Source: Anthoceros angustus (lineage: Eukaryota; Plantae; Anthocerotophyta). From it: a DNA stretch of 64,000 nucleotides. The translations under genes were made by a program, and so were the position numbers. Position 1 is the stretch's first letter. Each line of letters opens with the position of its first letter. The stretch is from the NCBI GenBank assembly GCA_010909165.1, contig MU008220.1, positions 124,001-188,000 of the forward strand. Reading direction: 5' to 3'. The notes beneath the pieces are model-generated. The model saw only the letters and a program-made list of their open reading frames with translations. It was not told where the DNA came from and searched no databases. Positions 1-64,000 of the stretch are shown here, one piece after another.

Positions 1-20
1 TCAACATTCTATCTCCAATA
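1..20 (-). repeat. Start of the 3' LTR of copia element 1
   Basis: Exact 20-nt match to 6579-6598, immediately after the PPT on the minus strand. Confidence 0.9.
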
Positions 21-30
21 CTCCCACTTG
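21..30 (-). promoter_or_regulatory. Polypurine tract (PPT)
   Basis: Minus strand reads caagtgggag directly before the LTR start TATTGGAG. Confidence 0.8.
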
Positions 31-319
31 TTGATCATTGCATAAAAGGACAGTCTTCTTCTCCGCGCGCTCCTTGTGAAAGCTGCTGCTTTTGAGCTTG
101 AGTGTGTGTGTACCAGATTGGCAGCTCCAGGCAACCGACTTCATAAGAGCGTAATGGAACAGCTCAGTGTGAAGGCGATCCCTTACAGGTGTGCCATAAG
201 CATAATAGCCGCTTACGTCCGTTTTCATTACATCACGGCTTTTGGGCGTGACTCTAAGCAAGATGTCTGCTTCTGAGTCTGAAGACCTCTCCTTACCTGC
301 CAAACATCGTGTCTACCAT

Positions 320-1179
320 AGGGATGCTCTAGGGTTTCTGCAACTAAAACGATTGCCTCTTCTTCTCGTGAGAAGGAAGGAGCGGCTCGAGCGCAAGCGG
401 TAGGACTTCTGGCGGGCGCCGCCTAGAGGCGGCCAAGGGGACAACGAGGGCAGTGCTTGAGCAACGCCGCTGAGCGCTGCGGCCGGCAGAAGAAGGCAGC
501 GGCTAAGCAGCCAAGAGCGGCATGGGGGCACCATCCCGTCGTTCTACACCGCCTGAACCTGTAAGACAGACATTCTCATGAGCTTCATTTGATGCCCACA
601 GATGTGAGGGGTGAATTCTAGTACGCCTCCCGTGAGCCACATCCTCCTGCGCCACCCAAATTCCCTGAGCCCAAAGGAGTTCGCCGACAAGTTGTCACCC
701 TCGGCTCGTTTGGAAATACATTTGGTATAGGTGTGCAGCCTCAGGGCTGAAGATGGTCCGCGTTCGCGTCCAAGATTGCCCAGGTTTTAAAGACCATGTC
801 ATCAGCTTCTACAGTAAGTTGCTTAAACTGTTTGTGGCAATCTTCCCTGTTGCATTTTTGCTGTGAGCAACATGTTTGAGCAGCCCCCTGCTAACTTGCG
901 TGTATCGACCTTGTTCATGTGTGTTGCTCCCCTCACTCCCAGCGTCAAGAACTGGAGGAAGAGAGAGCTGGAGACAAAGAGAGGATTTTCATACCAGAGA
1001 GAAAGGCGGAATTCCCCTGTTACGGTGGAGAAACGTTCACCTCCAAGTCAGATAGTCTTGCTTCCTGGGAGAAGATTTCAGACTCTTCCCCTTCAGTCAG
1101 CATGGGATCCTTGAGGTCTGCTGTGGATTACAGTACCAATGACTCGGACGATGACAGTAATGATTGGGGCTGCACCTAG
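320..1179 (+). pseudogene. Putative frameshifted antisense ORF between RNase H and PPT of copia element 1
   Basis: A ~1.15 kb GC-balanced spacer with protein-like + strand segments: PHPPAPPKFPEPK, KMVRVRVQDCPGFKDHVISFYSKLLKLF, SNMFEQPPANLRVSTLFMCVAPLTPSVKNWRKRELE, and an acidic end DYSTNDSDDDSNDWGCT* at 1179. Start position uncertain; no homolog recognised. Confidence 0.45.
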
Positions 1180-1187
1180 CTGTTAGG

Positions 1188-1700
1188 CTAGGTTTTGGTA
1201 GGTGGGGCCTCTGGGTAGCCTTCATGGTTGCCCATGCCAAGACTTTTCATGTGTCTGTAGTGTACATCCCTGCTGAGGGACTTAGTGAACACATCTGCTG
1301 GATTCTCTGCGGTTGGTATATATTCCAGCATGATTTGACCAGACTTGATGAGGTCCCTGATGAAGTGATACTCCACCTCCACGTGTTTCGTGCGAGAGTG
1401 GAATACGGGATTTTTAGCCAAGTTCATTGATCCATGGTTGTCTGTTTTTATCGTGGTGCAGGTTGGGAGTGGCAGCCCTAGTTCCTTGAACAACAATTTG
1501 CACCAAGCAATCTCCTTGGCTGAAACACGATACTCAGCCTCGATGCTTGATGTGGCAACGGTGGGCTGTTTTTTACTGGACCAGCAAATAGGTCCACTGC
1601 TACCATAACGACGTGCCACAGGCGATCTTGTGTATCAACATCTCCGCATAGTCAGTCGTGTATACATCCAACTCGATGTACGCCATGAATAATGTCGAAC
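1188..1700 (-). pseudogene. pol: Copia RNase H domain
   Basis: WSSKKQPTVATSSIEAEY, DNHGSMNLAKNPVFHSRTKHVEVEYHFIRD, ENPADVFTKSL. Confidence 0.96.
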
Positions 1701-2600
1701 TTGATCCCTATGTTTGATGTTCCTTCAAGTACCTAACGACTCTCTTAACTCCTGTCCAGTGTTTTTGTCCAGGATTTTCAAGATATTGAGAGTACGCTTG
1801 TGGTATAGGCAACATCGGTGTGTGTTGGTGCATAGATAAGTTTGCCAATGCCCTTCCTGTAAGGGATTGACCTCATCTCGTCTTTATCGCTTTGTGTTTC
1901 AGGACTCATGGACTTGCTAAACTTCAGTCCACAAGGTAGTGGGGTAGCTGTTGGTTTTGCATCCTTCAAGCCAAGCTGTTCAGCACATTCTAACAGGTAG
2001 TGAGGTTGTGTAAGAGATATAGATCTATTTTTCCTATCCCTTTGAATAAGGACTCCCAGACAGCTTTGAAGAGCTCCAAGATTCGTCATTTCAAACTTGG
2101 TAGCTAGCAGCTTGTTAATCTTGGTGATGAATGTGGGGCTATTGCAGGATAGAATCAAGTCATCTACATATCGCAAGATAGCATACCACATCACGGATCA
2201 CAGTGGTTTCTTTGCATATGATTTCCGTTAATGCGATGTAAAATATTGTCTTTACGTGAACATGTCTAACTCATAATCGATGTCTTTGTCGGGCACATAT
2301 AGTACGAAAAGTGGCTTCAGCGGAGCATATGTCTCAAAGTAATCCAGACCAGGCACTTGTGAAAAACCACGAGCTACAAGTCGTGCTTTGTACCTGTCGA
2401 ATGTTCTCTCTGCCTTCACCTTTAATTTAAACACCCACTTGCATGATACCACCTTTCGTCCAAGAGGTAACTTAGCAAGTATCCATGTCCCATTCTTGAT
2501 CAATGAATCGTATTTTGATTGAATTGCCTTGTTCCACTCTGCAGAATCAGGACGACTAAGTGCTTCCTCATAGGACTGTGGTTCAACAGGGTCTAGGTAG
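1701..2600 (-). pseudogene. pol: Copia reverse transcriptase (RVT_2), frameshifted
   Basis: NGTWILAKLPLGRKVVSCKWVFKLK, RYKARLVARGFSQVPGLDYFETYAP, YVDDLIL, PYRKGIGKLIY. Confidence 0.96.
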
Positions 2601-2999
2601 GTAGCATTAGCTATTGCTCTTCGAAAGTCCTGTGACTAATAATAGTCCGGTGCCCGTCTTTCTCTTGTAGGGTAACGGCGCTCAGGCTGTGGTGGAATTT
2701 CAGGTTCCAAAGGCTGAAGTTCAGGTTCAACTTCTGCATCACTGTCAGAAGGATCTGGAGGATCAGCATCGTCCTCAACATCATCCTCGTCAATGTCTGG
2801 GTCAGGGTTGGGCGAAGGTAAAAGGTCAGGTGGTGGAACTGGAGGAGGTTGCTGCTGCAAGGTTCAGCAAAATCAGCTTCATCTGCCTGCTCCTGCTCAT
2901 CATGTTGCTGTTCATCCCCCTAGACAATCTCCTCAAGGCGAGAATCGGAAAAGCGGTGACATCGGCAAGGCAGAAGGTCAAGATCCTCTGGGAGAGTAG

Positions 3000-3860
3000 C
3001 TCCCATTTGCGCCAAGTTCGACCTTCATCAAAGGTCACCGCGTGCATAGACCACCTTGTTCGAGTCGTCATAGAGCTTGTAAGCTTTTATACCTTGGTAT
3101 CCTATCATAAGATATTTCTTGGCCTTAGCGGTAACTTTGTTCTCTTGGCCTTAGGGATGAAGGCGTAAGCGATACATCCGAAAGTACGAAGATGTAGGAT
3201 AGCTGGCTTCCTGCCATAGAAAGCTTCAAAGGGGTCTCGATTCTGCAGTTGTAGGCAACTTTAAATAAATACAGGTCATAAGGGCTTGACCCGAGGATAG
3301 TGGCAATGAGACTTGATGGAGCATAGATGAAACCATCTCCTGCAGAGTTAGGTTCAAGCGCTCAGCAACACCGTCCTGTTGCGGGGTGTAAACAACTGTA
3401 AGTTGTCTTCCTATCCCTTCGTCCTTGCAATAGGCTTGAAATTCGTTTGATGTGAATTCACCACCATTGTCAGAACGTAGAGTTTTCAGCTGTTTTCCTG
3501 TCCACCTCTCTGCAAGTTTCATATAGTCTTTGAACAGAGAGAAGCATTCACTCTTAGCTTTCAAAATGTAAGCAATGACAAATCTTGTCTTGTCATCTGT
3601 GAATGTGAGGAAGTATCGGCCACCACCAATTGAGGGCTGCGAAAGTGGCCCACATATGTCAGTGTGCACAAGCTCAAGAACTTCTGAAGCCCGGTGAGGA
3701 GCCTTGTTCTTGAAACCATGGCGTTTAGGCGACACACAAGCTTCACGGAGGGTAAGGATGGCAAGCGTCCAATGTTTCCATCCATGCAGTCACTAGCGAC
3801 TAGTTTACGCAACTTAGCGTGAGGGTGACCTAGGCGTATATGCCATAACCTAGCTTTTCT
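3000..3860 (-). pseudogene. pol: Copia GAG-pre-integrase and integrase core
   Basis: LWH.RLGH, ELVHTDICGP, KTLRSDNGGEF, YTPQQDGVAERLN, downstream HLRTFGCIAY-like motif. Confidence 0.95.
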
Positions 3861-3899
3861 TCGCTGTTGTCTACGACTTGGAAGCTAAGTTGGCTTTGG

Positions 3900-4260
3900 C
3901 ATTACTAATGTGAGTGTGCAATCTGAAAAGATCATGGTCTGATGACCCATAAGCTAGGATTTTACGATGATCAAAAGCATCTATTATCCTACATTACATT
4001 GGAGTGAAGAGGATGTGGTTGTTATCCATGTTCAACTTCCTAGCAGTAGGTTCCTTGTCATTTCGGGCACATGATACCGTCGGTAGTAGGGCGTGATGCA
4101 AGGAAGCGGGATTTTCCTGTCTTGATGCACAGGGACACAAGTGAGCTATCGTCACCTAGGTAAACAAAGCGGTCTTTAACTAGTCGTAAAGTGAATGAGT
4201 TTCTCGAAACAAATGTCTTGTTGTGCACCTGTCAAGGAACCATTCTTGTGTGGGGTTTGC
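3900..4260 (-). pseudogene. pol: Copia aspartic protease region, frameshifted
   Basis: WFLD-GA-type motif near 4245; colinear with the cleaner element-2 copy (EWFLDTGATAHICFD, YHVPEMTRNLISV). Confidence 0.85.
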
Positions 4261-4399
4261 CTTGAGTATTCTTGTGAGACATGTGGGGTTTGCAAGAGGG
4301 GAGTAAACTTCCATTCCCCTTTGTTAGGGCTGAAGGAGAGCCTTGTTTGTCACCAACATGTGTCGAGAAGTGGAGTTACCATCCTTGCGAGGTACTCGG

Positions 4400-5185
4400 A
4401 CCTTCTTTCGACAATCATTCTCCCAATGGCACGGAATCGGCACCGTGGCATTTTCCAGCTTCTTGGGCTTCTTGTGTAGTAGCTCTTGCTAGCACCGAGT
4501 ATGTAGTTTACCTACGAAGTTGGCTTTCCTTTCCTTTGTTAGTGGTGCTCCCGCGGCTCGCTTGCCTCCCTCTTGTTGCCTCTTCACGAAGAAGAGCTCC
4601 CACTAACTCTGAAAATGTTGTTGGGGTAATGTAACTCCTGCACCTTAGCTATCTTACATCCTTGAAGGTGCGAGGCATTGTAGGAGGAGGTTAAGTGTGA
4701 CCACGCCTCGAGCGAGACATCATGAAGTCATGTGAGCAAGTCATCCTTGATGCTTTCTTGAGAAGCACTCTCAAGTTTAGACACCATTGATCTAAAATGT
4801 CCAAGATGTTTCTCAATTGTATCTCCATCTCTCATTTTGCGATTGAAGATTGCGAAATCTTTGTCATCGACTTGTTGAATTGGCTCCCGAATGGTCTTGA
4901 AGTCTGACCAAATCTCACTTTGCATCGTCAGGTCTATCTCAACATGTCGAGGTTAGGCCTCCTAATGAGGTCTTGAGCATATTCATCGCCAGCGGTCCAA
5001 GCATCCGCAATTTCTTTTCGCAATTGAAGGAGTGGAATCAGTGCAGTTAGGAGAAACAAGTCTTCACTTCACCAGCGCTTGTGTTGCAATGATCCGCATC
5101 CGCATTACCCATATATCGTAATCTGTCCCCCCAAACTGTCTTTTTCCTTGAATGCATCACCACTTGAATTGCTCGAGTCAGCCAT
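4400..5185 (-). pseudogene. gag: Copia gag, frameshifted
   Basis: ATG at 5185, MADSSNSS...DYDIWVMRMR; KMRDGDTIEKHLGHFRSMVSKLES; degenerate CCHC knuckle near 4405-4460. Confidence 0.88.
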
Positions 5186-5279
5186 GTTTAGGACTACCGT
5201 TAGTCATTCCTAAATGGATTAATATGGCTGTTAATTTATGCTCTGTCGACATGCGGTCAACGGTGAATGAGCGAAAAGA

Positions 5280-5995
5280 CACTAAGATGCTCTTAATGGG
5301 TATAGCGGCCAATTTACAAAGGGTTAGCGAGGTCGGAGTAGGTTAGTAGCTTGCATATGAACTCTGTTGTCAATCCTTTGTTTCCTAATCTCCCATCTGT
5401 TGAATGCGTAGGTAGAGCAAGAAGGACATGAATTTGGAGTGTTAAACAAATGAAACCTATCATTTTACTTGCCTTCTTACATGCAACACCTCACGAATCA
5501 GGTTTGCAAGCAAGGCGTTTCAACAAGGTAGATTTATAATCCAAATGTTCTATCTTCTCATTAGATCTCATGAAGTCTACTAGCGCAAGTCTGGTGATTG
5601 TTTGAAATCTCCTATCGACATGTTGCAGGTGTGCTTCGATCCTAGCATTCAACTGTGTAACACTTGTGTGTGGTGCTACATGTGTGGTCAGGAAACCTCT
5701 TGGGTGACCATTTCCATCAAATGCTCGAACACGCATACGGAAGATTATTAGGGTTTCTAGGTGGAGGGCAAGCAAGATGATGTTGTTCAGGAAAAAGGGT
5801 CTCAATTATAATATTGAAAGACTCCCTTAGTTCCAAGCAAATGAGTTGATTTTGTGTTGAGTCCATTCTTGAGTCGATTGGTGGATTACGCAATCGTGTG
5901 CTGTTTATTTGCGCCTTGCCCTCTGCGTGATCTGTTTGTGGAACTCGCTCAGCAGGGCGTGGCTGCCATTGCTGCCCATCCAATTGATTGGCCAC
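5280..5995 (-). CDS. Extra ORF upstream of gag (ORF0) in element 1; unknown protein with CPSC motif; frameshifted as sequenced
   Basis: LELRESFNIIIETLFPEQHHLA..PPPRNPN..RAFDGNGHPRGFLTTHVAPHTSVTQLNARIEAHL..EKIEHLD..ACKKASK.DRFHLFNTPNSCPSCSTYAFNRWEIRKQRIDNRVHMQATN. Conserved with 12395-13166, mostly by synonymous substitution. Ends approximate. Confidence 0.8.
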
Positions 5996-6334
5996 AATTT
6001 TGTGTTTTAGAAATGCTTCAAGAAGCATATTGTAATTTCTATTATGATTTTATAAAGAATTTTTGCCACTTCTGGCAGTCCTTCTAGTGTACATGGTGTC
6101 AAATTGCCTTGCAGCAATCTGACAACACGTGCACTAGGACGAACTCCTAGAAATGCAAAATCTTTCTAAATAAAAATCAAAAAAGCAAACTACAATTTGG
6201 TTTCTTGAACATTTTCTTTATTTCTTATTAGAACCTATTTTCTAATCAAGAAACAAACACAAAAATATATATATGCACATCTACATGTGCAGAATTTAAT
6301 GTGCATTCACATGAATGCAATCTACACCTAACAT

Positions 6335-6346
6335 GGCTCGATACCA
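6335..6346 (-). promoter_or_regulatory. Primer binding site (tRNA-iMet type)
   Basis: Minus strand TGGTATCGAGCC versus canonical TGGTATCAGAGC (one base missing), abutting the LTR. Confidence 0.9.
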
Positions 6347-6598
6347 TAACAAAATATGTAATAGTGCGGATCAATTACGTATTGAGTAATTACATTGTTA
6401 TGTATTCATAGAAGAATAGAGTACATAAAACAAGCAAGCAACTGAACTTAACTTAATTGCGAAAAGGCATGACCTTTGGCTAACGGATGTAACCCTAATG
6501 AAAGGGTAAGCAGCTAAAATAAGACTAGATATACATACACACTATATATCGGAATATAACTAAACCCTAAGTAATGACTCAACATTCTATCTCCAATA
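6347..6598 (-). repeat. 5' LTR of copia element 1 (~252 bp)
   Basis: Bounded by the PBS and by the end of identity with 1-20. Minus-strand termini TATT...GTTA. Contains AAACCCTAA at 6562-6570. Confidence 0.88.
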
Positions 6599-8179
6599 AT
6601 CCAAGGAGGAATGTGGAGACTTTATGAAAGGAGCGAGATGGAAAATCCCATTTACCTCGGCGAAAGGGGACAACCCACAACGTGGCACCAGGCCAGGGGG
6701 TAGGGTGCCCCCGCACTAATCTACCCTATAACCCCCAACCGCCCCCAAGATGTCGCCGTCCAAGATAGGGAAGAGCCTACTTACCACTGGTGCCGCCGAT
6801 GCCTCGTCTCCAGCACTCGTGATCGTCCTTCAGTATTCAGCTTCACCTCCATAGCACCTTGTGGAACTACTTTCGCAGACGGCCAGCCGGGCGTACACAG
6901 ATCCCGTGTCGTTGTAGTATGGGGTCCGGTCCCAAGGGAATGCATTACCTTTCCGTCCGCTTGCAATTGCCTACTCGGTTCATCTAACTTACCCTTCTTT
7001 TGCTGCGTTTGGCGACCTTCCAGCGATCCACGGCGGATGACACATGCTCTCGCGTCTTCATGTCCTGCGGACTCTACTGGGCGAGCAGCACCAGCGTAGG
7101 GGCCGGAGGAACCACTCGGTTGGCGTCCATTCTTCACAAGCCCCGGACCGGGGTTTGTATTACCCCCTACACCCTCAGCGTCCGTATCACTCACCTAGCC
7201 ATAGCCGCGCAACTTACTTTATGTCTCACCGTTACATTACTGTACAAGCACGGTATGGCCGAAAGTTTAAGGACTCGTTCTCGTCCCAGTGTTCTCTCTC
7301 TCACCCATGACTCCCTTGCCATTCTACTCTTGTTGATCTCGTCTGCACCCTGAGGTGCTTGGTTGAAGTTGCATGTCCCGGTGAGTGGGTTGCAGCACCT
7401 CTGCGTTTCCGACCGCCTTGATCCAAGTCCATCCGGGCTCTACCGCCCTCACAGTGGCCCTCGGCCTTCGCTCAATCATTGGCCATCGGGGTCCACTACA
7501 GGAAGAGCAGGGGTCCCGGTTCTCCACACCTACACTCACCACCACGCGTTAGGGTCCGTCATCAGAACCTGGATAATTCTCTCCGGAGTAGTCCGCCCGC
7601 TCGGTGAATCGGGACTCGCGTTAGTACTGGACTCACAAAAACCTGCAAGTCTAACGCGGCATCAATCCCAAAAGAAAGATCACATTACTGGGATGGCAAC
7701 CCCCCTCTTATACTACGTTCCGAGGTAGTGCCTTTATTACATTCCTAAATTGGTCCTACTGCCAGCTAACTACGCACGCGCAAGTGGCCCCAGTCCCCCG
7801 CATGGTCCTATCTACATCTACGGCGGTGAGGTTGTTGCTGACTACGGCTGACTCTTGGCCCTGGCAGTCCAATCCCCAGCTTTGGCGCCTGAGGGGCGCC
7901 CAATCGGATTATTCTTGACCCGGGTCTATGCACGCTTAGGTACATCACTTCCATCCAAAATTGGGAGTGATAACTTGCTAAGTAGATGGTGGTAAAAACG
8001 GGGTTCTTTTTTAATCCGTTTCACATACGCCTTAAAATATCTCGGTTTTGGGTGTAACTGTGGTCCGTGGGTTTAGTTGTGGCTTACGCGCTTGCTTTTG
8101 TGGAAGTGGAGCGCGAGATAAAGGTGAGGTTGCCTGTGTTTGTGTGTGGGGTTTGGTCCGAAGTAGATGGGGGAATGCA

Positions 8180-8420
8180 CGTGGGAGAATGGGGAAGTTG
8201 ATGGTGGTGTTGGAGAATGGCGGAGGTTGGTAGTGATGTGGGAGGAAGGGTTTGCGGCGGTGTGGGAGGCATGCTTTGCGGCGATGTGGGAGGGCGGCGA
8301 TGTGGGAGGGCGGCGATATGGGAGGAGGTAGGAGGATGCATTTGGGAGGAGGTGGGGAGGATGAAGGTGTGGGAGGAGGTGGGATGGCGCCAGTGTGGGA
8401 GGGCGGTGGAGGTGTTGGAA
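8180..8420 (+). repeat. G-rich degenerate minisatellite (TGTGGGAGG core)
   Basis: About eight recurrences of (g/a/t)tgggagg at irregular ~15-25 bp spacing; reads as PPTS-rich repeats on the minus strand. Confidence 0.7.
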
Positions 8421-10509
8421 GACTGCGGCGGCGGCTTAGGGTTGACCTCGCTCACAAGACAGGGACATGTCCCTTGCGGACTTTGGTCGCCTGGAGCTGG
8501 ATCTGGATATGGCCGAGGTGGAGATGGCGGGCTTCTTTGCCTCGCGCGTCGAGTTCAGCCCCTCGCAGCCCTCGTGCTCCTGTCCCATCTTTTCCCACCA
8601 CAGCGGTAGTGGCTCGCGACAGTGCGGCCGTGTGTGCCTGGAAGGAGGCAGCTCCGAGTCTTGGTGGTGGGCCAGGCGGACCTTGGATTGGGGCCACAGT
8701 GGCGGGCGCCATCGGATGATGGGCGATATCGGGTTTGCCCGAGTGGCATCTGAAGGGCGATGTTTTGGTGGCGTTTGGTGGGTTTGAGAGAGACCACAGG
8801 GTGGCTAAGTGTTATCCTTGTAGCAGTATGAAGAATCATCGACTGGGATTCTAGCCCTTCTCTCAACGCGTCAAGTGGAGCTCAAATTGTCTTGAGGAGG
8901 TACGTGCCACCCTCTCTCTCGTTTAGTTCCCGATCGGCAACCTCCTCCCCTTTATGATTGTGAGCACCTTTGTATGGGATATACACTTTCCCGTTCACCC
9001 ACCTTCCAATGTTGAAGTTCGACAAGCGTGAGTGCCACTCCTTTACGACACGTCCTCAACTCTTGCTTGAAGCTACTTGCAGTCCAGCTCAGCAACCAGC
9101 ATTTCCTCTCACACTTCAAACCTAGTATGAGACCATGGTGACCATTGGTGTACTACCATAAACAGGATTTTGCAAGCGTTTCTTGACAGGATGATGCCCG
9201 CTTTTGTGGACTACCTGCTCGAGGACTACAAGAGATAACAGCGGGGAGCTGGTCTTCCCTCCCATCAATTTGAATGACTCCGTGACGTAGAGCAAGGTAC
9301 GGGATTTTGGCTTTTTGTTGGGGAGTGACCGTCCTGACAGATGTGGTGGAAGTGGACTCGTGCTGATCGGGTTGATTGGACTTTTTTTTTTGCAGCTTGA
9401 CAACTTGTATGGATCCCGTCACTCTCTGCCCGATGGACTCATGAGGGCACAAAAGGTTGTCATTGCTTCAGATAGAAGGAAACAAATGGCTTGTGCACTT
9501 GACACTGCCAGTTCACATTCATTTCAGTGGACATGTTAATGGTAACATGATGCAGCATAGATTGGGCTAATCATGTCCTGTTTGGTTTTTTCTGCTGTAG
9601 AGTGAAGGCCAGTCTGTAATCATGGAGTGGAGGCTGTTTGGGAGGATGCAAGCTGTGTGGTCGCCCCTCTTGTGGTGAAGTGGGAGGAGCCAGAGTGGCA
9701 ATATGGAAGTTGGGTGTCTTTGGGGTTGGAGCTTGATGTTGCTTGGTTTGTGTAGCTAGAGAAAATGGCATCTATGGGATTTTGGACGATCTTTTCCTTG
9801 CTATTTTCCTTGCTCTTCTACTCATGTTTCCAAGCATATTGCTAGGCGTACTAGGAGTCACTTGCGACGTCAAGAGGATAGATATTGATGTGACATATTG
9901 AGGGCTCCACGCCGCCTAGTGGTCCTAGCCCGCAATGAGCCGGGATGCCTCCTCTAGATCCACGGAAGGTGATTGTTCGACACTACTAGAAACACTGCCT
10001 ATGTAAGCGTTTTTGTTGTAGTTCTTGTTATGGTGATCACAAAGCGTTACAACGGATGGTATGGGAGACTCATCACACAAGCCTAAGTTTGTTACATTGT
10101 CATTACCCTTCTCTCTACTTGAATGGGTGCGACATGCTTCCTTCAAATCCCTCTTTCTCACTTATCTATAGTAAAAATAGTTTCACTACTTGGTACCGGA
10201 GTGAGGTCCCAGTTCTAGTTCCATTGTCGATCGGGCCCGTGAACTCCCTTGTAATTATGTTCATCCACGCCCTCCCACGCGTGGTCCGCAGCCTCTTGTC
10301 ATGCTCGCTTTTTCATGCACCTTCCCTTAAAATATCGGAAACCTCACGCCACATCCACTTGGTGGGTTCCTCTTGCTCGCACACCGGTGGGCGGGTTCTC
10401 CACGCGGAGCGTTTGGCTTTTTTTGTCTTGTCTTGGGTATCCGGGCCCGGGGCGTGCCTTGTGGAAAACCGTGACATGGTGATGTTGTTCGGTACCCTAA
10501 AAAGTATTT

Positions 10510-11390
10510 TCGGAAGTGGCATATGTCACGATCCAACCCATACGAGATGGACAATGTACCAGCAGACGGTCGGTCATCTGATGAGGTACTATGNTCTTGT
10601 CTTCTGCGTGAATGTGAGGAAATATCGCCACCACCTATAGAGGGCCGCGAGAAGGGCCCATATGTCGTGTGTACAAGCTCAAGGATTTTGAGGCCTGTGA
10701 GGAGCTTTGTTCTTGAAGGCTGCTTGATGGCGTTTGACACACAGCTTCGCTGAGAGGGTAAGAGTGGCAACCGCCAATTTTCCCATCACAGTCACTAGTT
10801 GCTAGTTTCTGCAGTTTAGCACTGTGAGGGTGACCTAAGCGTGTATGCCATAACATAGCCTTGTCTTCCTGCTTTGCAGCTGTCTCTGGCGACTGGGAAG
10901 ATGAATTGGCTTTGGCATGACTAAGGTGAGTGTGCAGCCTGAAGAGGTCATGGTCTGATGACCCATAAGCTAGGATTTTACGATGATCAAAAGCATCGAT
11001 AATCCTACATTCTGTTGGAGTGAATAAGATATGAGAATTATTATCCATGTTCAACTTCCTAACAGAGATTAGGTTCCTTGTCATTTCAGGTACATGGTAC
11101 ACATCTGTAAGGAGAAGTGTAATGCCTGAAGGAACTGGAAGCCATGCGTTTTGACTGAGACACAGTGAGCTATCGTCACCTAGGTAAACAAACTGATCTT
11201 TAACTAGTCTGTAAGTGACGAATGCATTTCTATCAAAGCAAATGTGTGCTGTGGCACCTGTATCAAGGAACCACTCTTGTATGGGCTTGCCTTGTGTATT
11301 TGCTGATAGACAAGTGGGGTTAGCAAGAGGGTGAATAAACTTCCTGTTCCCTACTGTTAGGGCTGAAGGAGAGCCTTGTTTTGTCACCAC
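10510..11390 (-). pseudogene. pol: Copia protease, GAG-pre-integrase and start of integrase (element 2)
   Basis: ORF 10635..11390: EWFLDTGATAHICFD, YHVPEMTRNLISVRKL, LWHTRLGHPH. Confidence 0.93.
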
Positions 11391-11419
11391 AACATGTGTC
11401 TGAGAAGGGAGTTAGCCTC

Positions 11420-12289
11420 TGCAGGTACTCCTACCGCTTCTTACGACACTGCCTCCCAATGACTGGAATTTGGCACCAGTTGCACTTTCCAGCCTTCTTG
11501 GGCTTCTTCTGTGTAGTAGCCTTTTGAGAGCTGCTAGCACCCGAGGTATTTTGTTTACCTCTGAAGTTGGGCTTCCCGCCCTTTCCTTTGTTGTTGGTGT
11601 ATAAGGCCTGCTGCTTGCCAGCACGTTTGTTTGATCCTCTTGTAGCTTCCTCCTGGAGGAGAGCTCCCACTAACTCTGAAAATGTTCTTTGGGGCAATGT
11701 GACATTTGCAGCCTTTGCAATCTTCTTTCCTTGAAGTTGTGAGGCATTATAAGATGTCACAAAGTGTGACCACGAGTCAGGTAGGGACATTACAAAATAC
11801 AGTATGAGCATGTCTTCGTGAGATCGGTTCTGTGTTGCACTCTCGAGCTTGGACACCAAAGATCTAAAGTATCCAAGGTGTTTCTCGATTGTATCCCCAT
11901 CTCTCATTTTGCGCTTTGAAGATTGCGGATTGTCGCCATCTGACATGTTGTGTTAACTCCAAAGATACGATCCGTTAGTCTCGACTATATCTCACGCAGC
12001 TTTGCTCAAGTTTGTCTTAACATGTCAGAGGTTAGACCACTCCTGATGATGTACTGAGCAGACTCATCCTTGAGTGTCCAAGTATCCTGCAACTTCTTTT
12101 CAAAGAATCGAAAGAGAAGAGTCCAAGAGTGCAGTAGTGAGTAGGGTATTTATCTTCACCCTTCACCACTCTCCAAAGTCGCTTATGTTGCAATGCTCCA
12201 CGACCGCATGACCCATATGTCGAAGTCTAACCCCCAAATCTGTCCTTTTCCTTGAATACATCAATACTCGAATTGTTCGAGTCAGCCAT
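11420..12289 (-). pseudogene. gag: Copia gag (element 2)
   Basis: ATG at 12289 (MADSNNSS); KMRDGDTIEKHLGYFRSLVSKLES..SLPDSWSHFVTS..LLQEE; zinc knuckle KCNWCQ. Confidence 0.92.
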
Positions 12290-12394
12290 GTCTAGGACTA
12301 ACGTTAGCCCTTCCTAAAAGTTAGGAGCTTATGACGGTAATGCACCGTCTCGACCTATCCTGCAGTCAATGTGGCTGATTCGTGATGTAATGAG

Positions 12395-13166
12395 TTAGGG
12401 TAAGATGCTATTGTCGCATCTAGGTATGCTGCTCTCTGCAGCAAACCTACAAGGGTTCAGCAGGGTCAGCAAGTCTGTCAGCCTGAGGTAGGTTAACAGC
12501 TTGCATATTGACTCTGTTTTCAATTTTCTGTTTCCTACTTTCCCATCTATTGAAAGCATATGTAGAACAAGATGGGCACGAGTTTGGAGTATTAAACATG
12601 TGAAACCTATCTGTTTTGCTTGCTTTCTTACATGCAGTGCCTCTGATTGCAGGGTTTGCAAGTAATGCAGGCTTCAACAAGGTAAGTAGTTTAAAATCCA
12701 GGTGCTCTATCTTTTCTATAATGTCTCGTGATATCAACACTAGATGCAAGCAGAGCTGATTGTTTGAAATCTCCGTCGACATGTCTTGATGCCAATCCTA
12801 TCAATCAATTGTGTAACACTTGTGTGTGGTGTGACATGTGGTTAGGAAACCTCCGGGTGACCATTTCCATCAAATGCACGCTGTACACGTATTTCTGGGA
12901 GTTGATTAGGATTTCTAGGTGGAGGAACGAATGCAAGGTGACGTTGGTCAGGAAATAGGGTTTCAATTATAGTATTGAGAGACTCCCTTAATTCCAGCGC
13001 AAGTATAGGTTGATCTTGTGTCTGAATCATCCATTCTTGGGTGAGTTGATGGAGAATTCCAGCCACGTTGTGCCTGTTTACTTGTGTGCCTCCGCCGCGA
13101 CTCATGTGGAACTCGCCACAGGCGAGGCTGCCATTGCTGTCCTCCATGTAGATTAGCCATTGACAT
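12395..13166 (-). CDS. Extra ORF upstream of gag (ORF0) in element 2; frameshifted as sequenced
   Basis: MSMANLHGGQQWQPR..LELRESLNTIIETLFPDQRHLAFVPPPRNPNQLPEIRVQRAFDGNGHP..EKIEHLDFK..ACKKASKTDRFHMFNTPNSCPSCSTYAFNRWESRKQKIENRVNMQAVN. Confidence 0.8.
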
Positions 13167-13489
13167 GGCAACATTTTTATGTTTTCTGAAATGCTTCAAG
13201 AAGCATATTGTAATTTCTATATGTTTTTATAAAGAATTTTTGCCTCTTTAGGCAGTCGTTCTAGTTTCGATATCAAATTGTCGAATTTGACGCACTAGGA
13301 ATGACTCTAGAAAAGCAAATTTTCTAAATAAAAGTCAAGAAAGCAAATCACAAGTTATTTTCTTGAACATTTTCTATATTTCTGATTAGAAGCTATTTTC
13401 TAATCAAGAAACAACATAAAAATTTATATATGCACATCTACATGTGCAATTTAATGTGCATTCTCATGAATGCAATCTACACCTAGCAA

Positions 13490-13501
13490 GGCTCGATACC
13501 A
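13490..13501 (-). promoter_or_regulatory. Primer binding site (tRNA-iMet type), element 2
   Basis: Minus strand TGGTATCGAGCC, same as element 1. Confidence 0.88.
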
Positions 13502-13740
13502 TTACGAAATATGGAAATGGTGTAGACCAATTACATTAGGTAATTACATTATAATAAATATGTTCATAAGAATGAATGATAGAATAACCAAGAAAGGCTA
13601 GACTTAATCTAAGTGAAAAGACATAACTCTTCATAAAGGGGCGAACCCTAATGAAAGGGTAAGCCAATTTGAAATCTATATACACACCACATATATCTAG
13701 GTAATATCGAACCCTAATGAGTCAACACCTATTCATAGTA
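13502..13740 (-). repeat. 5' LTR of copia element 2 (~240 bp)
   Basis: Colinear with 6347-6598 and shares the 21-mer aaccctaatgaaagggtaagc. Right boundary inferred by alignment only. Confidence 0.78.
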
Positions 13741-14149
13741 CCGTAGCTACTCTAATCCTTTTGCTTATTATGCCTCAAGTATACAAAGTGCCATATCATC
13801 CACTTTACTCCATCCTTTCCTCGCACTGCCTTGTGGGGCCACTTTGATTCTCAACCACCCAACCACCTTAACAAAGGTGCAACTCAACGTGACTATTAAG
13901 GTGGGTGAGCAAAGTGGCCAAAGCAACGTGGTCTCTTCTCGCCTTCCCGACTACCATCCTTCTCCATTTTCATCCTCCCCGCACTTTTGATCCAATCCTC
14001 CGCTTGGGGAATCTTACAATCCTTATTTTCCCATTCAAATCGCTCCCCAAAGAAAAGAAAATCACACACACAACCGCTTTCCCGGTTATTAACATCCAAT
14101 GCGATCTCCCACATCGCCTTCTCATTTGTTGGCATCCTCACCAACCTAG

Positions 14150-16005
14150 GCATAATACTTCTTCACGCCAACCATTCACCCGAATTGGTAACCACGTTCC
14201 ATCCTATTGACATAATTGCACATAACCATTTTCAAATACCTCTAGGACGGTATATGATTCCATCCAATCGTAGGTGCAACTTCCCGAAAATGCATGAATC
14301 GCTATCATACAATAATGCGTGGTCACCCGGCTTTACCTTTACCGCTCGCAACCGCTTGTCATGCATCCTCTTTCTTTGTGTTTGTACCATGCCCATTTGG
14401 ATCCTAGCTTCCTCCAGTGGCGGACGCTCAAGGAGGGAGCTTACATCGGCTTTAGTTTGCCGCTCAATTGCCGGCAGTAACGCTCACACCCTGCAAAGAC
14501 GCATTTTAAGTGTGTTCTCTTCCTTGGTGGCATAGTAGTGGTCATTTGATATGTCAAATCGCTGGCCAATGCTGATGGATCGATGAGCCTCCTCCGCTTT
14601 GTTGTTCTGACTTTTGCAATAAAGATCGCAGATGGCTCGCAAATGTTGAGCTTCACTTGCGCTGTATTTCAATGCCATGTTTGGGTCGTTGAAGTCAAAT
14701 ATCGCCTTTGACCTACACACAGTTCGGCACGAGCGTCATTGTCCCATTGAACTGGTCCACCACTTGCATGATGCCAATTTGATCTGCATAATGGGCCCGT
14801 AGAGCTCCACCCTTTCCTTTGTCAGACAACGTTATTTACTCCATCAACTTGATCAAGCATCCTTGCCCCGCATCGGATCCACGGCCCGTCGACTCTAATC
14901 GTAACATCCGAGGATGCCTAGGCACCTCTACACGCCTACCACATGGCTTGCTCAAAGGCTCAATCAAGATAGGCCTATATTGACTAGCAAGAGGTCTCAA
15001 GTTCTCCGTCCCATCCATCCCCTCAAGCATTGAGAGGCAAACCTTTCGATCGAGTATTCATTATCTCCCACAAAATTTGGTCTTCCCAATCTTGCTGGTG
15101 CAATGCTTCAAAGTTACGGTCATGAGGTTCACCGGTGACAAATGCTCCCAATCGGATTTCATGGGCTCACAAGCAACGAACACTTCTTTCTTTGATCTTG
15201 GCTTGGGCTTCTTGTCATATCCAAAGTCATGGCATAGAGGTTCGCTATCGTCAGCCCACGCATCTGCTTCCTCAACTTCATCCTTCAGACTCAAACCTTC
15301 TAAATAAGGTACATATCCAGCCAACATTAGGCCAACTTTTGAAAATTTCCTCCTCATCGATTCCACTTCAAAACCATCTTCCACCACGTTCCCTCCTATC
15401 CGTACGTAACCAATTTAAAGGGTGACCTCAAAAGCATCCGGATCACGATACCGTAGTACAACCAAATGATGAACATTTTTCATCGAATATGACCGGTAGA
15501 AACCTTTAGAGTACGCTCTGCATCCCGCGCCCCCAGAGCCCCACGGTTGATCCACACCAAACAATTCAGAAAATCGCAGAATGACTTGGCCATCTAGGTG
15601 ATACAAGGATAGACGGATCCAGCTTTTGATTGACCTCCGCACCGAATGATCATCATTGGCCACACATAGATCCCGAAATACAATACATGTTCTCAATATG
15701 ATTGAATCAACGATTCCTTCTCATGCGAAAGACTTAAGTGTAAGTAGTTTGCCAACCCATGGAATCATATATTAGGCTGGTTTGAATGAGCGCTTTCAGC
15801 CCTAAACCGCATTGACATTTTACGACTTGGCTTGGGCCCGCCAAAATCCACGAGTCCGGTCATCGCATCATAATCATCTTCTTCAAGTATTGAGGTGCGG
15901 GCGTAGCAAAGCCGCTTCAACATAAAATTGTTGATCCCAAGGGGTATATGGAGCTCGGTTCCGTGTCCTCAACTTCTTCTCGTATGTCCTCACAAATGGC
16001 GGCAT
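14150..16005 (-). mobile_element. Internally deleted Ty3/gypsy remnant (non-chromovirus, Athila/Tat-like): gag, protease start, integrase C-terminus; present in every unit
   Basis: Gag-like MPPFVRTYEKKLRTRNR..HIE..VFRDLCVANDDH; EDQILWEIMNAR; ELPIMRIRIG; integrase GPY/F-type tail KPGDHALLYDSDSCIFGKLHLRWMESYTVLEVFENGYVQL..DGTWLPIRVNGWR.KKYY (read from copy 4). RT and RNase H are absent. Confidence 0.8.
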
Positions 16006-17174
16006 CCTCACCCCGAGGAAACCTAGAGACAACGACTAAAATCATGAGCCGAGGCAACTTGAAAGGCGGAAAGTGCACTTGCAACACTAAGAGCTAACCA
16101 TCGCACTTCCCAAGCTGCAGCCCTGTAGAGGCCAAAGGAAGGAGGAGAAGGTCATGATGCAGGACATCCCACCAAGTTTACAATGAATAGAGCTCGAGCG
16201 CTCCAACTAGAGGAAGAAGAGAGCACTTACCACGCTCAAGACAGAATGCTAGCGAGAGTATAGACGATCATTCTCATCCCGCAAGAGCCAACAACCACTT
16301 CATTCATTCACAACTACCGCTGCATTTGCAAGCTCAAAAGGAACGTTGCAACCTCGGAAGAAGCAAAAACATCAAAACAAAAGGCGAGGTCGGCACTTGG
16401 GAACCGCCACAGCTTGGAGACAAGAAGGTAATCGACATCGAGACCTCCATCGCCGAGCTTCCCTGACGAACCCGTTCAAGTTCGCCATACTCCTCTTCAC
16501 CTTCGTCCTCCCTCTTTGGCCAAACGGTGGGCCCATAAAGCCTCATGCCGTGATCGCCGCACTCTCTTACTTGGTTTGCCTCGCACTAGATTCCGCACCT
16601 GTGCCCAGTCAGTCTCTTGTTCCACCACTTGGGTGGCCTGCCAAAGATCACCAGCAGGTGGTGTGCATGATAATTTCTCGCTCCTCAACGATAAGATGCC
16701 AATTGTACATGGAGGGGCGGGCATTCCAAGACTAGGATCTTGAGAATCAACAAGACCCCGGTGATACTCGAACTGCTATGGGCCCTAAGATTGAGGCCCC
16801 ATATGGAGTCTATAGGGACCATGGGCAATTATCTCTTCATGATTATCGCCCACTACTATGATCAAGCTAGTCTTTGAACATGATTCATGTAACCCAGAAC
16901 TGCAAAACAATTTGAAGATTAACCATAATATTTTAGTATGATGATGCTATTAAATAAGGATGAAATATTTAAAATAATATGTTATAAATTCATTCCAAGA
17001 TATAACTTGCACGGATTCTACTTTAATTTGTATATGTTATTAATTACCATGAGAAAAAGTCGTCACGTTTGTCTCCGTGAAAGACTTTGAGGTGTTCGAG
17101 TTTTGTTCGCCACAAATTTAAAGTGAAAATGTCCCGCAATACAATTAGGCCAAAATCATGCAAGTAAGGATAGG

Positions 17175-17200
17175 TAGATAGATAGATAGATAGATAAATA
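17175..17200 (+). repeat. (GATA)n microsatellite, present in each unit
   Basis: tagatagatagatagatagataaata; also near 25498, 35388, 44835 and 62500. Confidence 0.85.
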
Positions 17201-17694
17201 GAATATTTTACTACATACAGTGTCTCGAACAAGGAAACTAATGCGCCTCGATGAGGAATATATGTATGTAAACAAGAATGCACATGTCGTCATTCATAAG
17301 GTAGAAATAAAAAAGAATGGAAAAATGGGGAAGAGATCTTACAGCGAGTGCCGATTGGTCTACCCTTTTATTCAACCAACTTCGACCAGACACAGAGACT
17401 CTTTCTTTCATCTTGCTCAAGACTCTCGATAAGGTTTTCATGAATCATTCATCTAGCTCGAGGCTTTCAATAAGTTATGCCACACGTTGTTCCCATAGAT
17501 GTTATTTTTAAATACGAGATGGGAGATAAAAGGAAGAACTTTTATGTAGACTTGAAAAGTGAGATAGTAGACCCTCTAGAAAGAAATTCGTGTCGTAAAT
17601 AGGGAGAAGATATAAGACAATTTATTGACAAATAACAAGCTAGGCTAGATAGATCAAAGAAGAAGAAAAAAGGTGGAGGAGGAGGAGAAGAAAT

Positions 17695-18390
17695 GTTTTA
17701 TAGTTCTATTGTTCTATACTTTATAGAAGTGAACTTTAGATTAAATTTGGGTTTATATAACCTCAAACAGAGACAAAAAAGACCTAAAAAGTAGTCAAAA
17801 CTTAAAATTCAATTGAAATATATATGGAAAGTGGAAAGAACTAAATAGAAAGAGATCCGCCTCATTACAATAGTAGTTGTTGAAATCTATTTCTTCTTTG
17901 TCACTCCATGGAAATCCACTTAATGTCTATTTGTGAACTAGCAGAGAGAGATACACCATGAGGAGCTTAGAACCATTCAAGGAAGATATATGATTATATA
18001 AAATAATGCAAATTCGCAGATTTTGGATAATACATGAACTTAGAACTACTTAAGGTCTATATAATAACGGGAGACTTTATAAAGATGCAAAAGAAATATT
18101 TTATAGTTCTATATTTTATAGTAGTGAACTTTAGATTAAAATTGGGTTTATATAGACCCAAACAGAGAGAAAGGGGTACATAAATAAAAGTGGTCAAAAC
18201 TTGAAATTCAATTGAAAGACATATGGAAAGTGAAAAGAATCAAAGAGAAAGAGATCCCTCATTACGATAGTAGTTGTTAAAATCTATTTCCGTGGTCACC
18301 CATGGAAATCAACTCAATATCTATTCTTGAAGAGAGAGAGATACACCTATGGACGAAGTTTAGAAGTATTAAAAGAAGATATAGAAAACT
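17695..18390. repeat. AT-rich ~390-bp sub-repeat: 2 diverged copies here, 3 in unit 2 (26010-27110)
   Basis: Recurring gtgaactttagattaaa.ttgggtttatata...aaattcaattgaaa..atatggaaagtg...ccatggaaatc...gagatacacc. Confidence 0.85.
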
Positions 18391-18391
18391 A

Positions 18392-20028
18392 AATTTTATT
18401 GAGGGCAAAACATTGCTGGAAAAGCCCATCCAAAGAAAGGACAACCAAGGGGACCTAAGGATCGAGGTGAAAGGAGCAACAAAGCTCCCTACCGTAAAAG
18501 CTCGATTGCGCCTTACGATGTCGATGCGGAAGAGAAAACGCCCTACAAACTACGGAGGTTGAGGAGGATGCGTCGCCTAATGTCGCCGCTTTGTGGATGA
18601 CGCCGAGAGAGGCTTGTTGAAGAGCAATTGAAACTCGTTGTCAAAGAATGCCGTGAAATAAGTTAGAGAGGGACAGCCCGTGCCTACGGCATGATAAGCC
18701 TTAGCGCAGACTTGAGAAAAGTATCAAAGTCCCGAGCCAACGCCCATGTGTTTCAAGGGTGAGCGGAATGAATTGGTGGCCCGCTTGCATCGCGCTATAT
18801 TCCCCGACTTTGATAGTCACCCCCGCAGCCCAACCCGCATAGTTAGTGATAACCCGTGCGGATGGAGTCGCGTGAAGGCTCGCTACCACCACATCCACCA
18901 ACAAAACCTCCGGTTGCGGTGCGTCACCGATTGACCGACCAAGATGAAGAGGTACCGCCTCCCTCGGGCTATGTAGGCACGCAAACGTGACATCAGATGG
19001 TGTCATGGGTGGAAATGCGATGATCCCATGGGGTAACGAGCAAGGTGTATCCCGAGTCATCAAGGCGAGCCGCATTCGCAAGTAAGGAGAGAGGAAGCCA
19101 CGGAGCAGCCAAGACAAGCGCATCGCAGAGAGAAGGTGGTTGGTGCGATGTGAAAGCCTTGTATACATGGACGAGCCAATAGCTGTGCACCGCGCCCTTC
19201 AGAGGAAGAGCAAAGTCGCACTCGTGGACCTCGGAATGGAGGGGTCCATGAGGACGGACTAGAAGGCCTTACAAAGTTGCTTCTCGTGGATGCTTACAAC
19301 CCCTAAGCCACGGGCAACGTGCGGATGAGATAACTGTACGCCTAGCAAAAGAAGAGAAAAGTATACCAAAGGCCATCCGTGCATCCTCCGCAAAGAGAAG
19401 TCCTCGCGATGTGGGAGAGGTCTTCCATGAGCCTGACGAGGAACCTCCAAATGAAGTCAAGAGAAGCAAAGGGACTCCCAAAATCCGCAGTCGGGGCTAG
19501 AGCAATATTCTCCCCAGAGAATCGCAGTAGGGGTGATCTCCCCAGACCGACACGCAGACTTGGACAGCTTGACCTTCAAGCCCACCAAAGAAAGCTCATG
19601 TGAGAAGAGCTCAAGGCCTCCTTGACCTTGTCCCTCTAGAGGCTCGAGGATGTGAGAGTCATCTACCAAATCAAGGAAGACATAGTCACATGCAGAGAGG
19701 GCTGGATAGGGCCCTCAGTGAGCGATTGCAAAGAGAGCACCTCCCAGGGTCGCCTACCGACACCGTGGACGACTCCAAGACAAAGATGGCAAACTCGATG
19801 GTACGCTTCTGCCGATAGTAGAGATTGGAGGACCTCCTGTAGAAGCTCGACAAAGGTATAAGGCTCCCAAGACACCTCATTCTTGAGTTCCTCAAGATAT
19901 GACGCCTAGAGATAGTATTGAAGGCGTTTCTCCACGTCCACTTGTAAGACCACCCACTGGGTGGATATAGAGGCATGCCATCACTCCAAACACCACGGAC
20001 TCGCAACCCCGTGAGCTCCTAGAGAAGG
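18392..20028 (-). mobile_element. 5'-truncated CRE-like (RLE-type) non-LTR retrotransposon, copy 1
   Basis: Motifs pieced together across copies. RT: GCESVVFGV..WVVLQVDVE.AFNTISR..LIPFVRSFYG..GIRQGDPLGGALFAIAH..FPSLVDDSHIL..LSLVGLKVKLSK. Knuckle: SAMRFRLG..CECGS.LDDSGIHL. RLE: THDTI..DLYL..VDVVV..KVREY..FIPLTLETYGRW. Then RQRVSIALQ and AATAAA at 18395-18400. Confidence 0.9.
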
Positions 20029-20029
20029 A

Positions 20030-20793
20030 CATGTGCATTATTTAGTACTACCGAGCGCCACTATGTTCTGGAAGAGTACAAATGGTGGGAGGCCTGTGTT
20101 GATTAGGAGGAGATTGGTGTTATAGTGGACAACCATATCGGTGGTTCTCGAACGCCCATGGAAGTGGTTTTCTAGGTTGGAGGCCGATGGCACGGCCGAG
20201 CCACTTCGTGTTCTCGATGAGGCTTGTTGAAGCAAGATATTGCGAACTTCACAACGCGATATGTATTTGGGGGCATATAAAAACTTGTGCATGCAAAGAA
20301 GAAGAAATGACGCGTTTGAATGGCGATATTACGGAGATCAAGAAAGGAATGTTCCTAGCGCCTTGCACTATAGACACTCACAATGTGCCATTTTGGATTA
20401 AAAGATCATAGAAGTGAAGTTGGAATCATCGAAATCTCACTTCCTTGTTCGTATATGACCATACAAATGCTTATGAGGGAGATATGTGGAGGAAATATAT
20501 AATTCAAGGAAGTGGAACCCAACATGGCTTCAAGCTAGGGAACAAAGGAGTAAAACCTTCTATCCCAAAAATATTCAACAGTCCATGTGAACGAAACGAT
20601 AATCCTTTATTATGGATTTGTGTTGAATGCTCGAAAGCATTTACATGTTGTTGACAAGAAAGCGATCGTGATAAGTTGAGTGAATTACGTGGTTCATACC
20701 ACTACTCAAAGTGCAGCTGATCATGAAGATAGTGATGAAAATGGTGCTAACGACAAGCCCAGCACAACGAAGGAGTGAACTCGAGATGAGTAA
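20030..20793 (+). pseudogene. 3' fragment of an unknown, probably transposase-associated gene (SH3/Tudor-like barrel by inspection); in every unit
   Basis: EIKKGMFLA..PFWI..EV..SHFLVRWYMTEHTNAYEGDMW ... TIILYYGFVLNARKHLHVVDKKAIRDKL, then an acidic tail and stop, followed by an AT-rich 3' region with AATAAA near 20957. Confidence 0.6.
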
Positions 20794-21089
20794 ACTTGCT
20801 TGCATGGAGAAGGAATTGGGAGGAGGCAATGGTTGCCGATACTCGATAAATGTAGGGATTCTTCATCCAATTTAAATTATAATTGCATCGCTTGTAGGAG
20901 CCTTTGTTATGGTATGTAAGCGGGTGAAAGCTTTTGTCCATTGCCATCGCTTTGCAATAAAAACCATGTTTCCTTATACGTGTTTTCAACACAACATTTA
21001 AATAATGTACGGGTTAAATGATTAGCCGTTGTCCCAAGAATATGGAAAATGTGTTGGCCATTTACACTTCGCCAAGGATGACAAATATA

Positions 21090-21777
21090 TATGCATGTTA
21101 CCCCACCCCAACCCTCTTGGATCGGTTGCTTGTGTTTGTTATGGTGCTTGTGGTACCGTGGGGACCGAATAGGGCAGCGGTAAACCTCCGGGACAAGACA
21201 GGCGCCGACCGTGCCCCGCCTCCACTAGCAGCCCGCCAAGTATACGTTGCTTAAAACCCAAAGTAGATGACCTTAACCCTTTGAAAACCCTAGACTTCAA
21301 AATGTATTTGCGTAAGACTTTGGTTTTTTGCCTAACCATACTTTCCCACATTTCGAGGCAAATCCGAGATAAGGGGATTGCTTTCCCGATGGTAAAGGTC
21401 AATGGTGGGTCTTACTTTGCCAAATCATATGGGTAAAGAATTGCGAACACCCTTCTACCAAGGTACCCATGTTGAAAAAGTGGGCAAGGTGAATGGGACA
21501 CCCTTTTTTGTGGTACTTTCACTAAAAGGTGATATCCGACGATTTAAGACCCATGTGTGGTTAACCCTTTGGCACATGTTTAAGACAAAACCCTCATCAT
21601 GTATATTCCCCTTGAAGGTTTACTGTTGGGGGCTCTTGTAGGACCAACAAAATCTCGCATGAACTCTAGGTGTAGCTCGTCCACAAACTCCTCCGCCTTG
21701 TTGCTCCACATTTGCGCCTTGACGGTGGGGGCAGGGTTGTGCATTTTGAGCCTTCTTTCCTGCGCCGCCCGAGCCAT
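21090..21777 (-). pseudogene. Putative 3' extra ORF of the gypsy remnant, downstream of the integrase of the next unit
   Basis: MARAAQERRLKMHNP..AQMWSNKAEEFVDELHLEFMRDFVGP..LTFTIGKAI..MWESMVRQKTKVLRKYILKSRVFKG; same strand as, and ~0.7 kb 3' of, the integrase tail. Confidence 0.5.
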
Positions 21778-22081
21778 GGTACCGCCAACCACAAAGGAGA
21801 GAAAGGGAGAAGATGGAAAGAGCAACTCTTATGACGAGCGCAAGCTTGGCACCTGGCGACAGCACAAATCAAGAGAGCAAAAGAGCTTAAGGTTGCATGC
21901 GGCGATGGCGGAGAGGGAGAGGTGCACACAAATAGAAAGATGCCCAAGATGAGAATTGAAGGGTGCGTTCTTATGCCTCGCATGTTGTCCTTGCCACCGT
22001 GCCTTAATTGTCAGTTCCTTAGGCTGCCGGCAGACACCCTGGTCCCCTACCGAATCAGCGCTGAGCGTAACGGCCGGGGCC

Positions 22082-25000
22082 ACTCTAATCCTTTTTGCTT
22101 ATTATGCCTGTTATACAAAGTGCCATATCATCCACTTTACTCCATCCTTTCCTCGCACCGTGCCTTGTGGGGCCACTTTGATTCTCAACCACCCAACCAC
22201 CTTAACAAAAGGTGCAACTCAACGTGACTATTAAGGTGGGTGAGCAAAGTGGCCAAAGCAACGTGGGTCTCTTCTCCGCCTTCCCGACTACCATCCTTCT
22301 CCATTTCATCCTCCCGCACCTTTGATCCAATCCTCCGCTTTTGGGGAATCTTGGCCGCAATCCTTATTTTCCCATTCAAATCGCCTCAAAGAAAAGAAAA
22401 TCACACACACAATCGCCTTCCGGTTATTAACATCCAATGCGGTCTCCCACATCGCCTCTTCTCATTTGTTGGCATCCTCACCAACCTAGGCATAATACTT
22501 CTTCACGCCAACCATTCACCCGAATTGGTAACCACGTTCCATCCTATTGACATAATTGCACATAACCATTTTCAAATACCTCTAGGACGGTATATGATTC
22601 CATCCATTAGGTGCAACTTCCCGAAAATGCATGAATCGCTATCATACAATAATGCGTGGTCACCCGGCTTTACCTACCGCTCCGCAACCGCTTGTCATGC
22701 ATCCTCTTTCTTTGTGTTTGTACCATGCCCATTTGGATCCTAGCTTCCTCCCGATGGACGTCAAGGAGGGAGCTTACATCGGCTTAGTTTGCCGCTCAAT
22801 TGCCGCAGAACGCCACACCTGCAAAGCAGACGCATTTTGGCAGGTGTTTTCTTCCTTGGTGGCATAGTAGTGGTCATTTGATATGTCAAATCGCCAATGC
22901 TGATGGATCGATGAGCCTCCTCCGCTTTGTTGTTCCTGACTTTGCACAAAGATCTTACAGATGGCTCGCAAATGTTGAGCTTCACTTGCGCCGTGTTCAA
23001 TGCCATGTTTGGGTCGTTGAAGTCAAATATCGCCTTTGACCTACACATGTGCCTCGTGGCACGAGCGCCATTGTCCCATTGAACTGGTCCAGCCACTTGC
23101 ATGATGCCAATTCGGATTCGCATAATGGGTAGTTCCACCCTTTCCTTTCGTACAACGTTATTTACTCCATCAACTTGATCAAGCATCCTTGCGCATCGGA
23201 TCTGCGACCCGTCTCGACTCTAATCAGAATATCCGAGGATGCCTAGGCACCTCTACACGCCTACCACATGGCTTGCTCAAAGGCTCAATCAAGATAGGCC
23301 TATATTGACTAGCAAGAGGTCTCAAGTTCTCCGTCCCATCCATCCTCAAGCATTGAGAGGCAAACCTTTCTCGAGCATTCATTATCTCCCACAAAATTTG
23401 GTCTTCCCAATCTTGCAGTAATGCTTCAAAGTTGGCGGCCGGCATGAGGTTCACCGCAATGACAAATGCTCCCAATCGGATTTCATGGGCTCACAAGCAA
23501 CGAACACTTCTTTCTTTGATCTTGGCTTGGGCTTCTTGTCATATCCAAAGTCATGGCATAGAGGTTCGCTATCGTCTAGCCCATCGCATCTGCTTCCTCA
23601 ACTTCATCCTCTGACTCAAACCTTCTCTAAATATGGCATGTCCAACATTAGGCCAACTTTGAAAATTTCCTCCTCATCGATTCCACTTCAAAACCATCTT
23701 CCACCGTGCTCCCTCCTATCTGTGACGTAACCAATTTAAAGGGTGACCTCACAAAAGCATCGGGAGAATACCAGTACAACCAAATGAATCGAACATTTTC
23801 ATCGAATATGACCGTAGAAACCTTTAGAGTACGCTCTTTTTGCATCCTGCTCGCTCCAAGAGCCCAATACATTGATCCACACCAAACAATTCAAATCGCA
23901 GAATGACTTGGCCATCTAGGTGATCGTGATAGACGGATCCAGCTTTTGATTGACCTCTGCACAATGATCATCATTGGCCACACATAGATCCTAAAATACA
24001 GACAGCCTCAATATGATTGAATCAACGAATTCCTTCTCATGCCGAAAGATTGGGGTAAGTAGTTTGCCAACCCATGGAACTATATTAGTGCAGCCTGGTT
24101 TGAATGAGCGCTTCAGCCCTAAACCGCATTGACATTTTACGACTTGGCTTGGGCTCGCAAACTGTCACGAGTCCGGTCCAAAGATCATAATCATCTTCTT
24201 CAAGTATTGAGGTGCAGCGAGTGACCAAAGTCGCTTCAACATAAAATTGTTGATCCCAAGGGGTATATGGAGCTCCGGTTCCTGTCCTCAACTTCTTCTC
24301 GTATGTCCTCACAAATGGCGGCATCCTCACCCGTCGAGGAAACCTAGAGACAACGACCAAAATCATGAGCCAGAGGCAACTTGACGAAGACGGAAAGTGC
24401 ACTTGCAACACTAAGAGCTAACCATCGCACTTCCCAAGCTGCAGCTCGGAGCCCGGTAGGCCAAAGGAAGGTGAGAAGGTCATGATGCAGGACATCACGA
24501 CCAAGTTTACAATGTAATAGAGCTCGAGCGCTCCAACTAGAGGAAGAAGAGAGCACTTACCACGTTCAAGACAGAATGCTAGTGAGTGAGTAGACGATCA
24601 TTCTCATCCCGCAAGAGCCGCCAACAACCACTTCATTCATTCACAACTACGCTGCATTTTGGTAAGCTCAAAAGGAACGAGTAACCTCGGAAGAAGCAAA
24701 AACATCAAAACAAAAGGCGAGGTCGGCACTTGGGAACCGCCACGCTTGACAGACCAAGGTAATCGACATCGAGACCTCCATCGCCGAGCTTGCAGTAAAC
24801 CTGCTCAAGTGCCGCCATACTCCTCTTCACCTTCGCCTCCCTCTTTGGCCAAACGGTGGGCCCATAAAGCCTCAAGCCGTGATCGCCGCACTCTCTTACT
24901 TGGTTTGCCTGCACTGATCTCGCCACCAGCCGTAGTCTCTTGTTCCACCACTTGGGTGGCCTGCATCAAAGATCACCAGGCGGTGGTGGTGTGCATGATA

Positions 25001-28000
25001 ATTTCGCTCCTCAACGATAAGATGCCAATTGTACATGGAGGGGCGGCTGCATTCCGATTAGGATCTTGAGAATCAACAAGACCCCGTGATACTCGATGAA
25101 CTGCTATGGGCCCTAAGATTGAGGCCCCATATGGAGTCTATAGGGACCATGGGCAATTATCTCTTCATGATTATCGCTCACTATGATCATAGTCTTTGAA
25201 CATGATTCATGTAACCCAGAACTCGCAAAACAATTTGAAGATTAACCATAATATTTTAGTATGATGATGCTATTAAATAAGGATGAAATATTTAAAATAA
25301 TATGTTATAAATTCATTCCAAGATATAACTTGCACGGATTCTACTTTAATTTGTATATGAATTAATTACCATGAGAAAAAGTCACGCTTTGTCTCCGGAA
25401 AGACTTTGAGGTGTTCGAGTTTTGTTCGCCACAAATTTAAAGTCAAGAGCAATGTCCTGCAATACAATTAGGCCAAAATCATGCAAGTAAGGATAGGTAG
25501 ATAGATAGATAGATAGATAAATAGAATATTTTACTACATTACTGTCTCGAACAAGGAAACTAATGCGCCGCATGAGGAATATATGTATGTAAACAAGAAT
25601 GCACATGTCGTCATTCATAAGGTAGAAATAAAAAGAATGGAAAAATGGGAAGAGATCTTACAGAGTCCGATTGGTCTACCCTTTTATTCAACCAACTTCA
25701 GACACGTAGACTCTTTCTTTCATCTTGCTCAAGACTCTCGATAAGGTTTTCATGAATCATTCATCTAGCTCGAGGCTTTCAATAAGTTATGCCACACGTT
25801 GTTCCCATAGATGTTATTTTTAAAATACGAGATGGGAGATAAAAGGAAGAACTTTTATGTAGACTTGAAAAGTGAGATAGTAGACCCTCTAGAAAGAAAT
25901 TCCGTGTTCTTAAATAGGGAGAAGATATAAGACAATTTATTGACAAATAACAAGCTAGGCTAGATAGATCAAAGAAGAAGAAAAAAGGTGGAGGAGGAGG
26001 AGAAGAAATGTTTTATAGTTCTATTGTTCTATACTTTATAGAAGTGAACTTTAGATTAAATTTGGGTTTATATAACCTCAAACAGACAAAACAAGACCTA
26101 AAAAGTAGTCAAAACTTAAAATTCAATTGAAATATATATGGAAAGTGGAAAGAACTAAATAGAAAGAGATCCCCTCATTACAATAGTAGTTGTTGAAATC
26201 TATTTCTTCTTTGTCACTCCATGGAAATCCACTTAATGTCTATTTGTGAACTAGCAGAGAGAGATACACCATGGACGGAGCTTAGAACCATTCAAGGAAG
26301 ATATATGATTATATAAAATAATGCAAATTCGCAGATTTTGGATAATACATGAACTTAGAACTACTTAAGGTCTATATAATAACGGGAGACTTTATAAAGA
26401 TGCAAAAGAAATATTTTATAGTTCTATATTTTATAGTAGTGAACTTTAGATTAAAATTGGGTTTATATAGACCCAAAGCAGAGAAAGGGGTACATAAATA
26501 AAAGTGGTCAAAACTTGAAATTCAATTGAAAGACATATGGAAAGTGAAAAGAATCAAGAGAGAGATCCGCCTCATTACGATAGTAGTTGTTAAAATCTAT
26601 TTCTTCTTTGTCACCCATGGAAATCAACTCAATATCTATTTGTGAACTAGCAGAGAGATACACTGACGGAGCTTAGAACCATTCAAGGAAGATATATGAT
26701 TATATAAAATAATGCAAATTCGCAGATTTTGGATAATACATGAACTTAGAACTACTTAAGGTCTATATAATAACGGGAGACTTTATAAAGATGCAAAAGA
26801 AATATTTTATAGTTCTATATTTTATAGTAGTGAACTTTAGATTAAAATTGGGTTTATATAGACCCAAACAGAGAGAAAGGGGTACATAAATAAAAGTGGT
26901 CAAAACTTGAAATTCAATTGAAAGACATATGGAAAGTGAAAAGAATCAAAGAGAAAGAGATCCGCCTCATTACGATAGTAGTTGTTAAAATCTATTTCTT
27001 CTTTGTCACTCCATGGAAATCAACTCAATATCTATTCTTGAACCAAGAGAGAGAGATACACCTATGGACGAAGTTTAGAAGTATTAAAAGAAGATATAGA
27101 AAAACTAAATTTTTATTGAGGGCAAAACATTCTGGAAAAGCCCATCCAAAGAAAGGACAACCAAGGGGACCTAAGGATCGAGGTGAAAAGGAGCAACAAA
27201 GCTCACCGAAGCTCGATTGCGCCTACGATGTCGTGACATGGGAAGAGAAAACGCCCTACAAACTACGGAGGTTGAGGAGGATGCGTCGCCTAATGTCGCC
27301 GCTTTGTGGATGACCGAGAGAGGGCTTGTTGAAGAGCAATTGAAACTCGTTGTCTAAAGAATGCCGTGAAATAAGTTAGAGAGGGACAGCCCGTCCGTTT
27401 CACGGCATGATAAGCCTTAGCCAGGACTTGAGAAAAGTATCAAAGTCCCGAGCCAACGCCCATGTGTTTCAAGGGTGAGCGGAATGAATTGGTGGCCCGC
27501 TTGCATCGCGCTATATTCCCCGACTTTGATAGCCGCCGCCCGTCAGTAGCCCAACCCATAGTTAGTGATAACCCGTGCGGTGATGGAGTCGCGTGAAGGC
27601 TCGATTACCACCACATCCACCACGTTCCGTTGCAGGACGAGGTACAAGTCACCGATTGACCGACCAAGATGAAGAGTGTACCCCGCCCCTCCAGGCTATG
27701 TAGGCACGCAAACGTGACATCACAGATGGTGTCATGGGTGGAAATGCGATGATCCCATGGGGGTAACGAGCAAGGTGTATCCCGAGTCATCAAGGGCGAG
27801 CCGCATTCGCAAGTAAGGAGAGAGGAAGCCACGGGCGGAGGGCCAAGACGGAAGCGCATCGCAGAGAGAAGGTGGTTGGTGCGATGTGAAAGCCTTGTAT
27901 ACATGGACGAGCCAGCTGTGCACCGCGCCTTCAGAGGAAGAGCAAAGTGCACTCGTGGACCTCGGAATGGAGGGTCCATGAGGACGGACTAGAAGGCCTT

Positions 28001-30780
28001 ACAAAGTTGCTTCTCAAGCGGATGCTTACAACCCCAAGCCACGGGCAACGCGGATGAGATAACCAGGCGCCTAGCAAAAGAAGAGAAAAGTATACCAAAG
28101 GCCATCCGTGCATCCTCCGCAAAGAGAAGTCCTCGATGTGGGAGAGGTCTTCCGAGAGCTCGGACGAGGAACCTCAAATGAAGTCAAGAGAAGCAAAGGG
28201 ACTCCCAAAATCCGCAGTCGGGCTAGAGCAATATTCTCCCGCAGAATCGCAAAGTAGGGGTGATCTCCGGAGACCGGACACGGCACTTGGACAGCTTGAC
28301 CTTCAAGCCCACCAAAGAAAGCTCATGTGAGAAGAGCTCAAGGCCTCCTTGACCTTGTCCCTCTAGAGGCTCGAGGATGTGAGAGTCATCTACCAAATCG
28401 GGAAGACATAGTCACATGCAGAGGAGGCAGCCTGGATAGGGCCCCCAGTGAGCGATTGCAAAGAGAGCACCTCCCAGGGTCGCCCTACCGATACCCGTGG
28501 ACGACTCCAAGACAAAGATGGCAAATCCCGATGGTGCTCTGTGCCGATAGTAGAGATTGGAGGACCTCCCGTAGAAGCTCGACAAAGGGTATAAGGCTCC
28601 CAAGACACCTCCAGGCCCCTTGAGTTCCTCAAGATATGACGCCTCTAGAGATAGTATTGAAGGCGTTTCTCCACGTCCACTTGTAAGACCACCCACTGGT
28701 GGATATAGAGGCATGCCATCACTCCAAACACCACGGACTCGCAACCCCTGTGAGCTCCTAGAGAAGGAGGCATTGCCGCATTATTTAGTACGGCCGTTGC
28801 CGGAAGAGTACAAATGGTGGGAGCGCCTGTGTTGATTAGGAGGAGATTGGTGTTATAGTGACAACCATATCGGGCTGGTTCGCAACGCCCATGGAAGTGG
28901 TTTTCTAGGTTGGAGGTCGATGGCACGGCCGAGCCACTTCGTGTTCTCGATGAGGCTTTGGCTGAAGCAAGATATTGCGGAACTTCCACAACGCGATATG
29001 TATTTGGGGCATATAAAAACTTGTGCATGCAAAGAAGAAGAAATGACGCGTTTGAATGGCGATATTACGGAGATCAAGAAAGGAATGTTCCTAGCGCCTT
29101 GCACTATAGACACTCACAACAGCCATTTTGGATTAAAAGATCATAGAAGTGAAGTTGGAATCATCGAAATCTCACTTCCTTGTTCGTTGGTATATGACCG
29201 AGCATACAAATGCTTATGAGGGAGATATGTGGAGGAAATATATAATTCAAGGAAGTGGAACCCAACATGGCTTCAAGCTAGGAACAAAGGGAGTAAAACC
29301 TTCTATCCCAAAAATATTCAACAGTCCATGTGAACGAAACGATAATCCTTTATTATGGATTTGTGTTGAATGCTCGAAAGCATTTACATGTTGTTGACAA
29401 GAAAGCGATCGTGATAAGTTGAGTGAATTACGGGTTCATACACCAATCAAAGTGCATGATCATGAAGATAGTGATGAAAATGGTGCTAACGACAAGCCCA
29501 CCCACAACGAAGGAGTGAACTCGAGATGAGTAAACTTGCTTGCATGGAGAAGGAATTGGGAGGAGGCAATGGTTGCCGATACTTATAAATGTAGGGATTC
29601 ACTTCATCCAATTTAAATTATAATTGCATCGCTTGTAGGGAGCCTTTGTTATGGTATGTAAGCGGGTGAAAGCTTTTGTCCATTGCCATCGCTTTGCAAT
29701 AAAAACCATGTTTATTATACGTGTTTTCAACACAACATTTAAATAATGTATGCGGGTTGGGGCCGATTAGCCGATGTCCCAAGAATATGGAAAATGTGTT
29801 GGCCATAGCGGACACTTGCCAAGGATGACAAATATATATGCATGTTACGTACCCCAACCCTCTTGGATCGGTTGTTTGTGTTTGTTATGGTGCTTGTGGT
29901 ACTGGGGGACCGAATAGGGCAGCGGTAAACCTCCGGGACAAGAGGGGGCAGCGGCCGACCGTGCCCCGCCTCCACTAGTGTGCCCCGCCAAGTATACGTT
30001 GCTTAAAACCCAGGCGAGATGACCTTAACCCTTTGAAAACCCTAGACTTCAAAATGTATTTGCGAAGACTTTGGTTTTTGCTTAACCATACTTTCCCACA
30101 TTTGAGGCAAATCCGAGATAAGGGGATTGCTTTCCGATGGTAAAGGTCAATGGTGGGTCTTACTTTGCCAAATCATATGGGTAAAGAATTGCGAACACCC
30201 TTCTACGGTACCCATGTTGAAAAAGTGGGGCAAGGTGAATGGGACACCCTTTTTTGTGGTACTTTCACTAAAAGGTGATATCCGACGATTTAAGACCCAT
30301 GTGTGGTTAACCCTTTGGCACATGTTTAAGACAAAACCCTCATCATGTATATTCCCCCTTGAAGGTTTACGGTGTTGGGGGCTCTTGTAGGACCAACAAA
30401 ATCTCGCATGAACTCTAGGTGTAGCTCGTCCACAAACTCCTCCGCCTTGTTGCTCCACATTTGCGCCTTGACGCAAGGGGGTTGTGCATTTTGAGCCTTC
30501 TTTCCGTTCCGAGCCATGGTACTCAACCACAAAGGAGAGAAAGGGAGAAGATGGAAAAGAGCACTTATCGACTGAGGCAAGCAAAAGCTTGAAAAGACAA
30601 ATCAAGAGAGCAAAAGAGCTTAAGGTTGCATGATGGCGGAGAGGAGAGGTGCACACAAATAGAAAGATGCCCAAGATGAGAATTGAAGGGTGCGTTCTTA
30701 TGCCTCGCATGTTGTCCTGTACCATGCCACCGCCTCCTTAGGGCCGAAGACCCCGTCCCCTCACCATCAGCGACGGGGCC
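22082..30780. repeat. Composite tandem unit copy 2 (8699 bp; one extra 390-bp sub-repeat)
   Basis: Colinear with copy 1. Confidence 0.97.
27110..28767 (-). mobile_element. CRE-like non-LTR retrotransposon fragment, copy 2
   Basis: Same RT/knuckle/RLE motifs and same boundaries as copy 1. Confidence 0.9.
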
Positions 30781-33700
30781 ACTCTAATCCTTTTGCTTAT
30801 TATGCTGTATACAAAGTGCCATATCATCCACTTTACTCCATCCTTTCCTCGACTGTGCCTTGTGGGGCCACTTTGATTCTCAACCACCCAACCACCTTAA
30901 CAAAAGGTGCAACTCAACGTGACTATTAAGGTGGCTGAGCAAAGTGGCCAAAGCAACGTGGGTCTCTTCTCCGCGTCTTCCCGACTACCATCCTTCTCCA
31001 TTTTCATCCTCCCGCACCTTTGATCCAATCCTCCGCTTTTGGGGAATCTTGGCGGCAATCCTTATTTTCCCATTCAAATCGTCTCAAAGAAAAGAAAATC
31101 ACACACACAATCGCCTTCCGGGTTATTAACATCCAATGATCTCCCACATCGCCCTTCTCATTTGTTGGCATCCTCACCAACCTAGGCATAATACTTCTTC
31201 ACGCCAACCATTCACCCGAATTGGTAACCACGCTCCATCCTATTGACATAATTGCACATAACCATTTTCAAATACCTCTAGGACGGTATATGATTCCATC
31301 CATCGTAGTAACTTCCCGAAAATGCATGAATGCTATCATACAATAATGCGTGGTCACCCGGCTTTACCTACGCTTCAAACTGCTTGTCATGCATCCTCTT
31401 TCTTTGTGTTTGTACCATGCCCATTTGGATCCTAGCTTCCTCCGCCGATTCAAGGAGGGAGCTTACATCGCTTCTTAGTTTGCCGCCAAGTCGCATGTAA
31501 CGCCACACCTGTGCGCAAGACGCATTTTGGCAGTGTTTTCTCTTCCTTGGTGGCATAGTAGTGGTCATTTGATATGTCAAATCGCGCCAATGCCGATGGA
31601 TCGATGAGCCTCCTCCGCTTTGTTGTTCTCGGACTTTGCACAAAGATCTTACAAAGCGCAGCATGGCTCGCAAATGTTGAGCTTCACTTGCGTCGGTATT
31701 TCAATGCCATGTTTGGGTCGTTGAAGTCAAATATCGCCTTTGACCTACACAGCCTGGCACGAGCCATTGTCCCATTGAACTGGTCCACCACTTGCATGAT
31801 GCCAATTCGGATTCGCAATGGGCTGTAGCTCCACCCTTTTCCTTTTTGCATAAACGTTATTTACTCCATCAACCGATCAAGCATCCTTGCCTCGCATCGG
31901 ACCACCGACTCATCGACTAACATCCGAGGATGCCTAGGCACCTCTACACGTCTACCACATGGCTTGCTCAAAGGCTCAATCAAGATAGGCCTATATTGAC
32001 TAGCAAGAGGTCTCAAGTTCTCCGTCCCATCCATCCTCAAGCATTGAGAGGCAAACCTTTCTCGAGCATTCATTATCTCCCCACAAAATTTGGTCTTCCC
32101 AATCTTGCTGGTGCAATGCTTCAAAGTTGGCGGCATGAGGTTCACCGCAGGTGACAAATGCTCCCAATCGGATTTCATGGGCTCACAAGCAACGAACACT
32201 TCTTTCTTTGATCTTGGCTTGGGCTTCTTGTCATATCCAAAGTCATGGCATAGAGGTTCGCTATCGCTCAGCCCATCGCATCTGCTTCCTCAACTTCATC
32301 CTGCACTCAAACCTTCTATTAAATCGAAGGGTACACGCCCAACATTAGGCCAACTTTTGAAAATTTCCTCCTCATCGATTCCACTTCAAAACCATCTTCC
32401 ACCGCACGTTCCTCCTATCTCGTGCCGTAACCAATTTAAAGGGTGACCTCACCAAAAGCATGTGCCGACAGAGTACAACCAAATGAATCGAACATTTTTC
32501 ATCGAATATGACCAGTAGAAACCTTTAGAGTACGCTCTTTTGCATCCCGCTGCTCCCAAAGAGCCAATACGGTTGATCCACACCAAACAATTGAAAATCG
32601 CAGAATGACTTGGCCATCTAGGTGATACAGGATAGACGGATCCGGTTTTGATTGACCTCAAGAATGATCATCATTGGCCACACATAGATCCCGAAATACA
32701 AGTCTGACTCTCAATATGATTGAATCAACGAATTCCTTCTCATCTTTGAAAGACTAAGTAGTTTGCCAACCCATGGAACTGCTATATTAGTGCACTGGTT
32801 TGAATGAGCAGCCTAAAACCTAAACCGCATTGACATTTTACGACTTGGCTTGGGCTCGCAAACTCACGAGTCCGGTCATCGATCATAATCATCTTCTTCA
32901 AGTATTGAGGTGCAGGTACCAAAGTCGCTTCAACATAAAATTGTTGATCCCAAGGGGTATATGGAGCTCGGTTCCGTGTCCTCAACTTCTTCTCGTATGT
33001 CCTCACAAATGGCGGCATCCTCACCCGTCGAGGAAACCTAGAGACAACGACCAAAATCATGAGCCGAGGCAACTTGATCAAGCATCCTTGCCTCGCATCG
33101 GACCACCGACCCGTCGACTCTAATCGTAACATCCGAGGATGCCTAGGCACCTCTACACGTCTACCACATGGCTTGCTCAAAGGCTCAATCAAGATAGGCC
33201 TATATTGACTAGCAAGAGGTCTCAAGTTCTCCGTCCCATCCATCCTCAAGCATTGAGAGGCAAACCTTTCTACGAGCATTCATTATCTCCCCACAAAATT
33301 TGGTCTTCCCAATCTTGCTGGTGCAATGCTTCAAAGTTGGCATGAGGTTCACACTGACAAATGCTCCCAATCGGATTTCATGGGCTCACAAGCAACGAAC
33401 ACTTCTTTCTTTGATCTTGGCTTCTTGTCATATCCAAAGTCATGGCATAGAGGTTCGCTATCGTCAGCCCACGCATCTGCTTCCTCAACTTCATCCTGAC
33501 TCAAACCTTGCTAAATCGAAGGGTACACGCCGCCAACATTAGGCCAACTTTTGAAAATTTCCTCCTCATCGATTCCACTTCAAAACCATCTTCCACCGTG
33601 ACGCTCCTATCTGCCACAGAACCAATTTAAAGGGTGACCTCACCAAAAGCATCAGGACCGCGAATACCGTGAGTACAACCAAATGAATCCGAACATTTTC

Positions 33701-36700
33701 AATATGACCGGTAGAAACCTTTAGAGTACGCTCTTTTGCATCTCGCCGCTCCCCAGCCCACAGGTTGATCCACACCAAACAATTGAAAATCGCAGAATGA
33801 CTTGGCCATCTAGGTGATGGATAGACGGATCCGGTTTTGATTGACCGCACCGAATGATCATCATTGGCCACACATAGATCCCGAAATACAACAGATGCCT
33901 CTCAATATGATTGAATCAACGAATTCCTTCTCATGCCGAAAGACTTGTGTATAGTTTGCCAACCCATGGAATCGCTATATTAGTGCACTGGTTTGAATGA
34001 GCAGCTTCTCAGCCCTAAACCGCATTGACATTTTACGACTTGGCTTGGGCTCTGAAACTGTCACGAGTCATGATCATAATCATCTTCTTCAAGTATTGAG
34101 GTTGAGTACCAAAGTCGCTTCAACATAAAATTGTTGATCCCAAGGGGTATATGGAGCTCGGTTCCGTGTCCTCAACTTCTTCTCGTATGTCCTCACAAAT
34201 GGCGGCATCCTCACCCGAGGAAACCTAGAGACAACGACCAAAATCATGAGCCGAGGCAACTTGACGAAGGCGGAAAGTGCACTTGCAACACTAAGAGCTA
34301 ACCATCGCACTTCCCAAGCTGCAGCTCGGGCAAAAAAGGTGAGAAGGTCATGATGCGTGACATCCCGACCAAGTTTACAACAGAATAGAGCTCGGCGCTC
34401 CAACTAGAGGAAGAAGAGAGCACTTACCACGTTGACAGAATGCTAGCGAGAGCGATAGACGATCATTCTCATCCCGCAAGAGCGCCAACAACCACTTCAT
34501 TCATTCACAACTACGCTGCATTTGCAAGCTCAAAAGGAACAGTTGCAACCTCGGAAGAAGCAAAAACATCAAAACAAAAGGCGAGGTCGGCACTTGGGAA
34601 CCGCCACGCTATTGAACTGAAGAAGGTAATCGACATCGAGACCTCCATCGCCGAGCTTCCCGACGTAAACCCGTTCAAGTGCCCGCCATACTCCTCTTCA
34701 CCGCCACTCCTCTTTGGCCAAACGGTGGGCCCATAAAGCCTCAAGCCGTGATCGCCGCACTCTCTTACTTGGTTTGCACTGTCTGTCACTTCCGCTTCAC
34801 CAGGCCGGGCCGTAGTCTCTTGTTCCACCACTTGGGTGGCCTCAAAGATCACCAGGCGGTGGTGGTGTGCATGATAATTTCTCGCTCCTCAACGATAAGA
34901 TGCCAATTGTACATGGAGGCGGGTCACGTTGCATTCCAAAGATTAGGATCTTGAGAATCAACAAGACCCCGGTGATACTCGATGAACTGCTATGGGCCCT
35001 AAGATTGAGGCCCCATATGGAGTCTATAGGGACCATGGGCAATTATCTCTTCATGATTATCGCTCCACACTATGACTAGCTAGTCTTTGAACATGATTCA
35101 TGTAACCCAGAACAAAACAATTTGAAGATTAACCATAATATTTTAGTATGATGATGCTATTAAATAAGGATGAAATATTTAAAATAATATGTTATAAATT
35201 CATTCCAAGATATAACTTGCACGGATTCTACTTTAATTTGTATATGTTATTAATTACCATGAGAAAAAGTCGTCACGTTTGTCTCGGGAAAGACTTTGGA
35301 GGTGTTCGAGTTTTGTTCGCCACAAATTTAAAGTCAAGAGCAATGTCCCGCAATACAATTAGGCCAAAATCATGCAAGTAAGGATAGGTAGATAGATAGA
35401 TAGATAAATAAATAGAATATTTTACTACATTACGGTCTCGAACAAGGAAACTAATGCGCCTCGCATGAGGAATATATGTATGTAAACAATGAATGCACAT
35501 GTCGTCATTCATAAGGTAGAAATAAAAAAAGAATGGAAAAATGGGGAAGAGATCTTACCGCAGTCCGATTGGTCTACCCTTTTATTCAACCAACGACTCT
35601 GTACAGAGACTCTTTCTTTCATCTTGCTCAAGACTCTCGATAAGGTTTTCATGAATCATTCATCTAGCTCGAGGCTTTCAATAAGTTATGCCACACGTTG
35701 TTCCCATAGATGTTATTTTTAAATACGAGATGGGAGATAAAAGGAAGAACTTTTATGTAGACTTGAAAAGTGAGATAGTAGACCCTCTAGAAAGAAATTC
35801 GTGTCTTGCGTAAATAGGGAGAAGATATAAGACAATTTATTGACAAATAACAAGCTAGGCTAGATAGATCAAAGAAGAAGAAAAAAGGTGGAGGAGGAGG
35901 AGAAGAAATGTTTTATAGTTCTATTGTTCTATACTTTATAGAAGTGAACTTTAGATTAAATTTGGGTTTATATAACCTCAAACAGAGACAAAAACAAGAC
36001 CTAAAAAGTAGTCAAAACTTAAAATTCAATTGAAATATATATGGAAAGTGGAAAGAACTAAATAGAAAGAGATCCCCTCATTACAATAGTAGTTGTTGAA
36101 ATCTATTTCTTCTTTGTCACTCCATGGAAATCCACTTAATGTCTATTTGTGAACTAGCAGAGAGATACACCTATGGACGAAGTTTAGAAGTATTAAAAGA
36201 AGATATATGATTATATAAAATAATGCAAATTCGGCAGATTTTGGATAATACATGAACTTAGAACTACTTAAGGTCTATATAATAACGGGAGACTTTATAA
36301 AGATGCAAAAGAAATATTTTATAGTTCTATATTTTATAGTAGTGAACTTTAGATTAAAATTGGGTTTATATAGACCCAAACAGAGAGAAAGGGGTACATA
36401 AATAAAAGTGGTCAAAACTTGAAATTCAATTGAAAGACATATGGAAAGTGAAAAGAATCAAAGAGAAAGAGATCCGCCCTCATTACGATAGTAGTTGTTA
36501 AAATCTATTTCTTCTGTGTCACTCCATGGAAATCAACTCAATATCTATTCTTGAACCAGAAGAGAGAGAGATACACCTATGGACGAAGTTTAGAAGTATT
36601 AAAAGAAGATATAGAAAAACTAAATTTTTATTGAGGGCAAAACATTGCTGGAAAAAGCCCATCCAGCAAAGGACAACCAAGGGGGACCTAAGGATCGAGG

Positions 36701-39700
36701 TGAAAAGGAGCAACAAAGCTCCCTACCGTAAGCTTCCGATTGCGCCTACGATGTCGTATGCGGGAAGAGAAAACGCCCTACAAACTACAGAGGTTGAGGA
36801 GGATGCGTCGCCTAATGTCGCTGCTTTGTGGATGACTGCCGTAGAGAGGGCTTGTTGAAGAGCAATTGAAACTCGTTGTCTAAAGAATGCCGTGAAATAA
36901 GTTAGAGAGGGACAGCCCGCTCACGGCATGATAAGCCTTAGCGCAGGACTTGAGAAAAGTATCAAAGTCCCGAGCCAACGCCCATATGTTTCAAGGGTGA
37001 GCGGAATGAATTGGTGGCCCGCTTGCATCGCGCTATATTCCCCGACTTTGATAGCCGCCCGTCCGCAGCCCAACTGCATAGTTAGTGATAACCCGTGCAG
37101 TGATGGAGTCGCGTGAAGGCTCAGTTACCACCACATCCACCATCAAAACCTGGTTGCCGCGGACGAGGTACAAGTCAGCCCTGATTGACCGACCAATATG
37201 AAGAGTGTACCCCCGCTCCCTCCAGGCTATGTAGGCACGCAAACGTGACATCACAGATGGTGTCATGGGTGGAAATGCGATGATCCCATGGGGGTAACGA
37301 GCAAGGTGTATCCCGAGTCATCAAGGCGAGCCGCATTCGCAAGTAAGGAGAGAGGAAGCCACGGGCTGGAGCAGGCCAAGACGGAAGCGCATCGCAGTAG
37401 AGAAGGTGGTTGGTGCGATGTGAAAGCCTTGTATACATGGACGAGCCAATAGCCAGGCACCTGCGCCCTTCGCAGAGGAAGAGCAAAGCTGCAGTCTCGT
37501 GGACCTCGGAATGGAGGGGTCCATGAGGACGGACTAGAAGGCCTTACAAAGTTGCTTCTCAAGCAGGGATGCTTACAACCCCCTAAAGCCACGGGGGCAA
37601 CGTGCGGATGAGATAACCAGGGCGCCTAGCAAAAGAAGAGAAAAGTATACCAAAGGCCATCCGTGCATCCTCCGGCAAAGAGAAGTCCTCGATGTGGGAG
37701 AGGTCTTCCGCGAGAGCGTGGTCGAGGAACCTCCAAATGAAGTCAAGAGAAGCAAAGGGGACTCCCAAAATCCGCAGGCCGGGGGCTAGAGCAATATTCT
37801 CCCCTGCAGAGAATCGCAAAGTAGGGGGTGATCTCTGACAGAGACCAGACACGGCACTTGGACAGCTTGACCTTCAAGCCCACCAAAGAAAGCTCATGTG
37901 AGAAGAGCTCGAAGGCCTCCTTGACCTTGTCCCTCTAGAGGCTCGAGGATGTGAGAGTCATCTACCAGCGAAGGGAAGACATAGTCACATGCAGAGGAGG
38001 CAGCCCTGGATAGGGCCCTGTAGTGAGCGATTGCAAAGAGAGCACCTCCCAGAGGGTCGCCCTGCCTGATACCTGTGGACGACTCCAAGACAAAGATGGC
38101 AAATCCTGATGGTACGTTCTTGTGCTGATAGTAGAGATTGGAGGACCTCCCGTAGAAGCTCCTGACAAAAGGTATAAGGCTCCCCAAGACACCTCCAGCG
38201 TCCTTGAGTTCCTCGAAGATGACGCCTCTAGAGATAGTATTGAAGGCGTTTCTCCACGTCCACTTGTAAGACCATCCACTCTGGGTGGATATAGAGGCAT
38301 GCCATCACTCCAAACACCACGGACTCGCAACCCGTGAGCTCCTAGAGAAGGGACAGGCATTGCCGCATTATTTAGCCGAGCCGATGTTTTATGTTACATG
38401 AAGAGTACAAATGGTGGGAGCGCCTGTGTTGATTAGGAGGAGATTGGTGTTATAGTGGACAACCATATCGGGCTGGTTCAACGCCCATGGAAGTGGTTTT
38501 CTAGGTTGGAGGCCGATGGCACGGTCGAGCCACTGTTCTCGATGAGGCTTTCTTTGGGCGATATTGCGGAACTTCCACAACGCGATATGTATTTGGGGGC
38601 ATATAAAAACTTGTGCATGCAAAGAAGAAATGACGCGTTTGAATGGCGATATTACGGAGATCAAGAAAGGAATGTTCCTAGCGCCTTGCACTATAGACAC
38701 TCACAACAGGCCATTTTGGATTAAAAGATCATAGAAGTGAAGTTGGAATCATCGAAATCTCACTTCCTTGTTCGTTGGTATATGACCGAGCATACAAATG
38801 CTTATGAGGGAGATATGTGGAGGAAATATATAATTCAAGGAAGTGGAACCCAACATGGCTTCAAGCTAGGAACAAAGGAGTAAAACCTTCTATCCCAAAA
38901 ATATTCAACAGTCCATGTGAGCAAACGATAATCCTTTATTATGGATTTGTGTTGAATGCTCGAAAGCATTTACATGTTGTTGACAAGAAAGCGATCAGGA
39001 TAAGTTGAGTGAATTACGTGGTTCATACACCACTACTCAAAGTGCAGATCATGAAGATAGTGATGAAAATGGTGCTAACGACAAGCCCAGCCACAACGAA
39101 GGAGTGAACTCCGGAGATGAGTAAACTTGCTTGCATGGAGAAGGAATTGGAGGAGGCAATGGTTGCCGATACTCGAGATAAATGTAGGGATTCAACATCC
39201 AATTTAAATTATCTTGTAGGAGCCTTTGTTATGGTATGTAAGCGGGTGAAAGCTTTTGTCCATTGCCATCGCTTTGCAATAAAAACCATGTTTCCTTATA
39301 CGTGTTTTCAACACAACATTTAAATAATGTACGGGTTGGGGCCGATTAGCGATGTCCCAAGAATATGGAAAATGTGTTGGCCATAGCGGACACTTGACCA
39401 AGGATGACAAATATATATGCATGTTACCAGTACCCCAACCCTCTTGGATCGGTTGCTTGTGTTTGTTATGGTGCTTGTGGTACCGTGGGGACCGAATAGG
39501 GCAGCGGTAAACCTCCGGGACAAGACAGGCCGACCGTGCCCCGCCTCCACTAGCAGCCCGCCAAGTATACGTTGCTTAAAACCCAAAGGCGAGATGACCT
39601 TAACCCTTTGAAAACCCTAGACTTCAAAATGTATTTGCGAAGACTTTGGTTTTTGGCACTAACCATACTTTCCCACATTTGAGGCAAATCCGAGATAAGG

Positions 39701-40391
39701 GGATTGCTTTCCCGATGGTAAAGGTCAATGTGGTGGGTCTTACTTTGCCAAATCATATGGGTAAAGAATTGCGAACACCCTTCTACGGCGTGTACCCATG
39801 TTGAAAAAGTGGGGCAAGGTGAATGGGACACCCTTTTTTGTGGTACTTTCACTAAAAGGTGATATCCACGATTTAAGACCCATGTGTGGTTAACCCCTTT
39901 GGCACATGTTTAAGACAAAACCCTCATCATGTATATTCCCCTTGAAGGTTTACGGTGTTGGGGGCTCTTGTAGGACCAACAAAATCTCGCATGAACTCTA
40001 GGTGTAGCTCGTCCACAAACTCCTCCGCCTTGTTGCTCCACATTTGCCTTGACTTGCAAGGGGGTTGTGCATTTTGAGCCTTCTTTCCTGTTGCGCCCGA
40101 GCCATGGTACTGTCAACCACAAAGGAGAGAAAGGGAGAAGATGGAAAGAGCAACTCTTATCGATCGAGCGCAAGCTTGGCACCGCGACAAAGACAAATCA
40201 AGAGAGCAAAAGAGCTTAAGGTTGCATGCGGCGATGGCGGAGAGGAGAGGTGCACACAAATAGAAAGATGCCCAAGATGAGAATTGAAGGGTGCGTTCTT
40301 ATGCCTCGCATGTTGTCCTTGCCACCGTGCCTTAATTGTCGGGCCTTAGGTCCGGCAGACACCCCACCATCAGAGCGTGAACGGCCGGGCC
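30781..40391. repeat. Composite tandem unit copy 3 (9611 bp; ~1.2 kb internal duplication)
   Basis: Colinear with copy 1; the ~31870-33077 segment is repeated after junction caacttga at 33070-33077. Confidence 0.97.
36624..38351 (-). mobile_element. CRE-like non-LTR retrotransposon fragment, copy 3
   Basis: ORF 37894..38187: LIPFVRSFYGRSSNLYY..GIRQGDPLGGALFAIAHYRAL..FPSLVDDSHIL. Confidence 0.92.
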
Positions 40392-43300
40392 ACTCTAATC
40401 CTTTTGCTTATTATGCCTGTTATACAAAGTGCCATATCATCCACTTTACTCCATCCTTTCCTCGCACCGTGCCTTGTGGGGCCACTTTGATTCTCAACCA
40501 CCCAACCACCTTAACAAAAGGTGCAACTCAACGTGACTATTAAGGTGGGTGAGCAAAGTGGCCAAAGCAACGTGGGTCTCTTCTCCGCCTTCCGACTACC
40601 ATCCTTCTCCATTTCATCCTCCGCACCTTTGATCCAATCCTCCGCTTTTGGGGAATCTTGGCCGGCAATCCTTATTTTCCCATTCAAATCGTCTCAAAGA
40701 AAAGAAAATCACACACACAAGCGCCTTCCGGGTTATTAACATCCAATGCGGTCTCCACATACGCCCTTCTCATTTGTTGGCATCCTCACCAACCTAGGCA
40801 TAATACTTCTTCACGCCAACCATTCACCCGAATTGGTAACCACGTTCCATCCTATTGACATAATTGCACATAACCATTTTCAAATACCTCTAGGACGGTA
40901 TATGATTCCATCCATCGTAGGTGCAACTTCCCGAAAATGCATGAATCGCTATCATACAATAATGCGTGGTCACCCGGCTTTACCTACCGCCCGCAACCGC
41001 TTGTCATGCATCCTCTTTCTTTGTGTTTGTACCATGCCCATTTGGATCCTAGCTTCCTCCGATGGACGTCAAGGAGGGAGCTTACATCGGCTTCTTAGTT
41101 TGCCGCTCAATTGCTGGCACAGAACGCTTCACACCTTGTGCAGCAGCACGCATTTTGGCAGGTGTTTTCTCTTCCTTGGTGGCATAGTAGTGGTCATTTG
41201 ATATGTGAAATCGCGTCAATGCTGATGGATCAGTATGAGCCTCCTCCGCTTTGTTGTTCTCGGACTTTTGCACAAAGATCTTAGTTGCAGCATGGCTCTG
41301 CAAATGTTGAGCTTCACTTGCGTCAGGTATTTCGAATGCCATGTTTGGGTCGTTGAAGTCAAATATCAGCTTTGACCTACACACAGGCCTCGTGGCACGA
41401 GCGTCATTGTCCCATTGAACTGGTCCACCACTTGCATGATGCCAATTCGGATTCGCATAATGGGCCCGTAGCTCCACCCTTTCCTTTGTACAACGTTATT
41501 TACTCCATCAACTTGATCAAGCATCCTTGCTCGCATCGGATCTCACGACCATCTCGACTCTAATCGTAACATCCGAGGATGCCTAGGCACCTCTACACGC
41601 CTACCACATGGCTTGCTCAAAGGCTCAATCAAGATAGGCCTATATTGACTAGCAAGAGGTCTCAAGTTCTCCGTCCCATCCATCCTCAAGCATTGAGAGG
41701 CAAACCTTTCTCGAGCATTCATTATCTCCCACAAAATTTGGTCTTCCCAATCTTGCTGGTGCAATGCTTCAAAGTTGGCGGTGGCATGAGGTTCACCGCG
41801 GTGACAAATGCTCCCAATCGGATTTCATGGGCTCACAAGCAACGAACACTTCTTTCTTTGATCTTGGCTTGGGCTTCTTGTCATATCCAAAGTCATGGCA
41901 TAGAGGTTCGCCATCGCCCAGCCCATCGCATCTGCTTCCTCAACTTCATCCTCTGCACTCAAACCTTCTAAATCGGTATATTACCAAATACCAACATTAG
42001 CCAACTTTTGAAAATTTCCTCCTCATCGATTCCACTTCAAAACCATCTTCCACGCACGTTCCTCCTATCCGTGCAGAACCAATTTAAAGGGTGACCTCCA
42101 AAAGCATATCGCTGGAGTCGATACCGAGTACAACCAAATGAATCCAGAACATTTTTCATCGAATATGACCAGGTAGAAACCTTTAGAGTACGCTCTTTTG
42201 CATCCTGTTTTTCGGCTCCCAGCAGCCCAATACGGTTGATCCACACCAAACAATTCAGAAAATCGCAGAATGACTTGGCCATCTAGGTGATACAGGATAG
42301 ACGGATCCAGTTTTTGATTGACCTCTGCGGTAGAATGATCATCATTGGCCACACATAGATCCCGAAATACAACAGATCTGACTCTCAATATGATTGAATC
42401 AACGAATTCCTTCTCATCGAAAGACTAAGTAGTTTGCCAACCCATGGAACTGCTATATTAGTGCACTGGTTTGAATGAGCGCTTCCCCCCTAAACCGCAT
42501 TGACATTTTACGACTTGGCTTGGGCTCTAACTCATGAGTCCGGTCATCAAGATCATAATCATCTTCTTCAAGTATTGAGGTAAAGTGCACCAAAAGCTTC
42601 AACATAAAATTGTTGATCCCAAGGGGTATATGGAGCTCCGGTTCCGTGTCCTCAACTTCTTCTCGTATGTCCTCACAAATGGCGGCATCCTCACCCGTCG
42701 AGGAAACCTAGAGACAACGACCAAAATCATGAGCCGAGGCAACTTGATTAAGGCGGAAAGTGCACTGGTTTGAATGAGCGCTTCAGCCCTAAAGCATTGA
42801 CATTTTACGACTTGGCTTGGGCTCGCCGTCACGAGTCCGGTCATCGACATCATAATCATCTTCTTCAAGTATTGAGGTGCAGTGTGACCAAAGTCGCTTC
42901 AACATAAAATTGTTGATCCCAAGGGGTATATGGAGCTCGGTTCCGTGTCCTCAACTTCTTCTCGTATGTCCTCACAAATGGCGGCATCCTCACCCGTCGA
43001 GGAAACCTAGAGACAACGACCAAAATCATGAGCCGAGGCAACAGCGAAGGCGGAAAGTGCACTTGCAACACTAAGAGCTAACCATCGCACTTCCCAAGCT
43101 GCAGCTCGGAGCCCAGTAGGCCAAAGGAAGGTGAGAAGGTCATGATGCAGACATCCCACCAAGTTTACAGAATAGAGCTCGAGCGCCCAACTAGAGGAAG
43201 AAGAGAGCACTTACCACGCTCAAAGACAGAATGCTAGCGAGATGATAGACGGATCCAGCTTTTGATTGACCTCTGCGGTAGAATGATCATCATTGGCCAC

Positions 43301-46300
43301 ACATAGATCCCGAAATACAACAGATACGCTCTCAATATGATTGAATCAACGAATTCCTTCTCATCGAAAGACTTGGTAAGTAGTTTGCCAACCCATGGAA
43401 CTGCTATATTAGTGCACTGGTTTGAATGAGCGCTTCAGCCCTAAACCGCATTGACATTTTACGACTTGGCTTGGGCTCAACCGTCACGAGTCCGGTCATC
43501 GACATCATAATCATCTTCTTCAAGTATTGAGGTGCGTAGTGACCAAAGTCGCTTCAACATAAAATTGTTGATCCCAAGGGGTATATGGAGCTCGGTTCCG
43601 TGTCCTCAACTTCTTCTCGTATGTCCTCACAAATGGCGGCATCCTCACCCGTCGAGGAAACCTAGAGACAACGACCAAAATCATGAGCCGAGGCAACTTG
43701 AGGCGGAAAGTGCACTTGCAACACTAAGAGCTAACCATCGCACTTCCCAAGCTGCAGCTCGGAGCCCGGTAGGCCAAAGGAAGGTGAGAAGGTCATGATG
43801 CAGGACATCACGACCAAGTTTACAACAGAATAGAGCTCGAGCGCTCCAACTAGAGGAAGAAGAGAGCACTTACCACGTTCAAGACAGAATGCTAGCGAGA
43901 GCGATAGACGATCATTCTCATCCCGCAAGAGCGCCAACAACCACTTCATTCATTCACAACTACGCTGCATTTGCAAGCTCAAAAGGAACAGTTGCAACCT
44001 CGGAAGAAGCAAAAACATCAAAACAAAAGGCGAGGTCGGCACTTGGGAACCGCCACGCTTGGACAGACTGAAGAAGGTAATCGACATCGAGACCTCCATC
44101 GCCGAGCTTCCCAGACGTAAACCCGTTCAAGTGCCCGCCATACTCCTCTTCACCTTCGTCCTCCCTCTTTGGCCAAACGGTGGGCCCATAAAGCCTCGAA
44201 GCCGTGATCGCCGCACTCTCTTACTTGGTTTGCCTGCACTTATTCCGCTTCACCAGCCCAGCCGTAGTCTCTTGTTCCACCACTTGGGTGGCCTGCATCA
44301 GATCACCAGCGGTGGTGGTGTGCATGATAATTTCTCGCTCCTCAACGATAAGATGCCAATTGTACATGGAGGGGCGGGCATTGCATTCGATTAGGATCTT
44401 GAGAATCAACAAGACCCCGGTGATACTCGATGAACTGCTATGGGCCCTAAGATTGAGGCCCCATATGGAGTCTATAGGGACCATGGGCAATTATCTCTTC
44501 ATGATTATCGCTCCCCACTATGACTAGTCTTTGAACATGATTCATGTAACCCAGAACTCAAAACAATTTGAAGATTAACCATAATATTTTAGTATGATGA
44601 TGCTATTAAATAAGGATGAAATATTTAAAATAATATGTTATAAATTCATTCCAAGATATAACTTGCACGGATTCTACTTTAATTTGTATATGTTATTAAT
44701 TACCATGAGAAAAAGTCGTCACGTTTGTCTCCGTGAAAAGACTTTGAGGTGTTCGAGTTTTGTTCGCCACAAATTTAAAGTCAAGAGCAATGTCCGCAAT
44801 ACAATTAGGCCAAAATCATGCAAGTAAGGATAGGTAGATAGATAGATAGATAAATAAATAGAATATTTTACTACATTACGGTCTCGAACAAGGAAACTAA
44901 TGCGCCTCGCATGAGGAATATATGTATGTAAACAAGAATGCACATGTCGTCATTCATAAGGTAGAAATAAAAAAGAATGGAAAAATGGGAAGAGATCTTA
45001 CCAGATCGATTGGTCTACCCTTTTATTCAACCAACTTCGACTCAGACACAGAGACTCTTTCTTTCATCTTGCTCAAGACTCTCGATAAGGTTTTCATGAA
45101 TCATTCATCTAGCTCGAGGCTTTCAATAAGTTATGCCACACGTTGTTCCCATAGATGTTATTTTTAAAATACGAGATGGGAGATAAAAGGAAGAACTTTT
45201 ATGTAGACTTGAAAAGTGAGATAGTAGACCCTCTAGAAAGAAATTCATGTCTTGCGTAAATAGGGAGAAGATATAAGACAATTTATTGACAAATAACAAG
45301 CTAGGCTAGATAGATCAAAGAAGAAGAAAAAAAGGTGGAGGAGGAGGAGAAGAAATGTTTTATAGTTCTATTGTTCTATACTTTATAGAAGTGAACTTTA
45401 GATTAAATTTGGGTTTATATAACCTCAAACAGACAAAAAACGATTACCTAAAAAAGTAGTCAAAACTTAAAATTCAATTGAAATATATATGGAAAGTGGA
45501 AAGAACTAAATAGAAAGAGATCCGCCTCATTACAATAGTAGTTGTTGAAATCTATTTCTTCTTTGTCACTCCATGGAAATCCACTTAATGTCTATTTGTG
45601 AACTAGAGAGAGATACACCTATGGACGAAGTTTAGAAGTATTAAAAGAAGATATATGATTATATAAAATAATGCAAATTCGCAGATTTTGGATAATACAT
45701 GAACTTAGAACTACTTAAGGTCTATATAATAACGGGAGACTTTATAAAGATGCAAAAGAAATATTTTATAGTTCTATATTTTATAGTAGTGAACTTTAGA
45801 TTAAAATTGGGTTTATATAACCTCAAACAGAGAGAAAGGGGTACATAAATAAATAGAATATTTTAGTATGATGATGCTATTAAATAAGGATGAAATATTT
45901 TATAGTTCTATATTTTATAGTAGTGAACTTTAGATTAAAATTGGGTTTATATAGACCCAAACAGAGAAAGGTACATAAATAAAAGTGGTCAAAACTTGAA
46001 ATTCAATTGAAAGACATATGGAAAGTGAAAAGAATCAAAGAGAAAGAGATCCGCCTCATTATAGTAGTTGTTAAAATCTATTTCTTCCGTGTCACCCATG
46101 GAAATCAACTCAATATCTATTCTTGAACCAAGAGAGAGAGATACACCTATGGACGAAGTTTAGAAGTATTAAAAGAAGATATAGAAAAACTAAATTTTTA
46201 TTGAGGGCAAAACATTGCCGGAAAAAGCCCATCCAAAGAAAGGACAACCAAGGGGACCTAAGGATCGAGGTGAAAGGAGCAACAAAGCTCCCTACCGTAA

Positions 46301-49300
46301 GCTTCGATTGCGCCTACGATGTCGTGATGGAAGAGAAAACGCCCTACAAACTACGGAGGTTGAGGAGGATGCGCCGCCTAATGTCGCCGCTTTGTGGATG
46401 ACCGAGAGAGGGCTTGTTGAAGAGCAATTGAAACTCGTTGTCTAAAGAATGCCGTGAAATAAGTTAGAGAGGGACAGCCTCGTAGGCATGATAAGCCTTA
46501 GCGCAGGACTTGAGAAAAGTATCAAAGTCCCGAGCCAACGCCCATATGTTTCAAGGGTGAGCGGAATGAATTGGTGGCCCGCTTGCATCGCGCTATATTC
46601 CCTGACTTTGATAGCCGCCGCTCCGGCCGCAGCCCAACTTGCATGGTTAGTGATAACCCGTGCAGTGATGGAGTCGCGTGAAGGCTCAGTTACCACCACA
46701 TCCACCATCAAAACCTCGTTGCCGCGGACGAGGTACAAGTCACCGATTGACCGACCAAGATGAAGAGTGTACCCCGCTCCTCCAGGCTATGTAGGCACGC
46801 AAACGTGATATCACAGATGGTGTCATGGGTGGAAATGCGATGATCCCATGGGGGTAACGAGCAAGGTGTATCCCGAGTCATCAAGGCGAGCCGCATTCGC
46901 AAGTAAGGAGAGAGGAAGCCACGGGCTGGAGCAGCCAAGACGGAAGCGCATCGCAGAGAGAAGGTGGTTGGTGCGATGTGAAAGCCTTGTATACATGGAC
47001 GAGCCAATAGCTGTGCACTGCGCCGTAGAGGAAGAGCAAAGCGCACTCTCGTGGACCTCGGAATGGAGGGGTCCATGAGGACGGACTAGAAGGCCTTACA
47101 AAGTTGCTTCTCGCGGGGATGCTTACAACCAAGGGGACCTAAGGATCGAGGTGAAAGGAGCAACAAAGCTCCCTACCGTAAGCTTCGATTGCGCCTACGA
47201 TGTCGTATGGGAAGAGAAAACGCCCTACAAACTACGGAGGTTGAGGAGGATGCCTAATGTCGCCGCTTTGTGGATGACCGAGAGAGGGCTTGTTGAAGAG
47301 CAATTGAAACTCGTTGTCTAAAGAATGCCGTGAAATAAGTTAGAGAGGGACAGCCCTGCGCACGGGGCATGATAAGCCTTAGCGCAGACTTGAGAAAAGT
47401 ATCAAAGTCCCGAGCCAACGCCCATATGTTTCAAGGGTGAGGAATGAATTGGTGGCCCGCTTGCATCGCGCTATATTCGACTTTGATAGCCGCCGCCGCA
47501 GCCCAACTTGCATAGTTAGTGATAACCCGTGCGGATGGAGTCGCGTGAAGGCTCGATTACCACCACATCCACCATCAAAACCGTTGCCGCGGACGAGGTA
47601 CAAGTCACCGATTGACCGACCAAGATGAAGAGTGTACCCCGCTCCTCCAGCTATGTAGGCACGCAAACGTGACATCACAGATGGTGTCATGGGTGGAAAT
47701 GCGATGATCCCATGGGGGTAACGAGCAAGGTGTATCCCGAGTCATCAAGGCGAGCCGCATTCGCAAGTAAGGAGAGAGGAAGCCACGGGCTGGAGCAGCC
47801 AAGGCAGCGCATCGCAGAGAGAAGGTGGTTGGTGCGATGTGAAAGCCTTGTATACATGGACGAGCCAATAGCTGTGCACTGCGCCGTAGAGGAAGAGCAA
47901 AGCGCACTCTCGTGGACCTCGGAATGGAGGGGTCCATGAGGACGGACTAGAAGGCCTTACAAAGTTGCTTCTCGCGGGGATGCTTACAAGCCACGGGCAA
48001 CGTGCGGATGAGATAACTGTGGCGCCTAGCAAAAGAAGAGAAAGAGATCCGCCTCATTACGATAGTAGTTGTTAAAATCTATTTCTTCCGTGTCACCCAT
48101 GGAAATCAACTCAATATCTATTCTTGAACCGAGAGAGAGATACACCTATGGACTAAGTTTAGAAGTATTAAAAGAAGATATAGAAAAACTAAATTTTTAT
48201 TGAGGGCAAAACATTCTGGAAAAAGCCCATCCAAAGAAAGGACAACCAAGGGGACCTAAGGATCGAGGTGAAAGGAGCAACAAAGCTCCCTACCGTAAGC
48301 TCCGATTGCGCCTACGATGTCGTGATGGAAGAGAAAACGCCCTACAAACTACGGAGGTTGAGGAGGATGCGTCGCCTAATGTCGCCGCTTTGTGGATGAC
48401 CGAGAGAGGGCTTGTTGAAGAGCAATTGAAACTCGTTGTCTAAAGAATGCCGTGAAATAAGTTAGAGAGGGACAGCCGCTCGTGCCTACGGGCATGATAA
48501 GCCTTAGCGCAGACTTGAGAAAAGTATCAAAGTCCCGAGCCAACGCCCATATGTTTCAAGGGTGAGCGGAATGAATTGGTGGCCCGCTTGCATCGCGCTA
48601 TATTCCCCGACTTTGATAGCCGCCGCCGCAGCCCAACTGCATAGTTAGTGATAACCCGTGCGGATGGAGTCGCGTGAAGGCTCGATTACCACATCCACCA
48701 TCAAAACCGTTGCCGCGGACGAGGTACAAGTCACCGATTGACCGACCAAGATGAAGAGTGTACCGCTCCTCCGGGCTATGTAGGCACGCAAACGTGACAT
48801 CACAGATGGTGTCATGGGTGGAAATGCGATGATCCCATGGGGGTAACGAGCAAGGTGTATCCCGAGTCATCAAGGCGAGCCGCATTCGCAAGTAAGGAGA
48901 GAGGAAGCCACGGGCTGGAGCAGCCAAGACGGAAGCGCATCGCAGAGAGAAGGTGGTTGGTGCGATGTGAAAGCCTTGTATACATGGACGAGCCAATAGC
49001 TGTGCACTGCGCCGTAGAGGAAGAGCAAAGCGCACTCTCGTGGACCTCGGAATGGAGGGGTCCATGAGGACGGACTAGAAGGCCTTACAAAGTTGCTTCT
49101 CGCGGGGATGCTTACAACCAAGGGGACCTAAGGATCGAGGTGAAAAGGAGCAACAAAGCTCCCTACCGTAAGCTTCGATTGCGCCTACGATGTCGCGGGA
49201 AGAGAAAACGCCCTACAAACTACGGAGGTTGAGGAGGATCGTCGCCTAATGTCGCCGCTTTGTGGATGACCGAGAGAGGGCTTGTTGAAGAGCAATTGAA

Positions 49301-52300
49301 ACTCGTTGTCTAAAGAATGCCGTGAAATAAGTTAGAGAGGGACAGCCCGCTCACGGGGCATGATAAGCCTTAGCGCAGACTTGAGAAAAGTATCAAAGTC
49401 CCGAGCCAACGCCCATATGTTTCAAGGGTGAGCGGAATGAATTGGTGGCCCGCTTGCATCGCGCTATATTCTCGACTTTGATAGCCGCCGCCGCAGCCCA
49501 ACTGCATAGTTAGTGATAACCCGTGCGGATGGAGTCGCGTGAAGGCTCGATTACCACCACATCCACCATCAAAACGTTGCCGCGGACGAGGTACAAGTCA
49601 CCGATTGACCGACCAAGATGAAGAGTGTACCCCGCTCCCTCCAGGCTATGTAGGCACGCAAACGTGACATCACAGATGGTGTCATGGGTGGAAATGCGAT
49701 GATCCCATGGGGGTAACGAGCAAGGTGTATCCCGGAGTCATCAAGGCGAGCCGCATTCGCAAGTAAGGAGAGAGGAAGCCACGGCCGGAGCAGCCAAGAC
49801 AAGCGCATCGCAGAGAGAAGGTGGTTGCGATGTGAAAGCCTTGTATACATGGACGAGCCAATAGCTGTGCACTGCGCCTTCGTAGAGGAAGAGCAAAGCA
49901 CTCGTGGACCTCGGAATGGAGGGGTCCATGAGGACGGACTAGAAGGCCTTACAAAGTTGCTTCTCAGGATGCTTACAACCCCTCAAGCCACGGGGCAACG
50001 TGCGGATGAGATAACTGTGGCGCCTAGCAAAAGAAGAGAAAGAGATCCGCCTCATTACGATAGTAGTTGTTAAAATCTATTTCTTCCGTGTCACCCATGG
50101 AAATCAACTCAATATCTATTCTTGAACCGAGAGAGAGATACACCTATGGACGAAGTTTAGAAGTATTAAAAGAAGATATAGAAAAACTAAATTTTTATTG
50201 AGGGCAAAACATTGGAAAAAGCCCATCCAAAGAAAGGACAACCAAGGGGACCTAAGGATCGAGGTGAAAAGGAGCAACAAAGCTCCCTACCGTAAGCTCC
50301 GATTGCGCCTACGATGTCGTGCGGGAAGAGAAAACGCCCTACAAACTACGGAGGTTGAGGAGGATCGTCGCCTAATGTCGCCGCTTTGTGGATGACCGAG
50401 AGAGGGCTTGTTGAAGAGCAATTGAAACTCGTTGTCTAAAGAATGCCGTGAAATAAGTTAGAGAGGGACAGCCCGCTCCGTGCCTACGGGCATGATAAGC
50501 CTTAGCGCAGACTTGAGAAAAGTATCAAAGTCCCGAGCCAACGCCCATATGTTTCAAGGGTGAGCGGAATGAATTGGTGGCCCGCTTGCATCGCGCTATA
50601 TTCGACTTTGATAGCCGCCGCCGCAGCCCAACTGCATAGTTAGTGATAACCCGTGCGGATGGAGTCGCGTGAAGGCTCGATTACCACCACATCCACCATC
50701 AAAACCCGTTGCCGCGGACGAGGTACAAGTCACCGATTGACCGACCAAGATGAAGAGTGTACCCCGCTCCCTCCAGGCTATGTAGGCACGCAAACGTGAC
50801 ATCAGATGGTGTCATGGGTGGAAATGCGATGATCCCATGGGGGTAACGAGCAAGGTGTATCCCGGAGTCATCAAGGCGAGCCGCATTCGCAAGTAAGGAG
50901 AGAGGAAGCCACGGGCTGGAGCAGCCAAGGCAGCGCATCGCAGAGAGAAGGTGGTTGGTGCGATGTGAAAGCCTTGTATACATGGACGAGCCAATAGCTG
51001 TGCACTGCGCCTTCAGAGAGGAAGAGCAAAGCGCACTCGTGGACCTCGGAATGGAGGGGTCCATGAGGACGGACTAGAAGGCCTTACAAAGTTGCTTCTC
51101 GCGGGGATGCTTACAACCCCTCAAGCCACGGGGCAACGTGCGGATGAGATAACCAGGCGCCTAGCAAAAGAAGAGAAAAGTATACCAAAGGCCATCCGCA
51201 TCCTCCGCAAAGAGAAGTCCTCGATGTGGGAGAGGTCTTCCATGAGCCCGGACGAGGAACCTCCAAATGAAGTCAAGAGAAGCAAAGGGACTCCCAAAAC
51301 TGCAGTCGGGCTAGAGCAATATTCTCCCCGCAGAATCAAAGAGAAAGAGATCCGCCTCATTACGATAGTAGTTGTTAAAATCTATTTCTTCCGTGTCACC
51401 CATGGAAATCAACTCAATATCTATTCTTGAACCGAGAGAGAGAGATACACCTATGGACGAAGTTTAGAAGTATTAAAAGAAGATATAGAAAAACTAAATT
51501 TTTATTGAGGGCAAAACATTCGGAAAAAGCCCATCCAAAGAAAGGACAACCAAGGGGACCTAAGGATCGAGGTGAAAAGGAGCAACAAAGCTCCCTACCG
51601 TAAGCTCGATTGCGCCTACGATGTCGTATGGGAAGAGAAAACGCCCTACAAACTACGGAGGTTGAGGAGGATGCGTCGCCTAATGTCGCTTTGTGGATGA
51701 CCGAGAGAGGGCTTGTTGAAGAGCAATTGAAACTCGTTGTCTAAAGAATGCCGTGAAATAAGTTAGAGAGGGACAGCCCGCTCCGTGCCTACGGGCATGA
51801 TAAGCCTTAGACTTGAGAAAAGTATCAAAGTCCCGAGCCAACGCCCATGTGTTTCAAGGGTGAGCGGAATGAATTGGTGGCCCGCTTGCATCGCGCTATA
51901 TTCGACTTTGATAGCCGCCGCCGCAGCCCAACTGCATAGTTAGTGATAACCCGTGCGGTGATGGAGTCGCGTGAAGGCTCGATTACCACCACATCCACCA
52001 TCAAAACGTTGCCGCGGACGAGGTACAAGTCACCGATTGACCGACCAAGATGAAGAGTGTACCCCGCTCCCTCCAGCTATGTAGGCACGCAAACGTGACA
52101 TCACAGATGGTGTCATGGGTGGAAATGCGATGATCCCATGGGGGTAACGAGCAAGGTGTATCCCGAGTCATCAAGGCGAGCCGCATTCGCAAGTAAGGAG
52201 AGAGGAAGCCACGGGCTGGAGCAGCCAAGGCAGGCGCATCAGAGAAGGTGGTTGGTGCGATGTGAAAGCCTTGTATACATGGACGAGCCAATAGCTGTGC

Positions 52301-55300
52301 ACTGCGCCTTCGTGAGGAAGAGCAAAGCGCACTCGTGGACCTCGGAATGGAGGGGTCCATGAGGACGGACTAGAAGGCCTTACAAAGTTGCTTCTCGCGG
52401 GGATGCTTACAACCCCTCAAGCCACGGGGCAACGTGCGGATGAGATAACCAGGCGCCTAGCAAAAGAAGAGAAAAGTATACCAAAGGCCATCCGTGCATC
52501 CTCCGCAAAGAGAAGTCCTCGCGATGTGGGAGAGGTCTTCATGAGCCCGGACGAGGAACCTCAAATGAAGTCAAGAGAAGCAAAGGGACTCCCAAAACTG
52601 CAGTCGGGCTAGAGCAATATTCTCCCCGCAGAATCGCAAAGTAGGGGTGATCTCCGACAGAGACCAGACACGACTTGGACAGCTTGACCTTCAAGCCCAC
52701 CAAAGAAAGCTCATGTGAGAAGAGCTCAAGGCCTCCTTGACCTTGTCCCTCTAGAGGCTCGAGGATGTGAGAGTCATCTACCGGCGGGAAGAGAAAACGC
52801 CCTACAAACTACGGAGGTTGAGGAGGATGCGTCGCCTAATGTCGCCGCTTTGTGGATGACCGAGAGAGGGCTTGTTGAAGAGCAATTGAAACTCGTTGTC
52901 TAAAGAATGCCGTGAAATAAGTTAGAGAGGGACAGCCCGCTCCGTGCCTACGGGCATGATAAGCCTTAGCGCAGGACTTGAGAAAAGTATCAAAGTCCCG
53001 AGCCAACGCCCATATGTTTCAAGGGTGAGCGGAATGAATTGGTGGCCCGCTTGCATCGCGCTATATTCCCCGACTTTGATAGCCGCCGCCGCAGCCCAAC
53101 TGCATAGTTAGTGATAACCCGTGCGGTGATGGAGTCGCGTGAAGGCTCGATTACCACCACATCCACCATCAAAACCGTTGCCGCGGACGAGGTACAAGTC
53201 ACCGATTGACCGACCAAGATGAAGAGTGTACCCCGCTCCTCCAGGCTATGTAGGCACGCAAACGTGACATCACAGATGGTGTCATGGGTGGAAATGCGAT
53301 GATCCCATGGGGGCAAGGTGTATCCCGAGTCATCAAGGCGAGCCGCATTCGCAAGTAAGGAGAGAGGAAGCCACGGGCTGGAGCAGCCAAGGCAGCGCAT
53401 CGCAGAGAGAAGGTGGTTGGTGCGATGTGAAAGCCTTGTATACATGGACGAGCCAATAGCTGTGCACTGCGCCTTCGTGAGGAAGAGCAAAGCTGCACTC
53501 GTGGACCTCGGAATGGAGGGGTCCATGAGGACGGACTAGAAGGCCTTACAAAGTTGCTTCTCGCGGGGATGCTTACAACCCCTCAAGCCACGGGGCAACG
53601 TGGATGAGATAACCAGGCGCCTAGCAAAAGAAGAGAAAAGTATACCAAAGGCCATCCGTGCATCCTCCGGCAAAGAGAAGTCCTCGCGATGTGGGAGAGG
53701 TCTTCCATGAGCCCGGACGAGGAACCTCAAATGAAGTCAAGAGAAGCAAAGGGACTCCCAAAATCCATGAGCAGGGGCTAGAGCAATATTCTCCCAGAGA
53801 ATCGCAAAGTAGGGGTGATCTCCGAGAGACCAGACACGGCACTTGGACAGCTTGACCTTCAAGCCCACCAAAGAAAGCTCATGTGAGAAGAGCTCGAAGG
53901 CCTCCTTGACCTTGTCCCTCTAGAGGCTCGAGGATGTGAGAGTCATCTACCAGCGAAGGGAAGACATAGTCACATGCAGAGGAGGCAGCCTGGATAGGGC
54001 CTGTAGTGAGCGATTGCAAAGAGAGCACCTCCCAGGGTCGCCCTACGATACATGGGCGACTCCAAGACAAAGATGGCAAATCGATGGTAATGCGTTCTTG
54101 TCGATAGTAGAGATTGGAGGACCTCCGTAGAAGCTCGACAAAGGGTATAAGGCTCCCCAAGACACCTCCAGCGTCCTTGAGTTCCTCAAGATATGACGCC
54201 TCTAGAGATAGTATTGAAGGCGTTTCTCCACGTCCACTTGTAAGACCACCCACTGGTGGATATAGAGGCATGCCATCACTCCAAACACCACGGACTCGCA
54301 ACCCCGTGAGCTCCTAGAGAAGGAGGCATTGCCGCATTATTTAGTACGGCCGAGCCACTTGTTCTCGATGAGGCTTTGCCGGAAGAGTACAAATGGTGGG
54401 AGCCTGTTGATTAGGAGGAGATTGGTGTTATAGTGGACAACCATATCGGGCTGGTTCGCAACGCCATGGAAGTGGTTTTCTAGGTTGGAGGCCGATGGCA
54501 CGGTCGAGCCACTTGTTCTCGATGAGGCTTTCTGAAGCGATAATCCTTTATTATGGAACTTCCACAACGCGATATGTATTTGGGGGCATATAAAAACTTG
54601 TGCATGCAACAAGAAGAAAAGTATACCAAAGGCCATCCGCATCCTCCGCAAAGAGAAGTCCTCGATGTGGGAGAGGTCTTCCGAGCCCTGGACGAGGAAC
54701 CTCAAATGAAGTCAAGAGAAGCAAAGGGACTCCCAAAACTGCAGTCGGGCTAGAGCAATATTCTCCCCGCAGAATCGCAAAGTAGGGGTGATCTCCGACA
54801 GAGACCAGACACGACTTGGACAGCTTGACCTTCAAGCCCACCAAAGAAAGCTCATGTGAGAAGAGCTCAAGGCCTCCTTGACCTTGTCCCTCTAGAGGCT
54901 CGAGGATGTGAGAGTCATCTACCAAGGGAAGACATAGTCACATGCAGGAGGCAGCCTGGATAGGGCCCTGAGTGAGCGATTGCAAAGAGAGCACCTCCCA
55001 GGGTCGCCCTACCGACACTGTGGACGACTCCAAGACAAAGATGGCAAATCGATGGTAATGCGTTCTTGTCGATAGTAGAGATTGGAGGACCTCCGTAGAA
55101 GCTCGACAAAGGGTATAAGGCTCCCAAGACACCTCCAGCGTCCTTGAGTTCCTCAAGATATGACGCCTAGAGATAGTATTGAAGGCGTTTCTCCACGTCC
55201 ACTTGTAAGACCACCCACTGGTGGATATAGAGGCATGCCATCACTCCAAACACCACGGACTCGCAACCCTGTGAGCTCCTAGAGAAGGAGGCATTGCCGT

Positions 55301-58300
55301 ACTATTTAGTACGGCCGCGCCTTACGTTAAATGGAAGAGTACAAATGGTGGGAGCAGCCTGTTGATTAGGAGGAGATTGGTGTTATAGTGGACAACCATA
55401 TCGGGCTGGTTCGCAACGCCCATGGAAGTGGTTTTCTAGGTTGGAGGCCGATGGCACGGTCGAGCCACTTGTTCTCGATGAGGCTTTGCCGGAAGCAAGA
55501 TATTATGGAACTTCCACAACGCGATATGTATTTGGGGGCATATAAAAACTTGTGCATGCAACAAGAAGAAATGACGCGTTTGAATGGCGATATTACGGAG
55601 ATCAAGAAAGGAATGTTCCTAGCGTTCCTTGCACTATAGACACTCACAGGCCATTTTGGATTAAAAGATCATAGAAGTGAAGTTGGAATCATCGAAATCT
55701 CACTTCCTTGTTCGTTGGTATATGACCGAGCATACAAATGCTTATGAGGGAGATATGTGGAGGAAATATATAATTCAAGGAAGTGGAACCCAACATGGCT
55801 TCAAGCTAGGGAACAAAGGAGTAAAACCTTCTATCCCAAAAATATTCAACAGTCCATGTGAAAGCCTTGTATACATGGACGAGCCAATAGCTGTGCACTG
55901 CGCCTTCAGAGGAAGAGCAAAGCGCACTCGTGGACCTCGGAATGGAGGGGTCCATGAGGACGGACTAGAAGGCCTTACAAAGTTGCTTCTCGCGGGGATG
56001 CTTACAACCCCTCAAGCCACGGGGCAACGTGCGGATGAGATAACCAGGCGCCTAGCAAAAGAAGAGAAAAGTATACCAAAGGCCATCCGTGCATCCTCCG
56101 GCAAAGAGAAGTCCTCGCGATGTGGGAGAGGTCTTCATGAGCCCGGACGAGGAACCTCCAAATGAAGTCAAGAGAAGCAAAGGGACTCCCAAAACTGCAG
56201 TCGGGCTAGAGCAATATTCTCCCCGCAGAGAATCGCAGTAGGGGTGATCTCCGACAGAGACCAGACACGACTTGGACAGCTTGACCTTCAAGCCCACCAA
56301 AGAAAGCTCATGTGAGAAGAGCTCAAGGCCTCCTTGACCTTGTCCCTCTAGAGGCTCGAGGATGTGAGAGTCATCTACCAAATGAAGGAAGACATAGTCA
56401 CATGCAGAGGAGGCAGCCTGGATAGGGCCTGAGTGAGCGATTGCAAAGAGAGCACCTCCCAGGGTCGCCCTACCGACACTGTGGACGACTCCAAGACAAA
56501 GATGGCAAATCGATGGTACGCTTCGCCGATAGTAGAGATTGGAGGACCTCCGTAGAAGCTCGACAAAGGGTATAAGGCTCCCAAGACACCTCCTGGCCCT
56601 TGAGTTCCTCAAGATATGACGCCTAGAGATAGTATTGAAGGCGTTTCTCCACGTCCACTTGTAAGACCACCCACTGGTGGATATAGAGGCATGCCATCAC
56701 TCCAAACACCACGGACTCGCAACCCCGTGAGCTCCTAGAGAAGGAGGCATTGCCGTACTATTTAGTACGGGCCGAGCCACTTCGTGTTCTCGATGAGGCT
56801 TTGCCGGAAGAGTACAAATGGTGGGAGCAGCCTGTTGATTAGGAGGAGATTGGTGTTATAGTGGACAACCATATCGGGCTGGTTCGCAACGCCATGGAAG
56901 TGGTTTTCTAGGTTGGAGGCCGATGGCACGGTCGAGCCACTGTTCTCGATGAGGCTTTGCCGGAAGAAGATATGTGGAACTTCCACAACGCGATATGTAT
57001 TTGGGGGCATATAAAAACTTGTGCATGCAACAAGAAGAAATGACGCTTGAATGGCGATATTACGGAGATCAAGAAAGGAATGTTCCTAGCGTTCCTTGCA
57101 CTATAGACACTCACAAGCCATTTTGGATTAAAAGATCATAGAAGTGAAGTTGGAATCATCGAAATCTCACTTCCTTGTTCGTTGGTATATGACCGAGCAT
57201 ACAAATGCTTATGAGGGAGATATGTGGAGGAAATATATAATTCAAGGAAGTGGAACCCAACATGGCTTCAAGCTAGGGAACAAAGGAGTAAAACCTTCTA
57301 TCCCAAAAATATTCAACAGTCCATGTGAACGAAACGATAATCCTTTATTATGGATTTGTGTTGAATGCTCGAAAGCATTTACATGTTGTTGACAAGAAAG
57401 CGATCAGGGATAAGTTGAGTGAATTACGTGGGTTCATACAGCCAGCAACTCAAAGGGCAGCTGATCATGAAGATAGTGATGAAAATGGTGCTAACGACAA
57501 GCCCAGCCACGACGAAGGAGTGAACTCTGGAGATGAGTAAACTTGCTTGCATGGAGAAGGAATTGGGAGGGGAGGCAATGGTTGCCGTATACTCAGATAA
57601 ATGTAGGGATTCAGCTTCATCCAATTTAAATTATACTGTACTGCTTGTAGGGAGCCTTTGTTATGGTATGTAAGCGGGTGAAAGCTTTTTGTCCATTGCC
57701 ATCGTTTTGCAATAAAAAAACCATGTTTCTTTATACGTGTTTTTCAACACAACATTTAAATAATGTACGGGTTGGGGCCGATTAGCCAGTGTCCCAAGAA
57801 TATGGAAAATGTGTTGGCCATAGCCGGACACTTCGGCCAAGGATGACAAATATATATGCATGTTACCGCAGTCACCCCAGCCTTCTTGGATCGGTTGCTT
57901 GTGTTTGTTATGGTGCTTGTGGTACTGTGGGGACCGAATAGGGCAGCGGTAAACCTCCGGGACAAGATAGGCAAGGCCGACCGGTGCCCCGCCTCCACTA
58001 GCAGCCCGCCAAGTATACGTTGCTTAAAACCCAGAGATGACCTTAACCCTTTGAAAACCCTAGACTTCAAAATGTATTGAAGACTTTGGTTTTTGCGCTA
58101 ACCATACTTTCCCACATTTGAGGCAAATCCGAGATAAGGGGATTGCTTTCCCGATGGTAAAGGTCACAGGTGGGTCTTACTTTGCCAAATCATATGGGTA
58201 AAGAATGCGAACACCCTTCTACGGCGTGTACCCATGTTGAAAAAGTGGGGCAAGGTGAATGGGACACCCTTTTTTGTGGTACTTTCACTAAAAGGTGATA

Positions 58301-58812
58301 TCCGACGATTTAAGACCCATGTGTGGTTAACCCTTTGGCACATGTTTAAGACAAAACCCTCATCATGTATATTCCCCTTGAAGGTTTACGGTGTTGGGGG
58401 CTCTTGTAGGACCAACAAAAATCTCGCATGAACTCTAGGTGTAGCTCGTCCACAAACTCCTCCGCCTTGTTGCTCCACATTTGCGCCTTGACGGTGGGGG
58501 TTGTGCATTTTGAGCCTTCTTTCTGCGCCCGAGCCATGGTACTCCAACCACAAAGGAGAGAAAGGGAGAAGATGGAAAAGAGCAACTCGTTTGACGAGCA
58601 AGCTTGGCACCGCGACAGACAAATCAAGAGAGCAAAAGAGCTTAAGGTTGCATGCGGCGATGGTGGAGAGGGAGAGGTGCACACAAATAGAAAGATGCCC
58701 AAGATGAGAATTGAAGGGTGCGTTCTTATGCCTCGCATGTTGTCCTTGCCACCGTGCCTTAATTGTCGGGCCTTGTTCAGATACACGTCCTCACAATCGA
58801 GCAACGGGGGCC
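40392..58812. repeat. Composite tandem unit copy 4, expanded to 18.4 kb by serial internal duplications
   Basis: Same unit with back-jumps near 42759, 43244, 45846, 47125, 48036, 49114, 50034, 51332, 52786, 54611 and 55856. Confidence 0.95.
46194..56743 (-). mobile_element. Stack of about nine overlapping partial copies of the CRE-like element with adjacent flanks
   Basis: The RLE segment (FIPLTLETYGRW) recurs 7 times between 46500 and 53050. The RT segment (LGGALFAIAH) recurs near 54020, 54990 and 56450. Confidence 0.9.
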
Positions 58813-59217
58813 ACTCTAATCCTTTTGCTTATTATGCTGTTATACAAAGTGCCATATCATCCACTTTACTCCATCCTTTCCTCGCACTGCCTTGTGGGGC
58901 CACTTTGATTCTCAACCACCCAACCACCTTAACAAAAGGTGCAACTCAACGTGACTATTAAGGTGGCTGAGCAAAGTGGCCAAAGCAACGTGGGTCTCTT
59001 CTCCGCGTCTTCCCGACTACCATCCTTCTCCATTTCATCCTCCTCGCACCTTTGATCCAATCCTCCGCTTTTGGGGAATCTTGGCGGCAATCCTTATTTT
59101 CCCATTCAAATCGTCTCAAAGAAAAGAAAATCACACACACAATCGCCTGGGTTATTAACATCCAATGCGGTCTCCCACATCGCCCTTCTCATTTGTTGGC
59201 ATCCTCACCAACCTAGG
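58813..59217. repeat. Partial fifth unit (first ~400 bp)
   Basis: Matches 13749-14150 and breaks after accaacctagg. Confidence 0.93.
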
Positions 59218-59311
59218 AAGGTAATAAGGTCTTCACGACATCCTTTCCTCGCACCTTTGATCCAATCCTCCGCTTTTGGGAATCTTGGCGGCAATCCTTA
59301 TTTTCCCATTC

Positions 59312-59710
59312 AAGGCAAGCAAAGGTAACATGGTTGCCCACAATCGCCCTCCTTCTCCATTTGTCCATACGAACAAGCGCCTCTTGGCCAAGCCCATGAT
59401 TTGCATACCCAACTATCGTGGCCCATGTCACGACATCCTTTACGCTAACCTATCGAAAACCGTGTGCCTCTTCCGATTCACCACGGTTTGCGTACATGTC
59501 CAGACGATTGGCAATAAACAAGTTCGGTGGAATGTCAGCATGCAACATATCATGCCGCACTTTTACGCTAGATTCCGTGTCCACAAATGCACAAGCTTGA
59601 AGGGCTGCTACAAAGATGTGGGCATCCGCCTTCACACCGAGCGACACATCGCATAGTAAAGTTGTATCGCCTCATTAGGCTCCCCATGTGTAGCATGCGG
59701 AGATTATTGA
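59312..59710 (-). pseudogene. PLS-class pentatricopeptide repeat (PPR) gene remnant
   Basis: HGEPNEAIQLYYAM..GVKADAHIFVAALQACA..NLFIANRLDMYANRGESEEA..DVVTWATIVGYANHGLGQEAL..NHVTFACL. Confidence 0.88.
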
Positions 59711-60309
59711 AAACCACATGAAGGGATTTGGTTTGCCCACCCTCCGTAGCCTACCTCCGGATACATACATCCGCAAGATATGGTTCCCCAAGTATGTGAT
59801 TGACTCGTACCCAAGTTTGTTGTGAGATCATGAGCGTCATCCCACAACCATGTCCTTCTTATCGCACAAAGTTTTAGCACGACATATAAGATGGATCGAG
59901 GAATAGAATAGTCTATCTCGCGATTTCTGAGCTCCAACGGCCTCGAAGCTTTCCTACTCACATAACGTCTTGATGGTTACAGTGTCACGACTCCCATATC
60001 CAATCCTCCGCACCTCCTGTGCTCAGCTTCTTGAGAGCTCGACTTGGAAGGAGAAGCACAATGACCCACCGCATATTCAAAGAAACAAGCTTCTCATCCA
60101 ACAAGTGGCTTGAACATGTTGTTTAACCGAGGACCTCACGGACTCCTTGCGAATGTCGGTGGCGAGCTCCTCTTACCTCGCCTAGTTTCCCACGCACAAG
60201 AGGGGAGTCCTAGGAAGTGGTGATGGGAGGCCTTGGTGTGGTCACACCGAGAAGCGGTGGCCGCTCAAGTCCGCTACAGTCCGTAGTCCTATCTATTCAA
60301 ATAGGTAGG

Positions 60310-60558
60310 ACTCAAGTCCTTGGTCTTTGGGGTTTGGGAAGAACAGACTCAAGTCCTTGGTCTTGAGGTTTGAATGATGTTCCTTGGTCCTTGGGAAAGT
60401 AGCAAGTAGATAGAAGCCTAGTCCTTGGTCTTGAGTTCGGAAGGATGTTCCTTGGTCCTTGGGAAAATGGTATGTAGATAGAAACCTAGTCCTTGGTCTT
60501 GGGGTTTGGAAGGATGTTCCTTGGTCCTTGGGAAAAGTAGCATGTAGATAGAAACCTA
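60310..60558. repeat. 68-bp tandem repeat, 3 copies plus a partial
   Basis: agtccttggtctt starts at 60315 (partial), 60352, 60420 and 60488. Confidence 0.92.
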
Positions 60559-61405
60559 TTTCGAGGGCCGAGGAAGGCAACTTCCTTGAACCATGGGAAT
60601 TCGCTTTTCTAGATATTGCATGTAGGGCTATATATGCATGTTAGGTAGATCAGGGGTAAAATTGGCCGACTCATCAAGGGCCTGGTCGGGACATGTATAC
60701 AATCTCGCTACTCCATGGTGGAGTAGTGAGTTCAACCTAGGCCGTGAGTATACCGGTTGAAAATTTTATAGCAACTGCGAATCTAGGTAGGAATCCTAGT
60801 GTACTTCCTTTTGGATTGCGACCGCAATTCCAATGGAGATACACTAGGACAACTGATTAGCGAGCTACATATAAAGATTTGTAATACAATGATATGCGAG
60901 TTCTTGCATATTAGCGGCAAAGTCGGGCCTAATGAAATGGCCAATCCAGAGCGCCAAGAAGGTAATCGACATCGAGACCTCCATCGCCGAGCTAATTTCT
61001 AATAGACGCAATAGGTATAGAGTTTCGATAGGCCTTCACTTGCGATAATCTACATAGTATGCCGTAATTGCTGAAAAACCAATCTGAGGGATTTCACGAA
61101 GCATGGTTAGTCGTAACATCCGAAATGTAGAGGCATGTTGAAATGTTGAAATGTCACCGCATGATCCGAAGAGGTTGAAGGACACAGATGCGGGACGAAA
61201 TGTCATTAGTGTAATGGCGGCATTGAGGTGATTCCGAAAAACACATAGGAGTATTTAGATCCTTAGGCTAAGGTTGAAGGATCCTCCGTGACCTTCGAGT
61301 GAAGAGGAGCTCACACTTTGACTCCTCATCTCACTTCGAATCTTGATCTCACTTCCCGAGCTCAAACACGGCATCCCAAGCCAAGCGGAAGGTTAGCTGA
61401 AGCAA

Positions 61406-61486
61406 GCGGAGTATGTGCCTACACAAGAAAACCCCGCAGATATATTAACGAAAGCTCTTTCAAAAGAGCTGCACGAGAAGCATGTT
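61406..61486 (+). pseudogene. pol: Copia RNase H C-terminal scrap
   Basis: AEYVPTQENPADILTKALSKELHEKHV, homologous to LEYIPTAENPADVFTKSL in element 1. Confidence 0.8.
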
Positions 61487-61492
61487 CGAGGT

Positions 61493-64000
61493 AATAGAGC
61501 TCGGCGCTCCAACTAGAGGAAGAAGAGAGCACTTACCACGTTCAAGACAGAATGCTAGCGAGGCGATGACGATCATTCTCATCCGCAAGAGCCGCCAACA
61601 ACCACTTCATTCATTCACAACTACGCTGCATTTGCAAGCTCAAAAGGAACAGTTGCAACCTCGGAAGAAGCAAAAACATCAAAACAAAAGGCGAGGTCGG
61701 CACTTGGGAACCGCCACGCTTGGACAGACTGAAGAAGGTAATCGACATCGAGACCTCCATCGCCGTCGAGCTTCCCACGTAAACCCGTTCAAGTGCCCGC
61801 CATACTCCTCTTCACCTTCGTCCTCCCTCTTTGGCCAAACGGCCCATAAAGCCTCGGCCGTGATCGCCGCACTCTCTTACTTGGTTTGCCTGTACCGGTA
61901 TCTGCTTCACCAGGCCCAGGCCGTAGTCTCTTGTTCCACCACTTGGGTGGCCCTGTACCAGCATCACCAGGCAGTGGTGGTGTGCATGATGATTTCTCGC
62001 TCCTCAACGATAAGATGCCAATTGTACATGGAGGGGCGGGCTGTTGCATTCCAGTACTAGGATCTTGAGAATCAACAAGACCCCCGGTGATACTCGATGA
62101 AGCTATGGGCCCTAAGATTGAGGCCCCATATGGAGTCTATAGGGACCATGGGCAATTATCTCTTCATGATTATCACTCCACCCACTATGATGCTAGTCTT
62201 TGAACATGATTCATGTAACCCAGAACTCAAAACAATTTGAAGATTAACCATAATATTTTAGTATGATGATGCTATTAAATAAGGATGAAATATTTAAAAT
62301 AATATGTTATAAATTCATTCCAAGATATAACTTGCACGGATTCTACTTTAATTTGTATATGTTATTAATTACCATGAGAAAAAGTCACGTTTGTCTCCGT
62401 GAAAGACTTTGAGGTGTTCGAGTTTTGTTCGCCACAAATTTAAAGTCAAGAGCAAGGTCCGCAATACAATTAGGCCAAAATCATGCAAGTAAGGATAGGT
62501 AGATAGATAGATAGATAAATAAATAGAATATTTTACTACATTACGGTCTCGAACAAGGAAACTAATGCGCCTCGCATGAGGAATATATGTATGTAACAAG
62601 AATGCACATGTCGTCATTCATAAGGTAGAAATAAAAAAGAATGGAAAAATGGGAAGAGATCTTACAGTCGTGATTGGTCTACCCTTTTATTCAACCAACT
62701 TCGACTCATATTACGAGACTCTTTCTTTCATCTTGCTCAAGACTCTCGATAAGGTTTTCATGAATCATTCATCTAGCTCGAGGCTTTCAATAAGTTATGC
62801 CACACGTTGTTCCCATAGATGTTATTTTTAAAATACGAGATGGGAGATAAAAGGAAGAACTTTTATGTAGACTTGAAAAGTGAGATAGTAGACCCTCTAG
62901 AAAGAAATTCGGTGTCTTGCGTAAATAGGGAGAAGATATAAGACAATTTATTGACAAATAACAAGCTAGGCTAGATAGATCAAAGAAGAAGAAAAAAGGT
63001 GGAGGAGGAGGAGAAGAAATGTTTTATAGTTCTATTGTTCTATACTTTATAGAAGTGAACTTTAGATTAAATTTGGGTTTATATAACCTCAAACAGAGAC
63101 AAAAAAAGACCTAAAAAGTAGTCAAAACTTAAAATTCAATTGAAATATATATGGAAAGTGGAAAGAACTAAATAGAAAGAGATCCGCCTCATTACAATAG
63201 TAGTTGTTGAAATCTATTTCTTCTTTGTCACTCCATGGAAATCCACTTAATGTCTATTTGTGAACTAGCAGAGAGATACACTCATGAGCTTAGAACCATT
63301 CAAGGAAGATATATGATTATATAAAATAATGCAAATTCGCAGATTTTGGATAATACATGAACTTAGAACTACTTAAGGTCTATATAATAACGGGAGACTT
63401 TATAAAGATGCAAAAGAAATATTTTATAGTTCTATATTTTATAGTAGTGAACTTTAGATTAAAATTGGGTTTATATAGACCCAAACAGAGAGAAAGGGGT
63501 ACATAAATAAAAGTGGTCAAAACTTGAAATTCAATTGAAAGACATATGGAAAGTGAAAAGAATCAAAGAGAAAGAGATCCGCCTCATTACGATAGTAGTT
63601 GTTAAAATCTATTTCTTCCGTGTCACTCCATGGAAATCAACTCAATATCTATTCTTGAACCGAGAGAGAGAGAGATACACCTATGGACGAAGTTTAGAAG
63701 TATTAAAAGAAGATATAGAAAAACTAAATTTTTATTGAGGGCAAAACATTCGGAAAAAGCCCATCCAAAGAAAGGACAACCAAGGGGACCTAAGGATCGA
63801 GGTGAAAAGGAGCAACAAAGCTCCCTACCGTAAGCTCGATTGCGCCTACGATGTCGTATGCGGAAGAGAAAACGCCCTACAAACTACGGAGGTTGAGGAG
63901 GATGCGCCGCCTAATGTCGCCGCTTTGTGGATGAGAGAGAGGGCTTGTTGAAGAGCAATTGAAACTCGTTGTCTAAAGAATGCCGTGAAATAAGTTAGAG
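61493..64000. repeat. Composite array resumes mid-unit and runs off the window
   Basis: Matches ~16186-18668 of copy 1 (GC-rich segment, AT-rich spacer, CRE 3' end). Confidence 0.96.

Follow-up and report, generated by a model that had tools for sequence, protein, structure and literature searches.

Two Ty1/copia elements lie on the minus strand of the window, the 64-kb stretch of DNA analysed here, and both carry an additional sense frame (ORF0) of about 238 codons (copy 1) or 253 codons (copy 2) between the leader and gag. To judge from these two noisy copies, ORF0 is a gene of its own that a copia lineage has kept under purifying selection, as constrained as pol. We regard its existence as a gene as highly probable. 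The initial annotation had already proposed a selected accessory ORF ahead of gag in both elements, and this is upheld by an excess of synonymous changes, by dN/dS and by a stop that separates ORF0 from gag. Its limits, previously given as 5995-5280 and 13166-12395, are shifted by an AUG (6028/13206) and a stop (5316-5314/12449-12447) common to both copies, and become 6028-5314 and 13206-12447.

The two elements are 74% identical over 3157 aligned columns. Copy 1 extends from its 5' LTR (6598-6347) to the window edge, which cuts its 3' LTR just after the start; copy 2 begins at about 13737 and its similarity to copy 1 ends near 10595. Their features are as follows.

6347..6598, minus strand: 5' LTR of copy 1, about 250 bp, beginning with TA rather than TG and followed by the primer binding site (PBS)
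6335..6346, minus strand: PBS of copy 1, identical in sequence to 13501-13490 in copy 2
6197..6334, minus strand: leader of copy 1, AU-rich, with three short hairpins common to both copies and several short upstream ORFs
6029..6196, minus strand: long stem-loop of copy 1, its 3' base abutting the ORF0 AUG
5314..6028, minus strand: ORF0 of copy 1, about 238 codons, broken
5186..5313, minus strand: spacer of copy 1, poorly conserved, holding a U-rich AG present in both copies and, 9 codons ahead of the gag AUG, an in-frame stop
4330..5185, minus strand: gag of copy 1, broken, aligned to the copy 2 gag (Retrotran_gag_2 match)
1188..4329, minus strand: pol of copy 1 (protease, integrase, RT, RNase H), broken, with Pfam matches rve and RVT_2
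263..1179, plus strand: candidate second extra ORF of copy 1, antisense to the element between pol and the polypurine tract, from a six-frame reading
1..29, minus strand: polypurine tract of copy 1 (29-21) and the first bases of its 3' LTR (20-1), cut by the window edge
13207..13737, minus strand: 5' LTR, PBS (13501-13490), leader and long stem-loop (about 13357-13207) of copy 2
12447..13206, minus strand: ORF0 of copy 2, about 253 codons, broken
10595..12289, minus strand: gag, protease and start of integrase of copy 2, from alignment and Pfam

Copy 2 has Pfam matches to Retrotran_gag_2, Pol_BBD and gag_pre-integrs, and copy 1 matches rve and then RVT_2, so that integrase precedes RT. Taken over both copies and the RNase H relatives, the order is gag-protease-integrase-RT-RNase H, as in Ty1/copia elements. 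LTRs, PBS and polypurine tract are all in place, the 3' LTR being represented by the 20 nt inside the window, which are identical to the start of the 5' LTR at 20 of 20 positions. In copy 1 the LTR (6598; 20) has its TA start directly after the polypurine tract, and no CA end abuts the PBS. The PBS of both copies is presumably of the plant initiator-Met type, resembling the 3' end of a full initiator tRNA-Met with one base off; this resemblance does not fit the half-tRNA or self priming of Osser, Bryco, Bianca and TAR. Integrase relatives reach at best 55% identity, and in a quick tree of 69 rows the integrase forms a long branch without a close relative. The nearest named integrase relatives are from coral and flies (53-55% identity) and not from plants, which may only reflect the reach of a word-based search. 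Judged by sequence, both elements belong to a divergent copia lineage.

ORF0 is unbroken in neither copy. Its longest open stretches are 104 and 117 codons, compared with 74 and 173 codons in gag and 187 of 1047 codons in pol. The frame changes around 5930-5860, 5735, 5463 and 5337 in copy 1, which also has one in-frame stop (5493-5491), and around 13186, 13130-13050, 12855, 12841 and 12790-12740 in copy 2. Indels number 58 over 691 columns in ORF0, 63 over 834 in gag and 49 over 710 in the protease-integrase region (PR-INT). Breaks are equally dense in gag and pol, and they look like long-read errors. Four of four near-identical repeat pairs elsewhere in the window have more indels than substitutions (100 vs 62, 14 vs 10, 40 vs 22 and 18 vs 4). 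Among the single-base indels of ORF0 outside homopolymers, 9 of 29 lie near CAG/CTG against a background of 14%, which we take to fit methylation-linked base-calling errors. The DNA itself has the look of uncorrected long-read sequence. A third copy of ORF0 was found neither in the 64-kb window nor among 33 other loci or 132 proteins.

The 40-codon block at 5461-5342 (12611-12492 in copy 2), aligned by hand in the initial annotation, was reproduced exactly on recomputation. Amino acids are identical at 34 of 40 positions; 20 codons are identical, 14 differ only synonymously and 6 non-synonymously, with the same six replacements as reported before (L/M, R/K, D/E, H/N, T/V and I/S). Substitutions are distributed 3/3/16 over the codon positions (16 of 22 at third positions). 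As this block was hand-picked and is the best-conserved part, the rest of ORF0 was tested separately, using gap-free blocks of at least 18 nt and choosing the best frame alike for the data and for 2000 shuffles. With the 40-codon block removed, 12 blocks of ORF0 (330 nt) contain 23 synonymous and 15 non-synonymous codons (P=0.0005); for the whole frame the numbers are 37 and 21 in 451 of about 715 nt. No synonymous excess appears in the leader (5/13, P=0.27) or LTR (3/10, P=0.56) controls, or on the antisense strand of ORF0 (12/45, P=0.95). Both gag and PR-INT are positive in the same test, and so is the antisense strand of gag. Taken by themselves, the first 60 codons of ORF0 fall short of significance (6/3, P=0.087). 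A frame-blind test for periodicity finds nothing outside the 40-codon block (P=0.62), but it likewise missed PR-INT (P=0.12). The dN/dS comparison proposed in the initial annotation gives 0.12 for ORF0 (95% CI 0.06-0.23; 140 codons), or 0.15 without the 40-codon block, which is not near 1; the corresponding values are 0.37 in gag, 0.18 in PR-INT and 0.75 in the leader, used as a control.

The ORF0 product is likely to be a soluble accessory protein, largely helical, for which binding of zinc and of nucleic acid is predicted. A C-x9-H-x7-C-x2-C motif is kept in both copies, and zinc binding is predicted from this single motif; Pfam and family searches gave no zinc-binding family match for these Cys/His residues. 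The N-terminal part is neutral to acidic, and the middle and C-terminal pieces are basic (pI 9.4-10.5). No piece has a membrane segment, the middle and C-terminal pieces being free of hydrophobic segments (maximum 19-residue hydropathy 1.08), and an env-like membrane protein was rejected on this ground. A single-sequence model of the middle piece starts with two strands and a helix and is described as a hairpin plus a 51-residue helix, much of the helix having a pLDDT of at least 90 (mean pLDDT 82, pTM 0.43). For the C-terminal half, the model is a weak helix-loop-helix about the Cys/His motif, at low confidence (pLDDT 56). In the Atlas, the middle piece scores as protein-like (2534) and the C-terminal half scores low (1185).

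Within the searches made, ORF0 is an orphan, with no homologue or fold match that would indicate its function. The fold search with the middle-piece model returned nothing at E 0.001 in PDB or BFVD, only generic long helices with Z of at most 5.9. Two large protein searches, covering the C-terminal half only, gave no matches to a C-terminal stretch of 107 aa among 1.84 billion representatives and none among 244 candidates for one of 115 aa from 5.8 billion proteins (lengths 203-2000 only). Relatives of ORF0 were present in 0 of 82 metagenome contigs and 0 of 38 genome contigs, and the middle piece matched 0 of 17 viral contigs. A single match of the C-terminal half among 80 viral contigs runs antisense to a giant-virus gene and was set aside as chance. 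Pfam, NCBIfam and PDB sequence searches gave nothing significant, the best being MerR-type helix matches (E 0.016-1.3). Eight of the 32 RNase H relatives, which share 38-46% identity in near-full-length matches, have an ORF of at least 700 aa, and an ORF0-like gene was seen in none of the eight within the DNA compared. The upstream ORFs of one RNase H relative (L006) proved to be a split gag and not ORF0-like.

Other readings of the frame were weighed against this evidence. If ORF0 were an N-terminal part of Gag, connected through a frameshift or a splice, the connection could run through other frames that are open over parts of the spacer in each copy, where noise could hide a junction. We hold this to be highly improbable, as the ORF0 frame stops at the same position in both copies and conservation is lowest in the spacer (79% over aligned columns, 126 vs 157 nt). 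The gag frame, moreover, has in both copies a stop 9 codons before a strong AUG, which argues that ORF0 is not part of Gag. ORF0 might instead be a passenger, once functional or captured from the host or a mobile element, with selection that predates its capture or decay. Both copies are broken, only two are visible and the gene was not seen in the eight relatives with a long ORF, within the DNA compared, all of which would suit a passenger, but the breaks are as dense in pol and synonymous divergence is no lower in ORF0 (0.71) than in gag (0.48) or PR-INT (0.41), with dN equal or lower. Constraint therefore acted while the copies diverged as whole elements, and a passenger is very unlikely. 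Finally, the product could be a divergent ubiquitin-like (beta-grasp) domain that acts through the host ubiquitin/SUMO system and not on nucleic acid. The two strands and helix at the start of the middle piece would agree with this, as would its placement by the Atlas near clusters of Rad60-SUMO-like (0.83, rank 16 of 30) and of ubiquitin-family proteins (0.82, rank 20). However, both scores are below the lead threshold of 0.9, and the single-sequence model is dominated by a long helix. When 104 natural ubiquitin genes were built into a profile, itself narrow (mean identity 86%), the best E was 22 among 938 pieces of the window, and with the same narrow profile HHalign probabilities are at most 4.9%, the in-frame middle piece ranking 156 of 280. 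A ubiquitin-like domain stays a weak lead and is quite improbable in our view.

The leader between PBS and ORF0 (6029-6334 in copy 1, 13207-13489 in copy 2) is non-coding; it is more conserved than ORF0 itself (about 90% vs 86% nucleotide identity), and its hairpins and long stem-loop exceed the coding regions in general in this respect. It folds well in both copies (z -9.1 in copy 1, -4.5 in copy 2) into three short hairpins and one long stem. The latter is a stem-loop of roughly 170 nt whose 3' base directly adjoins the ORF0 AUG in either copy (z -8.1 and -4.2). Of 37 folding windows in copy 1 the stem is the strongest (z -11.5). Copy 2 has, among 31 folding windows elsewhere, one that folds better than the stem (z -4.6). 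When the copy 1 structure is projected on copy 2, 7 of 71 pairs are broken and 12 are gapped. The 49 consensus pairs of the stem include 5 with one-sided changes and 1 with a two-sided change, a count for which the shuffle control (258 of 500) is uninformative with two sequences only. Rfam has no matches in 5000-14000. The end of ORF0 and the spacer of copy 2 (12301-12600, minus strand) also fold well (z -3.3 to -4.6), and the counterpart in copy 1 does not. Several short upstream ORFs lie in the leader of copy 1 (6197..6334), and one of 11 codons (6212-6177), kept in both copies, runs into the 5' arm of the stem. Neither the conserved stem-loop nor the candidate antisense frame 3' of pol formed part of the initial annotation.

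Ribosomes would meet more than 20 AUGs ahead of gag. ORF0 contains 17 and 18, where 11-12 are expected, and the leader contains 8 and 7. Because AUGs are not depleted, leaky scanning to gag is unlikely and was rejected, and the earlier suggestion that gag needs splicing, reinitiation or internal initiation is supported. The most likely route to gag would be splicing. Both copies share a weak donor-like AG/GT at 6329-6328, just after the PBS, an acceptor-like site inside the stem (near 6150) and a U-rich AG just before gag (near 5212). We judge the shared donor-like site to match the consensus poorly, and AU-rich DNA commonly contains motifs of this kind. In retroviruses the PBS is followed by a donor and then by the packaging signal, and we model the proposed splicing on this layout. 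Joining of the donor after the PBS to the AG before gag would yield a Gag-Pol RNA that skips ORF0, joining of the same donor to the AG inside the stem would yield an ORF0 RNA, and the unspliced RNA with its hairpins intact would be the packaged template. The basic C-terminal half with its Cys/His motif might then bind RNA or DNA of the element itself, probably the leader stem, and the protein could help the unspliced RNA to escape silencing, leave the nucleus or be packaged. A copia precedent is BARE1, in which splicing and separate translated and packaged RNA pools are reported (PMC3735527); for the ORF0 element such pools are proposed by inference. The model as a whole, a selected ORF0 gene with a zinc- and nucleic-acid-binding product and Gag-Pol made from a spliced RNA that skips ORF0, has in our estimate about an even chance of being correct.

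Alternatively, the unspliced RNA may be translated directly, with the stem serving as a shunt or internal entry site for the ORF0 AUG; gag would then depend on reinitiation or on a further entry site. In plant pararetroviruses the first long ORF is marked by a stem (PMC5902531), and here the stem ends exactly at the AUG of the first long ORF in both copies, which also keep the 11-codon upstream ORF. The leaders of CaMV and RTBV are similar in having short upstream ORFs, a large stem-loop before the first long ORF and small accessory ORFs ahead of the capsid gene. For ribosome shunting, however, a short 5'-proximal ORF must stop ahead of the stem, and the stem must be followed by an unstructured landing stretch (PMC5902531). 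In our elements the closest short ORF runs into the stem and stops there (6177), so that the layout of a pararetroviral shunt is absent; no landing stretch separates the stem from the AUG, the PBS is situated upstream of the stem and ORF0 is not depleted in AUGs. Direct translation would also leave that of gag unexplained, and we consider it unlikely.

Forward extra ORFs 5' of gag are given in REXdb for 21% of Ogre, 33% of Tekay and 23% of TatII elements (PMC6317226), and the ORF0 of rice Retrosat2 is reported as divergent (PMC3485330). These resemble the ORF0 described here in being sense ORFs of obscure role that follow the 5' LTR, precede gag and are not matched by anything outside the elements. 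They differ in that our elements have the copia domain order and a Met-type PBS, with no sequence link found, and in that ORF0 is constrained like pol whereas that of Retrosat2 is described as divergent. The forward extra ORF 5' of gag is an Ogre-like feature; the gypsy domain order and tRNA-Arg priming of Ogre are not seen, as integrase precedes RT and the PBS is of Met type. The initial annotation had treated a 5' extra ORF as a hallmark of gypsy Ogre elements and placed the known copia extra ORF (SIRE env-like) 3' of pol. This overstated the novelty, as the REXdb entries of the copia lineages Bianca (5) and Ikeros (4) are read here as percent of elements with forward 5' extra ORFs, the two values printed in each row being assigned to the two 5' columns (PMC6317226). 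Bianca and Ikeros share with our elements the copia superfamily and an extra ORF ahead of gag, and Ikeros also a mean size of 6.9 kb and tRNA-Met priming, whereas Bianca primes with a half tRNA-Ile. In both lineages the ORF is a minority feature, counted at 250 codons or more, and the likeness is one of description, the part of the source available giving no conservation or function. SIRE, like our elements, is a copia lineage with a lineage-wide extra ORF, an env-like ORF present in 74% of its elements (PMC6317226), but this lies 3' of pol, and env-like ORFs are described with transmembrane segments (PMC7264820), which the ORF0 pieces lack. The available part of a review of extra ORFs deals almost wholly with 3' ORFs (PMC7264820). 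In the literature searched, with most subscription journals falling outside, no paper on a conserved copia ORF 5' of gag was found, and the portions available of PMC2806351 and PMC2533021 gave none.

The 1.15 kb that follows RNase H, present in one noisy copy, has no long forward frame, and an antisense frame there looks more protein-like. This frame (263-1179, plus strand) is broken, has about 300 codons and contains a basic stretch, a cluster of cysteines near 810-940 and an acidic tail. We take the spacing of the cysteines to be roughly that of a Zn2Cys6 cluster; no Pfam match was obtained for any of five pieces of this one copy. A copia lineage resembling complex retroviruses, with a regulatory gene ahead of gag whose product binds the leader stem and an antisense zinc-cluster gene after pol, can be envisaged, although we think it distinctly unlikely.

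The rest of the window (13746-64000) is a tandem array with a unit of 8.3-9.5 kb, which contains a gypsy-like integrase tail and a LINE-like RT (weak RVT_1 match, E 0.014) beside what we take to be a restriction-like endonuclease motif. Sub-repeats of 0.9-2 kb occur at 46-57 kb. CAG/CTG is depleted in the array (13800-64000; 0.43 of expected) and not in the copia copies (1.03 and 1.18), which are instead depleted in CG (0.61 and 0.50 of expected). Together with the plant-type Met PBS, the CAG/CTG depletion of these neighbouring repeats points to a plant as host.

Extra ORFs of LTR retrotransposons are mostly divergent and their use is obscure, and reviews still ask whether they are functional (PMC6317226; PMC7264820). 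ORF0 sits in a copia element, is constrained like pol, has no relative among those searched and adjoins a conserved RNA structure, which makes it a compact and testable case. Should the lineage be of the complex kind, an ORF0 product of a new family would control export, translation or packaging of the unspliced RNA. The element offers a test case both for an accessory gene and for how gag is reached on a copia RNA that carries two genes.
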